A stretch of 64,000 nucleotides of DNA from a virus (IMGVR_UViG_2890449678_000009:1-64000), one strand, 5' to 3'; positions 1-64,000 are shown, numbered from the stretch's first letter. Translations and numbers: made by a program. Notes: generated by a model from the letters alone, not told the origin.

Positions 1-1095
1 CTAAAGGTCGCTTTGAAGCTGAACCCTTTCTTGTTCTTCGATGGTCAAATAGCCCAAATAACTATGTTCCGTCACCTTCACAGAACTATGTCCTAAATGA
101 CGTGACAACGCATAAAGACTACCACCATTTTTAAGCCAGCGGATCGCAAAAGCGTGCCGCAATGAGTGAACATTAAAGCGCTTATATTCCGGGTTGGCCT
201 TTACCATACGGCGCATCAGTTGTCCGTGGTTTGATGAGAAATTAGCAAACGCTTCTCCTGTATCACCACTCCGATATAGAAGCCCTTCCTTTTCGCCAGC
301 TAAAATAGCATCAGTTGCATTGCCCCCATATGTTTCCCACGATAATGCACGAGGGCGGTTGCTTTTAGTGCGTGTCAGAAGAATTTGCCGTTTTTCATAA
401 TCAATTTGAAATGCCTCTAAAGTGACAGCTTCCTCCATTCTCATTCCCGTCTGGGACAGTATTCTTAAAATACCGGCCATACCGGGAGATGCTTCTGCAA
501 TAGCCTGTGCAACCTCGCGTTCTGTAGGGGGACGCTTAGGCTCCCTTTTTTCCCTAACAATAGACCGATCATAAGACTGAACAGGGTTGTCACATCTCCA
601 TCCAATGGCACAACAAAAGGACATAAGACGAGAAAGTGCTGTTAGGTCTCTCCTAATCGTAGCATTAGAGATTTCTTTCTTAGCTCCTTCTGTATTATTT
701 CTTCCCCTCTGCCCTGTATCCTTACGCCAGTTCACCCACTCGGCGATGTCTTTCGTCGTTATTTTCTCCAAAAGCAAATCTCCAAACAGCGGATCAAAAT
801 TTCGGATGCTTGATAAATACCGTTTTGAGACAGAAGGCTTAACGCCATCAAGGCCTTTTTGCATCCACAGAACAACGGCTGCTTTCCATGATTGCTCGCC
901 TTCAAATCCAGAGGCCTTTCGAGTTAGTTCCTCCTTTAATTGTTCAACCCGCTTCGCTGCTTTCCTCGCATCATCTGTGCGTAAGCTGCATCTGTGTCTG
1001 ACGCCTGAAACGACGATTTCAGCCCACCACGTTTTACCGCGTTTGAAGCAATTCGCTGGCTTTTTATAACGCTTTCCTGATGAGGTGACCGACAC
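1..1095 (-). CDS. int: Tyrosine recombinase (phage integrase)
   Basis: Catalytic motifs TGMRxxE, KSNR, HSLRHAFA, LGHSS, and HSYL (Tyr nucleophile). Confidence 0.96.
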   Translation of the reverse strand: MSVTSSGKRYKKPANCFKRGKTWWAEIVVSGVRHRCSLRTDDARKAAKRVEQLKEELTRKASGFEGEQSWKAAVVLWMQKGLDGVKPSVSKRYLSSIRNFDPLFGDLLLEKITTKDIAEWVNWRKDTGQRGRNNTEGAKKEISNATIRRDLTALSRLMSFCCAIGWRCDNPVQSYDRSIVREKREPKRPPTEREVAQAIAEASPGMAGILRILSQTGMRMEEAVTLEAFQIDYEKRQILLTRTKSNRPRALSWETYGGNATDAILAGEKEGLLYRSGDTGEAFANFSSNHGQLMRRMVKANPEYKRFNVHSLRHAFAIRWLKNGGSLYALSRHLGHSSVKVTEHSYLGYLTIEEQERVQLQSDL

Positions 1096-1280
1096 AGATT
1101 TGCTTCCTCTCTTTCTTTAATCCACTGATCCACACGTGAGACGCTAAACCTCCAGCGCCTTCCAATTTTGGTTGCGGGTATTCGTCTTTGTTGCGCTAAC
1201 TTGATGATCGTGCTGGAAGGGATGCCGGTAAAATTGGCAATAACCTCAGCGCCAACTCGCTGCTCAGGCGTCGCTGTCAT
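936..1280 (-). CDS. Excisionase / HTH_17 (AlpA/MerR-like) DNA-binding protein
   Basis: IPATKIGRRWRFSVSRVDQWI motif; immediately upstream of int, with its 3' end overlapping int. Confidence 0.85.
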   Translation of the reverse strand: MTATPEQRVGAEVIANFTGIPSSTIIKLAQQRRIPATKIGRRWRFSVSRVDQWIKEREEANLCRSPHQESVIKSQRIASNAVKRGGLKSSFQASDTDAAYAQMMRGKQRSGLNN

Positions 1281-1501
1281 TCTCCGCCCTCCTGTTCTTG
1301 CAAATCATCAGAGCGTGCACCGCATGTATCGCAAATCAACGGTTTCTCTTCGCAATGAGAACAAGGGGCACAAACATGACAGGAACAATGCTCAGACACT
1401 AGGAAATATCTTGTCCCATCGCATCCCATTACCTCACAGCTATCAATATCTACTCTCATCCCCGCCTCCATTTCTTCCAGAACACGACCGCGATCTTCCA
1501 C
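1277..1501 (-). CDS. Small Cys-rich (Zn-finger-like) phage protein
   Basis: CSCHVCAPCSHC and CDTCG; chained by overlaps in the leftward operon; start may be the internal MRVDID. Confidence 0.6.
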   Translation of the reverse strand: MEDRGRVLEEMEAGMRVDIDSCEVMGCDGTRYFLVSEHCSCHVCAPCSHCEEKPLICDTCGARSDDLQEQEGGE

Positions 1502-1644
1502 GGCCAGAACAGCATTGTTGTCAGTGTTGGGATGCCCCCTCGCGGGCAGTTAGGGCGGAAACGGCGCTCTCGATGTCTGACGTAGAGGCCCATTCCGCAA
1601 TAAATATTCATTGATAGAAGTATGGCATGAAAGATATTCATCAC
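1456..1644 (-). CDS. Small hydrophobic phage protein
   Basis: 4-nt overlap with the upstream ORF; FWPW-type membrane peptide. Confidence 0.5.
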   Translation of the reverse strand: MMNIFHAILLSMNIYCGMGLYVRHRERRFRPNCPRGGIPTLTTMLFWPWKIAVVFWKKWRRG

Positions 1645-1874
1645 ATGCCCTCCGCAAGGTTGTATACCTTGTCAAGCAAGTAACTAAACTCGCTTCGGTC
1701 TTGCGTTTCAAAAGCACGCATCAAATCAGCGACCAGTTCATTGCCCGTTACATCACATGGTTTTGCTGGAGGTAGATTGAGTTTGCGACTCACGACTTCT
1801 TCCAGCAGATATTTATCATCGACCTGACTAATGGCGTCGTCTGCGTCTATCTCGGCTTGAACTAAAATCATCAC
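1641..1874 (-). CDS. Hypothetical phage protein
   Basis: ATGA-coupled to its neighbours; plausible composition. Confidence 0.6.
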   Translation of the reverse strand: MMILVQAEIDADDAISQVDDKYLLEEVVSRKLNLPPAKPCDVTGNELVADLMRAFETQDRSEFSYLLDKVYNLAEGM

Positions 1875-2071
1875 AGACCCCTCCTGATTTTACGCACGAG
1901 ATGAGCGACGATGCTGCATAAGAGCACCGGCCACATGAACGAAGCGACAACGCGGGTTTCGGTTGGTACGTAGCTGTGCTGTGGCTGTGTTAGCTCGAAC
2001 ACGGCCCATAGCGTCGCGCCGATGAGGCCGTAGAGCGCTGCGGCTAGGCACAAGATGAGAAAGAGGCTCAT
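1871..2071 (-). CDS. Small two-TM membrane protein
   Basis: Two hydrophobic segments, MWP motif, ATGA overlaps. Confidence 0.55.
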   Translation of the reverse strand: MSLFLILCLAAALYGLIGATLWAVFELTQPQHSYVPTETRVVASFMWPVLLCSIVAHLVRKIRRGL

Positions 2072-2703
2072 GCTGGCATCTCCTGCATGTCATTTTCTTT
2101 GCTTTGTAGCTTGCGGAGGTTATCCAGTTTCATCTCATGAAACTGAGCCAAAGCGCCCTTTAACGCTGCGATAAAATCCTCATCACGCTCAACACGCTCT
2201 GTGTAAGGGCGTAATCCGGGGCAATACGAATAGCGGTCGCACCATTGCCGCCCTGTGACGAGCAACTGCCCCTGAACCTGCACAAAATAATCCATCCCGA
2301 AGCCATTCAGCATGTAATGAGCATGTTTCTCTGGGCGTGGGCACTTAATTTCCAGCAACCCATTCTCGCCAATAAGCCGGTCGGGACTTGCGCCATATGT
2401 GCCGTCATCATCGGTGATGAAACCCACACGCTGTGCTATTTCGGCTGTTTCAAACTCATAGGCTTGAGCCGCTGTCTCTTCTAAGGCAATCCCTCGTTGC
2501 ACATCTTGATTGTGGCTTAAATCCGTCTCTAAAGGACATCCAAGAATCATCTCAACAGCGAGCTTCACCGCGTATGGCTTTGCCGAAGAAGAAAAAGCGT
2601 GCGTCTTCGGTGTGATAATCTTGCTAAATTCAGAGGCTGTTGGGAGACCAGCACGTAAGGCCATCCACTCATCAGAGCCTTGTTCTACGTTATATATCTT
2701 CAT
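2068..2703 (-). CDS. YqaJ / lambda-exonuclease family nuclease
   Basis: QGSDEWxxLR...TASE, GASPDRL, LEIKCP and YxxQVQGQL motifs. Confidence 0.93.
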   Translation of the reverse strand: MKIYNVEQGSDEWMALRAGLPTASEFSKIITPKTHAFSSSAKPYAVKLAVEMILGCPLETDLSHNQDVQRGIALEETAAQAYEFETAEIAQRVGFITDDDGTYGASPDRLIGENGLLEIKCPRPEKHAHYMLNGFGMDYFVQVQGQLLVTGRQWCDRYSYCPGLRPYTERVERDEDFIAALKGALAQFHEMKLDNLRKLQSKENDMQEMPA

Positions 2704-3479
2704 GACTGCCTCTCATGAGCAGGCAGGGAACATTTCAGTCTCTTCACCGCTCGTTGATAAAGATGACTAGGCATTTCGTCTAAAGAGCTACAGGCCGCCC
2801 ACGCGAGTATTTTTTGCGTTGCAACCCCGCTCTGCCTCAGTAAGTCAACGATTTCATTTTTCTGAGCCGCCGTAATGACATCCCCCTGACGCGGCTTGGG
2901 GGGGAGCCCATCTGTGTCCTCATTTGTCCGAACGATATTCAGCAGCATTTCAGCGCAATAACGCTTCCCGTAGGAAATAGACGAGCCAAACGCCTGCAAA
3001 GCATTCCGTCCATTACCAACATCTATAGGCAAATCCATTTCGGAACTTTGAGACTTCCCATTCTCATGAGTAATCGTCCCGATAATAGTCTTCATACCGC
3101 CTTCAGAAGAGCGCGTCGTAAAAGAGAGCCGTAACCCGTGCTTTGTCAGAATAGGACGAATAACGGCATCCATATCTTCCCATCGGGTAAAGTTGTATCC
3201 TACCTTTCCCCCGAGACTAACCCGGCCATTCTTTGCCACCTGTGGGATTTCCCCAGAAGCGGCGCTCATGGCACGGCTAAATTCTGCTGTTGCCTCTCTA
3301 TCCATGACTTGATTGTGCATTTGTAAGAGCGCTTGCATCTTATCAACATCACATTGCGGGTTTGTTGCCGCTTGTGAGATGATCCCCATGATAGAAACAT
3401 CCGTATTGACCCTCGTTTCAACAGAAGGAGATACGTTGTTTTCCTTTGCTACTACGTTACTCATCACGCGGCCTCCCAT
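2700..3479 (-). CDS. ERF-family single-strand annealing recombinase (likely start 3464)
   Basis: QAFGSSISYGKRY...EDTDG motif; next to the exonuclease. Confidence 0.9.
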   Translation of the reverse strand: MGGRVMSNVVAKENNVSPSVETRVNTDVSIMGIISQAATNPQCDVDKMQALLQMHNQVMDREATAEFSRAMSAASGEIPQVAKNGRVSLGGKVGYNFTRWEDMDAVIRPILTKHGLRLSFTTRSSEGGMKTIIGTITHENGKSQSSEMDLPIDVGNGRNALQAFGSSISYGKRYCAEMLLNIVRTNEDTDGLPPKPRQGDVITAAQKNEIVDLLRQSGVATQKILAWAACSSLDEMPSHLYQRAVKRLKCSLPAHERQS

Positions 3480-4003
3480 TCCCGGGCACGCAGGCGGGCA
3501 AGCGCTATGACAGCGCGGTATTCTTGGCCGTGCTTGTTGTCGCCATGTGTGTCGTTTACGGCTTTCTCAAACTCATCAAGGGTTCCGCTAAAGCAGCCAC
3601 GCGTTACGTATGGTACGTCTTTCGTGTGGAACAGTATCAGTGCCCCATCTTCTGATCCGATTGGGCCGATCGTCAGAATGTGGCGTTGACTGGGTATCCA
3701 CGCATTCCCGGACACACGCGCATTTCCGAACACCTTCGCATCGCCGAAGACTTGCGCATTGCCGGATACCTTCGCATCGTCGGATACCGCCGCATCGTCG
3801 AACACCCACGCATCTCCGGACACCCAAGCGTTCCCTTGGTGGCTTAGGTTGTCTTCACATGCGATGTATCCGCCTAGTTCACCCTTAGAAACGTCGAACT
3901 CTGGAATATCCCTAAGTGCTTTGATCCGAAAAAGTGTTTCACCAAAGTCTGTAACCGTATCGTCGGTTAGTAGTTCGTATTTCTTACTCATTAGAAGCCC
4001 CAT
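3464..4003 (-). CDS. Hexapeptide-repeat (left-handed beta-helix) phage protein
   Basis: Tandem G[ND]A[WKQR]V[SF] repeats (18-bp DNA repeats at ~3700-3830); VTRGCFSGTLDEF C-terminus. Confidence 0.85.
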   Translation of the reverse strand: MGLLMSKKYELLTDDTVTDFGETLFRIKALRDIPEFDVSKGELGGYIACEDNLSHQGNAWVSGDAWVFDDAAVSDDAKVSGNAQVFGDAKVFGNARVSGNAWIPSQRHILTIGPIGSEDGALILFHTKDVPYVTRGCFSGTLDEFEKAVNDTHGDNKHGQEYRAVIALARLRAREWEAA

Positions 4004-4198
4004 GCTTTCACATTTTCAAAAACTGCGCAGGAAAAGAGTGCTTCGGCTGCTGTTTTCTGCTCTTTCTTGAGGCAGTCCATCGCTGCCTTTAGGTATTCTG
4101 TCCGCCTCATTTGCGGCGTCTCTGGGCGTGCTTTAGACACAGCTTTCCTGTTTGCGTGTTTCAGCATCTCAAAAATCCTCGGTTTTACTTGGGGGCGG

Positions 4199-4543
4199 TT
4201 AGTAACTATTTTCTTCTATCTGGCGCTCTTTAAGCAAAAGTTCGGCAAGCTTCATGCTCAGTTCTTCTCTTTTCTTTCTAAAACCACTCACACAAAGACC
4301 TATTTTCTCTGTTCTATTTATCTTCATGTCTACAAGAGAGATTTCATTAAGAATACTATCGCTTTCCTTGAGCGTTGTGACCGTTATGGTTCGAACGACT
4401 GTTTCGATGATGAAGCTCTTATTGCACGACGTGCAGTGCCATTTAGCCCCCTCATACGCCTCATTGAGCTCGCCATCCCCCTCGTTCTCATACAAGCAAT
4501 GGGGGCAGACAATCTTTCCTTCATGCTCCTGTCTGTAGTTCAT
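4199..4543 (-). CDS. Zn-ribbon protein
   Basis: CPHC...CTSC pairs. Confidence 0.6.
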   Translation of the reverse strand: MNYRQEHEGKIVCPHCLYENEGDGELNEAYEGAKWHCTSCNKSFIIETVVRTITVTTLKESDSILNEISLVDMKINRTEKIGLCVSGFRKKREELSMKLAELLLKERQIEENSY

Positions 4544-4701
4544 CGTGTCTCCTCCAAAGCCCGTTGTTGGTGCCTTAACCGAGCCTTGAGAACCAAACGC
4601 TCTTCTACTTCTTCGGGTGTTAGGACATCGCGCTGTTCAATCAGATCAAGAAGAAGATGTGTATGAGCTATCCGTTCCTTTAAGGCTGCTAGATCACTCA
4701 T
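4540..4701 (-). CDS. Small hypothetical protein, 53 aa (MSDLAALKERIAH...), absent from the ORF track
   Basis: Read by hand; fills the gap with overlapping start/stop codons at both ends. Confidence 0.55.
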   Translation of the reverse strand: MSDLAALKERIAHTHLLLDLIEQRDVLTPEEVEERLVLKARLRHQQRALEETR

Positions 4702-5072
4702 CATCCCATCACCCTATCGTCTTGATTGAGATTGCGGGATGTGTCTTTGCTCTGCCAGTAACGGTCTGCTGCGCTTCCTGCTTCTCGTTGATCCTCCAGA
4801 AAGGACTGAAGACCGGGGATGCCGTCTTCGTCTAAGTCCGCCGCCATGAGACCAAAGAATTCGGATAGTTCTGCGTTCTCATCTGTAAAAAGCTCAAGGC
4901 GCTCAAAATAGCTCTTGATAGCCGTGAGCGGTTTTTCCTGCGCCCAGAGATCGTTGCTTTTGCGGTGTAGTCCTAGGAGCATACGTCCTAGCTCTAGGGC
5001 CTTCTCATCTGGTGTGATGGGCACGAGGACTGCGCCCTGCTGTGGCTGCGCTACTGCGTGAAGATGGATCAT
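4701..5072 (-). CDS. Hypothetical early protein
   Basis: Coupled ORF in the leftward operon. Confidence 0.6.
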   Translation of the reverse strand: MIHLHAVAQPQQGAVLVPITPDEKALELGRMLLGLHRKSNDLWAQEKPLTAIKSYFERLELFTDENAELSEFFGLMAADLDEDGIPGLQSFLEDQREAGSAADRYWQSKDTSRNLNQDDRVMG

Positions 5073-5275
5073 TGCGCCGCCTCCTGATGGAACAGGATCG
5101 TGCCAAGCTCAACGAGGCCGATGCAGTGCTCCGAGAGCAGAGTTTGTTGATCCGGTGTCAAATGGCCAAGGGATAGCCCTTTGTGCAGCAGGTCTTTCCC
5201 CTGCTTGGCGAGAAGACTGCCATATTCTTGCAGCTCTTCTTCTTGCTGCATTGTAAGAGCATTCGTGTCTCTCAT
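5069..5275 (-). CDS. First gene of the leftward early operon, hypothetical
   Basis: Strong SD (GGAGGAGGGG) upstream on the minus strand. Confidence 0.65.
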   Translation of the reverse strand: MRDTNALTMQQEEELQEYGSLLAKQGKDLLHKGLSLGHLTPDQQTLLSEHCIGLVELGTILFHQEAAQ

Positions 5276-5327
5276 ATTCCCCTCCTCCTACGCCCCGACG
5301 TGGGGCGTTTCGTTCGGTATGAGGGTG

Positions 5328-5379
5328 TGTTTGTCACACAAACAATTTGAGTTCAAGAAAAAAGTTCTTCTAGTAAACA
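5328..5379. promoter_or_regulatory. Left operator region (OL-like): 17-bp sites at 5328-5344 and 5363-5379
   Basis: TGTTTGTCACACAAACA (perfect 7-bp dyad) and AGTTCTTCTAGTAAACA; same TGTTT-N7-AAACA consensus as the sites between cI and cro. Confidence 0.7.
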
Positions 5380-5419
5380 TTTTAAACTAGGAGAGACTTA
5401 TATGTGTTCTAAAAAATCT

Positions 5420-5800
5420 TCATGCAGCATTCTCACGCCCAAAATGACTCAGAAACTCCATGAGTGCCCTTTTTTCGCCGGAAGTCATTGCACGCCACGC
5501 ACGTGTAAGAGCTGCTTCCTCTTGAGCTTGGATAGAGTCGCCCAAAGGTTGGAAAGGCGAAACCGAAAAGCCAACAAGATAGTCGAGGGAAACCTCATAA
5601 AAATCGGCAAGTTTCGCGATCGTTTCTAGACTAACATTAGCATGACCAGCTTCTGCTGCGGCTAAATGAGGTCTAGATATACCCACAGCCGCAGAAACAT
5701 CGGCTTGAGTTAGCTTACAGCCCATATGAACAGCTTTCTCGCGCCGTTGTTTGCGCAGCCGATCACTAATCGTCTGTTGGAGCGTTTTTGAATCAATCAT
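5420..5800 (-). CDS. CI-like XRE-family repressor (no S24 peptidase domain)
   Basis: LTQADVSAAVGISRPHLAAAEAG...VSLDYLVG HTH; divergent from cro. Confidence 0.9.
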   Translation of the reverse strand: MIDSKTLQQTISDRLRKQRREKAVHMGCKLTQADVSAAVGISRPHLAAAEAGHANVSLETIAKLADFYEVSLDYLVGFSVSPFQPLGDSIQAQEEAALTRAWRAMTSGEKRALMEFLSHFGRENAA

Positions 5801-5802
5801 TC

Positions 5803-5883
5803 TGTTAGTCTCGCAAACTATGGAAACAAATGTGTTTCCATCGCAAACAAAACTTGTTTTCGTAAATGTTTATGATACAAACA
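5803..5883. promoter_or_regulatory. Right operator region (OR1-3-like): 17-bp sites at 5803, 5833 and 5867
   Basis: TGTTAGTCTCGCAAACT, TGTTTCCATCGCAAACA, TGTTTATGATACAAACA in the cI-cro intergenic space. Confidence 0.75.
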
Positions 5884-5888
5884 TAATT

Positions 5889-6128
5889 ATGAAACCACGA
5901 GAACTTATCCAGGCCGTTGGGGGGCCTACGCGGCTCGCAAGAGCATTAAAGAGGAGCCATACCGCTGTGATTTTGTGGAAGGAAATACCACCCCACCACG
6001 TTATCGCAATTGAGAGCAAATTTGGCATCCCCCGCGAGCAGCTGCGCCCTGACCTGTATCCGCCGCGCCGTCCAACGCGGCGCAACCACCCCACCCCCAC
6101 ACAACACCAGAAGGAGACACGGGTATGA
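5889..6128 (+). CDS. Cro-like / YdaS-type HTH protein
   Basis: MKPRELIQAVGGPTRLARAL...W..IP...LRPDLY pattern; start reassigned to ATG 5889. Confidence 0.85.
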   Translation: MKPRELIQAVGGPTRLARALKRSHTAVILWKEIPPHHVIAIESKFGIPREQLRPDLYPPRRPTRRNHPTPTQHQKETRV

Positions 6129-6667
6129 GTAATTCCCCGCGCTATGAACCATCTATGGAAAGCTTGAAACTGGCTGTTGAGCTGACACGCATTAATGGCA
6201 GCACAAGAGCTGCATTTGATATTATCCAAGATGCAGCTCTGTTTGATGCTTATTTATTCGGCGATCTCATCGTGGCTCTTGGGATCAACGATGGTGTGCC
6301 TAATTTCCCTAACTTCAAAAGCGCTTCTGACTTCTTCAACCGCAGTCTGAAAATCCTCGAGAATAAACTTTTGAGAGGATGGGGCGTCCTGCCGCTCTAT
6401 GCGCGCTTTTCTAAGGACATTGAACAAAGACAAAATCAGGTCTTCACGCGACGTAGTCATTCTTCATCTCCTCGTTCAGTTTCAAAAATGCCTCCTTCGG
6501 ACTCGCACTCCGAAGCGGGCAATGAAAGCGTAGCACACCCGGCTTTTGATCTGTCCGTCGATGATCTTTTGCAGATTATCGGAGGCTACGCAGTGGATGC
6601 CATAAAAGAACGTGCCATCTACGAACTCAAGCGCCGCTGTGGTGAGAGCGTGGAGGAACTATCATGA
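6125..6667 (+). CDS. Hypothetical protein (contains antisense ORF 6254-6460)
   Basis: ATGA-coupled to cro and to the next ORF. Confidence 0.5.
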   Translation: MSNSPRYEPSMESLKLAVELTRINGSTRAAFDIIQDAALFDAYLFGDLIVALGINDGVPNFPNFKSASDFFNRSLKILENKLLRGWGVLPLYARFSKDIEQRQNQVFTRRSHSSSPRSVSKMPPSDSHSEAGNESVAHPAFDLSVDDLLQIIGGYAVDAIKERAIYELKRRCGESVEELS

Positions 6668-7173
6668 AGCGTTTACAGATCGCCCTGAGAGCCGCGCGGC
6701 TTACCTGTCAGGACATTGATAAGCATGAGCTTGGTGGGGTTCATCCTCTTATTCGTTTTTTTCAGTATCGCAATACGTGGCTGTATGGGCGTGTTGTGTC
6801 TGTTGAAAATGTTCAACAATCCAGTCGCGCCATTCGTCTTCTGTCTTGGTTGGCAGATCGTCAAAAAAGGCTTTCAACGTCATCTTGGTGGTGTCTGGCC
6901 CGTGTGCTTTTTGCGCTAGGTGCGTCATCACGGCGCTATCAAGACCGGTGCCGTCATATGTCGTGTCAACAATGCTCACCTCAAGCGTCACAAGAAACTT
7001 TGAACCAACGCGCTTACTGTCCGCATTGTCTATCTGAAATTGGAACACCGCTTTACCATCCTTTTGAAATTCATCCTCTTTCAGACATGCCTCTCTTTAA
7101 GGATAAAATGGAAGAGGGTGTTCATTATATTTTCATCAGAGATGAGAAGTTTCACAGTCGGAGGGGATTCTAA
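6664..7173 (+). CDS. Hypothetical protein with Cys pairs (contains antisense ORF 6749-7048)
   Basis: Coupled to ssb (TAATG); CQQC and CPHC. Confidence 0.4.
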
Positions 7174-7655
7174 TGGCAGGCTCCGTTAATCGGGTCATCC
7201 TTGTCGGGAATTTGGGCCGTGATCCGCAAATCCGTGAGGCACAGGGTGGTGCAAAAATCGCTAACTTAACGCTGGCGACCAGTGAGAACTGGAACGACAA
7301 GAAAACTGGCGAGAAACGCGAAAAGACCGAGTGGCATCGGGTGGTGGTTTTCAATGAGGGGAACGCCAGTTTTGCGGAGAAATATCTGCGTAAAGGCCGC
7401 AAGGTTTACATTGAGGGACGCCTGCAAACACGCAAATGGACCGATCAGCAAGGCGTTGAACGCACCTCCACAGAAGTGGTGGTGCCCCGGTTTGGTGGTG
7501 ATCTTCAGTCCCTCGACAGCCGCGATAGTGGCGATGCACAGCCGCAGAACAGCCGCTCTCAACAGCCCGCTCAAAGCCAGTCCTACGGCTCGCAGCGCTC
7601 TATGTCTGACGTGGACGCAAGCCAAGCCACCCTTGACGACGATATCCCCTTTTAA
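7173..7655 (+). CDS. ssb: Single-stranded DNA-binding protein
   Basis: [25 protein letters not shown], and acidic DDDIPF tail. Confidence 0.97.
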
Positions 7656-7664
7656 GGCGCTCTC

Positions 7665-8363
7665 ATGACACAGAACACACACTCTCTATCCTCTGATCTC
7701 ATCATTGCGTCCACGTCCATTAAGCAGGACGATCAGGGGCGTTATTGCCTCAATGATTGCCATCGGGCGGCTGGAGGCGATCCTAATAAGCGTCCATCTA
7801 ATTTCTTACGCCTTGATACAACACAAGCTCTTATTGAGGAGATAGACCGATGCTCATATATGAGCATCGGTTCTTTAAACACTAAAAAAGGCGGCCATAA
7901 CCAAGGCACTTACGCGGTTAAAGAACTCGTTTATGCCTATGCGATGTGGATCAATCCGGCTTTTTATCTTCAGGTGATCCGTGTTTTTGACGCGGCGGTT
8001 CGGGGGGCTCTCCCTGCGCCATCGCGCCCGGTAACGCCTCGGCTACCTTCGCTTGTTTCCACGTTTAAAACGGGGTTGCGTATGGCGGGTATGATGGGGC
8101 TGACAGGCTCTCAAGCCCATCATGCGGCGGCCTGTTATTGCGAAAGCCGGGGGCTGGAAAACCCTTTAACGCTGATGGGGCTTGACCAAGAAAAGCGCCC
8201 TTCCCTTGGGATCTCTCAAACTGAGGTTATTTTCTGGTTCTTCCAAGGGCTTACCGGCGATGATGTGCAGTATTTTGCAGCGGGGAAAGTGCCGACCAAC
8301 TTTCGGAGCCTTGCCCGTGATGAATGCAAGCGGCGTGGGCTTATCACACGGGGGCGCTTATGA
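7665..8363 (+). CDS. KilA-N domain protein (antirepressor-like)
   Basis: QDDQGRYCLNDCH...GTYAVKELVYAYAMWINPAF. Confidence 0.9.
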   Translation: MTQNTHSLSSDLIIASTSIKQDDQGRYCLNDCHRAAGGDPNKRPSNFLRLDTTQALIEEIDRCSYMSIGSLNTKKGGHNQGTYAVKELVYAYAMWINPAFYLQVIRVFDAAVRGALPAPSRPVTPRLPSLVSTFKTGLRMAGMMGLTGSQAHHAAACYCESRGLENPLTLMGLDQEKRPSLGISQTEVIFWFFQGLTGDDVQYFAAGKVPTNFRSLARDECKRRGLITRGRL

Positions 8364-8734
8364 GGCGGCGCTTGATCTGGACGGATGAGCTGCGCGGGAA
8401 GGTTGTTACCCTCAAACAAGCGGGGTTTTCGCATCAAGATGTGGCTGACAGGCTTGGGCTGACCTTGTGTCAGGTCTATTGGGGATGGAAGCTCTACCGT
8501 GAGAATGCCCCTAGCCGTCGGGGGCCTGTCTTTGTCGATGATTCCTTTATTCGCAGAGTATCGGAGCTTCGCCAAGCTGGCTTTTACCGTCGAGAAATCG
8601 CACAGAAGCTGCATGTGCCTGTATCGCGCATTGACCTTGCTATTGTTCTTGGTCGTAAACATGGCATCGATATGGCAATCAACGCGCGTATTTACAGTAA
8701 ACGACAGGCAGAGAGAAACAGAAAGGGCGTTTAA
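8360..8734 (+). CDS. Tandem-HTH DNA-binding protein
   Basis: Two copies of LxQAGFxxx[DE][VI]AxxL; start at ATG 8360. Confidence 0.7.
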   Translation: MRRRLIWTDELRGKVVTLKQAGFSHQDVADRLGLTLCQVYWGWKLYRENAPSRRGPVFVDDSFIRRVSELRQAGFYRREIAQKLHVPVSRIDLAIVLGRKHGIDMAINARIYSKRQAERNRKGV

Positions 8735-8783
8735 CCTCTTCTTTCTAGGGCATTTACCTTCTCACGACTGAAAACGACCTAAA

Positions 8784-10259
8784 ATGATTGAATTACGAGA
8801 CTATCAGGAACGCCTGATCCAACAGGCGCAGGGGGCGCTTGCGTCCAAAATTCAGCGGGTGTTGATCCAACTCCCCACCGGTGGCGGGAAAGGCCGCATT
8901 TTGCCACGGCTTGCACGGCTGCGAGCAGAGGCAGGGCGGCGTGTATTGGTGGTGGCCCATCGTGCCGAGCTGATCGACCAAATCAGCGCGGCGCTGGATG
9001 ATGAAGGCATGATGTATGGGCGCATTCAGCCGGGGCAACCACGCATGGACTTCCCTGTTCAGGTGGGCATGGTGCAGACGGTGTCGCGACGGCTGAAAAC
9101 CCTTCGCGATTTTGATGATATTATGGTGGATGAAGCGCACCATATGCCGGCTGGACAATATACCGCCATGCTGGACGCGTGGCCGAATGCGGCCCTTACG
9201 GGGCTGACAGCAACCCCCATCCGCACAGATGGCGCGGGGCTTGGCGATTATTTCGACCAGATGTTTTGCGGCCCGACTACGGCAGAGCTGATTGATCGTG
9301 GGTTTCTGGCGGGGTTTGATTACTACATGCCGTCCCGTCAGCTTGACCTGTCCTCTGTTGGGAAAAGAATGGGCGATTATAAACGTGATGCTGCGATGCG
9401 GGCCATGAATAAAGCCCGCATTGTTGGCGATGCCGTAGAACATTACCGGCACTATTTGAACGGTCGCCCAGCCATCGTCTTTTGCATGGGGGTTAAACAT
9501 ACCCATGAGGTTGCAGAGCTTTTCTGCGAAGCGGGCATTAAAGCGGCGGGTGTTGATGGTAAAATGGATATGTGCCTCCGTCGGGAACGTCTGGCTGGGC
9601 TTGCCTCGGGTGAGCTGAAAATTGTTACGGCGGCGGATGTTATTAGTGAGGGTGTAGATATTCCGGCGGTGGCTGGAGCCATCCTGCTGCGTCCTACGAT
9701 TTCAACGAGCCTTTATCTTCAGCAAGTTGGACGGGCATTGCGCGTCAAGCCGGATGGATCGCGTGCGATTATTTTGGACCATGTAGGCAATGCTCAGAGA
9801 CACGGCATCCCGACAGATCCGCGCCGTTGGTCTTTGGACTCTGAAAAACACAGTGAGCCGGCGGCTGGCGTTGTGACGTGCGGCCTTTGTCACCGGGTCT
9901 TTCACCAAGGCACCGCAAAGCAGGTCGCCGGGGCAGAATGCACGCGTTCACCCTGTGCGATCTTGAAGCCAGAACCGAAAGAAGCCGTGGAGAAGTCCCC
10001 TGAAGTCGTGACGGGAACCTTGGAGGCCGTGGAAGATCGGTGGGCCTGGGCACTTGGTATTGACCCTTACGCAGCTCAAGGGCCTGAGCTTACGTCGCTG
10101 ATTGCTCATGCTGGAGCAGACAAGGAAAAGCTGGAAATGATCGCCCGAGCCCGTGGCTATAAGTCCGGCTGGGTGCGCCATCGCCTGCGGGCCGCTGGGG
10201 TGGAAATACCGATGAACCGGTGGGAGCGTAAAAAAGCACAAGGGAGCCTCTCAGCATGA
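8784..10259 (+). CDS. SF2 (DEAH-type) helicase with C-terminal Cys cluster
   Basis: LRDYQ, PTGGGK, DEAHH, LTATP, EGVDIP, QQVGRALR motifs. Confidence 0.95.
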   Translation: MIELRDYQERLIQQAQGALASKIQRVLIQLPTGGGKGRILPRLARLRAEAGRRVLVVAHRAELIDQISAALDDEGMMYGRIQPGQPRMDFPVQVGMVQTVSRRLKTLRDFDDIMVDEAHHMPAGQYTAMLDAWPNAALTGLTATPIRTDGAGLGDYFDQMFCGPTTAELIDRGFLAGFDYYMPSRQLDLSSVGKRMGDYKRDAAMRAMNKARIVGDAVEHYRHYLNGRPAIVFCMGVKHTHEVAELFCEAGIKAAGVDGKMDMCLRRERLAGLASGELKIVTAADVISEGVDIPAVAGAILLRPTISTSLYLQQVGRALRVKPDGSRAIILDHVGNAQRHGIPTDPRRWSLDSEKHSEPAAGVVTCGLCHRVFHQGTAKQVAGAECTRSPCAILKPEPKEAVEKSPEVVTGTLEAVEDRWAWALGIDPYAAQGPELTSLIAHAGADKEKLEMIARARGYKSGWVRHRLRAAGVEIPMNRWERKKAQGSLSA

Positions 10260-10576
10260 GACAGAACCCTGAAACACGTATTCAAAACGATATTCTTGTG
10301 GCGATTACCGCCCTGCCCTGTGCGTTTTTTGAGCGCTGCAATACGGGGGCCATGCGGACGCCGACCGGACGCCTCGTGCGCTTTGGCCAAAAGGGAGCGC
10401 CTGATATTCGCGGCACGTATAAAGGGCGGTCTATCGCCATTGAAGTCAAAACAAAGAGCAGAAAGCTGAGTGCTGACCAAGAGCGCTGGCGGGCCTCTTT
10501 TGTGGCTGCTCGTGGGATCTATATCGTAGGCCGTGATGTCCCCAGTGTGCTTGCAGCTTTGGAGGATGTTCAATGA
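10256..10576 (+). CDS. VRR-NUC family PD-(D/E)xK nuclease
   Basis: PETRIQ, GAPDI, IEVKT, and DQ..W motifs. Confidence 0.9.
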   Translation: MRQNPETRIQNDILVAITALPCAFFERCNTGAMRTPTGRLVRFGQKGAPDIRGTYKGRSIAIEVKTKSRKLSADQERWRASFVAARGIYIVGRDVPSVLAALEDVQ

Positions 10577-11424
10577 CGACCATTCCTCTTGAGATTGAAA
10601 ATGTGGCGTTGCTGGGCTGGCATGTGTACCCGATGAGCCCCCGTTCCAAAGCGGGTTGCTTTAAAGGCGCGCATAATGCTGCGACCTGTGATCTGGACGT
10701 GATAGAGCGCTGGTGTCGGGACTATCCCGGTTGTAATTGGCGTGTGGTGATGGGGCCTTCCCGTCTTTTTGCGCTGGATGTTGACCGTGCGGGACAAACA
10801 CACAAAGCCGATGGGTTCGCGGCGCTACAAAAGCTCGTGGCCCAACATGGTCCCTTGCCTCCGCGCCCCATGACCAAAACGGGCGGAAGTGGTGGAGCTG
10901 TGCTGTTCTTTCGCCATAACGGGGAAATTCTGCGAGGGGCTTCTGGCTGTCCTGCGCCGGGGCTTGATCCGCACCGCAACGGGCAAGCGATTGTTATCCC
11001 GCCGTCACGCCACCCTATGACGAAGGGTGCTTATCAATGGCGGAAAGGCTGTGCACCGTGGGAGATTGCGCCTCCTCCTCTGCCCTCGTGGCTCGCTGAC
11101 CTTCTAAGGCCGCCCCCTGAGCCAGTGCGTGATTACCGGAAAAACCCTTTCTATGTCACCAGTGAGAGGGCTTTTCAGGTGCTTATGCGGGCTGTTCACG
11201 CCGTTGAGACGGCACCGTCTGGAGGCAGTAACGATACGCTCAATAAGCAAGCCTATCGCATAGGTCGCTGGTGTGGTGCGGGTGTTCTGAGTGAGCATGA
11301 CGCCGTTGATTGCTTGCTTGTGGCCTCAAAAACCCGTGGCATCCCTCACCGTGAAGCACGCGACACAATCCGCTCTGGCTTGCGTGGTGGAATGCGCAAT
11401 CCTCATCAGGAGCGCACCGCATGA
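10573..11424 (+). CDS. Bifunctional primase-polymerase (Prim-Pol) domain protein
   Basis: GWHVYP, AATCDLDVIERW, LDVD, TGGSGG, IPPSRHP motifs. Confidence 0.88.
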   Translation: MTTIPLEIENVALLGWHVYPMSPRSKAGCFKGAHNAATCDLDVIERWCRDYPGCNWRVVMGPSRLFALDVDRAGQTHKADGFAALQKLVAQHGPLPPRPMTKTGGSGGAVLFFRHNGEILRGASGCPAPGLDPHRNGQAIVIPPSRHPMTKGAYQWRKGCAPWEIAPPPLPSWLADLLRPPPEPVRDYRKNPFYVTSERAFQVLMRAVHAVETAPSGGSNDTLNKQAYRIGRWCGAGVLSEHDAVDCLLVASKTRGIPHREARDTIRSGLRGGMRNPHQERTA

Positions 11425-12680
11425 ATAATGTGATCCAACTGCCCGGTAAAGAGGGAATGAAATGGGCGTCTGCTCTCACACGGACGGACAAAGGGACGCC
11501 TCACGCTAATGTGCATAATGCGATGGTGTATTTGGAACATCTTCCAGACTTACAGGGGCTTATGCGCCTCAATGAGTTTACCTGCACCACCTTAACGACG
11601 CGTTCGCCACCACCCCTCTTCCGCGATGGCCCGACATTGCCGGGGCCTTATCCGCGCATGGCAACCGAAGCCGATTACACGGCTATTCAGGCCTATATTC
11701 AACGGCTCATGGGCATTAATTTTTCCTTCCCGGGTATCTCACAGGCCATCAACACGATGGCGAGCAGCCAAGGGGTTCATCCGGTGCGTGAATGGCTTTC
11801 CGACCTAAAATGGGACGGTGATTGTCGCCTCAAACACTGGCTTTATACCGTGTTTGGTTGCCCGCTTGACCGCTATCATGAAGCGGTAGGGGTCAAATTC
11901 ATGGTGGCAGCGGTCGCGCGTATCTTCCAGCCGGGATGCAAGTTCGATTATGTGCCGGTATTTAAGGGGCCTCAAGGGATTGGGAAATCCACGGCGCTCC
12001 GTGTGCTTTTCTCTGACGAATGGTTCAAAGAAGATCTACACAAAGACCTTGGCAGTAAGGACGCGGCCTCTGGTCTTGTTGGGGCTTGGGGCGTGGAACT
12101 GGGCGAACTGCAAAGCATGATGAAATCCTCCATTGAGGACACGAAAGCCTTCCTCTCGCGCCAATGCGACAAATACCGCCCCGCTTATGGCAGACTTGAA
12201 GTCGTGCGAGAGCGTCAATGCGTCTTTGCTGGCACAACCAATTCAGAGGGCTATCTGACCGATAGCACAGGAAACCGGCGCTTCTGGCCGGTAGAATGCG
12301 TCGCCGCTGATCTGCCGTGGCTACGCACTAACCGGGAGCAGCTTTGGGCGGAGGCTGTCACCCTCTTCCGGGCAGGCGAAACGCCACTTTATCTTGATGA
12401 GGATGACGTCAGGTTGGTCGCTGAGGAGAAGCAGGCGGATAATATGATGGTCGATGCATGGGAAAAGCCTATTGAAGACTGGCTCCAAAATCGCGGAACT
12501 CTCATTCAAGATGGGCTGCATATCCACGAGGTCATGGTCAGTGGTCTAGGCATGGCTAATACTCAAATTAAACGTGCTGATCAGAACAGAGTTGGGGCTA
12601 TCCTGCGAAAACTTGGTTGGAGTGTGAAGGTCAAAAAGCAACAGGGCCGTAGTGTAAGACTATGGGTGAAGGAGAGCTGA
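11421..12680 (+). CDS. VapE (virulence-associated E) family replicative helicase
   Basis: HPVREWL, GPQGIGKST (Walker A), RPAYGR, GTTN...DSTGNRRFWP. Confidence 0.93.
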   Translation: MNNVIQLPGKEGMKWASALTRTDKGTPHANVHNAMVYLEHLPDLQGLMRLNEFTCTTLTTRSPPPLFRDGPTLPGPYPRMATEADYTAIQAYIQRLMGINFSFPGISQAINTMASSQGVHPVREWLSDLKWDGDCRLKHWLYTVFGCPLDRYHEAVGVKFMVAAVARIFQPGCKFDYVPVFKGPQGIGKSTALRVLFSDEWFKEDLHKDLGSKDAASGLVGAWGVELGELQSMMKSSIEDTKAFLSRQCDKYRPAYGRLEVVRERQCVFAGTTNSEGYLTDSTGNRRFWPVECVAADLPWLRTNREQLWAEAVTLFRAGETPLYLDEDDVRLVAEEKQADNMMVDAWEKPIEDWLQNRGTLIQDGLHIHEVMVSGLGMANTQIKRADQNRVGAILRKLGWSVKVKKQQGRSVRLWVKES

Positions 12681-12703
12681 TAAATTCCGTCACTCTCTTA
12701 TCT

Positions 12704-12959
12704 TCTACGTCCTATTCTACGTCCCCTCTACGTCCTGTTCTACGTCCTTAAATGGCTGTTTTCTGCCTGCTCTACGTCCTCTACGTCCTTAATCACTAAA
12801 TCAGCTATGAAATTTCTATATAAGGAGTGCGTTATATGAAATATTATAGATATGTTGAGTAAAACGGACGTAGAGGACGTAGAAGGACGTAGAAACGGCT
12901 AAAAATAGCCATTCTTTCTCTACTCTGAGGACGTAGAGGGGTCGTAGAAGGGATGTAGA
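12704..12959. repeat. Putative replication origin: 6 direct plus 6 inverted 9-bp iterons (TCTACGTCC) around an AT-rich core
   Basis: TCTACGTCC at 12704, 12716, 12727, 12739, 12771, 12780; GGACGTAGA at 12866, 12875, 12885, 12929, with degenerate copies at 12940 and 12951. Confidence 0.8.
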
Positions 12960-12975
12960 ACGACAACATGTAAAA

Positions 12976-13443
12976 TTATCTATACCCACTCCAAGCAGGG
13001 GGTAAAATTATAAGAACTATCAAAAAAGCCAAAGAAGCAGCGACGAAGGACAAAAGAGCCCTTACAAAAATTTCATCCCTACTCATCTTTTTATCATTAA
13101 AAATAAAAAATGATGCTACGATAAACAGGAGCAATGGATCGAAAAAATATGGCACTACATCTAAAGAAAAATATATTATATCATAGAAAAATCCTCCCTC
13201 CCCATTTTTGATAACAATGGATCGGATAGTTGTTTTCACCTTCTCTTCCGATAATATACTCTTTAGATCCTCACTGCTCTTTAAGCTGTGATTTATATAG
13301 CCTAATATTCGTAAAAACGGCATATTATGCACTGTTCTTACCAGTATAGAACCCGCTGAATCCAGAAAGCTTGTTTGCTGCCCTAAGAAACCTTCATTCT
13401 GAACCGAGCTTAGAACGTCCGGCCCTTTGGTATAAAACGGCAT
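12976..13443 (-). CDS. AT-rich antisense membrane protein (moron)
   Basis: Low GC; C-terminal hydrophobic helices; opposite orientation to flanking genes. Confidence 0.65.
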   Translation of the reverse strand: MPFYTKGPDVLSSVQNEGFLGQQTSFLDSAGSILVRTVHNMPFLRILGYINHSLKSSEDLKSILSEEKVKTTIRSIVIKNGEGGFFYDIIYFSLDVVPYFFDPLLLFIVASFFIFNDKKMSRDEIFVRALLSFVAASLAFLIVLIILPPAWSGYR

Positions 13444-13552
13444 ATGTCACAATCCCTATAGTAAAACTATCATAACTATATAAACGTGGAATAGAGGCTA
13501 CTGTCACCACTCTGACCTCATTATTCTGACGTTCAGCTTGTGGAGGATGGAC

Positions 13553-13981
13553 ATGAGGCTGATCTTCGGAAACTTAGAACTTGATGCAGACACGCAGATA
13601 TTAACGTCACCGCGCGGGTCTATTCGGCTCTCTCATAATGATTACCGTGTGATGTCCTCGCTCATGCGGCGCGGGAATAAAATTACAACAATGGACTCTC
13701 TTATCTCCGAGGTCTGGGCGCATCCACGCGAAGAGCCAGACTATGCCGAAGATGCCGTACGCGACTGCATTAAAAACCTCCGAGGCTTTATTGGGCTTTC
13801 GGCTCTGGGGCGCCACACCATCAAAAGCGAGCGCGGCTGTGGCTATTATTTGGATGACAAACGACCTGAGAAGACAAGAAGGATCACGAGACATGAGCGC
13901 AACAGACGACAGGATGAACAAGGGCACGCGCGTGTTCCTCGACACTCTGGCAAAATGCGGCAATATTTCCTTAGCATCTAA
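13553..13981 (+). CDS. Stand-alone OmpR/PhoB-type winged-helix regulator (no receiver domain)
   Basis: FGNLELD...IRLS..DYRVM..LM...L..EVW...EPD...AVRDCIKNLR...IKSERGCGYYL; GGAGG SD before ATG 13553. Confidence 0.8.
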   Translation: MRLIFGNLELDADTQILTSPRGSIRLSHNDYRVMSSLMRRGNKITTMDSLISEVWAHPREEPDYAEDAVRDCIKNLRGFIGLSALGRHTIKSERGCGYYLDDKRPEKTRRITRHERNRRQDEQGHARVPRHSGKMRQYFLSI

Positions 13982-13982
13982 G
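13893..13982 (+). pseudogene. Outer phage small terminase, 5' fragment (aa 1-30), interrupted by the Mu-like prophage
   Basis: MSATDDRMNKGTRVFLDTLAKCGNISLASK joins in frame to AAGLSRPGLY... at 53384 once the insert and one CTAAG are removed. Confidence 0.88.
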
Positions 13983-14187
13983 TGTAAGGGGACAGAATAG
14001 ATAGAACTTAGGGGGAACCGGGATATACCGGGATGATGCGGGATGACGTGGGATAGGAAGAGGAGTTTTCTGCCACGTTTAGGAAATGCAATAGAGAAAG
14101 TCTGCAAAATACATCAAAACCCTAAGACACATTAAAAGAACCGCTCTAATAGTTTCAAAGAGCCTTTTGGGACAAATTGAAAGAACT
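13983..14187 (+). repeat. Mu-like left end with putative transposase sites
   Basis: GACAGAATAGATAGAACT (13991-14008); weaker GACACATTAAAAGAACC (14126) and GACAAATTGAAAGAACT (14171); these match the right-end sites in inverted orientation. Confidence 0.75.
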
Positions 14188-14248
14188 ACACCCCCAACCG
14201 TTCAAACGATGTTTGAGGGTGTTTTAAATAGCATTAAACAGGCTGTTC

Positions 14249-15349
14249 TTATTCTGGCATAAGAGCGTCAGGGTCTAAATGAAACTGTCCTATAACACGC
14301 CCAATGACGCGCACCTCTGCATCTGGCATTGCCGTCCCCCAACATACTCTCTCTGCAGGAACGTCAAATCGCTCATAAAAAGGGTTGTCGCTAATAACGG
14401 AATACGTTGAAGGGTTCTTTAGACCTAGCCGCTTTACCATTGCCATTCCGTTGACCGAGATAGCATAAACTCCATCTCTCAGTGTCCCGCCAGGAACATG
14501 ATGAACAATAACAGTGTCACCCGTGTTGATGGTTGGCTGCATGCTATCCCCTCGCACACGCATAAAGAATATATCTTTAGGAATAGTCCCTAATAAGTTA
14601 CGCAAAAAATCAACAGGAATGCGAACATTCTTCTCATTCCCCCACTCAACGGGAACTAAACCTTTCCCTGCTGAAGCTTCCGAACGTAAAAAGGGCACGG
14701 ATATTGCTTCTAGCTCATTTTCTCCAGTTGGTGATGCTGGCTGAGCGGTAGTTTGCATCATTTCACCTCGACCTGCGAGCAGCCATTCAAGCGATACACC
14801 GCAGGCTTCAGCGATGGCTACGGCTGTGCCTGCCTTCATATCACGTCCGTTTGCATAAGTGCTGAGCGTTGTCTTCGATACTCTAATCGCCATTGAAACA
14901 GCAGTGTTTCCGCCTCCTAATCGAATTGCTTTTCGCAGACGCTCACAGCGTTCTTCATCTGTCTTCTTTTTTTCTGATGTATATTTTCCGTAGGCTGAAT
15001 TAGTATCAATATTTTCAGCGTCTTCTGTGCTTCCATCCTCGTCTGAACGCTCTATTTCTAGTTCCTCTCTATGAGAGATATCTGTGGTTTCGCCACGAAC
15101 GAGCCATTCAAGCGACACTCCGCATGCATCAGCCAAGGCAGCTGCAGCTTCAGCTTTCATACTGCTGCGACCTGAAATGTAACTATTCAGGGTACTTAAT
15201 GGAATACCAGTTTTGTCTGAGACAAACTGATTCCCACCACTTCTCTGCACAGAACGTCGCAACCTTCCTGCAGGGCTGGAAACTTCAATGTCTTTTTTTG
15301 AACTTTGCACGCTTTGACTCACTGCCTTCTTTCGCATTTGATCGCTCAT
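14249..15349 (-). CDS. Mu-like repressor: two tandem XRE HTH domains plus an S24 peptidase domain
   Basis: Two copies of RLR...GGN...LxxY..GR.MKA...AxACGVSLEWL; SEASAGKG, RGDSMQP, MVKRL, VIGRV. Confidence 0.92.
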   Translation of the reverse strand: MSDQMRKKAVSQSVQSSKKDIEVSSPAGRLRRSVQRSGGNQFVSDKTGIPLSTLNSYISGRSSMKAEAAAALADACGVSLEWLVRGETTDISHREELEIERSDEDGSTEDAENIDTNSAYGKYTSEKKKTDEERCERLRKAIRLGGGNTAVSMAIRVSKTTLSTYANGRDMKAGTAVAIAEACGVSLEWLLAGRGEMMQTTAQPASPTGENELEAISVPFLRSEASAGKGLVPVEWGNEKNVRIPVDFLRNLLGTIPKDIFFMRVRGDSMQPTINTGDTVIVHHVPGGTLRDGVYAISVNGMAMVKRLGLKNPSTYSVISDNPFYERFDVPAERVCWGTAMPDAEVRVIGRVIGQFHLDPDALMPE

Positions 15350-15540
15350 TTTTCACGGAAAACAGCAGAAAAGTGAATTTAAGAGCAAACATTACAAACA
15401 TTTTAAGTTTGAAATGTGCATTTATAATTCACAAAACTAAATTACCGTGTATTCTCCGGGAGGTGGAAACGAAAACAAGATACGTTTCCTAAGTTGAAAA
15501 GAAAGGTCGGCGGCAACCGACCTGAAAAGTGAGATGAGCG

Positions 15541-15849
15541 ATGAGTCATAAACGATCCGGTATGGATATTGAAGACATCAAAGCTGAACTGCGGAAGAAG
15601 TATGGGCCATTAGTCTATATTTCAAAACAGCTCGGCCTCAGCCGAAATGCGATAAGTGCAACGCTCGGGGACCCTCGTCACTCGATTAAAACCGAAATTC
15701 GCATTGCAGAACTTTTAGGGAAAAATCCATATGAGGTCTGGGGAGAGTTTCGCTTTTATGAAGACGGAACACCAGTAAAGCGTTCGATACGCAATTATCC
15801 CTCTCAGGTCGTGCCTTTGCATCTGCGTAAAAAGAGTGCCGCAGCATGA
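15541..15849 (+). CDS. ner: Ner-like HTH regulator
   Basis: EDIKAELRKK...IAELLG..PYEVW..RF; position between repressor and transposase. Confidence 0.88.
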   Translation: MSHKRSGMDIEDIKAELRKKYGPLVYISKQLGLSRNAISATLGDPRHSIKTEIRIAELLGKNPYEVWGEFRFYEDGTPVKRSIRNYPSQVVPLHLRKKSAAA

Positions 15850-17774
15850 TGTGTGAATTTGCAACTCTTCAAGAGATTGCCAGCCTTAATTTACCATCAC
15901 TGCCAGGAATGCGTGCTCTTCACATGAGAGCAATCAAGGAGAAGTGGAGCCGTCCTGAGTGGGAAGGCACTCTTTGGCGTCCCCATTCTGGTCATGGTGG
16001 GGGTATTGAATACTCCTACAAGCTTCTTCCCAAAGTGGCTCAGTTGGAATGGGTGCGGCGGTTTTTGGACTGCTCACAGGCTCACGAGGTTGACGCAAGT
16101 GACCATGCTCAGGCTTGGAATGCGTATCACGAAGCGAGGCAGCGCCAGAAAGATCGTGCCATGGAGGCCTTGCAGCTTTTGGAGATGCTGCACCACCTAA
16201 CAGATGCAGGATGGGTGCTTGAAGACGCCATCACCCAGATACGCGAACAGCATGCCTGTCAGGTTGGTCGCACGACCATTATGCGCTGGAAGCGTATGGT
16301 AAAAGGCGTGCCGCGTCAGCATTGGCTGGCGTATCTGTTGCCAGCGCGGACAGGCCCGAAGGCTGTGCAAGCGCGTTTTTCTGAAGAAGCGTGGGACTTT
16401 GTGCGCTCGGATTGGTTACGGCCTGAAAAGCCTACTATTTCGGCGTGCTATCGGCGATTGCAACGTGCAGCGAATGAGCATGGTTGGACTATCCCTTCTG
16501 AAAAGACCATCGCGCGACGACTTGCCGATATTCCTGTTGAGGTTGTGACGTTAGCGCGTGAAGGACGGGACAAGCTGAAAGACCTTGTGCCAGCTCAAGA
16601 ACGTGACCGAACGCATCTCCATGCCCTGCAAGCCGTGAATGCGGACGGCCATAAGTGGGACGTACGCGTTCAATGGCCCGATGGAACCATTGGGCGGCCT
16701 ATGATGGTGGCGTGGCAGGATTTGTATTCCAATATGATCCTGAGCTGGCGGGTGGATCGGTCTGAAAATACCGATGCGATCCAGCTGGCCCTTGGAGATT
16801 TGGTTGAGCGTTACGGCATCCCCTCGAAAGCGTATCTGGATAATGGCCGTGCTTTTGCCTCCAAACGGATGACGGGCGGCACGAAAACACGCTTTCGCTT
16901 TAAGGTGCGTGAGGGTGATGCGGCTGGGGTGATGACCATTTTGGGCATCGAAACGGTGTTTGTGACGCCTTACTCTGGGCAGTCAAAACCGATTGAGCGT
17001 TGTTTCCGTGATCTTGCGGGGGATCTAGCAAAACATCCGGCTTTTTCTGGGGCCTATACGGGCAATAGCCCGATGAATAAGCCTGATAATTACGGAGAAA
17101 AAGCCATCCCTTTGGCGGACTTCCTTGCTGTCATTTCTGCGGGCATTGACGAGCATAATAACCGCACGGGCCGTAGAACGGGCGTGTGTAAGGGAGTGAA
17201 GAGTTTTCGGCAGGTTTTTGACGAAAGTCTCGCTCAGTGCCCTGTCCGCAAACCGACAGAAACGCAACGCCACCTATGGCTGCGGGCTGCTGAGAACGTC
17301 ATGGCCAACAAGCGCGATGGAAGCTTCCGCTTTCTTGGAAACCGCTATTGGGCCGAGTTTTTGCGCGATCATATGGGACAGCCGATTGTGGTGCGCTTTG
17401 ATCCGCAACATCTACACGCCCCGATGCATGTCTACAGTATGAGCGGTGAGTTTCTCGGTGATGCGCCGGTGATTGAAAAGACTGGCTTCGACAGCACCGC
17501 CGCAGCCGCTGAGAAGAAGCGCGCTGAAAAGCAGCTCACGAAGGCCGCCAAAATGCGCCTGGAGGCAGAGAACCAACTGGCGCCGTCTGAACTAGCCGCA
17601 CTCTTACCAGACCAAGCCGACGAGACGGATGGGCCGCTGGACCAAAAAGTTGTGACGCCATTCCGGCCACAGCCGACGGTCACCCATACGCGGCCATCTG
17701 CCCATGATGACGACGATGATGATGGCGATGAAGCCACCGTCTCCATCCTACACTATATGCGCCGTAGTGCGTAA
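15846..17774 (+). CDS. MuA-like DDE transposase
   Basis: N-terminal Mu DNA-binding domain (GGGIEY); ADGHKWD, YLDNGRAF, SKPIERCF; VRFDP C-terminal domain. Confidence 0.96.
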   Translation: MMCEFATLQEIASLNLPSLPGMRALHMRAIKEKWSRPEWEGTLWRPHSGHGGGIEYSYKLLPKVAQLEWVRRFLDCSQAHEVDASDHAQAWNAYHEARQRQKDRAMEALQLLEMLHHLTDAGWVLEDAITQIREQHACQVGRTTIMRWKRMVKGVPRQHWLAYLLPARTGPKAVQARFSEEAWDFVRSDWLRPEKPTISACYRRLQRAANEHGWTIPSEKTIARRLADIPVEVVTLAREGRDKLKDLVPAQERDRTHLHALQAVNADGHKWDVRVQWPDGTIGRPMMVAWQDLYSNMILSWRVDRSENTDAIQLALGDLVERYGIPSKAYLDNGRAFASKRMTGGTKTRFRFKVREGDAAGVMTILGIETVFVTPYSGQSKPIERCFRDLAGDLAKHPAFSGAYTGNSPMNKPDNYGEKAIPLADFLAVISAGIDEHNNRTGRRTGVCKGVKSFRQVFDESLAQCPVRKPTETQRHLWLRAAENVMANKRDGSFRFLGNRYWAEFLRDHMGQPIVVRFDPQHLHAPMHVYSMSGEFLGDAPVIEKTGFDSTAAAAEKKRAEKQLTKAAKMRLEAENQLAPSELAALLPDQADETDGPLDQKVVTPFRPQPTVTHTRPSAHDDDDDDGDEATVSILHYMRRSA

Positions 17775-17786
17775 CGGAGTGTTTTT

Positions 17787-18734
17787 ATGACATCCCATAC
17801 CGATTTGATTAACACCATCAAAGCCATTCAAGAACGCAATGGCCTTTCTCAATCACAGATCAGCCGGGAAAGTGGTATTCCCAAAGGCACCTTGAACCAA
17901 TTTTTGGCAGGCAAATATACCGGCGATAATGACAAGGTCGCCCTCAAAGCCCAACGTTGGGTCGATACGAACACGAACCGGCATCAGCTTCGCCAGAAAC
18001 TGCGTCAAGCACCTGATTTTGTCATGTTGCCCTCCTGCGAGCGCTGGATGAATGTCTTTGAATATGCACAGATTGCCCAAGATATTGGCGTGATTACGGG
18101 TGCCCCAGGCACGTCTAAAACCATGACGGCTGAGTATTATTGTTCCATCAATAGCAATGCATGGCTGATCACGGCTGATAGTTCCCTCAAGACACCCCAT
18201 GCGATCCTACGTGATATTGCTGAGACGGTTGATGCCCCGGTGAAAAATGGCTCTCGCCTGATGAGTGGGTTAATCAAAAGATTGCGCGGTACGCAGGGAT
18301 TGCTGATTATTGACGAAGCCCAGCATCTGACAACGGCAGCGCTCGACCAGCTTCGAGCCCTCAATGATCGGGCTGGCATTGGCATTGCGTGGATCGGTAA
18401 TGAACCCTTGCGTGGCCGTATTGAAGGTATGGGGCGTGAAGCCAGCTATGCTCAGATTTTTAGCCGCGTGGGCATGTGGAAAAATCGCAGAAAACCCACG
18501 AAGGGAGATCTGGACCATATGCTTTCTCAATGGGGCACTATGGAAAGCGATGTGAGTACGCTTCTACGGTGGATTGGAAGCCAAGAAGGTGGCTTGCGTG
18601 AACTCAATAAAACCCTTCGTTTTGCTTGGTTTATTGCCAGTAATGACGGGCGTGACAGCTTGCGTATCAGCGATATTGAGATGGGATGGAATGAACGCCG
18701 CCCCCAGCCACTCCCCAAACGCGCGGAGGGCTGA
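17787..18734 (+). CDS. MuB-like AAA+ target-capture ATPase
   Basis: N-terminal HTH ending GKYTGD; GAPGTSKT; LLIIDEAQHL. Confidence 0.95.
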   Translation: MTSHTDLINTIKAIQERNGLSQSQISRESGIPKGTLNQFLAGKYTGDNDKVALKAQRWVDTNTNRHQLRQKLRQAPDFVMLPSCERWMNVFEYAQIAQDIGVITGAPGTSKTMTAEYYCSINSNAWLITADSSLKTPHAILRDIAETVDAPVKNGSRLMSGLIKRLRGTQGLLIIDEAQHLTTAALDQLRALNDRAGIGIAWIGNEPLRGRIEGMGREASYAQIFSRVGMWKNRRKPTKGDLDHMLSQWGTMESDVSTLLRWIGSQEGGLRELNKTLRFAWFIASNDGRDSLRISDIEMGWNERRPQPLPKRAEG

Positions 18735-18738
18735 GACC

Positions 18739-19146
18739 ATGGATCAAACCGTGATGGAATGCCTTTCAAACGCGCTTGGGCCGTATGGCGATATGGACAT
18801 TACGCGGAATGCGGTGGTGGCGTTTTTGGAAAAGCAACGGTCGCCTTACCAATATGCAGGCACGCTTCTCTATCGGCTTGAAGGAGTGACCCCGGCAGGG
18901 CAGCAGGACGCGTGGTTCCATGTTCTGATGCTGCATTTCCTTGACCAGCTCCCCTCCACGCAATCGCTCGGCTCAATCATCAAGGCGCTGAAAGAGGCTG
19001 CACCGACACCGACCTATGCTGACCGCCTTGAGCAGCAGGCACGGCGCTGTTGGGTGCCGGGACGCAGACGCCGCCTGAAGGAACAGGCCCGCAAAGCGCG
19101 GCTGCATGAGCGCGTGCGCGGATCACGCCTGAGCCCAGCACAATGA
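18739..19146 (+). CDS. Hypothetical early protein
   Basis: ATG 18739 with GGAGG SD; coupled to the next ORF. Confidence 0.6.
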   Translation: MDQTVMECLSNALGPYGDMDITRNAVVAFLEKQRSPYQYAGTLLYRLEGVTPAGQQDAWFHVLMLHFLDQLPSTQSLGSIIKALKEAAPTPTYADRLEQQARRCWVPGRRRRLKEQARKARLHERVRGSRLSPAQ

Positions 19147-19877
19147 GGGACTTTTTGACCGACCGGCGCGTGCCCAAGGGGGCGCCGGTTTTTGGACAGA
19201 CCGAGATTTTTGGGAAACGGGATATGACGATGATGAACAAGCAAAGCCGGATGACAAAAGCCTTTGCAGAAGGGCGGATGATCCGCCGCATGAGTGGACA
19301 AGAAAGCCCTGTTGAAAACTTCAGGCCACGTGATGTGTTGATCCATGACTGGGTCTATGAGGGCGTTGAGCATGCTCGCTGCCTGCAAGAGATCATGATG
19401 GACGCCAAACGCCGCGCTTTTGAGGAGTTCGACCTGATGTGCGACCTGCTTATGGAGCATTACGGTGCGCGCATTGGCGGAACCCGTGGTGGCGCTGAGC
19501 TGGAAAGTATCGACAGGCTTTTGAAGGTGCAGATCACCACGACGGATCAAAAGACTGTCACGCCTGCTATTATCGCCGCTGAAGAGCTCGTGCGTGAAGT
19601 GATGGATGACCTCATGGATGGCGCGAGCGCTGACCTTCGCCAGATTGTTGACCGGGCCTTTTCACGCAACCGCCAAACGGGCCAAATCTCCACCGCACGG
19701 ATTGTTAGCCTTGTGACGATGGAGATTGAGCATCCCAAATGGCCCGCCGCCCAAAGAGCGCTTCGAGAGGCCATCGACAATAGCGGGCAGCGCCGTTACA
19801 TGCGCTTCTACCAACGCGCAGAGGCCCGTGACCCGTGGCAGCTTATCGACCTCAACTATTCATCGTTGGAGGTGTGA
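19143..19877 (+). CDS. DUF3164-like Mu early protein (start may be 19223)
   Basis: LMEHYG...GG..G..LxSxD, IVDRAF, W..A..AL...YMRFYQR...W..I.L pattern. Confidence 0.8.
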   Translation: MRDFLTDRRVPKGAPVFGQTEIFGKRDMTMMNKQSRMTKAFAEGRMIRRMSGQESPVENFRPRDVLIHDWVYEGVEHARCLQEIMMDAKRRAFEEFDLMCDLLMEHYGARIGGTRGGAELESIDRLLKVQITTTDQKTVTPAIIAAEELVREVMDDLMDGASADLRQIVDRAFSRNRQTGQISTARIVSLVTMEIEHPKWPAAQRALREAIDNSGQRRYMRFYQRAEARDPWQLIDLNYSSLEV

Positions 19878-19881
19878 GGTC

Positions 19882-20163
19882 ATGGGTGAATTTAGAGGAC
19901 ATTCCAAGCTGGATGCTGGATTTGAAAAACGGCTTGCCACCGTCAATCAATCCATCTCTGCCCAACTACAAGTTGCTCAAGCGGAGAAAAGAGGCACGGC
20001 GTTCTGCCGGGGTATCATCTCAGGAGCGCTATCCTATTTCGGCACGATAGAGATGGCTCTTTGCTCTGAAGACAACCACAAAGAAATTGTGCATCACATT
20101 CAAGAGATCCTGGTGAAGAACCCAGATATTGTCGCGTTGCGCAAGGAGCTATCCCATGACTGA
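19882..20163 (+). CDS. Hypothetical early protein
   Basis: ATG 19882 with GAGG SD; in operon. Confidence 0.6.
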   Translation: MGEFRGHSKLDAGFEKRLATVNQSISAQLQVAQAEKRGTAFCRGIISGALSYFGTIEMALCSEDNHKEIVHHIQEILVKNPDIVALRKELSHD

Positions 20164-20437
20164 CGCTAAAAATAAGGCCAGCACTCTTGAGGAAATAGCT
20201 GCGAACTATCTGGATTTCTCCGTCATGATAACGCACGCCCAGTTGAGGGCTGCGACAAAGCTAAAGAAAAGCAAGCAATTCAAAGTCGGCATGCTTCGGG
20301 GAGCATTGAACTGCCTTTGGCACACAATCCCCATGCATCATCCTGAAGTGTCGGAAGAAGACATCATAAAGATTGCGCAATTCGCCACAGATAATCTGTG
20401 TAAAAACCCTGCCATTAAAAAACTGATTGGAGGTTAG
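20156..20437 (+). CDS. Hypothetical early protein
   Basis: AAGGAG SD before ATG 20156. Confidence 0.6.
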   Translation: MTDAKNKASTLEEIAANYLDFSVMITHAQLRAATKLKKSKQFKVGMLRGALNCLWHTIPMHHPEVSEEDIIKIAQFATDNLCKNPAIKKLIGG

Positions 20438-20597
20438 TCATGACTATTCCCTCCAACACCGCCGTCACTTCCTAACACTCCCCAATAAAGCAGAGGATTT
20501 TTAACATGTCTCAACAGGCAGACAGGACAGCTATGTCCGAAACGACCGCTAGAAGACGCAAGACCGAGATTTACCGCTCAACCTATCGGGGAGAAAA

Positions 20598-20891
20598 ATG
20601 ATGACTGAAGAAGAGATGAACGCTCATGCTGAAGATGTGGTCAAACGTGCCTTTTCTAGCTTGTGCGATTTGTTAGAGCATGCTCCCAGGTATGAGTTTA
20701 TTCCCAATTTTACGGACGGTTTTTTATTGGGCTGTGCGTATGGTCTCACAAGAGAACGCACGGAAACCTTCTTGGAAAACGGCGATATAACCCGGCAAGA
20801 AGCGCGCGCCCTCCACTGCAAGACAAGCCAAGTTCTCAAGAGGCAGAAAGAGAAGCTCCGTGACATGATGGAGAACAGCGATGACTGCTAA
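20598..20891 (+). CDS. Hypothetical early protein
   Basis: GGGGAG SD; overlaps the gemA start. Confidence 0.6.
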   Translation: MMTEEEMNAHAEDVVKRAFSSLCDLLEHAPRYEFIPNFTDGFLLGCAYGLTRERTETFLENGDITRQEARALHCKTSQVLKRQKEKLRDMMENSDDC

Positions 20892-21291
20892 TCGTCAGAA
20901 GCTGCTGGCTCAGCTTCATATTGCCAAGAAGGATATGGCGCTGGCTGATGAGAGCTACCGCGCTCTCCTCCACCGTGTGACAGGCAAAAGCTCGGCACGG
21001 GAGATGTCTGATGCGCAGATTGGGCGTGTGTTGGCAGAGTTTTCTGCTCTTGGCTGGAAAAAGGGGCGGTTTAAGAAATACGCGGCCTCTGCCCACCCAG
21101 ATGTGCGCAAGGTGTTCGCACTTTGGGGTAGTTTGAAAGACCATCTGGACTGCAAAGGATCACGGGCCGGGTTACGCCGTTTTGTTGAGAACATGGTGGG
21201 TGTTTCTGACCCGAACTTTTTAGACGGCAAGCAAACGCAGCAGGTTATTGAGGCGCTTAAGGCGATGCAGCGGCGTTATGGTGTGGGTTAA
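20881..21291 (+). CDS. gemA: GemA / Mu gp16 (DUF1018) family protein
   Basis: LAQLHIAKK...DESYRALL..VTGKSS..M...VIEALKAM. Confidence 0.9.
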   Translation: MTANRQKLLAQLHIAKKDMALADESYRALLHRVTGKSSAREMSDAQIGRVLAEFSALGWKKGRFKKYAASAHPDVRKVFALWGSLKDHLDCKGSRAGLRRFVENMVGVSDPNFLDGKQTQQVIEALKAMQRRYGVG

Positions 21292-21324
21292 AAGAATTTA
21301 GTCCTATCAGCGACACATAGCCGT

Positions 21325-21350
21325 AAGGCGGTCTTCGGGCCGCCTTTTTT
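21325..21350 (+). terminator. Rho-independent terminator ending the early operon
   Basis: AAGGCGGTC-TTCG-GGCCGCCTT followed by a T run. Confidence 0.88.
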
Positions 21351-21485
21351 GTTGGGTGTGATATGCTCTGACAAAATAAACGGCACTGGAAGAGAATCAT
21401 GGAGCGGACGATTGAGCTGAAGGCGGCTGATCCAAAACCAAGGGCCATACAAAGCAGCTTTGATGCGGCTGGATGATGAGGCGAA

Positions 21486-22136
21486 ATGACCAATAGCAAG
21501 TTCTTCACGAGGCGACTGATACTCAATGACAGGAAGACGCCGTCTGTTTGTTTGAGGGAGGAACAAAGAAGACTCCGTGAGCTTGGACCGCGTATTATAG
21601 ACGCCATCCAGACTGATTGTGCAGGTGAACTAAGAGGGTTGCTAAGGATGTTCGATGTGCATCTGTGGTGGCCCAAATTTGCAAAAGAGATCATCAAGTT
21701 AACAGACCCCATATCCCTAGAGGTGAAAAATGAGTTTAGAAGACATTGGGTTGAGAAAGGCGGGCATATTCGGGATGTGTTGCGAGATGATATTCAGCTG
21801 ATTGTTATCCTCGAAAAGATACTGCCAAGATATTGGGGGCCGTACCCTAGAACCCCCTTATACCGGGGAGAAAATGTAGAACGCCTTGAAAAAGGATTGT
21901 TGGGTTTAAACTGGTCAAGTTCAGTTAATATTGCGCGGGAGTTTGCATCAGGCTTAAATGCGGATACACACAAAGGAGGCGTTCTTTTGAGGGTTTTCCC
22001 AGAAATGTCATCAATTGTTAGCGGGCCTTATCCATATTTTTATACAGCCCGAAAAGAAGAGGAGTTTATTCTATCTCCTAAGTGCGCATCAAAACGCCTA
22101 GTCGAACTGGAATATTTCCCCTGTGTCGGTTGTTAG
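21486..22136 (+). CDS. Putative ADP-ribosyltransferase (R-S-E class)
   Basis: LYRG, WSSS..IA.EFA and EEEFIL motifs in the expected order; lower GC than the Mu core. Confidence 0.7.
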   Translation: MTNSKFFTRRLILNDRKTPSVCLREEQRRLRELGPRIIDAIQTDCAGELRGLLRMFDVHLWWPKFAKEIIKLTDPISLEVKNEFRRHWVEKGGHIRDVLRDDIQLIVILEKILPRYWGPYPRTPLYRGENVERLEKGLLGLNWSSSVNIAREFASGLNADTHKGGVLLRVFPEMSSIVSGPYPYFYTARKEEEFILSPKCASKRLVELEYFPCVGC

Positions 22137-22894
22137 TAATGAGAGCGCCTGACAACCTTCGGCCATCCCTCGACCACTAGAGGAATGATTTTTTCATATT
22201 CGCTCAACCCTGGCACTGGATCAAAACCTATGAGGTTTTGCAAAGACTCTAAGCTGATTTGATGGCATTGTGCGGGAGTGTCGTTGTTACACATAATCGC
22301 CGCTGATGTGTCATCCATCGCATCGTAAACGACTTTGAAAAGACCTGTGGGCACTGTGATTTTATCTGGTCCTATTGTCTCAGATAAGCTGGGGAGAATT
22401 GGCCCCGTAATCACATAGAGCTCTCCATCATTTAGAGCCGCCTGTCGTGTATCCTGTTCAACTTGGTTCCATGGCCCAGAATTCATACTGGCATCTTGGG
22501 GAACAATATTAGAATAGAGATACGTCTGGTTTCGTGTTTGCCAATCTTGCATATCCCCTGATGGGACCATGTGCCCGCGCACATAGCCTGATGCTCGGTA
22601 ATCCATTTTACTAGAAGCATTATCTACCGAGAGCCTGTTATCAACAAAAAACTTTCCCCGCCCATGAAGAGATTGAGCCCGTGTTACGCTCTCATCGGTC
22701 AGATGTTCGGCAGCCCAAAGAGGCACTTTCAACGTGGTTGAGTAACCAACGGCATAGGCATCGTTACATAGAACGTACCCTACGCGTGGAACCTCGGCTT
22801 TTAGGAAAAACTGCGGGCACTGCGTTGATGCACACGCTAATGAAGCTGATGCGTAGATCAGCCCCATTATGGCAATAAGCTTTTGTTGAAACAT
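22133..22894 (-). CDS. Secreted DNA/RNA non-specific endonuclease (NucA/EndoG family)
   Basis: Signal-peptide-like N-terminus; PLWAAEHL, YVRGHMVP, SNIVPQ...NSGPW..VE, YVITGP. Confidence 0.92.
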   Translation of the reverse strand: MFQQKLIAIMGLIYASASLACASTQCPQFFLKAEVPRVGYVLCNDAYAVGYSTTLKVPLWAAEHLTDESVTRAQSLHGRGKFFVDNRLSVDNASSKMDYRASGYVRGHMVPSGDMQDWQTRNQTYLYSNIVPQDASMNSGPWNQVEQDTRQAALNDGELYVITGPILPSLSETIGPDKITVPTGLFKVVYDAMDDTSAAIMCNNDTPAQCHQISLESLQNLIGFDPVPGLSEYEKIIPLVVEGWPKVVRRSHY

Positions 22895-22960
22895 ATTCCC
22901 CTACCAAAAAGGGGAATGATGGCGGAATATAGGCTAATAAATGCCTAATGAAGAAAGGTA

Positions 22961-23539
22961 TTATAGAGGGGAATTACGGCCTATTCCGGCGTGATCTTCA
23001 TCGCCATCGCGTTTCACATCAAACTCGATTTCTTCAACATTGACGCGATGAACTGTATGAGCACGAATGCGGGAACGGATTTTTCTGAGAGCCGCATTCA
23101 CCTGCAATGCTTCATCTGGCATGGGGTAAACTGTGTCATATCTACGATGTGATGGGCTGCGGCAGATCATGTTGATGTGTTCGGCGTCATCATGCCAATC
23201 AGCCACATGGGATCGTGACGCAATAATTCTCCAAGCACATGCGGAGGCTGGGTCGAATATGTAGGGTAACTCGTTGTTTTCTCCTGCACCCTGCCATAAA
23301 TCATAACCAACATTTTGTTGGGCTAAATGGTCTCCAGCATAGGCATTTTGATATTCTTCAATGAATCGTTTTCTTTCTGGTGTACAGTCCCGTGGTTTGG
23401 ATAGGTCATCATCACATGGCAGAACATTGACCTCTGCTTCGTCGATAGCCTCTTCGTTAGTAAAGGGCTCCCCAGCATAAGCGTTAGTGGATACGGCAAT
23501 CGTAGAACACAAGACCGCAAAAGCTATCTGTTTTTTCAT
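22961..23539 (-). CDS. Secreted protein with one Sel1-like helix pair
   Basis: MKKQIAFAVL...AYA signal; AYAGDHLAQQNVGY...ACAW. Confidence 0.7.
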   Translation of the reverse strand: MKKQIAFAVLCSTIAVSTNAYAGEPFTNEEAIDEAEVNVLPCDDDLSKPRDCTPERKRFIEEYQNAYAGDHLAQQNVGYDLWQGAGENNELPYIFDPASACAWRIIASRSHVADWHDDAEHINMICRSPSHRRYDTVYPMPDEALQVNAALRKIRSRIRAHTVHRVNVEEIEFDVKRDGDEDHAGIGRNSPL

Positions 23540-23563
23540 TAACTCATTCTCCTCATAATAGCG

Positions 23564-23875
23564 TTATTCGTTGCGGGCGCGAGAAGCGCGAGCCCCGGCT
23601 TTCAGGGCGTCTTTTTCGCACATTTCCGCCCCTTTCTTGGTATGACGATACCAGTGACTTCCAATCGGATGGTAGATCATAGATTTCGTGTTCAACCATA
23701 CGCGGTTGCACCCGTTTTCGGGGATGGTGTCAGGGCGAGCATCTGACGTGTTGTCTTGGGCAGACGGTGCTTCTGGTGACGGGGATTTGTGTAAGGCCTT
23801 ACGGGCTGCGGCATTTCCCATCGGCAAGGCCAGGATAACCAGTCCAACCCGTAAAAGTCTTCCCCACCCTGTCAT
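23564..23875 (-). CDS. Small secreted protein (VWLNTKSxIYH...WY..TKxG..MCExDA...G family)
   Basis: Signal peptide, Pro/Ser linker and compact Cys/His domain. Confidence 0.7.
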   Translation of the reverse strand: MTGWGRLLRVGLVILALPMGNAAARKALHKSPSPEAPSAQDNTSDARPDTIPENGCNRVWLNTKSMIYHPIGSHWYRHTKKGAEMCEKDALKAGARASRARNE

Positions 23876-23979
23876 GATGATCCCCTTCCTTTACAGGCTT
23901 ATTCACGGGGGATTTTAGGGAATTATGGTTTCTTTTCCATCTTTAAATGATGATTCTTATGGGGAATGTTTAGGCTGAT

Positions 23980-24261
23980 CTATTTCTCTTGGACTGCTTC
24001 GCTATCATCCAGCGCTTTTTGGAGCAGGCGGCGGACTGCTTCGGAGCGAGTCATATTATGAGCCGCTGCCCAACCTTCTATTCTTTGGATAAGGGCAGCG
24101 GGAACACGCCCTCCTAGCATTGGGTCTTTTCCTGTTGCGGGACGACCACGTCCTTTCTTTTTAGGATTAGCCTTTATTGACAGGTCGGAGGAAGTCATCT
24201 TACAACGGTCTCGGACAAAATTAACGGCACCAGTCCAAACGGGATGAGAAGCGGCGGCCAC
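23980..24261 (-). CDS. Ribbon-helix-helix (CopG-like) regulator; true start probably internal (MTSSDL)
   Basis: KKKGRGRPATGKDP...RVP...TRSEAVRRLL. Confidence 0.8.
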   Translation of the reverse strand: MAAASHPVWTGAVNFVRDRCKMTSSDLSIKANPKKKGRGRPATGKDPMLGGRVPAALIQRIEGWAAAHNMTRSEAVRRLLQKALDDSEAVQEK

Positions 24262-24302
24262 CGCAACCCATCCCTTGCCATAACTGAAGATAGGTTTCAG
24301 AA

Positions 24303-24905
24303 ATGACCGATAGTCATCATAGCATTCTTGTACTTAGAGGAATAGGCATTAAGCAGGACGAAGGAGGGCGTTTTTGCCTTAACGACCTGCACCATGCTTC
24401 TGGTGGAAACCCTGCAAAACGTCCCGGTGTTTGGAGAGAGAATATTCAAACAAAGGAGCTTATTGCTGCTGTAACCGATGCAGGAATTCCTGCATCGCCT
24501 ATTTCGATCAAGCGTGGGGGTGTTTTACAAGGCACCTATGCTGTCCGTGAGTTAGTTTACGCCTATGCGATGTGGATCAGCCCGGCTTTTCATCTCGCCG
24601 TAATCCGCGCGTTTGATGCGTCGCAGCAGGAAAACGCGTCCCGGTCTATCCCTCAACAGGCCACACCCACCCCAGCACAGGCCCAACCGCCTATTCGTTT
24701 TCGCAGTATGGATAGTGCGTTTCGGCAGATGATGAAGGTGGCACTTCTTTGTGGGGTGCCGCGACGCGTGGCGATGGAACGCGCGGCTGAGGCGGTGAAG
24801 CGGCATTGGGGTGTAAACCCTCTGCACGCTATGGGACTGACCGCTGAACCTTTGGCCGGTGATGGGCTTTTTGACCGTTTGGAGCGGGAGCGTGGCCATG
24901 AATGA
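24303..24905 (+). CDS. KilA-N domain protein
   Basis: QDEGGRFCLNDLH...GTYAVRELVYAYAMWISPAF. Confidence 0.9.
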   Translation: MTDSHHSILVLRGIGIKQDEGGRFCLNDLHHASGGNPAKRPGVWRENIQTKELIAAVTDAGIPASPISIKRGGVLQGTYAVRELVYAYAMWISPAFHLAVIRAFDASQQENASRSIPQQATPTPAQAQPPIRFRSMDSAFRQMMKVALLCGVPRRVAMERAAEAVKRHWGVNPLHAMGLTAEPLAGDGLFDRLERERGHE

Positions 24906-25083
24906 TCTATCCCTTTGTGAAGCGCGTGGGTTGGTGGCCTTTATGATTGATGGGCTGACCTGCCAGCATGAGTTGGAGCTTGGCGAAGACGCCGTTTTTG
25001 GCTTGAACCTGACCCTGCAAGCGGTGCATCGAACCTTGCAGCGCCTTGATGATGAGCAAGCAGCGGCGGCCTGTCGCTCTTAA
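24898..25083 (+). CDS. Small hypothetical protein
   Basis: ATG 24898 overlaps the KilA-N stop. Confidence 0.5.
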   Translation: MNDLSLCEARGLVAFMIDGLTCQHELELGEDAVFGLNLTLQAVHRTLQRLDDEQAAAACRS

Positions 25084-25211
25084 CCGGCATTGTCCCTGAC
25101 GTTATTTTTGGAAAGCACATCTCTTTTTTTGGGGGTGTGCTTTTCTTTTGTACTTTTGCCTCCAATCCCGCTATTATGGCTGTTCTTGGCGGGATAGATG
25201 AGGCTTTGGGC

Positions 25212-25598
25212 ATGACATCATTAGTGCCTGTTCCAGTTGAAATTCGGTTTTTAGCAGATGTTGTGGGCGAAGCGGTGACGTTTGCCTTTGTGGAAGCCCA
25301 TGCGGGGCAGAAGCTGTGGGTACCGCGTGTGCGGGTGGATACGTCTAACCTTGCGCGGTCTTGGGGGGTGGATGTGGCGCGCTGTTTGTCGGAGCATTTT
25401 GGGGGCGAAAAGTATCAAGTGCCAATGCTCAAAGCTTGGCGCGTGCGCCGGTTGGCCCTGATGGGGTATTCTTACAACGACATCGTTGTGCGGGTGGGTG
25501 TCAGCCACGCAACGCTTCATAATTTTCTATTCACGCTACAAGATGCTGTGCGGGCGGCACGGATTGTGCCGGATGAGCGGCAGTTGAGTCTTTTTTAA
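25212..25598 (+). CDS. Mor/C-like late transcription activator
   Basis: LADVVG...HAGQKLWVP...HFGGEKYQVP followed by an HTH and a QLSLF end; lies just before the lysis genes. Confidence 0.8.
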   Translation: MTSLVPVPVEIRFLADVVGEAVTFAFVEAHAGQKLWVPRVRVDTSNLARSWGVDVARCLSEHFGGEKYQVPMLKAWRVRRLALMGYSYNDIVVRVGVSHATLHNFLFTLQDAVRAARIVPDERQLSLF

Positions 25599-25642
25599 GG
25601 CGGTTCAAACGCTGTTTTTATCCCATTTGACGCGTGCATATG

Positions 25643-25666
25643 AGGGAGGCTTTAGCCTCCCTTTTT
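25643..25666 (+). terminator. Rho-independent terminator
   Basis: AGGGAGGC-TTTA-GCCTCCCT-TTTT. Confidence 0.85.
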
Positions 25667-25669
25667 GCA

Positions 25670-25727
25670 TTTCGGGGTGTAGGGCTGAGTCCTGATAGTG
25701 CGGCCGGTTCTTCCGTAGGGTGAGCCT
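25670..25727 (+). promoter_or_regulatory. Late promoter 1 (Plys-like)
   Basis: 28-bp box TTTCGGGGTGTAGGGCTGAGTCCTGATA plus -10-like TAGGGT 6 nt before ATG 25728. Confidence 0.75.
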
Positions 25728-26438
25728 ATGAAACAGAACCTGCCTGCAACCCTCGCTTTTACCCTCTCTTATGAAGGGGGATATTCTGCCAACCGCGCTG
25801 ACCCCGGCAATTGGACGGGTGGACGCGTGGGGTCTGGGCGATTGGCTGGGACGAAATACGGCATCTCAGCCCCTTTGGTGGCCCGCACCGGTGGGCTTTC
25901 TGTGGATGCGCAGAAGATGCGGCTGCTGTCCGAAGACGATTTTCGCGCCCTAGCGGTGCGCTATTTCTGGGAACCGATGGGCTGTGACCGTCTGCCCTCT
26001 GGGCTTGATCTGATGGTGTTTGACCACGGCTTTAACGCGGGCGCCAAAACCTCCATCCATCTGCTGCAAACGATTGTAGGCGTGGAGCGTGACGGTGTGA
26101 TTGGTCCACAGACGTTGGACGCGATTGAGACGGCCAAGCTTGGCTTTGTGGCGCATTTTGCCTCCCAAGCCACGCTTTCTGCCCTGCAAAAAGAGATGGG
26201 CATTCCCCAAACTGGCATGGTGGATCAGACGACCATCACGATGCTGGAAAAGCACGGGAAGCGCCTTGAGCTGCTGTGCCACGCGTTGAGTGCGCTTCAG
26301 CTAGGGGATTATCGGTCGAAGAAAGAATTCGCCATTTTTGGGAACGGTTGGTTGGAACGGGCGCGCGCCCGACGGGATCGGGCCTTGGCGTTTGTAGGTG
26401 CCACGCCTGTGACGGCATCGTCTGCCCCGACTTCCTGA
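25728..26438 (+). CDS. Endolysin, glycoside hydrolase family 108, with PG-binding segments
   Basis: YEGGYS...DPG...TKYGIS, FDHGFNAG, DGVIGPQTL, FGNGW..R. Confidence 0.92.
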   Translation: MKQNLPATLAFTLSYEGGYSANRADPGNWTGGRVGSGRLAGTKYGISAPLVARTGGLSVDAQKMRLLSEDDFRALAVRYFWEPMGCDRLPSGLDLMVFDHGFNAGAKTSIHLLQTIVGVERDGVIGPQTLDAIETAKLGFVAHFASQATLSALQKEMGIPQTGMVDQTTITMLEKHGKRLELLCHALSALQLGDYRSKKEFAIFGNGWLERARARRDRALAFVGATPVTASSAPTS

Positions 26439-26519
26439 CAGGTTCTGCTGCTTTTCGGTCTGTCGGGCGCGGCGGGCTGTATTCTTTGAGGCGCCGACGC
26501 AGCGCAATGGAGACAGGTT

Positions 26520-26912
26520 ATGTCACTCAAGACCGTTCTTTTAAGTTCCGCTCCTTACCTTTCCCGCGTTTTAGAGCCTGTATTGGGTGGTGCGTTGCAT
26601 AAATACGGGCAGGTTGCCACGACGGCGGTGCGCTCGGCCATTACCAAGACCGACAATGGGCTTGAAGAGCTTGTCGCGGTGTATCGCCGCTATGACGCCT
26701 CCCATCCTTTGGTTCAGACCGCTATCGCTGAAGCGCAGTCGCTTATCCAGCTGGCAGGGCTTGAAGCCCCCGATGCTGAAGGGCTGGCGACCCATATTCG
26801 TGCGGCGATCCATGATCTGGCTTCGGCCTTTGTGCCCCTTGATGGAACCAAGGCGGCCTCTGAAACGTCCTCACAGACCGTGCCCTCAGCACTTGGGCAG
26901 CCGGTGGCTTAA
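26520..26912 (+). CDS. Hypothetical protein in the lysis region
   Basis: ORF with SD after the endolysin. Confidence 0.65.
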   Translation: MSLKTVLLSSAPYLSRVLEPVLGGALHKYGQVATTAVRSAITKTDNGLEELVAVYRRYDASHPLVQTAIAEAQSLIQLAGLEAPDAEGLATHIRAAIHDLASAFVPLDGTKAASETSSQTVPSALGQPVA

Positions 26913-27109
26913 TGACGCTTGAGTGGGTGGAGCTTGTTGGTGCAGCGATTGCGGGTGGAAGCCTTGTATTTGGCCTGCTGGTTGTCCCTGCGCTGTGCTG
27001 GCTCCACCAGCTCTCATTACAAATGAAAGCGCAGGCACACGAGATGGAACATTTGCGCAAGACCTTAGACGCGATCACGCGGATTATGATGGAGGCTGGC
27101 CATGAATGA
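26912..27109 (+). CDS. Small membrane protein (TM plus coiled coil)
   Basis: TAATG coupling; hydrophobic N-terminal half. Confidence 0.6.
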   Translation: MTLEWVELVGAAIAGGSLVFGLLVVPALCWLHQLSLQMKAQAHEMEHLRKTLDAITRIMMEAGHE

Positions 27110-27245
27110 GTCCCTCAAAAGCCTGCGCCTTTGTCTGATTGTCGGGATTGTTGCCCTGAGTATTGGGCTGTTTATCGGCGTGCGTGTGGGAGCCATTGGC
27201 GCTTTTCATCATTGCATTGCTGCCACTATGGGAGGTGGGCTGTGA
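27102..27245 (+). CDS. 47-aa membrane peptide (MNESLKSLRLCLIVGIVALSIGLF...), absent from the ORF track
   Basis: Read by hand; GGAGG SD; overlaps both neighbours. Confidence 0.5.
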   Translation: MNESLKSLRLCLIVGIVALSIGLFIGVRVGAIGAFHHCIAATMGGGL

Positions 27246-27550
27246 GTTTGCCCCGCAAAATTGCTGAGGAACGCCGCTGGCGCGTGCTGGATTTTTTAGA
27301 AATGGCACCGGGGCATTCGCTCAATGACGAGATACTGCGCACGATGTTTCGTGAAGCGGGCTTTCCGATTGATGTGACATCGTTGGATGATGATCTGGGC
27401 CATTTGGAGCGCCATCATTGTGTGATGCTCACCCGCTATGTGCTGGACCGTGGGCGCTACCTCACCGTGGTTAAGCTAACGATTGAGGGCCAGCAGACAT
27501 GGCAGTGCGAGCGGCGTGTGCCGGGCGTGGTGGCGCGGAGGCCGCTTTAA
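27242..27550 (+). CDS. Mu gp26-like winged-helix protein
   Basis: EERRWRVL..L...SLND..L...LT.EG...VPGVV..RP; GTG 27242 with GGAGG SD. Confidence 0.8.
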   Translation: MSLPRKIAEERRWRVLDFLEMAPGHSLNDEILRTMFREAGFPIDVTSLDDDLGHLERHHCVMLTRYVLDRGRYLTVVKLTIEGQQTWQCERRVPGVVARRPL

Positions 27551-28098
27551 TGGCTCGGCGCTCTAAGATCAGCCGTCTGCCGCCTGAGCTAAAACGTCGG
27601 ATTGGGGAGCTGTGGGATGCTGGGGCTACGCTGGACCAAGTTATGGAAGCGTTGCGCGGCGTGGATGTTAGCCGTTCGTCTTTGGGCCGACACATCCAAC
27701 AGCGCGACAAAATGGTCGAGCGTTTACGCCGCTCACGCGCGGTTGCAGATAGTGTCGTCCAAAATTTGGGCGATAAAAGTCCGGGGGAAACGCAAGCGGT
27801 CGTGATCGAGAGTTTGTTCTCTATCATTTTCGATATGTTTGGCGGAGACAATGCGGAAGACGCTGCAACGAGTTTACAAAATAACCCCAAGTCTATGTCC
27901 ATGTTGGCAGGAGCCATCCGCTCTCTCGCGCAAGCCCGCCAGTTGGATGTGACCGTGCGCACTGAGCTTGAAGACAAAGCCCGCCAAAAGGCCGAGCGTG
28001 ACGCTAAAAATGCGCTGACAAAAGCAGCCAAGCAGCAAGGGCTCTCTAAAGAAACGGTCAACGCCATTATGGGCGGCGCGTTTGGGGTGAGGTCATGA
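27550..28098 (+). CDS. Mu gp27-like small terminase (DUF3486-type)
   Basis: MARRSKISRLPPELK...VSRSSLGRH...GLSKET. Confidence 0.88.
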   Translation: MARRSKISRLPPELKRRIGELWDAGATLDQVMEALRGVDVSRSSLGRHIQQRDKMVERLRRSRAVADSVVQNLGDKSPGETQAVVIESLFSIIFDMFGGDNAEDAATSLQNNPKSMSMLAGAIRSLAQARQLDVTVRTELEDKARQKAERDAKNALTKAAKQQGLSKETVNAIMGGAFGVRS

Positions 28099-29651
28099 CC
28101 AAGTCTGTTTTCCTGCCCTATCAGGCCGCCTTGATGGAAGCTGTGCGTACCCACCAAGTCACCGTCATTGAAAAGTCCCGCCGCACGGGGATTTCATGGG
28201 CTGCGTCTTTTATTGCCGACCTGACCGCTGCCCTCGCCCAAAAGGATGGGGGCACTGACGTTTTCTATATTGGCTACAACTTGGAAATGGCGCGCGAGTT
28301 TATCGACTATTGCGCCGACCATGCCAAGATCATGCAGCAAGCAACGCATAGGGTCAGTGAGTCCTTCTGGAATGATCCCGATAAAGAAGAGAAGGACATT
28401 AAGGTCTTTCGCATTGACTTTGGCAGCGGGAACAAGGTGCTGGCCTTGCCGTCTCGCCCGCGTGCGCTGCGTGGGATGCAGGGGTTGGTCATTATTGATG
28501 AAGCGGCCTTCCACGACAATCTCGACGAGCTGCTGAAAGCCGCACTCGCTCTGCTGATGTGGGGCGGCAAGGTGCTGATTATCTCCACCCATAATGGGGA
28601 TATGAACCCGTTTAATACGTTGGTGAATGAGGTGCGGTCTGGCCGCAAGCCGTATCATCTGATGCGCCTGACGCTTGATGATGCGCTTCATGATGGGCTG
28701 TATCGTAAAATCTGCGACAAAAAGGGCGAGGCTTGGTCGCTTGAGGGCGAACGCGCATGGCGTGACGCGATTTTCGCCAATTACGGTGAGGCCGCTGCTG
28801 AAGAGTTGGACTGCATTCCCTCGTCAGGCACAGGCGCTTATCTGCCGCTGGCTTTGATTGAGGCCCGCACGGAAGCGGACGTGCCTGTTGTGCGCTGGGG
28901 CTGTGACAGTGGTTTTGTGCTGCTGTCCGAAAAGCTGCGCATGGCAGAAACAGACTTCTTTATCAGCGAACAGTTAGCGCCCCTCCTTGCGGCGATGGAC
29001 CGTAAGACACCGCATGTTTTCGGGGTGGATTTTGGACGGTCAGGCGATTTGACCGTGATCTGGATGCTTGCCCTAGAAGAGCGGTTGCAACGGCGAACGG
29101 CTTTTGTGGTGGAGCTGCGCAATGTGCCTTTTGAGCAGCAGAAGCAGATTTTGCACCATATTCTCGAGGCCACGCCTTTCCTGCGGGCCGGTGCGCTGGA
29201 TGGGCGGGGCAATGGGCAATATCTGGCTGAAGTGACCGTGCAGAAATTCGGCAGTCGGATTGAGGCCGTGATGCTCTCTGAAGGCTGGTATCGGGAAAAT
29301 ATGCCCCCGCTTAAAGCTGGCTTTGAGGATGGGATCATCACCCTACCCCAAGACCGCGAGATTGTGGACGATCTGCGTGCCCTTACCCTCGTGCGTGGAG
29401 TGGCGCGTGTGCCGGAAGGACGCACCACAGGCAGCACCGGCAAGCGCCATGGCGACGCAGGGATTGCGCTAGCCCTCGCATGGAAAGCCAGCCGTGCCAC
29501 GCCCTTTGACTATGGCTATACACCCGTGCCTTCGCCGTGGAAGCGCCATGAAGGCGCGGGCCACATTGAAACAGCCCAAGAGCAGGAAGAGCGCGACCGG
29601 ATGGGCGCGGCTTCTGATGTTTTTGGTGTGATTGGGAAGGTGATTTTCTAA
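28095..29651 (+). CDS. Mu gp28-like large terminase
   Basis: LPYQ, EKSRRTGISW, IDEAAFH, ISTHNG, GVDFGRSGD, HGD motifs. Confidence 0.95.
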   Translation: MTKSVFLPYQAALMEAVRTHQVTVIEKSRRTGISWAASFIADLTAALAQKDGGTDVFYIGYNLEMAREFIDYCADHAKIMQQATHRVSESFWNDPDKEEKDIKVFRIDFGSGNKVLALPSRPRALRGMQGLVIIDEAAFHDNLDELLKAALALLMWGGKVLIISTHNGDMNPFNTLVNEVRSGRKPYHLMRLTLDDALHDGLYRKICDKKGEAWSLEGERAWRDAIFANYGEAAAEELDCIPSSGTGAYLPLALIEARTEADVPVVRWGCDSGFVLLSEKLRMAETDFFISEQLAPLLAAMDRKTPHVFGVDFGRSGDLTVIWMLALEERLQRRTAFVVELRNVPFEQQKQILHHILEATPFLRAGALDGRGNGQYLAEVTVQKFGSRIEAVMLSEGWYRENMPPLKAGFEDGIITLPQDREIVDDLRALTLVRGVARVPEGRTTGSTGKRHGDAGIALALAWKASRATPFDYGYTPVPSPWKRHEGAGHIETAQEQEERDRMGAASDVFGVIGKVIF

Positions 29652-29878
29652 TGAACGTCAAAGCGATTTGTGCGGTGATTTTGGCCGCTTTGTTTGTCGG
29701 CATGGCGGCGACCATTCTGCGCCTGACATGGAAAGCCTCTAAGGAAAAGACCGCCCAGCAGCAGCGCAATGATGCGCGGTCGGTTACTGCGTTACAGGCC
29801 GAGGCCAGCCAAGCGGCGACGGACGCTTGCAACACCGATAGTCAGCTGGATGAGGAACTCACTAATGGCACATTTTAA
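29651..29878 (+). CDS. Putative inner-membrane spanin (Rz-like)
   Basis: N-terminal TM followed by an Ala/Gln-rich coiled coil; overlaps a lipoprotein ORF. Confidence 0.6.
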   Translation: MNVKAICAVILAALFVGMAATILRLTWKASKEKTAQQQRNDARSVTALQAEASQAATDACNTDSQLDEELTNGTF

Positions 29879-30218
29879 GAGCATGGAAAGCTGGCACGGC
29901 CCGTCTTTAAGAGAGCGCCTACGCCAAGCTGTGCGGACTATGCGAGCTATCGCCAACCGATTGGCCGCTGCTGCGCGCCGGATGATGCGATGGACATTTG
30001 TCTCTGCGAGCATGGCGGGGCTGGCGGCGTGCGCCACTCCTGACGTCAAAGGGCTGTGCCCGTCTTATGTCCATTATCAGAAATATGATGACCAGTTTGT
30101 GCGCAATGAGCTACGCGTTGCGGGTGTGACGGGCCAGAGCTTGCCGATGACGCATCGCTTTCTCCGCGATTATGGCAAGCAGCGCGCCGCTTTGCGGGTG
30201 ATCTGCAAGGGGAATTAA
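29865..30218 (+). CDS. Putative outer-membrane spanin lipoprotein (Rz1-like)
   Basis: Lipobox LAA-C followed by ATPDVKGLCP; start at 29865 (SD present) or 29982. Confidence 0.6.
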   Translation: MAHFKSMESWHGPSLRERLRQAVRTMRAIANRLAAAARRMMRWTFVSASMAGLAACATPDVKGLCPSYVHYQKYDDQFVRNELRVAGVTGQSLPMTHRFLRDYGKQRAALRVICKGN

Positions 30219-30220
30219 TC

Positions 30221-31924
30221 ATGGCGCTTCTCGATCAACATGGGCAGCCTTTGCCGCCCCGCCCACAAAAGCCCGATATGGGTGCGTCTGTCATTGGCAG
30301 TCGCCCCGCCCTTGCTGACCCGATTGCCACCCTTGGCCTCGACCCGGCCCAACTTGGTATGCTTATGCGCTCCGCCGCAGAGGGCAATAGCCGGGACTGG
30401 CAGGTCTTTTGTGAGATGATTGAGGAGCGCGACCTTCATTATCTCGGCGTGTTGGGCACCCGCAAGCGGGCGGTGAGCCAGCTGCCCATGGTGGTGGAAG
30501 ACGCCGGGCCGTCACGCGCGCAGCGCAAGCAGGGCGACTTTGTGCGCCAATGGTTAGATAAAGGCATTTTGCAGCGCTCGGCTTTTGATGTCTTAGACGC
30601 GATTGCTAAGGGCTTCTCGGTTCATGAGATTTTCTGGCACACAGAGGCCGGTAATTATTGGCCGGAACGCTTAGTCTATCGCCCGCAGCGCTGGTTTGAA
30701 GTCTCTTACCAAGACGGCGAAACCATCTGGCTGCGTGACGACGCAAGCCAGTCCACGCCCGATATTGAGGGCGCTGTGGCTGAGGCAACCATGCGCCCGC
30801 TTGACCCGATGCGGGCGTTGGTTCATCGCCATCCGTCATGGTCGGGCCTGACCCTACGCTCTGGCCTGACACGGGCGGTGGCGTTTAATTCACTGTTCAA
30901 ACTCTTTTCAAACCGTGATTGGGGCCTGTTTGTGCAGGCTTACGGGGTTCCCACTCGCATTGGGAAATTTGACGCTTCCGCAACCGAGAATGACCGGCAG
31001 ACCCTTTGGCAGGCAGTGCGCGATATAACGGGAGCTGGAGCCTGCATGATCCCCGCTCAGATGCAGCTGGAGATCATCGAGCCCAAAAATGGCGCGGGGT
31101 CTAATGACACCCATGAGCGGCGCATTAAATGGCTCGATGAACAGACCTCCAAAGCGGTGCTCGGCCAAACAGGCACGACGGATGCCCGCCAAGGCACTCA
31201 TGCCGCAGCCTCTACCCATCGGCTGGTGCAGGAAGATATTGAGCGCTCTGATGCGATGATGTTGGCCCATACGGTCAACACGCAGCTGGTGCGGCTGATG
31301 ATTGACGCCAGTTTCGGCCCGCCTGCCGATGGACTTTACCCAACCATCACCATTGGCCGCCCTGATGAAGTGCCTGTTGAAACGCTGATTGATGCGGCGC
31401 AGAAACTCGGGCCACAGGGCTTTAAGGTGGCGGCCCCAGACCTGTATGCGCGCCTCAACCTTGAGCCCCCCGCTGAGGGTGATGAGACAGTCGGTATTGC
31501 CGTGCCGCCGCAACCGGCGCTGCCTGCCAAAGTGACTCCACCGCAGCAGCAAAACGGCCAAGCCACGCCGTCGCATTTCCCAACCCCGACCAGCCATGAT
31601 GAGGAGCCGCAGGAAGCCCCACCAACTAAGACGACCCTCCATAGTGCAGTCGGGCAGTTGGTCAATCGCTACGCCTCTCAGTCGCCGCAGATCATTGCAG
31701 CCTTGACCGATAACCTCGCCCGTGAGGCCAGTGCTGGCTTGGGGGCGATGACAGAAGCGGTGCGCGCTGAAATGGAGCACGCCACGTCCCTTGAGGATTT
31801 GAAGGACCGTCTGGAAAAGCTCAATCTGCCCGATGACCAATTTGCAACGGCTATGGCCCAAGCCATGCAATTAAGCGAGCTTGCTGGGGAAGCGGCCATG
31901 CTTGACGAGATGCGCCGTGGCTGA
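30221..31924 (+). CDS. Mu gp29-like portal (DUF935)
   Basis: EERDLH, RPQRWF, YGVPTRIGKF, SKAVLGQTGTT motifs. Confidence 0.94.
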   Translation: MALLDQHGQPLPPRPQKPDMGASVIGSRPALADPIATLGLDPAQLGMLMRSAAEGNSRDWQVFCEMIEERDLHYLGVLGTRKRAVSQLPMVVEDAGPSRAQRKQGDFVRQWLDKGILQRSAFDVLDAIAKGFSVHEIFWHTEAGNYWPERLVYRPQRWFEVSYQDGETIWLRDDASQSTPDIEGAVAEATMRPLDPMRALVHRHPSWSGLTLRSGLTRAVAFNSLFKLFSNRDWGLFVQAYGVPTRIGKFDASATENDRQTLWQAVRDITGAGACMIPAQMQLEIIEPKNGAGSNDTHERRIKWLDEQTSKAVLGQTGTTDARQGTHAAASTHRLVQEDIERSDAMMLAHTVNTQLVRLMIDASFGPPADGLYPTITIGRPDEVPVETLIDAAQKLGPQGFKVAAPDLYARLNLEPPAEGDETVGIAVPPQPALPAKVTPPQQQNGQATPSHFPTPTSHDEEPQEAPPTKTTLHSAVGQLVNRYASQSPQIIAALTDNLAREASAGLGAMTEAVRAEMEHATSLEDLKDRLEKLNLPDDQFATAMAQAMQLSELAGEAAMLDEMRRG

Positions 31925-33119
31925 GGAAGGCCCTATCCTCTCGCATGTGAAGCTCTCACCCAGTGAGGCGATCAGCTATTTTCGCCAGAAGGTCAATGTG
32001 CCGACTGAGCGTTGGGGGGAGCTGAGCTCAGAAGCACATGCGCGTGGGTTTGCCGTAGCGGGGGCCACAAGTGACGCGTTGCTGAATGATTTCCGCACCG
32101 CTATTGGGCGGGCGCTCAGTGATGGCACAACCCTTCAAGAGTTCCGAAAGTCTTTTGACTCCATTGTTAAAAAACATGGCTGGGAACATACGGGCACGCC
32201 AGGATGGCGGGCGAAGATCATCTATGAGACCAATATCGCCTCGGCCTATTCAGCGGGGCGTTATCGGCAGATGACCACGCCGACCGCGTTGGAGCTGTAT
32301 CCATACTGGCGGTATGTCCATCACAGCTGTGCCCATCCACGCCCCACCCATGTGGCGTGGAGCGGAACGGTGTTGCGCAATGATGACCCGTGGTGGGGCA
32401 CGCATTACCCGCCCAATGGCTGGCATTGCCATTGTTCGGTTGAAGTTGTGTCCGATGCGCGGATGGAGCGAAACGGTTGGAGCGTGGACGAAGCCCCGCC
32501 GCTAGAGAGGAAACCGTGGCGCAACCCGGCTACCGGCAAGATTGAGATGGTGCCTAAAGGGATTGATCCGGGCTTCCAGAGCAATCAGGGCTTGGAATGG
32601 GCAAAAGCTGAGAAAGCGCGTGCGTCCTCGTCCATGACACCGCTGACCCATGTAGGCGGCCTGCAGGTTGAGCAGCTCCCAGCCCCTGCGCGGATGAAGG
32701 TGCAAAAAGAGCAGATTGCCCAGTTCGCGTCCATGAAACCGCAGCCTGTGGGTATGGTTGAAGCGGGCACCTTGCCACCCAAGGTGCAGGAGCTGTTGGG
32801 GAGCCAGACTGCGCAGGTCTTGTTGTCTGCCGAAACATTGATGAAAAACCAGACCCACCATCCTGAGCTGACGCCAGACGAGTATGCGCAGCTTGCGGCT
32901 CTGTTGGCTGATCCTGATTATGTTTTGGAAGAGAAGCAGGAGGGACGTGTCAGCCTAGTCGCTCAGCATGACAGTATTTATCGCTTCATTGTGAAGAGGA
33001 CACGAGATGGAAAAGAAAACTTCATACTGTCCATGACCCGCATGAGACAGCGACCTGCTGATCAGCTCGTAAGAAACCGGACGGTGCTCTTTGCAAAGCA
33101 GAAGAATGAAGGAGAATGA
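31917..33119 (+). CDS. MuF / gp30 minor head protein with C-terminal BECR-like nuclease extension
   Basis: AISYFRQK, IYETN..AY.AGRY, PRPTH..W.G, YPPNGWHCHC, PKGIDPGF; extension K..HHPELT..EY...P...VKRT...FILS. Confidence 0.88.
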   Translation: MAEEGPILSHVKLSPSEAISYFRQKVNVPTERWGELSSEAHARGFAVAGATSDALLNDFRTAIGRALSDGTTLQEFRKSFDSIVKKHGWEHTGTPGWRAKIIYETNIASAYSAGRYRQMTTPTALELYPYWRYVHHSCAHPRPTHVAWSGTVLRNDDPWWGTHYPPNGWHCHCSVEVVSDARMERNGWSVDEAPPLERKPWRNPATGKIEMVPKGIDPGFQSNQGLEWAKAEKARASSSMTPLTHVGGLQVEQLPAPARMKVQKEQIAQFASMKPQPVGMVEAGTLPPKVQELLGSQTAQVLLSAETLMKNQTHHPELTPDEYAQLAALLADPDYVLEEKQEGRVSLVAQHDSIYRFIVKRTRDGKENFILSMTRMRQRPADQLVRNRTVLFAKQKNEGE

Positions 33120-33221
33120 AGCAACGCACGGGTGGGGCCTGCTATCTAACCCCACAATAGTGCTCTACCCATGCGGGCATGCCCTGGTCAGCAGAATATC
33201 GCCAGATCACCGTGCGTTGCT
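33120..33221 (+). ncRNA. Candidate structured RNA directly downstream of MuF
   Basis: Perfect 12-bp closing stem (33120-33131 with 33210-33221) enclosing three hairpins; complementary loops CTGCT/AGCAG. Confidence 0.55.
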
Positions 33222-33288
33222 CCCTCTAAAATAGGATGAACGTCGGCAGCGATCAAGACAAATCATGAAGCAGCGATAGGATAACGTC

Positions 33289-33786
33289 ATGGCCCTCATT
33301 AAGATTAGTGGAAACACAGACCGCATTTCTGCTGCCCTTTCTCGACTAGAGAAGCTCGGAAGAGAGCCGAATGCGCTTTTGTCGGATATCGGGCTTAAGA
33401 TGGTTGACCGAACGAAAGAACGCATAGAAAGGGAAGTCTCTCCCGATGGCAGTCCTTTTGCGCCGCTTAATCCGCTTTATGCTTCGACAAAAAAAGGGCC
33501 AGGCATTCTTCGTGAAAGCGGATCTCTCCGCAGGACCATTTATAAGCAGATTGAGGGCAACCGCCTGATCTGGGGTTCAAACATGAATTACGCTGCTGTG
33601 CATCAATTTGGGGCGATTATTAAACCCAAGACACAGTCGGCGTTAGAGTTTAGTATTGGCGGACGGGTGTTTAAGCGCCAATCTGTGACCATTCCAGCGC
33701 GGCCTTATCTTGGCTTTAATGAGGCCGACCGGCAGGCGACGGTGGAGACGCTTCAGACATTTTTCCGACGTTGTCTGGCGGGCTAA
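33289..33786 (+). CDS. Mu gpG-like virion morphogenesis protein
   Basis: SPDG..FAPL, ILRESG.L, GSN..YAAVHQFG, IPARPYLG. Confidence 0.93.
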   Translation: MALIKISGNTDRISAALSRLEKLGREPNALLSDIGLKMVDRTKERIEREVSPDGSPFAPLNPLYASTKKGPGILRESGSLRRTIYKQIEGNRLIWGSNMNYAAVHQFGAIIKPKTQSALEFSIGGRVFKRQSVTIPARPYLGFNEADRQATVETLQTFFRRCLAG

Positions 33787-33948
33787 CGCTTTCGCGTTCC
33801 CCCTGTCTCATTTTCAAACGCTCTTCAAACGATTTCAAACGGGGTTACGTGCGTTTTGGGACGATGTGTGGGTCATTATACCGCACGCCGCCTGTAAAGC
33901 GCTGTGCGGGCTTTTATGAGAACCGCCCCTTTTGCCTTCTTAAACAGG
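33787..33948. other. Putative strong gyrase site at the genome centre
   Basis: G-I intergenic position as in Mu; ~100-270 bp from the prophage midpoint (33680); phased TTCAAAC x3. Confidence 0.55.
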
Positions 33949-34007
33949 TTTCGGGGTATAGGGTGGAGTCCTGATAACGCGTGACACGCTCTGTCATGGT
34001 TGCCCTC
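33949..34007 (+). promoter_or_regulatory. Late promoter 2 (PI-like)
   Basis: TTTCGGGGTATAGGGTGGAGTCCTGATA plus CATGGT 7 nt before ATG 34008. Confidence 0.75.
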
Positions 34008-34994
34008 ATGAGCGTGATGACAGACATGCCGTTCTCTTACGACGGCTCCACACCCCCTGATTGGGTTCATATCCTCCCCCACGGCGCCTTTCCCGTTTTG
34101 GGTGGGCGCACATCACTGCGTGCGTCTGACCTAAAGGCGGTGATTGAGGCGTCGTTGCAGCGCGGGAAGATTGTGCTGGATGAGAACCACAGCACAGACC
34201 TTGCGGCACCGCGTGGGAAGCCCTCACCAGCGATGGGGTGGATTGAGGCGATGGAGGCCCGGAGTGACGGCCTCTGGGGGCGTGTGGTGTGGACTAAGCG
34301 CGGGCGGGCCGCCATGGAAGACCACGCGTATCGCGCGCTCTCGCCCGTCTTGAGTAGCCTGAATGGTGAGGTAACGCAGATTTTACGCGTGTCGCTCACC
34401 AATACGCCTGACCTCACGCTCACAACGCTCCATTCCCAAACAACCAACCATGAAGGATGTGCGATGACCTACTCACGCGCTGACCTCTGCGCACGCCTTG
34501 GCTTGAAAGCCGAGGCCGATGACGCAACGATTGCCCAGGCACTCGACCAAGCTCGTGGGAGTGTGTCATTGCACTCCCGCACCGCTGAGCTGGCGGGGCT
34601 GAAACCGGATGCTTCAGAAGACGCCATTCTGGCGAGCCTTCAAGCGCAACGCGAACAAATCACGCTGCATTCAACCGCCACGCAGAGTCTGCAAAGCCGC
34701 CTTGATGCGCTTGAGCAGGAAAATGGCCGTATCAAAGCCGAACGCTTTGTCAGCGAGGCGGGCCGGACCAAGCTCATCTCTGACGATCTGCGCGGCACGC
34801 TTATTACGCTTCATTCACAGAATGCGGAGCTGGCCCAAAGCATTGTGGCGGGCTTGCCTGACGCGCCAAGCGGGCAGCCGACGATGGGTGGCGCTGCGGG
34901 GGCTTCCCATGCCCGCGCGGACACCGGCATGGCCAAAGCAGAAGCCGCCCTTGGCTTAACCGAGGATGACCTCAAGCAAGGAGGGCTCCGCTAA
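34008..34994 (+). CDS. Mu gpI-like prohead protease/scaffold
   Basis: WVHILP.G, LDENHST, PAMGWI, GLWGRV.WT..G, Y..LSPV, LTNTP. Confidence 0.93.
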   Translation: MSVMTDMPFSYDGSTPPDWVHILPHGAFPVLGGRTSLRASDLKAVIEASLQRGKIVLDENHSTDLAAPRGKPSPAMGWIEAMEARSDGLWGRVVWTKRGRAAMEDHAYRALSPVLSSLNGEVTQILRVSLTNTPDLTLTTLHSQTTNHEGCAMTYSRADLCARLGLKAEADDATIAQALDQARGSVSLHSRTAELAGLKPDASEDAILASLQAQREQITLHSTATQSLQSRLDALEQENGRIKAERFVSEAGRTKLISDDLRGTLITLHSQNAELAQSIVAGLPDAPSGQPTMGGAAGASHARADTGMAKAEAALGLTEDDLKQGGLR

Positions 34995-35506
34995 TGGCGC
35001 TTACGCAAGATCGCGCGCTTTCTGAAAAGCTAGTGCCTCATGGGCCTGAATTTGGCCATCCCGTTGCTGAGGGCTTCCGCGTCTATCGTGGGTCGCTTGT
35101 TGCGGTGTGTGCGGACGGCACGATTGTGCCCGCTGGGGCGACGAACACGCCCTCTGCCCCTGTGGCGATTGTTGGGCTGGCACGGCAGTTCAAAGACAAT
35201 TCTGCGGCGGGGTCGATGCTCAATGGCGACATGGTGGGCAGCCACCCGATCTGGGTCAAAAAAGGCTGCTACGCTTTGCCGTTTGACACAGCACCCACGT
35301 GGGCGAACCTCAATCAGACGGTCTATGCCGTTGATGATGAGACGGTGTCTTTAAACCAAAGCGCCCCTCCACCAAAAGCAGCTTCTGCTTCTACTGGCGA
35401 TAATGAAACGGCCAGCACGCCCAGTGTGCCTGCTGCTTCAAGGCTGCCGGTCGGCACGCTCGTTGGGTTTGAGCCTGATGGCACGCCCTTTGTTCTGATT
35501 TCCTAA
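34994..35506 (+). CDS. Head decoration/cement-like protein
   Basis: MALTQDR...VYAVDDETV; lies between protease and capsid genes. Confidence 0.7.
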   Translation: MALTQDRALSEKLVPHGPEFGHPVAEGFRVYRGSLVAVCADGTIVPAGATNTPSAPVAIVGLARQFKDNSAAGSMLNGDMVGSHPIWVKKGCYALPFDTAPTWANLNQTVYAVDDETVSLNQSAPPPKAASASTGDNETASTPSVPAASRLPVGTLVGFEPDGTPFVLIS

Positions 35507-35521
35507 AAAAGAGAGAATATT

Positions 35522-36475
35522 ATGGATATCTCCATAGGGTCTATGAATGCGTTGACCGCGCGGTTGAGCTTAGCCTTCAATAAATATATTCCCACCGTCC
35601 CTACCCAGTATGGGCGCTTTGCGATGACAGTTCCCTCCTCAGCGGGGGAGAATATTTACCCACGCATTGCGGAGCTGCCGGGGTTGCGGGAGTTTTTGGG
35701 GCAGCGTGTTGTTCATCGTATCTCCGCTCAGGAGCGTTTTACGATTGTCAACCGCACCTTTGAAGAGACACTCTCTGTCCGACGGGAAGATTTAGAAGAC
35801 GACCAGTTTGGCTTTTTAACCCCTGCTATACAGCAGCTCGCCGCCGATGCAGGCACGCTCCCCGATAAGCTGGTTTTTGGTCTGCTTGAAGCAGGACACC
35901 GCACAAAAGGCATGGATGGTCAGTATTATTTCGATGCCGACCATGAAGGGTATGGGCGCGATGGAAAACCTACGGGCTTTTCCAATCTTCTCCGTCCCGC
36001 TGCCACGGAGCGCACAACCCCGGCTTGGTATTTATTTAACAATAACAACCCGATGAAGCCGATGGTCTTCCAGACACGCAGGCCGTTCACGGTTACGGCA
36101 CGCACGCAGCTTTCTGATGGGGTGGTGTTTCACCGCAATGAGTTTGAATGGGGCACAGATGGACGGTGTAATGCGGGCTATGGGCTGCATAATTTTGCGC
36201 TCCGCTCCACCGCGCCGCTGACGCCTGAAAATCTCGGCAAGGCGATTGCGATGATGGAGAACCAGTATCGCAAAGACGGCCAGCCTTATAATGCGCGGCC
36301 CAATATCCTCTTCGCCCCCACCTCTTTGGAAGGGGAAGCGCGCGCGCTGTTGGAGAAGGATTTCGTGCCGATGAAAACCCCAGACGGCACATGGGTGACT
36401 GGCTCCAACCCGTGGAGTGGCACGCTGGAACTCGTGGTGAGCCCTTACCTGAATGCTTTTGCGGTGACTGACTAA
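35522..36475 (+). CDS. Mu gpT-like major capsid protein
   Basis: VPSS, LREF.G.R, N..FE.T..V.R.D.EDD..G, DGQYYFDADH, GRCNAGYG. Confidence 0.95.
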   Translation: MDISIGSMNALTARLSLAFNKYIPTVPTQYGRFAMTVPSSAGENIYPRIAELPGLREFLGQRVVHRISAQERFTIVNRTFEETLSVRREDLEDDQFGFLTPAIQQLAADAGTLPDKLVFGLLEAGHRTKGMDGQYYFDADHEGYGRDGKPTGFSNLLRPAATERTTPAWYLFNNNNPMKPMVFQTRRPFTVTARTQLSDGVVFHRNEFEWGTDGRCNAGYGLHNFALRSTAPLTPENLGKAIAMMENQYRKDGQPYNARPNILFAPTSLEGEARALLEKDFVPMKTPDGTWVTGSNPWSGTLELVVSPYLNAFAVTD

Positions 36476-36780
36476 TGGCGACCAAGAAAAACGCGACAAC
36501 AGCGGTGGACGTGGCACGCGATGAGGCTGTGACATCCGCCCCGGAACATGACCTTTCCTCTACCGAGGAGGCAAAGACGGTCACGGCGCATCTCTTGCTG
36601 GCCGACAGGAGGGTGCCGCTCAAGGCGGGGCAGCTTCTGATTATCTGTGCTTCTCCGGGCTTTCGGCGGGCGGGCATTGAGCATGAGCGCTCCAAGCTGT
36701 GGGAGAGACGCGCGTTCACCGCTGAGCAGATCGACCAGATGCGGCGTGAGCCTCTGCTGACGCTGATCGAGGTGGGCTGA
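36475..36780 (+). CDS. Mu gp35-like (HI1506-type) protein
   Basis: GFRRAG..H...FT.EQ...EP.L motif. Confidence 0.8.
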   Translation: MATKKNATTAVDVARDEAVTSAPEHDLSSTEEAKTVTAHLLLADRRVPLKAGQLLIICASPGFRRAGIEHERSKLWERRAFTAEQIDQMRREPLLTLIEVG

Positions 36781-36782
36781 CC

Positions 36783-37208
36783 ATGGCCTATGCGACGCTG
36801 GATGACCTGATTGAGCGCTTTGGGCGCGGGGAAATTGCCAGCACCAACCCCGATCGGAACGTGCCGCGTGGCACGTTGGACGGCGAGCGTGTGACGCGCA
36901 TCCTCACAGACGTATCGTCCACGATGGATAGCTACCTTCAGCGTCGCTATGTCGTGCCGGTATCACCTATTCCGCCGGTGTTGGTGCGGGTCTGCTGCCA
37001 GCTTGCCCGCTTTGACTTGGCCCTTGGCACAGCCAACGTGCCGAGTGAACAAATCCGCTCAGGCCAGCAAGCGGCGATGGCGTGGTTACGTGATATCGGT
37101 GCCGGTAAGGCCACGTTGGATGCGGTGGCGGTCGTGGATAATAGCGAAAGCTGGTCGCGCTTTAAGGGGCGCACGTCCTTCCATGGTCGAGGAGGGTCGG
37201 TCTTATGA
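36783..37208 (+). CDS. Mu gp36-like head-tail adaptor (DUF1320)
   Basis: MAYATLDDL..RFG, DSYL..RY..P, A..WL..I..GK. Confidence 0.9.
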   Translation: MAYATLDDLIERFGRGEIASTNPDRNVPRGTLDGERVTRILTDVSSTMDSYLQRRYVVPVSPIPPVLVRVCCQLARFDLALGTANVPSEQIRSGQQAAMAWLRDIGAGKATLDAVAVVDNSESWSRFKGRTSFHGRGGSVL

Positions 37209-37792
37209 CAGAGGCTCTCACACCAGCAGGCTATCCGCGTGCGATCTTAAAAGGCGATGTGGTTGGGAAGGCTTTTGAGGGCGTGCAAGCACGGCTGAAA
37301 GCCTTGTTCTCCGACACGATCTTTTCCCACGCCATCCTACCCCCTCATGCTACGCGCCAGACATGGGACAAGATCATCCAAAGCGCTCCTTGTGTGGCCT
37401 TGGGCTTGGGCGGTTGGCGAGCCAGCAACAAGCCCGGTTACGGCTTTATGGGCGATCTGAGCTTTCCGCTGGCGATCCTGCTCACGCATAGCGATCCCAA
37501 TGACCTTTATCTGGGCACGGGGGAGCTGCGCGATATTGGCGTTGCGGGAGTGATGGCCGCCATTGCGGGGGGCTTGCATGGCTGGGAGCTAGGCGATGTG
37601 GGGTCGTGCAAAGTCCACGCGATCACACTGCCCAACACAGAAGACTGGTTTGATGATCGCTCGGCCATCGTGGCCGTTGAACTCGTCTTTGAAAATGTGC
37701 GGCTCGACAATGCCGAAGCCCTTGCTGAGCTTGAGGATTTTCTCAGCCAACGCACACAAATCACACCACAAAAGGAGAACGGCCATGAGTGA
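37205..37792 (+). CDS. Mu gp37-like tail terminator/completion protein
   Basis: Synteny and size. Confidence 0.65.
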   Translation: MTEALTPAGYPRAILKGDVVGKAFEGVQARLKALFSDTIFSHAILPPHATRQTWDKIIQSAPCVALGLGGWRASNKPGYGFMGDLSFPLAILLTHSDPNDLYLGTGELRDIGVAGVMAAIAGGLHGWELGDVGSCKVHAITLPNTEDWFDDRSAIVAVELVFENVRLDNAEALAELEDFLSQRTQITPQKENGHE

Positions 37793-38009
37793 CGATAGTG
37801 TCAACGTGCGCCCTGCTGCGGGCCGTCGGGTGATGAGCCCACGCGGCGCTGACGTGCCCGCCAAGGGCTTTGCCATTAATCCGCGCGACCCTTGGTGGGC
37901 ACGGGCGCTGAGAAGCGGCGACATTGTGCCGATTAGCAACAGCGAACCGCCCTCTGATGCAACTCAAGCGGCACCCATCCTGCCCTCAAAGACTGAGGAG
38001 AAGAAATAA
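37785..38009 (+). CDS. Mu gp38-like (DUF2635) protein
   Basis: VRPAAGRRV..P...WW.R.L..GDIV; AAGGAG SD. Confidence 0.8.
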   Translation: MSDDSVNVRPAAGRRVMSPRGADVPAKGFAINPRDPWWARALRSGDIVPISNSEPPSDATQAAPILPSKTEEKK

Positions 38010-39484
38010 TGGATTTTGAACAAATCCCCGGTCAGCTGCATGTGCCCGGTTCTTATACCGAGATAAAAGACGTGCCTGCACCGGGTCGTCTGACGGGCAT
38101 GCCCGTGCGGCCACTCATTGTGGGGCCAACCGCGAAGAAAGAGCTGGCAGGCCAGCTGTTCCGCAACGTCTCCCCAGGGCATGTTGAGGGCCTGTTTGGT
38201 GCAGGGTCCGTCATCGCGCAGGCCGTGCGGACCTTTAGTGCTGAGCAGCCCATGTTGAGCGTCGATGTGGTGACAGTCACCACCCCCGATGGTGCGAAAC
38301 CTGCGACCGGCACGCTGGCTTTTTCAGGTGCTCCACAACGGGCTGGAACGGCAGCCATCCTTGTGGGTGGGCAGCGGGTTAGCTGGCCTGTGGCCACTAA
38401 CGACACGCCGCAAAATATCGCAGCGCAGTTGCTGACAGCGATCAATGCCAGCACGCTTACACAAAATACAGGCGTAACCGCCGCCCTTGGTAAGGACGGC
38501 ACGTCTGTCGTCTTTACCGCTGGTGAAGGCGGCGCGGTCACCAATGATATCGACCTCCGCCTCTCTTCCGCCCTGAGTGACCAAGTGCCGGGCATGGTCG
38601 TGACTGTTACGCCGATGAGCGAAGGCACAGGCACACCCGACGTTACGCCTGCGGTGATGGCGTTGGGTGAGATTTGGTACACGGACGTTGTCCTCCTAGT
38701 GAATGACCAAGCGGCTGTCAGTGCGTTCGTCCAAGAAGCTAAACGTCGTGGCAATGCGATGGTGGCTAAGGATATGCGGGTCTGTGTGGGGCTGCGAGCC
38801 TCTATGGGCCAAGCGCTCGCCTTCCAGCAGAACTTTGGAACATCGGAAGAGCTTGTGCTCTTTGCTTGGGAAAATCCGCGTGCGTCGTCTTGGCAGATGG
38901 CGGCCTCGTTGGGAGCAGTGATGGCCCAAAGCCTCAACACAGACCCCGCCCGACAGCTGCGCGGTTTACCGCTGACGACCCTAACGGGGTTGGGGCCTGA
39001 GCATGGCGATGATTTCACCTTTAACCAGCGCAACCTGATGCTCGGCACAGGCTGCACAACCGTAACAGTAAGCGAAGATGGCACGATTGCACTGGAGCGT
39101 GTGGTCACCACCCGCGTGACGATGCCGGAGACAGGCACGGCATCGGGTGTGTGGGATGTGATGATCCCCGCTATTGGGGCACGCGTCCGCTTTGAGTGGA
39201 ACAGTTTTGCCGAAGCCAACTATGCCCGCGCCAAACTGGCCGATGATGGCAGCCCGCTGGCCAATGTTGACGGTGTGGTCACGCCCAAAACGCTCAAAGC
39301 CTCATGGATCGGCCAATGTAAGCTCTATGAGCAGCAAGGCTGGATTGATGATGTGGCCACCACAGGGCCACAGGCGGTGTTTGAGCGGGACGCAACAGAC
39401 CGGAACCGTGTGAACAGCTCGCTGCCCATCTTGCCGATGGGCTCGCTTATGGTCTTGGCCAATATTCTGACATTGGAGGTCTAA
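38009..39484 (+). CDS. Tail sheath protein (Mu gpL-like)
   Basis: FEQIP..LHVPG.Y.E, LFGAGS, DPARQL, ERVVTT, KLADDG, ERD..D.NRVN. Confidence 0.94.
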   Translation: MDFEQIPGQLHVPGSYTEIKDVPAPGRLTGMPVRPLIVGPTAKKELAGQLFRNVSPGHVEGLFGAGSVIAQAVRTFSAEQPMLSVDVVTVTTPDGAKPATGTLAFSGAPQRAGTAAILVGGQRVSWPVATNDTPQNIAAQLLTAINASTLTQNTGVTAALGKDGTSVVFTAGEGGAVTNDIDLRLSSALSDQVPGMVVTVTPMSEGTGTPDVTPAVMALGEIWYTDVVLLVNDQAAVSAFVQEAKRRGNAMVAKDMRVCVGLRASMGQALAFQQNFGTSEELVLFAWENPRASSWQMAASLGAVMAQSLNTDPARQLRGLPLTTLTGLGPEHGDDFTFNQRNLMLGTGCTTVTVSEDGTIALERVVTTRVTMPETGTASGVWDVMIPAIGARVRFEWNSFAEANYARAKLADDGSPLANVDGVVTPKTLKASWIGQCKLYEQQGWIDDVATTGPQAVFERDATDRNRVNSSLPILPMGSLMVLANILTLEV

Positions 39485-39488
39485 GCTG

Positions 39489-39842
39489 ATGGCGCAGACA
39501 TTAGGACTGATCCGCCTTTTCTGGCGGGGCAAACAGTATGACGTGCAAAAGGGCGTGAAGTTTCGCACAGCGGGACTAAAAAACGAGAGTGTGAACGCCA
39601 ATTTCCGCGCTTTGCGGAGCACGCAATATCAGGTGGGTGACGTCAAAGCCACGATTGTCCCCACGAAAGACACCAGCCCCTCGGACTTTGCTCCAGCGCT
39701 TGGTGAAGGCGAACTGCAACTGCAAGCCGATACCGGGAAAACATGGGTCATGGCGGACGCCTACGTCATGGAACAGCCCGAATGGAGTGACGACGGCAAG
39801 GTCAGCGTCACATGGAATTTCAATACCGTTCAGGAGTTTTAA
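39489..39842 (+). CDS. Tail tube protein (Mu gpM-like)
   Basis: Follows the sheath gene; 117 aa; ADTGKTW..A.A motif. Confidence 0.85.
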   Translation: MAQTLGLIRLFWRGKQYDVQKGVKFRTAGLKNESVNANFRALRSTQYQVGDVKATIVPTKDTSPSDFAPALGEGELQLQADTGKTWVMADAYVMEQPEWSDDGKVSVTWNFNTVQEF

Positions 39843-39845
39843 GCG

Positions 39846-40324
39846 ATGAACGACATGACACTCAATACCCTCCCCCAAGGTGCAGAACGGCGTGATGATG
39901 GGGCCGTGCGCTATACGTTCTCCGAACCAGCCACGCTCCCTTCCACCAATGGTGGGGAGGACCGCGTTCTTACTGAACTGGTCATTCGCAAGCCCTTATC
40001 TGGTGACCTCATTGATGCGGGGACGGACGATAATAAGGCCCTGTTTAGCTTTAACCTCCTCTGTGCGCTCTCGGGGCAAACGGACGCCATTGGCAAGAGC
40101 CTGATGCGGCGATTGGCCCCCCGTGATTACTTGGCGTGCCAGAGCGTGGTGGCGGCTTTTTTCAACAATGGCCAGACGACTGGCCTGTAAGGCTGGCCGC
40201 ACTGGCCAATACGCTTGGCTTTGGGCGCGATGATCTGCGCGCCCTGACCCTCAATGAGCTTTACTTTTGGACGGCAGCCCAAGCCGATTACGGGGCTGCT
40301 GTGGTGAGCCAGAGTGAGGACTAA
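39846..40324 (+). CDS. Tail assembly chaperone (39846-40190) with predicted -1 frameshift extension to 40324
   Basis: Slippery T TTT TTC at 40157-40163; the -1 frame is open to 40324 (WP...GF..D.L..LTL.EL.FW). Confidence 0.8.
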
Positions 40325-40342
40325 CCCCACAAGGAGGCGCTT

Positions 40343-42739
40343 ATGGCAGGCGACTTAAACGCACAATTTGAGCTTTCGCTGCTCGATAAAATCAGCGCGC
40401 CCTTGCGGGAAGTTCTCGACCGTTTGGAGGGTTTGAACAGCGTTTTAAGCCGATTTGAAGGCCAAGGGAACGAGGCAACGGGGGCGACCGATGCGCTCCA
40501 TCGTGCTCTCAGCGAAGCCAGTGGCGGCGCAGATGGCGCCGCTGAGGCGATGGGTAAAGCGGGCCTGAGCCTTGGTGAGATGGGCGGCTCAAGCATTGAA
40601 GCAGCGCGCACGAGTGCTGCGTTGAACGATGTGCTGACCCAAGTCGGCACAGGCGCCAACGCGGCGAGCGAGGCCGTTGGGCGCGTGGCTGAGGCAATGG
40701 ACACGGCTGGCCAGCACGGCGCAGAAGCCGCTGAGGGTATGACGCCGTTTGTCCAAGAAATGGACCAGGTGGAACAATCCGCTGAACGCTCTTTAGGGGT
40801 GTTGAGGCGGTTGCGCTCCGCGATGAGCGGCATGGGCGAGGTTCAGGGCGGCTTTAAGGGGGCGATGCACGGCTTCCATGACAAATGGGGCCAAGCCCAG
40901 ATGCGCGGCTTTGGGGCGCTGATGTCGGGCTTTGAGCTGGTGGAGCCCGTAAAGCAAGCGGCAGAATATGACAACACGATCCGCCATGTCGGCATTGGGC
41001 TAGAAATACATGGTGGTGCGTTAGATCAATATGTCGCTGATGAGAAGGTAAAGATTAACCAACTCGCCCGCTCAACCGGGCAACGTAGCGGCGACCTTGC
41101 CGAAGCTCTGGGCTTTTTCTCCCGCGAAGGGTTCCGAGGGCAAGAACTGGAGAACTCACTAGCCACCACCGCCAAGATTGCCACCGCCTATAATGCGCAC
41201 CCCGAAGCGGTGGCGAAATCGGCCTTTGCGCTGAAGGAAAATCTGGGCATTGATGATGCCCACCTCCAAGGAGCACTCGCCTCTGTGGCGATTGCTGGGA
41301 AACAGGCGGATTTGCCGTTTGAGAAATTAGCGCCTTTGTTGCCGCAGGTAGCCGCTTCTGCTGGGGCGTTGGGCATTCATGGTCGGGCTGGTGTTAATGA
41401 CCTCGCTGCCGCCTTGGCTGTCGTGAGAAAAAGCACCGGCACAGAAGGTGAAGCCGCTACAGATGCGAGAGCATTCCTTCAGACGATAACGTCTTCCCAC
41501 GGTGCCAAAAAATGGCGTGAAATTTTTGGTGAAGACCTATTCAAACTCGAAGATACTGCTCGAAAACATGGCCAAGACCCGATGATGGTGGTCATGGAAC
41601 GCATCCGCTCTTTAGTTCAACACCTGCATGGCGATCGAAACAAAGCGTTTTCCATGATCTTCCATAATCTGGAGGATAAAGGCTTTGCTAATGGGGTATT
41701 AGATCACTGGAAACAATATCAAGATATTCATCAAAAGGTTTCAGGTGCCACGCAAGGCGTCATTGACCATGATTACGCTGACGGGCGCAAAAGCGGCCTT
41801 ATTGCGGTGCAGGAGTTCGAGGATGCGACCACGCAGCTTATGCGCCGCATTGGCGATGATTTCACACCAACGCTGAGGCTGGTGACAGCAGGCATTACGG
41901 AGGTCAATGTCGGCCTTGAGAAGATGGACGCTGTGATGCCGGGTGTGTCCAAATATCTCATTGGCGGTGTTGGAGCCTTTATCGGCGTCATTACGGTGAT
42001 GTCCGCTGTGGGGGCTGTGGCCTCGGCTGTCTCGGCGGGATTTGGGGTTGTGATGGCCATTGGTGGCGCTATTGCCCCGGTCTTTGGGGTGTTGGGGGCT
42101 GCGATTGGTGCGGTCGGCTGGCCGGTTATTGGGGTTGTCGCCCTTATCGCAGGCCTCGCGGTCGCGATCTATGAGATGTGGGCGCATTGGGGCACGGTCA
42201 AAGCATGGCTGATCTCCGCCGGTCATACGGTGGGCCATGCGATTAGCCAGATCGGCGCCCCTCTTGGCTTGATCCTCGGCCCGATTGGGGCGGTTGGTGT
42301 GGCCCTTTATGAGATGTGGAAACATTGGGACACGGTTAAGCGCGTGCTCGACCAGACGGGGATCGCCATTGTCCAGTTCATCAACCATATCATCGACATC
42401 TTACCCGGAACGCTCTCCAAAGGCTTGCATGCGCTGATGAGCGGGCCTGACCATCCTGCGCCCAACCCGGCTTTGCTTGGTCCCGATGGGCGCTATAAGC
42501 CGCTTGTTAGCCCTGACGAGCAATGGAAGCGCAATTGGAAGGCACAGCCGCCTACGCTGGTTCGGCCTGTGCCGCCACCCCTTCCGGCTCTTGGTCAGCA
42601 GGGGCGCGCTAAAGATTCCCATATCCACCTCCATGTCACCGCTGATGAGGGGCTGAAGGCCCATGCACACTCCCAGCGAGGGATGCCGCTTAATGTGCAT
42701 GTCCATGGTAGCCCGAACTCTATGATGGGGAGGCCATAA
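40343..42739 (+). CDS. Tape measure protein
   Basis: Ala/Gly-rich; L.DKISAPL start; G.EA.T...FL core; hydrophobic W repeats. Confidence 0.92.
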   Translation: MAGDLNAQFELSLLDKISAPLREVLDRLEGLNSVLSRFEGQGNEATGATDALHRALSEASGGADGAAEAMGKAGLSLGEMGGSSIEAARTSAALNDVLTQVGTGANAASEAVGRVAEAMDTAGQHGAEAAEGMTPFVQEMDQVEQSAERSLGVLRRLRSAMSGMGEVQGGFKGAMHGFHDKWGQAQMRGFGALMSGFELVEPVKQAAEYDNTIRHVGIGLEIHGGALDQYVADEKVKINQLARSTGQRSGDLAEALGFFSREGFRGQELENSLATTAKIATAYNAHPEAVAKSAFALKENLGIDDAHLQGALASVAIAGKQADLPFEKLAPLLPQVAASAGALGIHGRAGVNDLAAALAVVRKSTGTEGEAATDARAFLQTITSSHGAKKWREIFGEDLFKLEDTARKHGQDPMMVVMERIRSLVQHLHGDRNKAFSMIFHNLEDKGFANGVLDHWKQYQDIHQKVSGATQGVIDHDYADGRKSGLIAVQEFEDATTQLMRRIGDDFTPTLRLVTAGITEVNVGLEKMDAVMPGVSKYLIGGVGAFIGVITVMSAVGAVASAVSAGFGVVMAIGGAIAPVFGVLGAAIGAVGWPVIGVVALIAGLAVAIYEMWAHWGTVKAWLISAGHTVGHAISQIGAPLGLILGPIGAVGVALYEMWKHWDTVKRVLDQTGIAIVQFINHIIDILPGTLSKGLHALMSGPDHPAPNPALLGPDGRYKPLVSPDEQWKRNWKAQPPTLVRPVPPPLPALGQQGRAKDSHIHLHVTADEGLKAHAHSQRGMPLNVHVHGSPNSMMGRP

Positions 42740-42741
42740 TC

Positions 42742-44160
42742 ATGGGTGATCTTAGCTTTGGCTTGAGTGGCCTTGCAGGGCCTGAACTTTCCGCTTTGGG
42801 TGGGGGCATGGCCGGTGGGCTGCTCAGCCGCTTTGCCAATTATGCCTCTCTCGGTGGTGTATCTTTTGCCGTCATTGACTCTAAAGAAGAGATTGGCCGA
42901 CGCATTAACCGCGTGCTGTTCCCTGACCTCCCGCCCAGCAAGCAGGTCTTTCAAGATTTTGGCGCGATTGATACGCCCATCACCATTACCGGCGTCATTG
43001 TGGGTGATGATTACGTCATTCGTGCCACGCGAATGCGCAAAACCCTCGCCAAACCGGGGCGAATGACGCTGTTGCACCCTTGGTGGGGGCGACTGAAAGT
43101 GCGCCTCGTCCACCCCGCACAGATTAGCTTTAGCGAGCGCCAAATCCGTGTGGCCCATTTCCAAGCGGTTGTGGTGCGCGACCCCGACCCGCCCGCTAAA
43201 AAAGGGTTCTTCGGGTCGCTCATTGATACGGTTAATGACCTGCTTGAACAAGCGGACGGCTTGATGGATGACGTTCAAGAGGCCGTAGCTTCTGTGCTTT
43301 CTGCCGTCTCGCTGCCCTTAGCGTTGGTCAATTCTGTGTCATCGCTGATCTCTCAAGGGTCTGGGATATGGGATAGCCTGACTGAACGCGCGCCCGAGCC
43401 GATCAAGGCGGCCATGACCGCTCCGCAAGCGGCGATGAACACGGCCATTGTGCCGCCCCAACGCAATATCGACCAAAGCTATGCCAACGCTGTGTCAGCG
43501 GCTTTGATCGCCGTGCCTGCCTCCTTAGCGGGCTGTGTCAGCACGGAAGAGAGCAGCGTGATCGCGCCTGTGTCTGAAGGAACAGACCGTGACGGAACCG
43601 CCGACAATGAGCCCATCACCGGACAGCAGATCGCGTCTCTTCTCCTTGCTGGGTCTGAACAATTTGGACAGCTTGCTGATCGTCTCAGCCAAAGCAACCC
43701 CGACCCGTCCGCCGTCCTCGCCTTGGGCGTTGCCGCGCGAGCGGTGCTTGTCAGTCAGCTGGCCTCCGCCTGGGCCGATTGTGTCTTTGTCAGCAATGAA
43801 GACGCCCAAGCTCTGCTCACTCAAATAACAGACGCCATTGACGGGCTGACCAATGATGTCGTGGCCGCCAGTGGTGGGCAGACACGCGTTGCCTTGCAGC
43901 CGCTTTTTACCCGCCTGCAAAAGCTGCGCTGTGCGTTCATCAATGACGGTTCTGCTCAAATTGGCTCCCTGCCGACGGTCGTGGATGTGCCTGTCGCCGT
44001 GCCGCGTTCGCTATGGGCGCTGACATACGCGTTGCAGGGCGATGATGTGAGCACGGTTCAGCCCATGCTCGATGATGCGGTGAGCCGTAACGCCATCCTC
44101 CATCCCGGCCATGTCGGCCCCACCACATTGGCGATGTTGGAGAATGACAATGAGTTCTGA
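42742..44160 (+). CDS. Mu gpN-like DNA circularisation protein
   Basis: ASLGGVSF.V, GRR....FP, PG..L.HPW.G, RN.I.HPG. Confidence 0.88.
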   Translation: MGDLSFGLSGLAGPELSALGGGMAGGLLSRFANYASLGGVSFAVIDSKEEIGRRINRVLFPDLPPSKQVFQDFGAIDTPITITGVIVGDDYVIRATRMRKTLAKPGRMTLLHPWWGRLKVRLVHPAQISFSERQIRVAHFQAVVVRDPDPPAKKGFFGSLIDTVNDLLEQADGLMDDVQEAVASVLSAVSLPLALVNSVSSLISQGSGIWDSLTERAPEPIKAAMTAPQAAMNTAIVPPQRNIDQSYANAVSAALIAVPASLAGCVSTEESSVIAPVSEGTDRDGTADNEPITGQQIASLLLAGSEQFGQLADRLSQSNPDPSAVLALGVAARAVLVSQLASAWADCVFVSNEDAQALLTQITDAIDGLTNDVVAASGGQTRVALQPLFTRLQKLRCAFINDGSAQIGSLPTVVDVPVAVPRSLWALTYALQGDDVSTVQPMLDDAVSRNAILHPGHVGPTTLAMLENDNEF

Positions 44161-45457
44161 GCATATTGTTGTCCACCGGAACCGTGTGGCGAACCTCTTT
44201 CTTGGTGGGAAAGAATGTCTGTTCTGGCAGTCCCTTGAGGTCGGGATGGACCTCGGCAATCTCGCCAGCATCTGGCGGGCGGAGCTGCGGCTTCCCGTGC
44301 CACTTCCCAAAGGGGCCATGCCCAAGATTGGGCAGTCTGTGCGTATTGAGATTGCGGGGCAACCGATCTTAAAAGGCTGGCTGGAGGCGATTAACACGCG
44401 CGGTGACGACCATAGTCTGAGCGTGACCGTCTCGGGTCGTGATCTGGCGGGTGATCTCGTCGATTGCGCGGCCCAAGCGCAAGGGCCGGGCCGGATGGAT
44501 AAGGTTAGGCTTGAAGCCATCGTGGGCACTCTCTCCCAACCCTTTGGCCTATCGGTGCAATCGGTGGTGGATACGGGCGCTCCCTTTGAGGTGGTGGCCT
44601 TTGACACGAGTGCGAAGGCCATTGATGTCATTGAGCAACAATCGCGCCAGCGCGGGGTGTTGGTGACATCCAACGGGTTGGGTCGTTTGCTACTGACCAA
44701 GCCCGGTTCCACACGGGCGGAAGAAAAGATCGTCTATCCCGGTGGGAATGTGCGGGCGATGGAAGCGCGGATCACGCAGCGCTTTTCGGACCATATCGTT
44801 AAAGCACAAGGCCGCTCGCGCCATCGCGGCACCAAAGCGCCGCTTTTCCCCGGTTTGGCGGCAGGTAGTCCGGCCCGCATTAAAGGCATGGGCGCTCATG
44901 AAGAGCGAGCAGCTTGCCAGTTTGGTTATTGCCATGATGGCGGTGTGGGCCGCTATCGCCCACGGGTCTATCTGGCACGAACGAGTAGCGACCAACATCC
45001 TCAGCTTTCGCGCTCTGGAGATGCTCTAGACACGCTCCTCACACAGTCCCAGCGCCAGAAGAAGCCGGGCTATCGCAAAGCGACTGCTCCTACACAAGCT
45101 GAAACCAAGCCCCGGAAAGCAGGTCAGCCTTATTCGCTGGACGACCAAGCGGCATGGCGGATGCGCACGTCACGCGCGGGCGCTACCGCCTTTATTTACA
45201 CCGTGCCCAGCCTGACGACATCGACAGGCGCTCTATGGCGGCCCAATCAGCTCGTCCATGTGACCGACCATGTGAATGGGATTGATGGCGATATGCTGAT
45301 TGCCGGGGTGACGTGGTCGATCAATGAGCGCGAGATGAGCACCAAGCTCTCTGTCGTGCCGCCCGATGCGTATGACCTGACAGGCCAAGCTGACCGCACG
45401 CCCCGCCATGGACGTTCTGTGCGTAAAGCGGGTTTAGCTGGGAGGCATAAACGATGA
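44150..45457 (+). CDS. Mu gp44 (P)-like baseplate hub
   Basis: GRD.AGDLVDC, G.L.LT, RFS, D.GV.RYRP, LW.PN.LV. Confidence 0.9.
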   Translation: MSSEHIVVHRNRVANLFLGGKECLFWQSLEVGMDLGNLASIWRAELRLPVPLPKGAMPKIGQSVRIEIAGQPILKGWLEAINTRGDDHSLSVTVSGRDLAGDLVDCAAQAQGPGRMDKVRLEAIVGTLSQPFGLSVQSVVDTGAPFEVVAFDTSAKAIDVIEQQSRQRGVLVTSNGLGRLLLTKPGSTRAEEKIVYPGGNVRAMEARITQRFSDHIVKAQGRSRHRGTKAPLFPGLAAGSPARIKGMGAHEERAACQFGYCHDGGVGRYRPRVYLARTSSDQHPQLSRSGDALDTLLTQSQRQKKPGYRKATAPTQAETKPRKAGQPYSLDDQAAWRMRTSRAGATAFIYTVPSLTTSTGALWRPNQLVHVTDHVNGIDGDMLIAGVTWSINEREMSTKLSVVPPDAYDLTGQADRTPRHGRSVRKAGLAGRHKR

Positions 45458-45990
45458 CTGTCTTGGACATCTACCACACCATTCGTTCGCAAATTCTGCG
45501 TGCTGTGGTCAAAGCACTAGATGATAGCGGACCTGAGCAGCGCGTGGCGCTGAAGACCCATGCAGGCCAAGAACGCACCGCGATCCCCGTGCATTACCCG
45601 TTCGGTTTTGGAGCGCATGTGCCACTCGATGGCGCGGTGACGCATGTGCTTCAAAATGGCAGCGACCCATCGGACCTCGTGGCGATGCCGCCCTCCAATC
45701 CGGGAGCGGCCCGGTTGGGCGGCCTGCAAGAAGGCGAAAGCGTGCTTTATGATAGCGTCGGGCAGCGTGTCCTTCTCAAATCTGGGCAGATGGTCGAGAT
45801 TGACGCAACACAGGCCGTCAATGTGAAAATCGCCGGGAAACCCGTCATGACCGTGACAGAGGCCGGTGTGCAGATTAACGGGATTGTACAAGCCAGCGGC
45901 GATGTCACAGCAGGATCAATCTCGCTTCAGCATCATGTGCATGGCGGTGTGCAAGTGGGCGGCGGAACAAGCAAAGGACCAACATCATGA
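45454..45990 (+). CDS. Mu gp45 (Q)-like baseplate spike
   Basis: GE..LYD..G; C-terminal ISL.HHVHGGV iron-binding tip. Confidence 0.9.
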   Translation: MTVLDIYHTIRSQILRAVVKALDDSGPEQRVALKTHAGQERTAIPVHYPFGFGAHVPLDGAVTHVLQNGSDPSDLVAMPPSNPGAARLGGLQEGESVLYDSVGQRVLLKSGQMVEIDATQAVNVKIAGKPVMTVTEAGVQINGIVQASGDVTAGSISLQHHVHGGVQVGGGTSKGPTS

Positions 45991-46511
45991 CCGTTAGTCG
46001 ATCAGCGTATCTCTGGCTTTTGGATGAGAAAAAGAAACTGGCAGAGGAAGGGTATAAGGAAATCATGGCTTCTTATGAGCAGCTTAAAGCGCGGCTCTTG
46101 AGTATCTTGACCTTTTCAATTACGCTCAGTTCAGCCTGTTACACAGGAGCCGCAACAGGTGGAACTTATTCACCGCTATGTCTGCTTATGGCGCTAGGCT
46201 TTACGGGCACTGCTTTTCTATGCGGTTTAGGACTTTATCCAACACCGGTCCGAACAAAGAACGTAAAGACTGATGCTCTAGATATTGTGTTAAATGTGGA
46301 GCCTGCTGTCGAGAGTAAGGAAGATACCTATAAGCGTCTTACATATTTTATTGAAACAACTTCTCTGGAAAATGCCCGTAGCCTTAGCAAAGATCGCCGC
46401 TATTTAAAGCGTGCATGGCAAGTGCTTATTGGCACGCCATTTGTATCATTTCTTTTGGTCTGTATGGGACGGCTTGTCATCTGGATAGTGTATTGGGAGG
46501 GTTGGGCCTAA
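45987..46511 (+). CDS. Inserted three-TM membrane protein (moron)
   Basis: Lower GC; two N-terminal and one C-terminal hydrophobic helices; not part of the Mu baseplate order. Confidence 0.7.
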   Translation: MTVSRSAYLWLLDEKKKLAEEGYKEIMASYEQLKARLLSILTFSITLSSACYTGAATGGTYSPLCLLMALGFTGTAFLCGLGLYPTPVRTKNVKTDALDIVLNVEPAVESKEDTYKRLTYFIETTSLENARSLSKDRRYLKRAWQVLIGTPFVSFLLVCMGRLVIWIVYWEGWA

Positions 46512-46655
46512 AATGACTTCTCCTAACCCTTTACTATGAAGGGTCACTCTCTCCTGCGACGCATAACTATTACGTTCATCATGTTCAGCCGCCTTTAAAA
46601 TATCAGTAGCACTTGGCTTTTCATTGGATGGTTTCGTTTTATTACTGTCACTCAT
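46446..46655 (-). CDS. Small hydrophilic antisense ORF
   Basis: AGGAGG SD before ATG 46655; convergent with the membrane gene. Confidence 0.45.
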   Translation of the reverse strand: MSDSNKTKPSNEKPSATDILKAAEHDERNSYASQERVTLHSKGLGEVILGPTLPIHYPDDKPSHTDQKK

Positions 46656-46758
46656 GAGGCCCTCCTGCAAAATAAAGCCATTATGAGAGGGAGTCGTGTC
46701 AATATTTCCGGCATTGAAGAGAGTATAAAACACCCTTCAAACACCGTTTTCACCCCCA

Positions 46759-46816
46759 TTTCGGGGTATAGGTTGGAGTCCTGAAAGTTCATACAGACCT
46801 TCCGTAATGTGTCTGT
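46759..46816 (+). promoter_or_regulatory. Late promoter 3
   Basis: TTTCGGGGTATAGGTTGGAGTCCTGAAA plus TAATGT 6 nt before ATG 46817. Confidence 0.75.
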
Positions 46817-47317
46817 ATGACACGACGTTCCTTCTTTTCCACCATTGCTGTCGCGCCCAATGCTGATGGGCGTGCTGACTTGGTCATTACCCCCACCGGC
46901 GGTGGCGGGGGGCGCGTGTCATTTGACACAACGCTTTCCTCCCCTTTGCTGATCGCTCTTTCTGCTGATCGGCGGGCGGCGCCTGATGATGTGGTGCCGC
47001 CTTTGCTGACCGCCCCGACAGGCACCGCAACACCCTTTGGGGCGAAACGTGGCTGGGTGGGTGATGTTCTACTCACCGATGGGCAACGGCTCGGCTCCAA
47101 GCTTTGGCTGCTTGAGCGAGCCAAGCGCTCCGAGGCCACACGGTTGGATGCTGAAGATTACGCCCATGAGGCCGTCGCTGCCATTGGCGCTTATCACAAC
47201 ATTGATCTGTCCGTTGAAGCAACGTGGCAGCCCGCCACGGCTGGCATAGTGCGAGCGCTGACCGTGCGGGTTTCTGCTGGGGAAAGTTCGGCTTTTAGAA
47301 AGGTGCCGACGCTATGA
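46817..47317 (+). CDS. Mu gp46 (V)-like baseplate protein
   Basis: DRRA, RGW.GD, GSKLWLL.R.K, AE.YA.EA. Confidence 0.9.
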   Translation: MTRRSFFSTIAVAPNADGRADLVITPTGGGGGRVSFDTTLSSPLLIALSADRRAAPDDVVPPLLTAPTGTATPFGAKRGWVGDVLLTDGQRLGSKLWLLERAKRSEATRLDAEDYAHEAVAAIGAYHNIDLSVEATWQPATAGIVRALTVRVSAGESSAFRKVPTL

Positions 47318-48396
47318 GTCTGTCCATTCCGACACCGCAAGAGTTAGCGCAACGAATTGTCACGTCACTTGCCCAACAGAGCTTTACCGCCAGCGATGGT
47401 TCAATCGTTCGGCTCGATGCCACAGCACCGGGCACGTTTGAACAAGTGCTTTCTGTGGTTTTAGCGTTGGGAGATTATGAGACTTATCTCTTCCTTCAAG
47501 GCCGCGCGCTGGAATTTCTGCCCTCAACGGCGACTGTCGGCAATGGGGGGCTCCTCCCTGTTCATGCCGATATCTGGGGCGTGCCGCGCATTGGCCCGCA
47601 AGCTTCTGTTGGACGTGTGGTGGTTAGTGCCACGCAAGACGTCACGATACCGCAAGGGGCATTGCTGACCGTTGATGGCTCAGTTCAATGGGCGCTCAAT
47701 GAGGCTGCAACGGTCTCGGCCAATGGGTCGGCCTCTCTTGCTGTGACCTGCACCACGACAGGCACAGCGGGCAATCTGACAGCCAATACGCCGCTCAGTT
47801 TTGTGTCTCCCATCGCGGGCATCAGCAGCGTTGGTGTCGATCAAGACGGGCTGGCTGGAGGGGCTGACAGTGAACCCGTGGAAAGCTGGCGGTCACGTAT
47901 CATTGATAAAATCCGCAACCCTTATAATGGCGGCACCGCACAGGATTATCGCACTTGGGCGTTGGCTGCTGGGGTAGCGTTGGTTCATGTCGTGCCCTCC
48001 TACACGGGGGCTGGCACTGTGGGTGTGATTGTGGCTATGAGCGGCCCGCGTGTGCCGACCTCTGAAGAGCTCGCGCGTGTTCAAGCCTATATCGACGAGC
48101 GCCGCCCCATTCGTGGCAATGCCACCGTCTATGGCGCGACTTTTATACCACAAACCCCCATTGTGCGGCTTGGTTTGGATAATCAGCCCAACCGGCAAAA
48201 GGTGCAGGCCGCTTTGGCGGCCATCATCGACGGGGTGGGCATTGGCGGCACCTTATATGTCGAAGCGCTCCAAGCCGCCCTCTTTGACACGGTGGGGGCG
48301 CAATCTCAGCTGCTGAACCCCGGTGCTGACATCACGTTCGCCGCCAATGAGATGCCCGTCATAGACGCGGTTCAATGGGTGGAGAAAACGCCATGA
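47314..48396 (+). CDS. Baseplate J-like wedge protein (Mu gp47)
   Basis: G.AGN, GGADSE..E..R.R, GG...DY..WA, G.GTV. Confidence 0.92.
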   Translation: MSLSIPTPQELAQRIVTSLAQQSFTASDGSIVRLDATAPGTFEQVLSVVLALGDYETYLFLQGRALEFLPSTATVGNGGLLPVHADIWGVPRIGPQASVGRVVVSATQDVTIPQGALLTVDGSVQWALNEAATVSANGSASLAVTCTTTGTAGNLTANTPLSFVSPIAGISSVGVDQDGLAGGADSEPVESWRSRIIDKIRNPYNGGTAQDYRTWALAAGVALVHVVPSYTGAGTVGVIVAMSGPRVPTSEELARVQAYIDERRPIRGNATVYGATFIPQTPIVRLGLDNQPNRQKVQAALAAIIDGVGIGGTLYVEALQAALFDTVGAQSQLLNPGADITFAANEMPVIDAVQWVEKTP

Positions 48397-49022
48397 GTGC
48401 GCTCAACGCCCCACGGTCAGCTTCTGAAATTGCCCGCCAATGGCGCGAAGAACTCATGCCAAACGGCTCGGCACTCGGCGGGCCGAATATGAGCGCCCTC
48501 ATGGCCGCTCTGGCTGGCCCGCGTGACGTGCTGGAAGGCGACATTGCCTCTGTCTGTCGTGAAATATGCCCCGCTGACGCGCACACTCTCTTGGCTGATT
48601 ACCGCGACCTCTTAGGGCCTGACCCGTTCGGACGCGACACGGGCACCTTAAGCGATACTGAATGGCGCACAATCCTACAGCAACGCTGGACGGCGCGAGG
48701 CGATCAACGGCCCGCTTTCTATATCGCGCTGGCCAAAAGCTGGGGCATCGATATTACCATTGAAGAGCCCGATGCGCCCATTTGTGGCGTGACGACCTGC
48801 GGCACGCAAGCCTGCGGGGATGAGGCGTTGCGGTTTATGTGGATTGTCCATCTCCCCTCCGGCATCACGCAGGCGATCTGTGGAGCGGTTCAATCGGGGC
48901 GGGCGCAATGCAAGCAAAATGACAGCAATGTCTATGCCCATCTTCAAGCCGTATTTCGGCAGCTCAAGCCCGCAGATACCGAGGTGTATTTCATTCATAA
49001 AGGAGACTGGATTGATGGCTAA
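48393..49022 (+). CDS. Mu gp48 / YmfQ (DUF2313)-like baseplate protein
   Basis: L.P.G.A, E..P..A..LL.DY...LG.D, FYI.LA...G..I.I.E, KPADT. Confidence 0.88.
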   Translation: MSALNAPRSASEIARQWREELMPNGSALGGPNMSALMAALAGPRDVLEGDIASVCREICPADAHTLLADYRDLLGPDPFGRDTGTLSDTEWRTILQQRWTARGDQRPAFYIALAKSWGIDITIEEPDAPICGVTTCGTQACGDEALRFMWIVHLPSGITQAICGAVQSGRAQCKQNDSNVYAHLQAVFRQLKPADTEVYFIHKGDWIDG

Positions 49023-52000
49023 TCCGCAATGGCCGAGCTTCCCCGGCGTGCCGAATATGACAACGGATGCGGACGGACGCCCGCAGCCACAAGACCTCAT
49101 TCCCGGTAAGCAGCTCGGCACGCCGCTGGATGCCGCATTTATCGGGCGTATTATTCGCGCTTTGTGCGACTTACGTGACGCGATTGATGACGACGAGGGA
49201 AATAAAGTGAACCGCTCAGGCGACACGATGTCGGGCGATTTGACGATCAGTGGCGCGGCATCGTGGGCGAACACATTATTCGGCGGAAAATGCGTCAGTG
49301 TTGTCGCTGGTCAAAAGTCTAACAGCTACCTGCAAACGCAGATCGTCAACGGCAACACCGTTGCGGTCATTGGGGTGCAAGACAATGACGGGGCGTGGCA
49401 TAATTGGAGCTTTAACGCCGTTGATGGAACAGCTACGACGCCAAGCGGAAAAATCCTCGCAACTACGGACGCTATCGCCACTGAGACACAACGTGCGGAG
49501 AATGCCGAGGCGGCATTGTTGCCCCTCTCTGGCGGCACGATAACGGGGGCACTTTATTCAGGTGGAATGTTCCAGCAAGGCGATCTGGAACTGACGCAGC
49601 CTATCGGAGCGGCTTTAGCGGACGAACAGTTCTTTCTTCAGCTTGTGAACGATACCAAATCCAGCACAACATGGGGACGGCTTGTCCTGCGCGATGGTAG
49701 TGGGAATTTCCATGTGCCCATCCAAGTCGACAACCATGACAAGACGACTATCAATGGGACATTGAACGTCACAGGACAGGCCGGGTTTCAAAGCTCCGTA
49801 TTGTCTCAAGGCACGTTCCAGCAGGGCGATCTTCAAATGACGATGCCTATTGGCGCTGGCTTTTGGGACATGCAGTTCTTCCTCCAGCTTGCCAATAATG
49901 CCAAAACAAGCACGACCTACGGGCGGCTTGTTTTGAAAGACAATGGCGGCAATTACTTCGTCGCGCTTCAAATCGACAATCATGGGCATGTTACGGACGC
50001 GCAAGGGCGCGACTTCCTCACCAAACCTGAAGCGCAGGCCGCTTATTTGCCGCTGTCAGGTGGGAACCTCACGGGGGCGCTTTATTCAACAGGCACATTC
50101 CAACAGGGAAGCCTTGAGCTGACCCAGCCGGTCGGAGCGGCTTTAGCGGACGAACAGTTCTTCCTTCAACTCGTCAATGAAACGAAAAACGGAACAACCT
50201 GGGGACGGCTTGTCCTGCGTGATGGTGGTGGAAATTTCCATGTGCCCATCCAAGTCGATAACCATGACAATACGACCGTCAATGGGACGTTGAACGTCAC
50301 AGGACAGGCCGGGTTTCAAAGCTCTGTCTTGTCCCAAGGCACGTTCCAGCAAGGCGATCTGCAAATGACGATGCCTATTGGCGCTGGCTTTTGGGACATG
50401 CAGTTCTTCCTCCAGCTTGCCAATAATGCCAAAACGGGCACCACCACCGGGCGTCTTGTTTTAAAAGACAATGGCGGCAATTACTTCGTCGCGCTTCAAA
50501 TCGACAATCATGGGCATGTTACGGACGCGCAAGGGCGCGACTTCCTCACCAAACCTGAAGCGCAGGCCGCTTATTTGCCGCTGTCAGGTGGGAACCTCAC
50601 GGGGGCGCTTTATTCAACAGGCACATTCCAACAGGGAAGCCTTGAGCTGACCCAGCCGGTCGGAGCGGCTTTAGCGGACGAACAGTTCTTCCTTCAACTC
50701 GTCAATGAAACGAAAAACGGAACAACCTGGGGACGGCTTGTCCTGCGTGATGGTGGTGGAAATTTCCATGTGCCCATCCAAGTCGATAACCATGACAATA
50801 CGACCGTCAATGGGACGTTGAACGTCACAGGACAGGCCGGGTTTCAAAGCTCTGTCTTGTCCCAAGGCACGTTCCAGCAAGGCGATCTGCAAATGACGAT
50901 GCCTATTGGCGCTGGCTTTTGGGACATGCAGTTCTTCCTCCAGCTTGCCAATAATGCCAAAACGGGCACCACCACCGGGCGTCTTGTTTTAAAAGACAAT
51001 GGCGGCAATTACTTCGTCGCGCTTCAAATCGACAATCATGGGCATGTTACGGACGCGCAAGGGCGCGACTTCCTCACCAAACCTGAAGCGCAGGCCGCTT
51101 ATTTGCCGCTGTCAGGTGGGAACCTCACGGGGGCGCTTTATTCAACAGGCACATTCCAACAGGGAAGCCTTGAGCTGACCCAGCCGGTCGGAGCGGCTTT
51201 AGCGGACGAACAGTTCTTCCTTCAACTCGTCAATGAAACGAAAAACGGAACAACCTGGGGACGGCTTGTCCTGCGTGATGGTGGTGGAAATTTCCATGTG
51301 CCCATCCAAGTCGATAACCATGACAATACGACCGTCAATGGGACGTTGAACGTCACAGGACAGGCCGGGTTTCAAAGCTCTGTCTTGTCCCAAGGCACGT
51401 TCCAGCAAGGCGATCTGCAAATGACGATGCCTATTGGCGCTGGCTTTTGGGACATGCAGTTCTTCCTCCAGCTTGCCAATAATGCCAAAACGGGCACCAC
51501 CACCGGGCGTCTTGTTTTAAAAGACAATGGCGGCAATTACTTCGTCGCGCTTCAAATCGACAATCATGGGCATGTTACGGACGCGCAAGGGCGCGACTTC
51601 CTCACCAAACCTGAAGCGCAGGCCGCTTATTTGCCGCTGTCAGGTGGGAACCTCACGGGGGGGCTCACCATAACGGAGGCCAATAACTGGGGCTTTGGAC
51701 GTGGTGGCGGCCTGTCATCGCTGGCGATGGGCGATGGTCCCGAACGTTTCTATCAGCAAGTCTATCGTCCCAAGGGCGGCTTAACTCAAGGCGTTCTCGG
51801 CGTTGCGGATGAAACAGGCGACCGGCAATGGAAGCTGCAAGCTAATGGCGCGATTGTGACACCCTCTGGCAATACCCTACCTGAAGTGCGCGGGGTTCCG
51901 GGGCGCGTTGTCACACAATATTTCCGTATCACGAACCTTGCCAATGTGAACTACATTCCGTTTCCTGTGGCGTTTGCAGCATCTGACCCGGTGAATGAAA

Positions 52001-52179
52001 TATTCATCACCTATGGATACGGATATAACAGTAACGGAGGGATGGGTGAGAGTTCTGTTCTTTACATCTACAAACAAAAAACAACCAATAGCGGCTTTTG
52101 GATTGATCGGAGCGCAAGTGGCTTTCAAGACGCCGCTTTTGACGTGGCGGTCACTGGGCCTATGGGAGCACCAGCATGA
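49015..52179 (+). CDS. Long tail fibre with four tandem 176-aa units
   Basis: Follows gp48; K..GDTMSGDL and YLPLSGG.LTG.L fibre motifs; C-terminal FPVAF domain; start reassigned to ATG 49015. Confidence 0.9.
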   Translation: MANPQWPSFPGVPNMTTDADGRPQPQDLIPGKQLGTPLDAAFIGRIIRALCDLRDAIDDDEGNKVNRSGDTMSGDLTISGAASWANTLFGGKCVSVVAGQKSNSYLQTQIVNGNTVAVIGVQDNDGAWHNWSFNAVDGTATTPSGKILATTDAIATETQRAENAEAALLPLSGGTITGALYSGGMFQQGDLELTQPIGAALADEQFFLQLVNDTKSSTTWGRLVLRDGSGNFHVPIQVDNHDKTTINGTLNVTGQAGFQSSVLSQGTFQQGDLQMTMPIGAGFWDMQFFLQLANNAKTSTTYGRLVLKDNGGNYFVALQIDNHGHVTDAQGRDFLTKPEAQAAYLPLSGGNLTGALYSTGTFQQGSLELTQPVGAALADEQFFLQLVNETKNGTTWGRLVLRDGGGNFHVPIQVDNHDNTTVNGTLNVTGQAGFQSSVLSQGTFQQGDLQMTMPIGAGFWDMQFFLQLANNAKTGTTTGRLVLKDNGGNYFVALQIDNHGHVTDAQGRDFLTKPEAQAAYLPLSGGNLTGALYSTGTFQQGSLELTQPVGAALADEQFFLQLVNETKNGTTWGRLVLRDGGGNFHVPIQVDNHDNTTVNGTLNVTGQAGFQSSVLSQGTFQQGDLQMTMPIGAGFWDMQFFLQLANNAKTGTTTGRLVLKDNGGNYFVALQIDNHGHVTDAQGRDFLTKPEAQAAYLPLSGGNLTGALYSTGTFQQGSLELTQPVGAALADEQFFLQLVNETKNGTTWGRLVLRDGGGNFHVPIQVDNHDNTTVNGTLNVTGQAGFQSSVLSQGTFQQGDLQMTMPIGAGFWDMQFFLQLANNAKTGTTTGRLVLKDNGGNYFVALQIDNHGHVTDAQGRDFLTKPEAQAAYLPLSGGNLTGGLTITEANNWGFGRGGGLSSLAMGDGPERFYQQVYRPKGGLTQGVLGVADETGDRQWKLQANGAIVTPSGNTLPEVRGVPGRVVTQYFRITNLANVNYIPFPVAFAASDPVNEIFITYGYGYNSNGGMGESSVLYIYKQKTTNSGFWIDRSASGFQDAAFDVAVTGPMGAPA
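49513..51660 (+). repeat. Tandem 528-bp repeat, four copies plus a 36-bp partial
   Basis: GCTTATTTGCCGCTGTCAGG at 50041, 50569, 51097, 51625; identical antisense ORFs at 528-bp spacing; first unit diverged. Confidence 0.95.
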
Positions 52180-52610
52180 CAAATGACGCAGAAAACAAGC
52201 AGAACGAACAGGCGCAAACTCAAGCTCAAAACGCTGTGTTTGGGTATTATGGCTATGTTAATCCCACAACGAAGATTGTTGGGCCGCTCATGTCGTTCTT
52301 TGGCAAGCCTAACGATATGACGCATTTTGTCGCGCTTACCAAAGAGCAATATGACTATTGGTATGGCCGCCATTGCCGTGTTGGTTCAGATGGGGCGCTG
52401 GAAGAATACATACCACCAGCACCCCCTCTGAAACCGCAAGCTCAAGAGGCCATGCAGAAGGTGCAGCAGCAAGCGAGTATGGTTTCGGCTATGGGAGAGG
52501 TCTTTGGGCCTAAAATGCGCGATTACGTGAAGGCGTTACGCGCCATTCTCGATGGCTCGGACACGACCAGCACGACACTGCCAGCCGCACCTGATGATGT
52601 GACAGCGTAA
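52176..52610 (+). CDS. Tail fibre assembly/chaperone-like protein
   Basis: Follows the fibre gene; C-terminal YVKALRAI...LP..P motif. Confidence 0.75.
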   Translation: MTNDAENKQNEQAQTQAQNAVFGYYGYVNPTTKIVGPLMSFFGKPNDMTHFVALTKEQYDYWYGRHCRVGSDGALEEYIPPAPPLKPQAQEAMQKVQQQASMVSAMGEVFGPKMRDYVKALRAILDGSDTTSTTLPAAPDDVTA

Positions 52611-52612
52611 CC

Positions 52613-53152
52613 ATGTTTAACCTGCTCGACCTCCTCAACATCGTCAAAGACTACGAAGGCGCCTTCATGACCATTGGCGGTGCCGTGCTGGGCTGGTGGG
52701 GGCAGATCGCCAAAAACCGCCTTCAGCGCCAGCGCAACGAGATTGACGCCAACAATCTAGAGAACGAGCAGCTCAAGCTGGCTCTCGAACGGGAGCGCTT
52801 CCTTACCGACAAGCTAAACCTCTGGGGCGCTAGTTATACGATGCTGTGGGAGCGGCTGTATGACCGTGAAAGTGTCATTAAAGACTACCACTCAGCCGCT
52901 TTATCTGCACAGCGAAGGGTTAACGAACTCGAAATACGTTTAGGCGCTTCTGTGACGATGTTTGAAGAGCTCCCAGAGTTCCCGCCTGAAGATCCCGCAC
53001 AATGGGCCGCCCAGTGCCCGCCATCCCCTCAAAACAGAGATGACCATCATGACAACACTGACCCTCACACGCCCCGCACATCCAGCAGCCCCTTGGGTGG
53101 GCGGCAAGCGCCTTCTCGCCAAGAAGATCATCGCTCTGCAAAAGAAGATTGA
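52613..53152 (+). CDS. Hypothetical protein (short hydrophobic N-terminus, coiled coil)
   Basis: Coding-like ORF between the fibre chaperone and the methylase remnant. Confidence 0.6.
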   Translation: MFNLLDLLNIVKDYEGAFMTIGGAVLGWWGQIAKNRLQRQRNEIDANNLENEQLKLALERERFLTDKLNLWGASYTMLWERLYDRESVIKDYHSAALSAQRRVNELEIRLGASVTMFEELPEFPPEDPAQWAAQCPPSPQNRDDHHDNTDPHTPRTSSSPLGGRQAPSRQEDHRSAKED

Positions 53153-53294
53153 CCATTGCTGTTACGTAGAGCCTTTCGTCGGCATGGGTGGCGTTTTCTT
53201 GCGACGGGGATGTCACAATAGCCATGGGGGCTCTGCCGGAGAGAATGTGCCTATGATTTCATTCGAGTTTGAGAAGCGTTTTATCAACGTGTGA
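53049..53294 (+). pseudogene. Truncated Dam/D12-class adenine methyltransferase
   Basis: PWVGGKR.LAK.I...H..YVEPFVGMGGVF (motifs X/I); similarity stops at ~53210 and there is no DPPY. Confidence 0.85.
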
Positions 53295-53330
53295 AAGCAG
53301 GTTGAAACGCGTTCAAATTAGGCTCGTTCC

Positions 53331-53378
53331 AGTGCTATCTATTTTGTCTCAAAGTGCGAAAAATTTTGTCGCGCTACA
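53331..53378 (-). repeat. Mu-like right end with two transposase sites
   Basis: Minus strand GACAAAATTTTTCGCACT (53353-53370) and GACAAAATAGATAGCACT (53331-53348); the latter is 16/18 identical to the left-end site. Confidence 0.8.
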
Positions 53379-53383
53379 CTAAG

Positions 53384-53743
53384 GCTGCCGGTCTCTCACG
53401 CCCTGGACTGTATGCCCGCCGCGAAAGAGATGCGGAATTCGCTCAAGAATGGGATGAGGCAATCAGCACGGCCATTGACACCCTTGAAGAAGAAGCGTGG
53501 CGGCGGGCGCGTGATGGTGTGCCTGAATATCTCGTGACGGGGAAAGGGCTCGTGCTGGATAAAGAAGGCAATCCCATCATGCAGAACCGCTATTCTGATA
53601 GCTTGCTAACAACGCTTCTGAAGGCTCATAGGCCTGAGCGGTATCGGGAACGCTCCACGGTGGAGATGAATGTTACGGGGAGCCTAGCGGAGCGTCTAGA
53701 TGAGGCCCGGAAGCGCGTGCAGACCCAGAGTGGGAAAGAATAA
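53384..53743 (+). pseudogene. Outer phage small terminase, 3' fragment (119 aa)
   Basis: Y..R..D.EFA..WDEA...D.LE.EA.RRA..G...YSD.LL..LLK..RPE.Y; upstream of terL. Confidence 0.88.
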
Positions 53744-53776
53744 AAAAGGGAGAGTGGGAATAGTTCCCCCTCTCCC
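53742..53776 (-). terminator. Minus-strand intrinsic terminator
   Basis: A6 followed by GGGAGAGTGGGAA-TAG-TTCCCCCTCTCCC hairpin. Confidence 0.65.
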
Positions 53777-53916
53777 GTAATAAGTACTTTATTTAACCCA
53801 GAAACGCACGTCTTGCCGTCAACTTTCGTGATGATCTTGCTCCACGCCAAGACGTGCATAATCGCTCCAGCGCGGACTGGAAGCGGAGAATAGCTTACAA
53901 AACCAAGAGAACGACC

Positions 53917-54117
53917 ATGACTAATTTATGGAGAAAAATACTTCAAATAGCATCAGCTATCGCGGTCTTGCTGTTTGTTATATTCTTTATGGATGGTATA
54001 CTCTTTTACGTTGCAAGTGTTTTTGGCCCCGTTTTTTTCGTCTGGATAATTGCAGAGGGCCTAGACTACTATAAACGTTGGAAGAAGAGACGTGAACGCT
54101 CAGGCAAAAACGCTTGA
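53917..54117 (+). CDS. 66-aa two-TM membrane protein with basic tail
   Basis: Hydrophobic core then KRWKKRRER; AT-rich; sits between terS and terL. Confidence 0.6.
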   Translation: MTNLWRKILQIASAIAVLLFVIFFMDGILFYVASVFGPVFFVWIIAEGLDYYKRWKKRRERSGKNA

Positions 54118-55600
54118 AGACCAGCTTGCCGACGAGATAAGCCGTTATTGCCTTGATCCGCTTGGTTTTGTGTTGTTTGCCTTCCCGTGGGGGCAAGAAG
54201 GAACAGACCTTGCCCAATCTAACGGACCGAGAGCGTGGCAGCGTGATATTCTGCGCTCAATCGGTGATAAGCTCCGTGCAGGGTATGAGCCTGATGCTGT
54301 CTTAATGCCTGCCCTGCAAGCGGTCGCTTCTGGGCATGGTGTCGGGAAGTCTGCCCTGGTGTCCATGCTGGTTGCATGGGCGTTGTGCACCTGCCCTGAT
54401 ACAAAGGCTGTCATTACCGCCAATACAGAGCCCCAGCTTCGCACAAAAACCTTTCCTGAGATTTCCAAATGGTTCCGGCTTCTCATTTGCGCCCATTGGT
54501 TCAAAGTGCACGGTATGAGCATTCACAGCACCGTTCCCGGTCACTCCAAGACATGGCGCGCTGATGCCGTCACATGGTCAGAGACGAACCTTGAAGCCTT
54601 CGCGGGGCTGCATAATGTCGGGCGGCGTATTCTGCTTATCTTTGATGAAGCCTCGGGTATTATTGATCGGGTCTGGGAAGTTGCTGAAGGAGCGCTGACT
54701 GACGAAGGCACTGAGATTGTCTGGTGTGCCTTTGGGAACCCGACGCAACCTTCAGGGCGTTTCTTTGAGTGCTTCAACCGTCAGCGCAACCGGTGGAGTG
54801 GTCAGCAGATTGACAGCCGGACCGTTGAGGGCACGAATAAAGCCCTGTTTGAGCAATGGGCTGAGGCTTACGGGGAAGACAGCGACTTTATGCGTGTCCG
54901 TGTGAAAGGGCAGTTTCCACGCTCTGGCTCTATGCAGTTTATTGGTTCAGATATCATCTCAGAGGCCTCAACGCGCGAGGTATCCGCCATCATCTCCGAT
55001 GCGCTCATTATCGGCGTTGATGTGGCCCGTTATGGCGATGATCAAAGCGTGATCTTCTTTCGTAAAGGCCGGGACGCCCGCATGATCCCCCCTATTCTGC
55101 TTCGTAAGGTTGATACCATGCAGCTTGCCGCGCGTGTTGCTGATGAAGCGCAACGCTACGGGGCGGATGCGGTCTTTATCGACGATGGAGGCGTTGGCGG
55201 CGGTGTGGTTGATCGCTGCCAGCAGATGCGCGTTCGTGGGGCGCGTGGCGTTCAGTTTGGCGGCAAATCCGACCGGGCCAACTACGCCACTAATGCCGAA
55301 CGCTATGCAAACAAACGCGCTGAAATGTGGGGCTCATTACGTGAATGGCTCAAGACCGGCGGCATCCCCGACAGCCAAGACCTTCAGACAGACCTTGCTG
55401 GGCCGTGGTATTTCTTCAATCCCCGCAATGAAATTCTCTTAGAGCGCAAGGAAGATATGAAGAAGCGCGGCCTTGCCTCTCCTGACATGGCCGACGCTCT
55501 CGCCCTTACTTTTGCGTATCCTGTGATGAACTCTCGCTTTTCTGGCGGTCCTTATGGAGCGGCTCGCCCGCAGGCGCAGGAGTATGATCCTTGGGAGTAG
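54092..55600 (+). CDS. Large terminase of the outer phage
   Basis: WQ, SGHGVGKS, FDEASG, FGNPT, GVDVARYGDD, SPD.ADAL. Confidence 0.95.
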   Translation: MNAQAKTLEDQLADEISRYCLDPLGFVLFAFPWGQEGTDLAQSNGPRAWQRDILRSIGDKLRAGYEPDAVLMPALQAVASGHGVGKSALVSMLVAWALCTCPDTKAVITANTEPQLRTKTFPEISKWFRLLICAHWFKVHGMSIHSTVPGHSKTWRADAVTWSETNLEAFAGLHNVGRRILLIFDEASGIIDRVWEVAEGALTDEGTEIVWCAFGNPTQPSGRFFECFNRQRNRWSGQQIDSRTVEGTNKALFEQWAEAYGEDSDFMRVRVKGQFPRSGSMQFIGSDIISEASTREVSAIISDALIIGVDVARYGDDQSVIFFRKGRDARMIPPILLRKVDTMQLAARVADEAQRYGADAVFIDDGGVGGGVVDRCQQMRVRGARGVQFGGKSDRANYATNAERYANKRAEMWGSLREWLKTGGIPDSQDLQTDLAGPWYFFNPRNEILLERKEDMKKRGLASPDMADALALTFAYPVMNSRFSGGPYGAARPQAQEYDPWE

Positions 55601-56213
55601 ATTCGCTTTGATGCAATTCTTTTTGAAAATACAACCTCATTAACGAGTTAGTGGTAAAAAACACAGTAAATAATAATACTGGAGATGCCATAAACAGCCA
55701 ACCATAAGTATATGACAGATCCTTTTTTAACCCTATAATCTCTTGCATAATAATAACTTCTGATGCCATTAGATAAGATTTAACAGCGAATGAGTACATA
55801 ACCGCTACCTGCTGAAGAAATTTCTTCTCAGCATATTTTTTATATTTTTTTCCACACAAAAAAACGATCAAATTACCCATGACCGAAAATAGAGGAAGTA
55901 TGAATATAAGAAGAGATTCCTTTAGGGAGAAACCATTAATTAGCAATGAAGAAAAACCATTAATTTCTTTTCCAATCGAATTACTTAAGCTTAAACCAAA
56001 AAATAAAACAGAAAAAAACAGAAAAAAACAGAAAAAACTAAAACATTCATATTCTATATCTTCTTTATAAGGGATATATTTAGAAATAACCTTTTTTTTA
56101 ATTTTTGGATAATTACAAGAAGTTACGACAACAAAATAGACAATACACAATAACACTGCATTAGCAATATTAAAAAGAACCCAAGAAACATATAAAAACA
56201 ATCCCATGGACAT
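55506..56213 (-). CDS. Very AT-rich multi-pass membrane protein (moron)
   Basis: About five hydrophobic segments; antisense; GAGGAG SD. Confidence 0.7.
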   Translation of the reverse strand: MSMGLFLYVSWVLFNIANAVLLCIVYFVVVTSCNYPKIKKKVISKYIPYKEDIEYECFSFFCFFLFFSVLFFGLSLSNSIGKEINGFSSLLINGFSLKESLLIFILPLFSVMGNLIVFLCGKKYKKYAEKKFLQQVAVMYSFAVKSYLMASEVIIMQEIIGLKKDLSYTYGWLFMASPVLLFTVFFTTNSLMRLYFQKELHQSESTPKDHTPAPAGEPLHKDRQKSESSSQDTQK

Positions 56214-56272
56214 AACGTCTCCTCACTGAAAAAATACAACTCACAATGTAATATACAAAACCCCATTACCGT

Positions 56273-56299
56273 ATAGAACTTATAAACGCCGCGCATCAT
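56273..56299 (+). promoter_or_regulatory. Putative late promoter box A of the outer phage
   Basis: ATAGAACTTATAAACGCC-N3-CATCAT; repeated at 58535. Confidence 0.55.
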
Positions 56300-56307
56300 C
56301 GGCCATT

Positions 56308-56511
56308 ATGTGCACATCAACTCCTCATCTCGCTAATCCGCTTCCTACGCCCTCTCCTGCTACTCCCGTCACGAATGCCGGGAAGACACAGGCGCAATCA
56401 GCCACCAACTCTGCTAAATTGGCAGGAGGTTTTGGCTCTACGTTGCTGACGGGACCGCAAGGGCTGAACCAGACGGCCAATACAGCCCCCAAGACGCTTC
56501 TTGGCGGGTGA
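56308..56511 (+). CDS. Small virion protein preceding the portal
   Basis: MC...P-rich...STLLTGPQG...KTLLG pattern, typical of the pre-portal gene in such podophages. Confidence 0.75.
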   Translation: MCTSTPHLANPLPTPSPATPVTNAGKTQAQSATNSAKLAGGFGSTLLTGPQGLNQTANTAPKTLLGG

Positions 56512-56514
56512 GCT

Positions 56515-58260
56515 ATGGCACAAAAGCGTAAGCCCTCTCCCAAGCTCGACATCAATAACCGTGACGGTCAGCAATCATTACGCGATGAAGCCGACCGTCG
56601 GTTAGTTATGATGCGCTCTGATCGTTTGTCATGGCGCGATACGTGGCGTGAGATCAGCCATTTCATTCTCCCCACGCGCGGGCGCTATTTTCATGTGCCG
56701 AACCAAGGCAGCCGGGGCCGTGTAAAAGGCCCGCAGATTGTCGATAAAACCGGTTCTATCGCCCTAGGCAATCTCTCAGCGTTTCTCATGGCGGGTATTA
56801 CGTCACCGGCGCGTGATTGGTTTCGTTTAGAAACAAACAATGACCAGCTTAATGATGATCCACAGGTGAAGCTCTGGCTGTCTGATACGAAAAGCCGTCT
56901 ACAGCGTGTTTTTGCGACCGGGAACTTCTATGCGTCTATGAGCCAGACGTACGAAGAGCTGGCAGGCTTTGGCACGGCGGCTTGTATCATCCTGCAAGAT
57001 TATGAAGATGTTGTCCGCTTTTACCCGCTGACTGCTGGGGAATATTACCTTGCCCAAAATGCACGCGGTGAGGTCGATACGCTCTTTCGGGAATATGTGC
57101 AGAATGTCGCCCAAATCGTGCAGCGTTTTGGCCTTGATAACGTCTCCCCCACCGTCCGCTCCCTTTGGGAAAGCCGCCAACTCACCCAAGAGCTTCCCAT
57201 CGTCCATGCCATCATGCCGAACAGTTCCCGTATTGCTGGGGCGTTTGGATGGAAGGGTGCGCCCTATATTGGCATTTATTACGAATATGGAAACGATACC
57301 GAGCCAGCCCTGCTGATTGAGTCCTACCCACGTAAGCCCTTTATTGCGCCACGATGGGCCACAGTGAGCAATGATGCTTACGGTCATGGCCCCGGTGAAG
57401 ACGCGCTGCCTGACATTAAGTCCCTCCAAGTTGCACAGCTCCGCCTTGCAGAGGCCGTTGATAAATATGCACGACCACCAACAATGGCGGATTCATCGCT
57501 GCAAGAGAGTATGGTGAACCTTCTCCCCGGCGGACTGAACTTCATTCCCGGGCTGAATGCTGCTGGGAATGGGGCAGGTATTCGTCCCGTCTATCAGGTC
57601 AATCCCAATATCTCACCTTTGCAGGAGCGTATTGCGGAGTTTCAGGATCAAGTGCGCAAAACACTTCGCAATGACCTGATTTTGATGGTCTCGCAGGATA
57701 TGGGCACGACACAGCCCGTCACAGCAGCAGAAATCAATGTGCGTCAGCAAGAAAAGATGTTGACCCTTGGGCCTGTTTTAGAACGTTTCCACAATGAAGC
57801 GCTTGACCCGATCATTACAACCACGCTGGAGATTATGGAGCGTGGCGGCCTGCTCAAGCCGCGCCCTCCCGGGCTCGGTGGTCGTTCTCTCAAGATTGCT
57901 TACAGCTCTATTCTAGCTCAAGCACAGCGCGCGACTGAAACCACGGGGATTGAGCAGCTTGTACGCTTTGCGGGCAGTATGGCGGGGGCTGATCCGTCGA
58001 TTATGGACAATCTAGACCTTGATGCCGCCCTTGACCGTTATGGCGATCTTCTGGGTGTGGACCCATCCATGCTCAAAGACCCACAATCCGTCGCACAACT
58101 CCGCCAGCAACGGGCCTACCAGCAACAGCAGCAACAGATGGCCGAACAAGCTCAGCAAATGGCCGCCGGGGCCAAGAACCTCTCGCAAGCCGATGTCGGC
58201 GGGGGCTCCAACGCCCTGCAAGCCATTATGAGCGGCCTCAACACGCAACAAGGACAGTAA
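56515..58260 (+). CDS. Portal / head-tail connector (T7-like family)
   Basis: TSPARDWF, GFGT, PRW...YG.GPG..ALPD...LQ, TAAEI..RQ.EK...LGPVLER. Confidence 0.94.
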   Translation: MAQKRKPSPKLDINNRDGQQSLRDEADRRLVMMRSDRLSWRDTWREISHFILPTRGRYFHVPNQGSRGRVKGPQIVDKTGSIALGNLSAFLMAGITSPARDWFRLETNNDQLNDDPQVKLWLSDTKSRLQRVFATGNFYASMSQTYEELAGFGTAACIILQDYEDVVRFYPLTAGEYYLAQNARGEVDTLFREYVQNVAQIVQRFGLDNVSPTVRSLWESRQLTQELPIVHAIMPNSSRIAGAFGWKGAPYIGIYYEYGNDTEPALLIESYPRKPFIAPRWATVSNDAYGHGPGEDALPDIKSLQVAQLRLAEAVDKYARPPTMADSSLQESMVNLLPGGLNFIPGLNAAGNGAGIRPVYQVNPNISPLQERIAEFQDQVRKTLRNDLILMVSQDMGTTQPVTAAEINVRQQEKMLTLGPVLERFHNEALDPIITTTLEIMERGGLLKPRPPGLGGRSLKIAYSSILAQAQRATETTGIEQLVRFAGSMAGADPSIMDNLDLDAALDRYGDLLGVDPSMLKDPQSVAQLRQQRAYQQQQQQMAEQAQQMAAGAKNLSQADVGGGSNALQAIMSGLNTQQGQ

Positions 58261-58262
58261 TC

Positions 58263-58538
58263 ATGCAAGACCCTCATGATGCTCAACAGATCAACGACCA
58301 TCGCAAGCGCCGCAAAGCCCGCGCGACACAAGAACAGCACGACCTACAGATCATCGCGGCTTTGCCAGAAGGAAACCGCCTCTTACAGCGCATCATCACC
58401 TTAACAGGACAAGATGCCGCCTCTTTTGTGCCCAATGATGCCCTCGCGACCGCCTATCGTGAAGGGCAGCGCAGTATTGGGATCAGACTCACCTCATGGC
58501 TCAATGACGCGCTAAAAAAATCTGAGAACACCCCATAG
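58263..58538 (+). CDS. Small post-portal protein (Bbp19-like)
   Basis: D...PEG.R.L...AYREGQRSIG motif. Confidence 0.75.
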   Translation: MQDPHDAQQINDHRKRRKARATQEQHDLQIIAALPEGNRLLQRIITLTGQDAASFVPNDALATAYREGQRSIGIRLTSWLNDALKKSENTP

Positions 58539-58561
58539 AACTTATAAATGCCCGTCATGCT
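58535..58561 (+). promoter_or_regulatory. Putative late promoter box B of the outer phage
   Basis: ATAGAACTTATAAATGCC-N3-CATGCT upstream of the scaffold/capsid genes. Confidence 0.55.
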
Positions 58562-58595
58562 CTTCTTTATCTGATGGATAGGAGAGCTTTCAGGC

Positions 58596-59288
58596 ATGAG
58601 TGATGCCCAAACACAAACAGATGCAGCCGCCCCAAGTAATGAAGCCAGCACAGAGGCAACAAACGAGACCAACGCCAGCCTAACGGGCGACGCCCCGAGC
58701 CCTTCAGAAGAGGACAGCAAACACGCGTCCCCTTCTGAGCAGACCGATGCCCCCTCTAAAGCTGATGACGATCAGGGCAAGGAAGACGCGCCTAAAAAAG
58801 ACGGTCCCCCAGAAAAATATGACTTCACAGCGCCAGAGGGCATGGACGTCGATAAAGACGCCTTGTCCTCCTACGAGGAAATGGCACGAGAACATGGTCT
58901 GTCTCAGGAACAATTTAACGCCGTTACTCAGCATGGCCTTGAGTTTTTCCAGCAACAGCTTGGCAAACTGTCCGAAGCCCATGCCGCCCGAGAGCAAGGC
59001 TGGCGTAAAGACGCCCTCAGCGACACGGAGCTCTCCGATGGGCAAGCCCTCAAACCTGAAGTTATGGCCAATGTCGGTCATGTGTTCGAACAATTTGGCG
59101 GCAATGACCTCCGCCATGCTCTCACCGAAACCGGGGCTGGCAACCATCCACAGATTATCCGCGCCTTTAACGCGATCGGCAAAGCGTTAGGTGCCGCCCA
59201 CACACCCGATAAAGGCAAACCCGCAAGCGAACTCAAAGGCAACAGCTTTGAAGACATCGCCCGCCGCCGTTATGGCTCTAACAGCTAA
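58596..59288 (+). CDS. Capsid scaffolding protein
   Basis: Acidic disordered N-terminus; PEKYDF..PEG, LSQEQ, TG.GNHP.II. Confidence 0.85.
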   Translation: MSDAQTQTDAAAPSNEASTEATNETNASLTGDAPSPSEEDSKHASPSEQTDAPSKADDDQGKEDAPKKDGPPEKYDFTAPEGMDVDKDALSSYEEMAREHGLSQEQFNAVTQHGLEFFQQQLGKLSEAHAAREQGWRKDALSDTELSDGQALKPEVMANVGHVFEQFGGNDLRHALTETGAGNHPQIIRAFNAIGKALGAAHTPDKGKPASELKGNSFEDIARRRYGSNS

Positions 59289-59299
59289 GGTTCCCTCTC

Positions 59300-60352
59300 A
59301 TGGCTCTTAACAATAGCACGTTCCTCACCCTTACTGACTGGGCAACCCGTCGTGATCCCAATGGCGGCATTGCTGACACGGTTAACCTGCTTTCTCAAAC
59401 GAATGAGATTCTCAATGATCTCATTTTCAAAGAAGGCAACCTCCCAACCGGGAATAAAACAACGGTAAGGACGGGTCTCCCTGCCGCAACATGGCGCTTG
59501 CTCAACTATGGTGTGCCACGCGGAAAATCCACCACCGCCCAAGTGACAGACACGTGCGGAATGTTAGAGACGTACTCGCTTGTCGATAAAGACCTTGCGA
59601 ACCTTGAAGGAGATGTCGGGGCGTTCCGTCTGTCAGAAGATATGGCGTTTCTTGAAGGCATGAACCAGCAGATGGCCCGCACGCTTATCTATGGCAATGA
59701 GCAAAGCGATGTGGGGGCGTTTACCGGGCTTTCCCCGCGTTATAACACGCTGGATACCAACAAAGCCGCCTCGGCTGCAAATGTGATGGACGGCAAAGGG
59801 CGCGGCAGCACGAATACCTCTATCTGGCTGTGCTGCTGGGGGCCAACGGCAGGGTTTGGGATTTTCCCTAAAGGTTCTGTTGCTGGATTGCAACAAAAGG
59901 ATGTCACAACGGATGCTCCCGTTATGGATGACCAGGGGAATCCCTTCCAAGCCTACCAGATGCATTACAAATGGGATTGCGGCCTAACGATCCGTGATTG
60001 GCGCTATTTTGTGCGTATTGCCAATATTGACGTAAACGCCTTGACAGGAGAAGGCGCGGCTAACCTGATCGCCCTGATGGCTGCAGCCTGCTTTAAACCT
60101 CCAACCATGCCATCCACGGCTTCCAATGTGCAGTCAGCGACACGCGCAACGGGGGGAACGCCGCTCTCCTTTGGTCGTCCGGTTTTCTACGTCAACCGCA
60201 CCATTGCCTCAGCTCTATCTATTCAAGCGATGAACAAGACCAACGTTCTGCTTACCCAAGATGAGTTCGACGGGAAGCCGGTGCTGCGCTTCCGTGGCAT
60301 TCCGATCCGGGTCGTGGATGCGATCATGAACACTGAAGACACCGTTCAGTAA
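59300..60352 (+). CDS. Major capsid protein (epsilon15/BPP-1 type)
   Basis: LSQTNEIL.D, RTGLP..TWR..N.G, F.GL..R, TSIW, DWRY.VRIANID, FRGIPIR.VDAI.NTE. Confidence 0.94.
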   Translation: MALNNSTFLTLTDWATRRDPNGGIADTVNLLSQTNEILNDLIFKEGNLPTGNKTTVRTGLPAATWRLLNYGVPRGKSTTAQVTDTCGMLETYSLVDKDLANLEGDVGAFRLSEDMAFLEGMNQQMARTLIYGNEQSDVGAFTGLSPRYNTLDTNKAASAANVMDGKGRGSTNTSIWLCCWGPTAGFGIFPKGSVAGLQQKDVTTDAPVMDDQGNPFQAYQMHYKWDCGLTIRDWRYFVRIANIDVNALTGEGAANLIALMAAACFKPPTMPSTASNVQSATRATGGTPLSFGRPVFYVNRTIASALSIQAMNKTNVLLTQDEFDGKPVLRFRGIPIRVVDAIMNTEDTVQ

Positions 60353-60381
60353 TCCTCGCGCACCTTGATAAGGAACACCCC

Positions 60382-60822
60382 ATGATCGTTGATAAACTGC
60401 TTCTTTTCTCAAATAAGCAAGACCTCACCCAAGCCCAAGCGGGCTCTCCAACTCCTTCCACAAACGTAGTGGACTTTTCCCAAGCACGGGATTTTGGGCC
60501 AACAGAAGGCTTTAAAGTCTTTGTAGAGTTCGCGTCCCTCCCCGTTGGGCCGTCAGGCACCACACTGTCCATTGCTGTGCAGGTGTCAACGGACAATCAG
60601 ACTTGGACAACGCTGGAAGATTTCCCGTCCATTGACGTAACAACATTAACGCAAGCACATCCTTTTGCCGTCCGCGCCAAACCGGCCTTCTCCAACACAG
60701 CCTATCGCTATATGCGCCTGACCTATAGCCCTAGTCAGGCTCTTAGTTCCGGTATCGTTATGGCTGGGATCAATCTCGATGTGCCCGCTCAACGGGCTTA
60801 CCCTAAAAACTACGTGGCGTAA
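60382..60822 (+). CDS. Capsid cement/decoration protein (Bbp16-like)
   Basis: MI.DK.L.FS..Q...STNV.D...RY.RL.Y...AG. Confidence 0.8.
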   Translation: MIVDKLLLFSNKQDLTQAQAGSPTPSTNVVDFSQARDFGPTEGFKVFVEFASLPVGPSGTTLSIAVQVSTDNQTWTTLEDFPSIDVTTLTQAHPFAVRAKPAFSNTAYRYMRLTYSPSQALSSGIVMAGINLDVPAQRAYPKNYVA

Positions 60823-60831
60823 GGAACAATC

Positions 60832-61224
60832 ATGGCACGTTATCGCGTCACAACCGCAAGCTTTATCAATGGCCGCTACGTCGAGGAGGACACCGTCATT
60901 GATTATGATGGCATTCCTGGCTTCAACCTTGACCCTCTTGATGAAGAGGCACGCAGCGCAAAGAAAGCAGCAGGACAAGCCGGGGAAAGAGACGTCAATG
61001 GCCGGGCCTTTCAGGAAGACCTGACCCGCTCCGATGGCACGCCTTCTGCGCTGAACAGCGCAGAAACGGTTAAGGATCAGGACGCCTTAGAAGAGCAGCC
61101 TAAGCCTGCCCAAGCTGAGCTCCTTTCCAAAGAAGAGGCGGAAACGCCGCCTGAACCCGGTAAGGAAGAAGATGCTTCTGCACGGTCAACAAACACGCCA
61201 TCTAAATCAGCGAAAAAGAGCTAA
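60832..61224 (+). CDS. Hypothetical virion-associated protein
   Basis: AAGGA SD; Y.V...FING...PG.NL.P N-terminus. Confidence 0.7.
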   Translation: MARYRVTTASFINGRYVEEDTVIDYDGIPGFNLDPLDEEARSAKKAAGQAGERDVNGRAFQEDLTRSDGTPSALNSAETVKDQDALEEQPKPAQAELLSKEEAETPPEPGKEEDASARSTNTPSKSAKKS

Positions 61225-61227
61225 GGC

Positions 61228-62196
61228 ATGACGACCGACATTGACCTCTGCAATCGTGCACTCATGCGTCTTGGCACACAAAGCGCGATCACCTCATTTG
61301 ATGATGGCTCTGTAGAGGCCAGTGTGTGTGCGTCCTTCTACGGCGATGTCTTGCAATCCATGCTGGCCCATCCTGCCAGTATGGGCGGCCCCGTTTATAC
61401 GTGGCAATGGCCGCGCTGTGTGGGAACGGGTCTAACGGCACCCAGCAGCAATCCACGCTGGCGCTACGAGATCGCTCTGCCCTCAGACTCTGTCCGCGTG
61501 CTGCGCGTTGATAACGCCCTTACCGAAAAGCCCCAAGACCACCGCAAGGTGCTTTTTGAGCCACGTGAAAGCTTTGGCGAAGGGATGGGCAAAGCAGGCG
61601 GTGTGGCACTCGTGCCCGTCCTCTTCACTGATCATCAACAGGTCAGCGTCACCTACATCACACAATCGGTGGATATCGACCATTGGCCGCCTGCGTTCAG
61701 GCGGGCGTTCTGGCTCTCTTTAGCCGCTGCTATCGCCACAACATTGGGCATTGACGGAAGCACAGCCGCTGCTGTTGCTCAAGAAGCCGAACGTGAAGTT
61801 GCCCGCGCTTGTCTTGCCGATCAGCGCGTTGAGGTCGTCGATACTGAAATCGTGCCTGATTGGCTCTCTGTTCGTTGTGGATATGGGGAAACGCAACGCG
61901 CCATACACCAAACGGACACTACCTTTGAGAGCGGTTTTATTGCAGGAAACTCCCATCCCCCTGCGCCTGCTCCAATCCCCAGCACACCCCCTATCGGGCC
62001 TCATGGCGTCATTCCAACAGGGCTAGAGACACGCGACATTGCCAACAAGCAAGATCTTTATATTCCAGCTGATACACCAGACAGTAGAGCAGGCATTCTT
62101 ACCATAGGTCGAAGTCCTGTTGGTTGGCGTCGCCCCTACCATACAGAAACGATCAATGCCAATGCACCAGAGCACACAGGGGAATATGATCTGTGA
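61228..62196 (+). CDS. Tail adaptor (tubular protein A-like) with Pro-rich C-terminal extension
   Basis: IDLCNRAL..LG...I.SFDD.S.EA, LPSD..R, F..A...LAA.IA, PDW...R. Confidence 0.8.
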   Translation: MTTDIDLCNRALMRLGTQSAITSFDDGSVEASVCASFYGDVLQSMLAHPASMGGPVYTWQWPRCVGTGLTAPSSNPRWRYEIALPSDSVRVLRVDNALTEKPQDHRKVLFEPRESFGEGMGKAGGVALVPVLFTDHQQVSVTYITQSVDIDHWPPAFRRAFWLSLAAAIATTLGIDGSTAAAVAQEAEREVARACLADQRVEVVDTEIVPDWLSVRCGYGETQRAIHQTDTTFESGFIAGNSHPPAPAPIPSTPPIGPHGVIPTGLETRDIANKQDLYIPADTPDSRAGILTIGRSPVGWRRPYHTETINANAPEHTGEYDL

Positions 62197-64000
62197 CCGT
62201 CTCAAAAATCTCTAATATCAGCTCATTTCGTGGTGCATGCACCACCCCAAACTGGCATCAAGACTATATTCCTACTGCCATAGAGTGGAACAATTGCTGG
62301 TCTAACAAAGCCGACGGTGATGTCGTTAATGAATTATCAGACTCTCTCCAGCACATGGAGAACTATGTCGCTTCTCTTCCAAGCGTCTCTCTCACAAATT
62401 TAGGGGTCATAGATGATCCTTCTGGAAAATATATTAATGAAAACACAGAAGCCTATCAAAGCGCATTAGACAATTCTGCTGGCAAATATCGACTATGTCA
62501 TCCAGCTAACCTGTCCGTTGTTTTACATAATCTAACCATAACGCGCTCTGATACCTATTGGGTTCTTGATGGCGTCATTACACTTGCTGCTCATGAAAAT
62601 AAAAATATCGTTGATATTGGGAGCCCTGGAAATACGATTAGTGGAATTTCAATCACAGGTAGAGGAACTTTCAATGGAAACATGTTGCAGCAAGAAGGAG
62701 GAGAACGTGCCGTCTGCGGCGGCTTATGTGCCAATACGCTCAGCCATACTGATAATATCCCTGATAATCCCGCTTATCCTGCCTTAATAAGAAATCTAAG
62801 CATTAACGGGATAACCATAACGAATGTATTTAATTGGCCAATATCTCTTGGATATATCAAAAATAGTTTAATAAAAGATACCTCCCTCTTAAACAGTGGG
62901 AACAGCCCTCAGTTTATTTGGTCATCTGATAATTGTTGGTTCAATGGCAATATATCAAGCGGCCATACAGATGGTGGGTTCGTTTTTTACATGGGGAGTA
63001 GAAAATGCGGTGCCATTGGAAATATCGTTCATGATAACCATGATGGGATTGGTGTCTACAGCGACCTATCTAGCAATCCAGAAGATAACAGCATTATAAT
63101 CTGTGATAACCATGTTTATAATAATAAAGATAGCGGTATAGGGATAACAACTCTTAACCAAAATGGTGCAGAGACAAGCTCACTAAAACAAAAAAATATA
63201 ATCATATCTGGGAATATACTCTCTAATAATAATACAAGAGGAAGAAATGGCGGTGGTTCTATAGGTATTGTCGGTGCATATAACGTACAGGTTCGTGGAA
63301 ACAGCATAAGTCAAGATGGTTCAACGACAACATCCGGTCAGCCTGTTTATGCAATCTATGTATCAGATAGCTGCCAAGATATTGACGTAAGCAATAATAC
63401 GATTAGTGATATTGGTTCACCAACCAATTTGGGAACGGCTATTTATCTTAACCACCCGACAAGAACCGTGGTGCGCCATAATACATTTACAAATAGTCTA
63501 GGGACGAATGGTCCTTTCCATACAGGAATAGGCGGAACCGTTGGACCTCTCTCTCTTATTAGTGGGAATATTGCAACAAATGCATTAGCTGGGGCTCTCC
63601 TTTCTATTTCCTGGCCCAATGATACTGTTTTTCTCTCTCAGCCCGACGGGTTGGGAGGAATGTTCGATAATCTCACACGCAATAGTGATGTCATTGCGTC
63701 AGGAAAATATAACTACAATGGACGCAACCTAAGCCGACAAGTGGGAGCAACCACAGATGGCACAAGTATCTATCTACAAACAGCACAAAACCAATCAACG
63801 GGTGCGATCGCTGGCAATATTGTTTTAAACCAGAATGGGATCTTTCGGGAGTTCTCTCTCGCTCTTAATGGAGCCATATCCACACCGTCTGGTGGCGTTC
63901 TTTTAAATGCCAGAAGCCCCTCTGGGGCTCCGCTCCTTCTACAAACGTTTACAGCTAACGTCGCTCACGGAGATTGGGTTCCTTTCCCACAATCTTTTAC
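62193..64000 (+). CDS. Right-handed beta-helix tailspike (putative depolymerase), 3' truncated by the window edge
   Basis: GTG 62193 overlaps the previous TGA; same frame at both ends with no stop in the parts translated by hand (hence absent from the ORF track); repeated IxGNxxxNN, DGIGV rungs; AT-rich. Confidence 0.85.
   Translation, partial: MTVSKISNISSFRGACTTPNWHQDYIPTAIEWNNCWSNKADGDVVNELSDSLQHMENYVASLPSVSLTNLGVIDDPSGKYINENTEAYQSALDNSAGKYRLCHPANLSVVLHNLTITRSDTYWVLDGVITLAAHENKNIVDIGSPGNTISGISITGRGTFNGNMLQQEGGERAVCGGLCANTLSHTDNIPDNPAYPALIRNLSINGITITNVFNWPISLGYIKNSLIKDTSLLNSGNSPQFIWSSDNCWFNGNISSGHTDGGFVFYMGSRKCGAIGNIVHDNHDGIGVYSDLSSNPEDNSIIICDNHVYNNKDSGIGITTLNQNGAETSSLKQKNIIISGNILSNNNTRGRNGGGSIGIVGAYNVQVRGNSISQDGSTTTSGQPVYAIYVSDSCQDIDVSNNTISDIGSPTNLGTAIYLNHPTRTVVRHNTFTNSLGTNGPFHTGIGGTVGPLSLISGNIATNALAGALLSISWPNDTVFLSQPDGLGGMFDNLTRNSDVIASGKYNYNGRNLSRQVGATTDGTSIYLQTAQNQSTGAIAGNIVLNQNGIFREFSLALNGAISTPSGGVLLNARSPSGAPLLLQTFTANVAHGDWVPFPQSF

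Follow-up and report, generated by a model that had tools for sequence, protein, structure and literature searches.

A large and widespread family of structured RNAs, previously undescribed and without a match in Rfam 15, was identified at the stop codons of Mu-type MuF genes. The RNA is tightly linked to those copies of the C-terminal MuF-C domain in which the catalytic motif is intact. Because the RNA and the domain occur together so consistently, the RNA is probably the partner of this predicted RNA-cutting domain. The sequence analysed was a 64,000-nt stretch of a virus (IMGVR_UViG_2890449678_000009:1-64000; one strand, 5' to 3'), the whole of which is referred to as the window.

Gene layout of the MuF locus

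The Mu-type portal gene was located at 30221..31924 (plus strand; Pfam Portal_Mu, E = 9.9e-82) and the gene of the MuF (gpF) minor head protein at 31917..33119 (plus strand; Pfam Phage_Mu_F, E = 1.2e-17; PHROG 220, E = 7e-91, with the label 'minor head protein and DNA pilot'). The Phage_Mu_F match covers residues 70-187 of the 412-aa MuF frame. The longest frame is opened by TTG 31881; GTG 31917 is the likely start due to its alignment with the homologous locus L002, the protein of which starts with MPDPVLSHV. The ORF, the translation of which includes KNQTHHPELTPDEYAQLAALLADPDYVL...FIVKRTRDGKENFILS, is closed by TGA 33117-33119. The structured RNA element, here termed MuF-C-associated RNA, occupies 33120..33221 of the plus strand, opening at the base right after this TGA, and was defined by its fold, by covariance models and by covariation within the family. 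The gpG virion morphogenesis gene follows at 33289..33786 (plus strand; Pfam Phage_tail_S, E = 1.4e-29). An ATAG box lies on the plus strand at 33231..33234, about 10 nt past the closing stem (P1) of the RNA, and a second copy at 33276-33279, just 5' of gpG.

No conserved ORF for an immunity protein was found between MuF and gpG, the gap being filled by the RNA. The first-pass annotation had stated that no plus-strand ORF precedes gpG, which needs only a small correction: 33091-33234 holds a 47-aa frame opened by TTG, which runs across the RNA element in a different frame. This frame was rejected as coding because the homologous elements, whose length lies anywhere between about 78 nt and about 135 nt, vary by compensatory base-pair changes. 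Neither a sigma-70-like promoter nor a plus-strand terminator-like site was detected within 32900-33450, in agreement with the earlier remark that the element has no U-tail; lacking that tail, it was set aside as a terminator.

Structure of the RNA element

On the plus strand, the element forms a four-way junction in which a 12-bp stem encloses three hairpins, two of them with complementary (kissing) loops. The 5' arm of P1, AGCAACGCACGG (33120-33131), forms 12 perfect pairs with the 3' arm, CCGTGCGTTGCT (33210-33221). Hairpin P2 (33132..33155) is closed by GTGGGG (33132-33137) and CCCCAC (33150-33155). It is followed by the single-stranded junction J2/3 (33156..33167), which reads AAUAGUGCUCUA in the window and corresponds to conserved columns in the family alignments. 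The variable hairpin P3 (33168..33177) pairs CCC (33168-33170) with GGG (33175-33177), and P4 (33184..33205) pairs CTGGT (33184-33188) with GCCAG (33201-33205), its innermost pair being a T·G wobble. The kissing strands are CTGCT (33139-33143) in the P2 loop and AGCAG (33190-33194) in the P4 loop. The closing stem, the three hairpins and the 5-bp kissing of the first and third loops together give the element a cloverleaf, tRNA-like topology.

The stem, hairpins and kissing loops had been proposed in the first-pass annotation; they were read directly from the arms, and the same architecture was returned by ViennaRNA, with an MFE of -42.7 kcal/mol (z = -2.94; 1 of 200 shuffles as good). The folding of the minus strand was equal or better (z = -3.45), therefore the folding energy settles neither the reality of the structure nor its strand, and both are settled by the comparative data. 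The covariance models scored the window element at 89 bits (R1) and 71 bits (R2), and a single copy was present in the 78.8-kb provirus record.

No tRNA genes were found in the window by ARAGORN. The Rfam search suggested in the earlier note (cmscan, Rfam 15, 32600-33700, E up to 10) resulted in just two matches, both at chance level, with E-values of 5.5 and 6.2 and 12 bits compared to gathering scores of 33 and 80; no match to the tRNA clan was obtained at this threshold. A known self-cleaving ribozyme was set aside, there being no Rfam match. A packaging RNA similar to phi29 pRNA was set aside since Mu-like phages carry a terminase; intermolecular kissing is possible on the sequence.

Conservation and distribution of the RNA family

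Covariation, the comparative check called for by the first reading, confirmed the structure including the kissing loop. In a MAFFT alignment of 8 sequences, 93.3% of the cells were paired and 16 of 33 pairs had double changes; none of 500 shuffles scored as high and the slid controls reached 32-50%. The corresponding values were 91.9% and 22 of 30 pairs with 29 sequences, and 94.8% and 24 of 30 pairs changed on both sides with 96 distinct sequences. In the largest alignment, the kissing helix was 99.1% paired with covariation at 4 of its 5 pairs. All 8 modelled pairs of P1 had two-sided changes (93.1% of cells paired), as had all 6 pairs of P2 (97.2%) and the 3 modelled pairs of P3 (93.5%), and P4 was 92.6% paired. 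Comparison of L002 with the window by eye showed 5 compensatory double changes within P1. P3 has 3 bp in the window and up to at least 7 bp elsewhere, with long insertions.

The strand of the RNA was determined from its wobble pairs. U·G occurred at one P4 pair in 88 of the 96 sequences and at another P4 pair 36 times; the abundance of U·G pairs identifies the plus strand as the RNA. The family consensus of J2/3 is approximately AUAGCGCUCC, with conserved columns in alignments A3, A5 and A6. In a divergent variant, B, the junction reads UAGCGCUCAUCA and P1 takes in the last MuF codons and the stop. The 35 nt that follow the RNA contain an ATAG in 35 of 95 distinct members (200 shuffles: mean 14.5, maximum 25), its positions clustering at +7 to +13 past P1.

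For one sub-pattern alone, about 210 viral stretches were estimated. The RNA was present in 18 of 151 Acetobacteraceae genomes with 1-3 copies each, and in 8 of 151 sampled genomes of the phylum; five host genomes had 1, 1, 2, 1 and 1 copies. As none of the 18 positive genomes (151 searched) had more than 3 copies, a dispersed repeat of the REP or MITE type, which occurs in many copies, was rejected. When the window region and a typical member of the family were compared by blastn with 50,697 records of cultured phages, neither gave a match, and thus no laboratory phage can so far be assigned to the family. In searches of the main text of openly accessible articles, no description of an RNA downstream of MuF was found.

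Fold and conservation of the MuF C-terminal domain

The MuF-C/PBECR-like domain is encoded at 32712..33116 (plus strand). The AlphaFold2 model of its 135 aa, built with a 40-sequence alignment, had a pLDDT of 94.1; the single-sequence model of the last 166 aa reached only 41.6. In the former, a helix (40-49) is followed by strands at 70-73, 79-85, 89-96 and 103-111, the N-terminal helix and four-/five-stranded sheet of a BECR core, which maps to about 32808-33086 of the plus strand. H50 (plus-strand codon 32859-32861) is invariant among the 40 aligned homologues, and S39, K45, Y58, K95 and S107 are conserved in at least 90% of them. As in the PBECR clade defined in 2017, the modelled active residues are placed just past helix 40-49 (H50) and within strand 103-111 (S107).

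The best structural neighbours of the model were BrnT (Z 6.9), the 7vd7 toxin (Z 6.6), the colicin D tRNase (Z 6.0; 1tfk, Z 5.3), CdiA-CT (Z 5.5-5.8) and RelE (Z 5.0). Among the top 13 VIA-align matches, 12 were toxins of the RelE/ParE or BECR type (BrnT, colicin D, CdiA-CT, RelE and one ParE), with moderate Z scores of 4.8-6.9 over 74-87 aligned residues. The top Foldseek match was BrnT (E = 0.011). The C-terminal ~125 aa are thus modelled as a BECR fold, as the first-pass annotation had predicted.

By sequence, nothing in the PDB was found below E = 0.37 (single sequence) or 0.67 (profile). The Pfam matches of the domain (MuF_C, PBECR2 and PBECR3) were sub-threshold: MuF_C gave E = 0.005 with 17.3-17.5 bits and PBECR2 E = 0.008 with 16.9-17.1 bits, below their gathering cut-offs of 27.6 and 27.1. 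Of the 40 homologues at E up to 0.01, 4 matched MuF_C, 4 PBECR3, 2 PBECR2 and 6 LPD13. Phage Mu gp30 matched the MuF-C profile with E = 6e-8. Iyer et al. (2017) described the MuF-C of Mu-type MuF as a PBECR RNase or RNA-binding domain; they predicted that orthologues with intact catalytic residues act as RNases and that the inactive copy of Mu binds RNA. The domain is the ancestral, conserved MuF-C/PBECR of Mu-type MuF, vertically inherited in Mu-like heads. It had been taken for a polymorphic-toxin extension, which does not hold, as MuF-C is already described for Mu-type MuF in that text. Of the earlier overall reading, the BECR fold, the covarying RNA, its linkage to the domain and the absence of an immunity ORF stood, and the swapped-in toxin cassette did not.

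Co-occurrence of the RNA and the domain

With MuF-C motifs from a 12-sequence sub-alignment of the 40-sequence domain alignment as bait, 80 viral loci were collected. The RNA was detected in 78, and the other 2 stop at the contig edge; in all 78 protein-first loci with enough downstream DNA, the RNA was at the stop codon. The RNA model match started -10 to +13 nt from the MuF stop in 51 of the 78 loci. With MuF N-terminal motifs as bait, loci with this domain type matched the RNA model in 10 of 15 cases among the genomes and in 11 of 19 among the viral sequences. A divergent multi-hairpin element was seen at the stop in 3 more genome loci (L006, L040, L045) and 6 more viral loci (L234, L239, L251, L253, L272, L283), L234 and L006 being the same contig. 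After MuFs with other C-termini, RNA model matches were found in 0 of 52 loci (10 of which end before the MuF stop) and 0 of 61, with covariance models trained on one variant, which unrelated RNAs behind MuFs of another type could escape.

The only MuF-C loci devoid of any element were L043 and L050 (the same loci as L259 and L269). The His, Ser39, Lys95 and last strand have disappeared from their domains, and the MuF stop overlaps the gpG start. In their close relatives L040 and L045, both motif and element are kept. In phage Mu, F overlaps G, which leaves no room for the RNA. The Mu MuF-C is called inactive by Iyer et al. (2017). The cases of joint loss represent few independent events, as they come from only two related lineages and Mu.

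In the reverse direction, MuF-C was directly upstream in 98 of 120 RNA-first viral loci; the profile detected no adjacent MuF-C in 22, of which 10 had short upstream flanks. With a weak profile of 5 sequences, gpG was detected downstream in 47 of 78 RNA-first and 18 of 80 protein-first loci, and in 45 of the 47 loci with a gpG profile match the RNA ended 0-55 nt before the gpG start. In L146, the gene of a D12 methyltransferase is inserted after MuF, and the RNA lies 12 nt past that gene and just 5' of gpG. In L153, the RNA is about 145 nt past the MuF-PBECR2 gene.

Stand-alone chromosomal copies

In Acetobacteraceae chromosomes, MuF-C or its remnant was upstream in 5 of 20 further RNA loci, and the copies with remnants look like decayed prophages. 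The other 15 had no detectable upstream MuF-C and were found between housekeeping genes or beside restriction-modification or Abi genes. MuF-C is missing altogether from four genomes that carry stand-alone RNAs. Genome G021, devoid of MuF-C, has three RNA copies, two of which (L087 and L091) have common flanks of about 110 nt upstream and about 45 nt downstream; the flank translations resemble the MuF C-terminal tail and the gpG N-terminus. By inspection, both copies are decaying, with P1 mismatches or loss of P3. L089 has two tandem RNA copies, two copies lie 200-300 nt past tRNA genes, and in L078 the RNA comes after gpT and one further ORF. Tblastx of the flanks for a protein shared beside the stand-alone RNAs gave only low-complexity, high-GC matches.

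Discussion

The domain in the window shares with MuF-C/PBECR (Iyer et al., 2017; PF18819, PF18810, PF18812) the C-terminal site on Mu-type MuF, the BECR fold, the His in the N-terminal helix region, the Ser/Thr in a late strand and the prediction of being packaged and injected. It differs in scoring about 17 bits with the Pfam models, with a cut-off of 27, and in being followed by an RNA, none being mentioned in the available sections of that paper. The MuF polymorphic toxins of temperate phages (Jamet et al., 2017) likewise combine a MuF N-terminal with a predicted nuclease C-terminal domain; in contrast, the window domain is conserved and not a swapped cassette, and an RNA follows in place of an immunity ORF. 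It probably corresponds to the 'Ct_MAD' extension of proteobacterial MuFs in that study, a predicted equivalence.

An endoribonuclease next to a structured non-coding RNA, with the RNase proposed to be occupied by the RNA, is also characteristic of type III toxin-antitoxin systems (ToxIN, CptIN, TenpIN). There, the toxin gene is preceded by an antitoxin made of tandem repeats, which the toxin cuts and which form cyclic complexes (partly after the abstract of PMC8860590). Here there is one unit per locus, L089 alone being tandem. The type III RNA is upstream of the toxin with a terminator between them, whereas the present RNA is directly downstream of the stop, is a single four-way junction and accompanies a domain of BECR fold that forms part of a virion protein. 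With tRNA and tRNA-like RNAs (viral TLS, YrlA Y RNA, thrS operators) the element shares the closing stem and three hairpins, and its first-third loop contact resembles the D-T loop contact of tRNA. It differs from tRNA by a P1 of 8-12 bp, five Watson-Crick loop-loop pairs, the absence of a CCA end and a conserved junction of 10-12 nt between P2 and P3. Mu-gpT-DE, an orphan phage motif of Rfam located downstream of Mu-like gpT, is likewise a conserved structured RNA of the Mu-like prophage head block; the present RNA comes after F, not T, and none of the Rfam 15 models matched it with E up to 10.

We give an even chance to the RNA being specifically bound by the RNase domain, as its inhibitor or as its substrate. 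The data show the structure, strand and position of the RNA, its co-occurrence with intact domains and the fold of the domain; RNA binding, inhibition or cleavage and their timing are what we infer for the following course of events. The RNA, which begins at or overlaps the stop of MuF genes with an intact His/Ser/Lys motif, would be transcribed within the phage late operon; the domain would leave the ribosome as the latter reaches the stop at the foot of P1, and the new domain would meet the freshly refolded RNA in cis. Tentatively, we favour a tRNA-shaped pseudo-substrate which may quiet the RNase in the producing cell until MuF enters the head. Colicin D cuts tRNA, and the presence of its tRNase among the best neighbours of the model would fit a tRNA-shaped ligand. 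Rather unlikely is the broader proposal that a cis-encoded, tRNA-shaped RNA antitoxin checks a packaged BECR RNase and that the bacterial orphan copies serve as immunity or decoys against the injected enzyme. The sub-reading next to the pseudo-substrate, itself unlikely, is that the RNA could be the cleavage or operator site of the domain and set the F-to-G expression ratio. For the ligand reading stand the co-occurrence with intact domains, the joint losses and the position at the stop. Against it stand the arrangements of L146 and L153, the RNA-first and chromosomal loci with no detected MuF-C, the small number of joint losses, the training of the covariance models on one variant and the moderate Z scores of the fold search. 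A single RNA in each mRNA from which many protein copies are made is also a poor ratio for an inhibitor or antitoxin that acts stoichiometrically.

Since MuF-C lies next to gpG in every Mu-like head, an element simply living between F and G would co-occur with MuF-C as well. The main rival reading, possible though on balance improbable, is that the RNA is such a generic intercistronic mRNA element, setting relative expression or mRNA fate independently of the MuF-C enzyme, by a 3' exonuclease block, stop-proximal stalling (reportedly seen for ribosomes at REP elements), an RNase P or RNase III site, Rho protection or a gpG leader. The RNA does fill nearly the whole gap from the MuF stop to gpG and stays beside gpG in L146 despite the inserted methyltransferase gene, an ATAG/TATAG-like box recurs 7-13 nt past P1, and the stand-alone copies persist without MuF-C. 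However, F-G junctions of MuFs with other C-termini had no RNA, and the RNA is missing where the motif is degenerate and in Mu. Nothing would make a general device for expression follow the state of a catalytic site. To block a nuclease or ribosome, nothing nearly as elaborate as a four-way junction with covarying kissing loops would be needed, and gpG was seen downstream in just part of the loci, as far as its weak profile detects it.

The stand-alone copies raise the alternative, which we consider quite improbable, of an autonomous element of phages and chromosomes, either a host decoy against injected RNases or a spreading fragment, perhaps via an RNA intermediate. The positive Acetobacteraceae genomes, the chromosomal loci with no detectable MuF-C, the three G021 copies with the common flanks of L087 and L091, the L089 tandem and the copies after tRNA genes are in line with it. 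On the other side are the MuF-C genes directly upstream in most RNA-first viral loci, the resemblance of remnant-bearing chromosomal copies to decayed prophages and the decay of some stand-alone copies; a non-systematic look revealed no target-site duplications or transposase-type termini. It is very improbable that the element acts as DNA, as a cruciform or single-strand recombination site, a MITE/REP-type repeat or a site similar to integron attC, even though it has a perfect terminal inverted repeat and its minus strand folds equally well. Integron attC sites likewise abut stop codons and conserve structure over sequence; the core motifs of their consensus were not seen in P1 by inspection. 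The frequent U·G pairs of the plus strand would be A·C on the other strand, the arms differ between copies with compensation, unlike the terminal repeats bound by transposases, and the five host genomes had 1-2 copies each. The loop-loop covariation indicates a folded single strand with tertiary structure, which also counts against a role as DNA.

The function of the MuF C-terminal domain has been a long-standing loose end: an RNase or RNA binder was predicted in 2017. A covarying RNA at the stop codon, lost together with the catalytic residues, is the first concrete candidate ligand for MuF-C, which makes the question of its target directly testable. With its well-defined tertiary contact, the RNA family lends itself to an Rfam entry and to structural studies. 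Provided that the RNA inhibits the RNase, RNA antitoxins would extend to virion-delivered effectors, and the stand-alone chromosomal copies would be candidates for a new anti-phage defence. Should the RNA indeed act as antitoxin or decoy, the pair would represent a new class of RNA-protein conflict modules, distinct from the type III toxin-antitoxin systems.

Gene order and position of the element

The window belongs to a Mu-like provirus, whose 78.8-kb IMG/VR record and a Saccharibacter sp. EH611 contig were identical. The local gene order was large terminase, portal (30221-31924), MuF (the gpF minor head protein, 31917-33119), gpG (33289-33786), protease/scaffold and the major head protein gpT. 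The MuF frame ends with TGA at 33117-33119, and the base right after it is the first base of the element (33120-33221, plus strand), which was present in one copy in the record.

Structure and conservation of the RNA

The architecture described in the first-pass annotation was recovered in full: the 12-bp closing stem P1 (33120-33131/33210-33221), the hairpins P2 (33132-33155), P3 (33168-33177) and P4 (33184-33205), and the complementary loops CTGCT (33139-33143) and AGCAG (33190-33194). The ViennaRNA fold agreed with this four-way junction (z -2.9). The opposite strand folded equally well, and the folding energy was therefore not decisive. No tRNA was detected in the window with ARAGORN.

In L002, a MuF locus with 70% identity, the element had the same location; compensatory double changes at five positions set its closing stem apart from that of the window, and the kissing pairing was CTGCC/GGCAG. 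When eight Acetobacteraceae-type copies were aligned with MAFFT, 93.3% of the cells were paired, and both sides were changed in 16 of the 33 pairs. The observed value was not reached in any of 500 shuffles, and slid controls resulted in 32-50%. Covariance model R1 was built from this alignment and R2 from 100 matches. The proportion of paired cells was 91.9% among 29 sequences (22 of 30 pairs covarying) and 94.8% among 96 distinct sequences (24 of 30), values that lean towards the model because these two alignments, unlike the eight-copy one, were fitted to it. The variation of P4 is understated in the 100-sequence set since about two-thirds of it was fetched with a fixed P4 pattern. In the 96 distinct sequences, 99.1% of the kissing-helix cells were paired, and one pair of this helix occurred in four forms (C-G 54, G-C 27, A-U 7, U-A 1). 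U·G was determined in 88 of the 96 at one P4 pair and in 36 at another; the complementary strand would have A·C at these places, and the molecule is therefore RNA in the late-gene sense. The element is a conserved RNA rather than a chance palindrome.

P3 varied freely in length among the family members, and many viral members had an extra small hairpin in the P2 loop, 3' of the kissing strand. An ATAG or TATAG(G/C)C box recurred 7-13 nt past P1 in many members (window copies at 33231-33234 and 33276-33279), ATAG being present in 35 of 95 distinct members compared with about 14.5 expected. The box resembles a -10 hexamer and also the AUAG of the conserved single-stranded junction between P2 and P3 (J2/3). 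Promoter prediction gave no sigma-70-type site in the window.

C-terminal domain of MuF

The last ~135 residues of MuF gave sub-threshold Pfam matches to MuF_C, PBECR2, PBECR3 and LPD13. The AlphaFold2 model of this domain (MuF-C), based on a 40-sequence alignment, was confident (pLDDT 94.1). Its nearest solved structures were RNase toxins of the BECR or RelE type: BrnT (Z 6.9), a Salmonella toxin (Z 6.6), the colicin D tRNase domain (Z 6.0; second entry, Z 5.3), CdiA-CT toxins (Z 5.5-5.8) and RelE (Z 5.0). BrnT was also the top Foldseek match (E 0.011). Enzymes that cut tRNA are among the relatives of MuF-C. One His was invariant in the domain, and a Ser, two Lys, a Tyr and a late-strand Ser were conserved in at least 90% of the sequences, in agreement with the PBECR active-site pattern given by Iyer et al. 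2017. In that paper, the C-terminus of Mu gp30 ("MuF-C") is placed in the PBECR clade, the Mu copy is called inactive, and RNase activity is predicted for its orthologues. Jamet et al. 2017 describe an uncharacterised C-terminal extension ("Ct_MAD") of proteobacterial MuFs. The predicted fold, the structural neighbours and the conserved residues uphold the earlier BECR assignment, but MuF-C is an already described standard part of Mu-type MuF rather than a polymorphic cassette.

Co-occurrence of the RNA and the domain

Sampling by the RNA, with a 19-base P4 pattern, resulted in 120 viral loci, about 210 stretches being estimated for the whole collection. Of these loci, 72 had 1200 nt or more of upstream DNA, and in 60 of them an ORF ending in MuF-C immediately preceded the RNA; the same was true of 38 of the 48 with a shorter upstream flank. 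When viral loci were collected by the domain, using two MuF-C motifs as bait, the RNA was found in 78 of 80, and the remaining two stop at a contig edge. The MuF N-domain was in the same ORF in 76 of these loci, and 60 of the RNAs were distinct. The model match started -10 to +13 nt from the MuF stop in 51 of the 78, and another group of starts lay at +24 to +38.

Sampling by the MuF N-terminus gave this domain type in 15 of 67 genome loci. The RNA model matched ten of the 15, three (L006, L040, L045) had a shorter, divergent multi-hairpin element at the MuF stop, and two (L043, L050) were without any element. No match to the RNA model was obtained in the other 52 loci, ten of which end before the MuF stop. 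Among 80 viral loci, the domain was present in 19: 11 matched the RNA model, six had divergent elements, and two, which belong with L043 and L050 to one degenerate lineage, were without an element. The other 61 gave no match to the RNA model.

In L043 and L050, the last strand of the domain was lost along with the His and the conserved Ser and Lys, and the MuF stop overlaps the gpG start (ATGA). Their close relatives L040 and L045 kept both the motif and an element. F and G also overlap, by four bases, in phage Mu. The independent events are few, but all of them point in the same direction.

Five of the six divergent viral elements (L239, L251, L253, L272, L283) shared a form designated variant B. 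It is about 100 nt long and begins 8 nt before the MuF stop, its outer stem taking in the last MuF codons and the stop, and the preceding domains carry the motif S[DEK]H[YF]K[TS]. The family junction UAGCGCUCAUCA was present together with a GUCGGCAGCC hairpin; no obvious kissing pair was seen in variant B, and it was not detected by the covariance models. Separately, in a Moraxellaceae MAG (L037:2788-2880), the stop of a MuF with a different C-terminus is directly followed by an unrelated element. It measures about 90 nt, and its closing stem has 9 bp (GTGCCATGG / CCATGGCAC).

Copies of the RNA apart from MuF-C

The RNA was found in 18 of 151 Acetobacteraceae genomes and more rarely beyond the family: in samples of 151 genomes each, there were 3 carriers for the class and 8 for the phylum, with the host of the window counted both times. 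It was not found by blastn in cultured phages. At 20 further Acetobacteraceae loci, MuF was upstream in only three (L084, L085, L090), in L084 as a frameshifted C-terminal part only. Two of the 20 carried a 61-66-aa remnant of the C-terminal half of the domain, and the rest lay between housekeeping genes (rlmN/argG; near queC and queD; cobS) or beside restriction-modification, Abi or IS genes. Stand-alone RNAs followed a tRNA on the same strand at a distance of 200-300 nt in L076 (tRNA-Val, 648-722) and L079 (tRNA-Ser, 1896-1985), the latter with a 61-aa MuF-C remnant in between, which would fit decayed elements that had integrated at tRNA genes.

No MuF-C was found anywhere in four genomes with stand-alone copies. 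One of them, the Acetobacteraceae genome G021, had three copies in housekeeping contexts, each on the minus strand of its locus (L087, 1501-1593; L091, 1501-1578; L093, 1501-1585): near queC, queD and ubiA; a tRNA-editing domain gene; and cobS and AbiTii. L087 and L091 have common flanks (~110 nt upstream, ~45 nt downstream), whose translations resemble the MuF C-terminal tail and the gpG N-terminus. The copies are either retained Mu-like prophage fragments or a small mobile unit. A tandem pair about 40 nt apart (L089:1501-1606 and 1648-1761, plus strand) was located near an IS1595-type transposase fragment. In the viral contig L146, where the RNA occupies 1494-1595 of the minus strand, MuF and the RNA are separated by an inserted D12 N6-adenine methyltransferase gene; the RNA starts ~12 nt past the stop of this gene, and gpG comes next. 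In L153, the RNA lies ~145 nt after a MuF-PBECR2 gene. The stand-alone copies, L146 and L153 do not fit a simple toxin-antitoxin pair. In a Mu-like prophage of genome G118 (L078), the RNA follows gpT and a 202-aa ORF of unknown function instead of MuF, 3 nt past the stop of that ORF.

Possible function of the RNA

The protein part of the system had been described before. For the RNA family, neither Rfam 15 nor the main text of openly available papers gave anything similar, and to that extent it is new; its kind has precedents among orphan structured RNAs linked to phages and among RNase-RNA pairs.

The main rival reading is an intercistronic device that acts at the F-G junction independently of the domain, in keeping with the place of the RNA between the two genes; beside the absence of model matches at MuF loci with other C-termini, it is rated as possible but doubtful. 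An autonomous RNA retained by the hosts, to which the copies in housekeeping contexts could belong, is improbable, and an element acting at the DNA level is highly improbable beside the strand-specific U·G pairs.

The RNA is regarded, at about an even chance, as a partner or ligand of the MuF-C RNase domain, putatively binding it, because of its tRNA-like shape (three hairpins on a closing stem, the first loop pairing with the third), the tRNA-cutting relatives of the domain, the position at the stop codon and the joint loss with catalytic residues. A terminating ribosome would have to melt P1, and after its departure the RNA could refold beside the just-released domain. The more specific proposal that the RNA inhibits the predicted RNase as a pseudo-substrate is tentative and rather unlikely. 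Alternatively, the domain may cut the RNA, as a processing step or to autoregulate F and G, or the RNA may travel with the domain.
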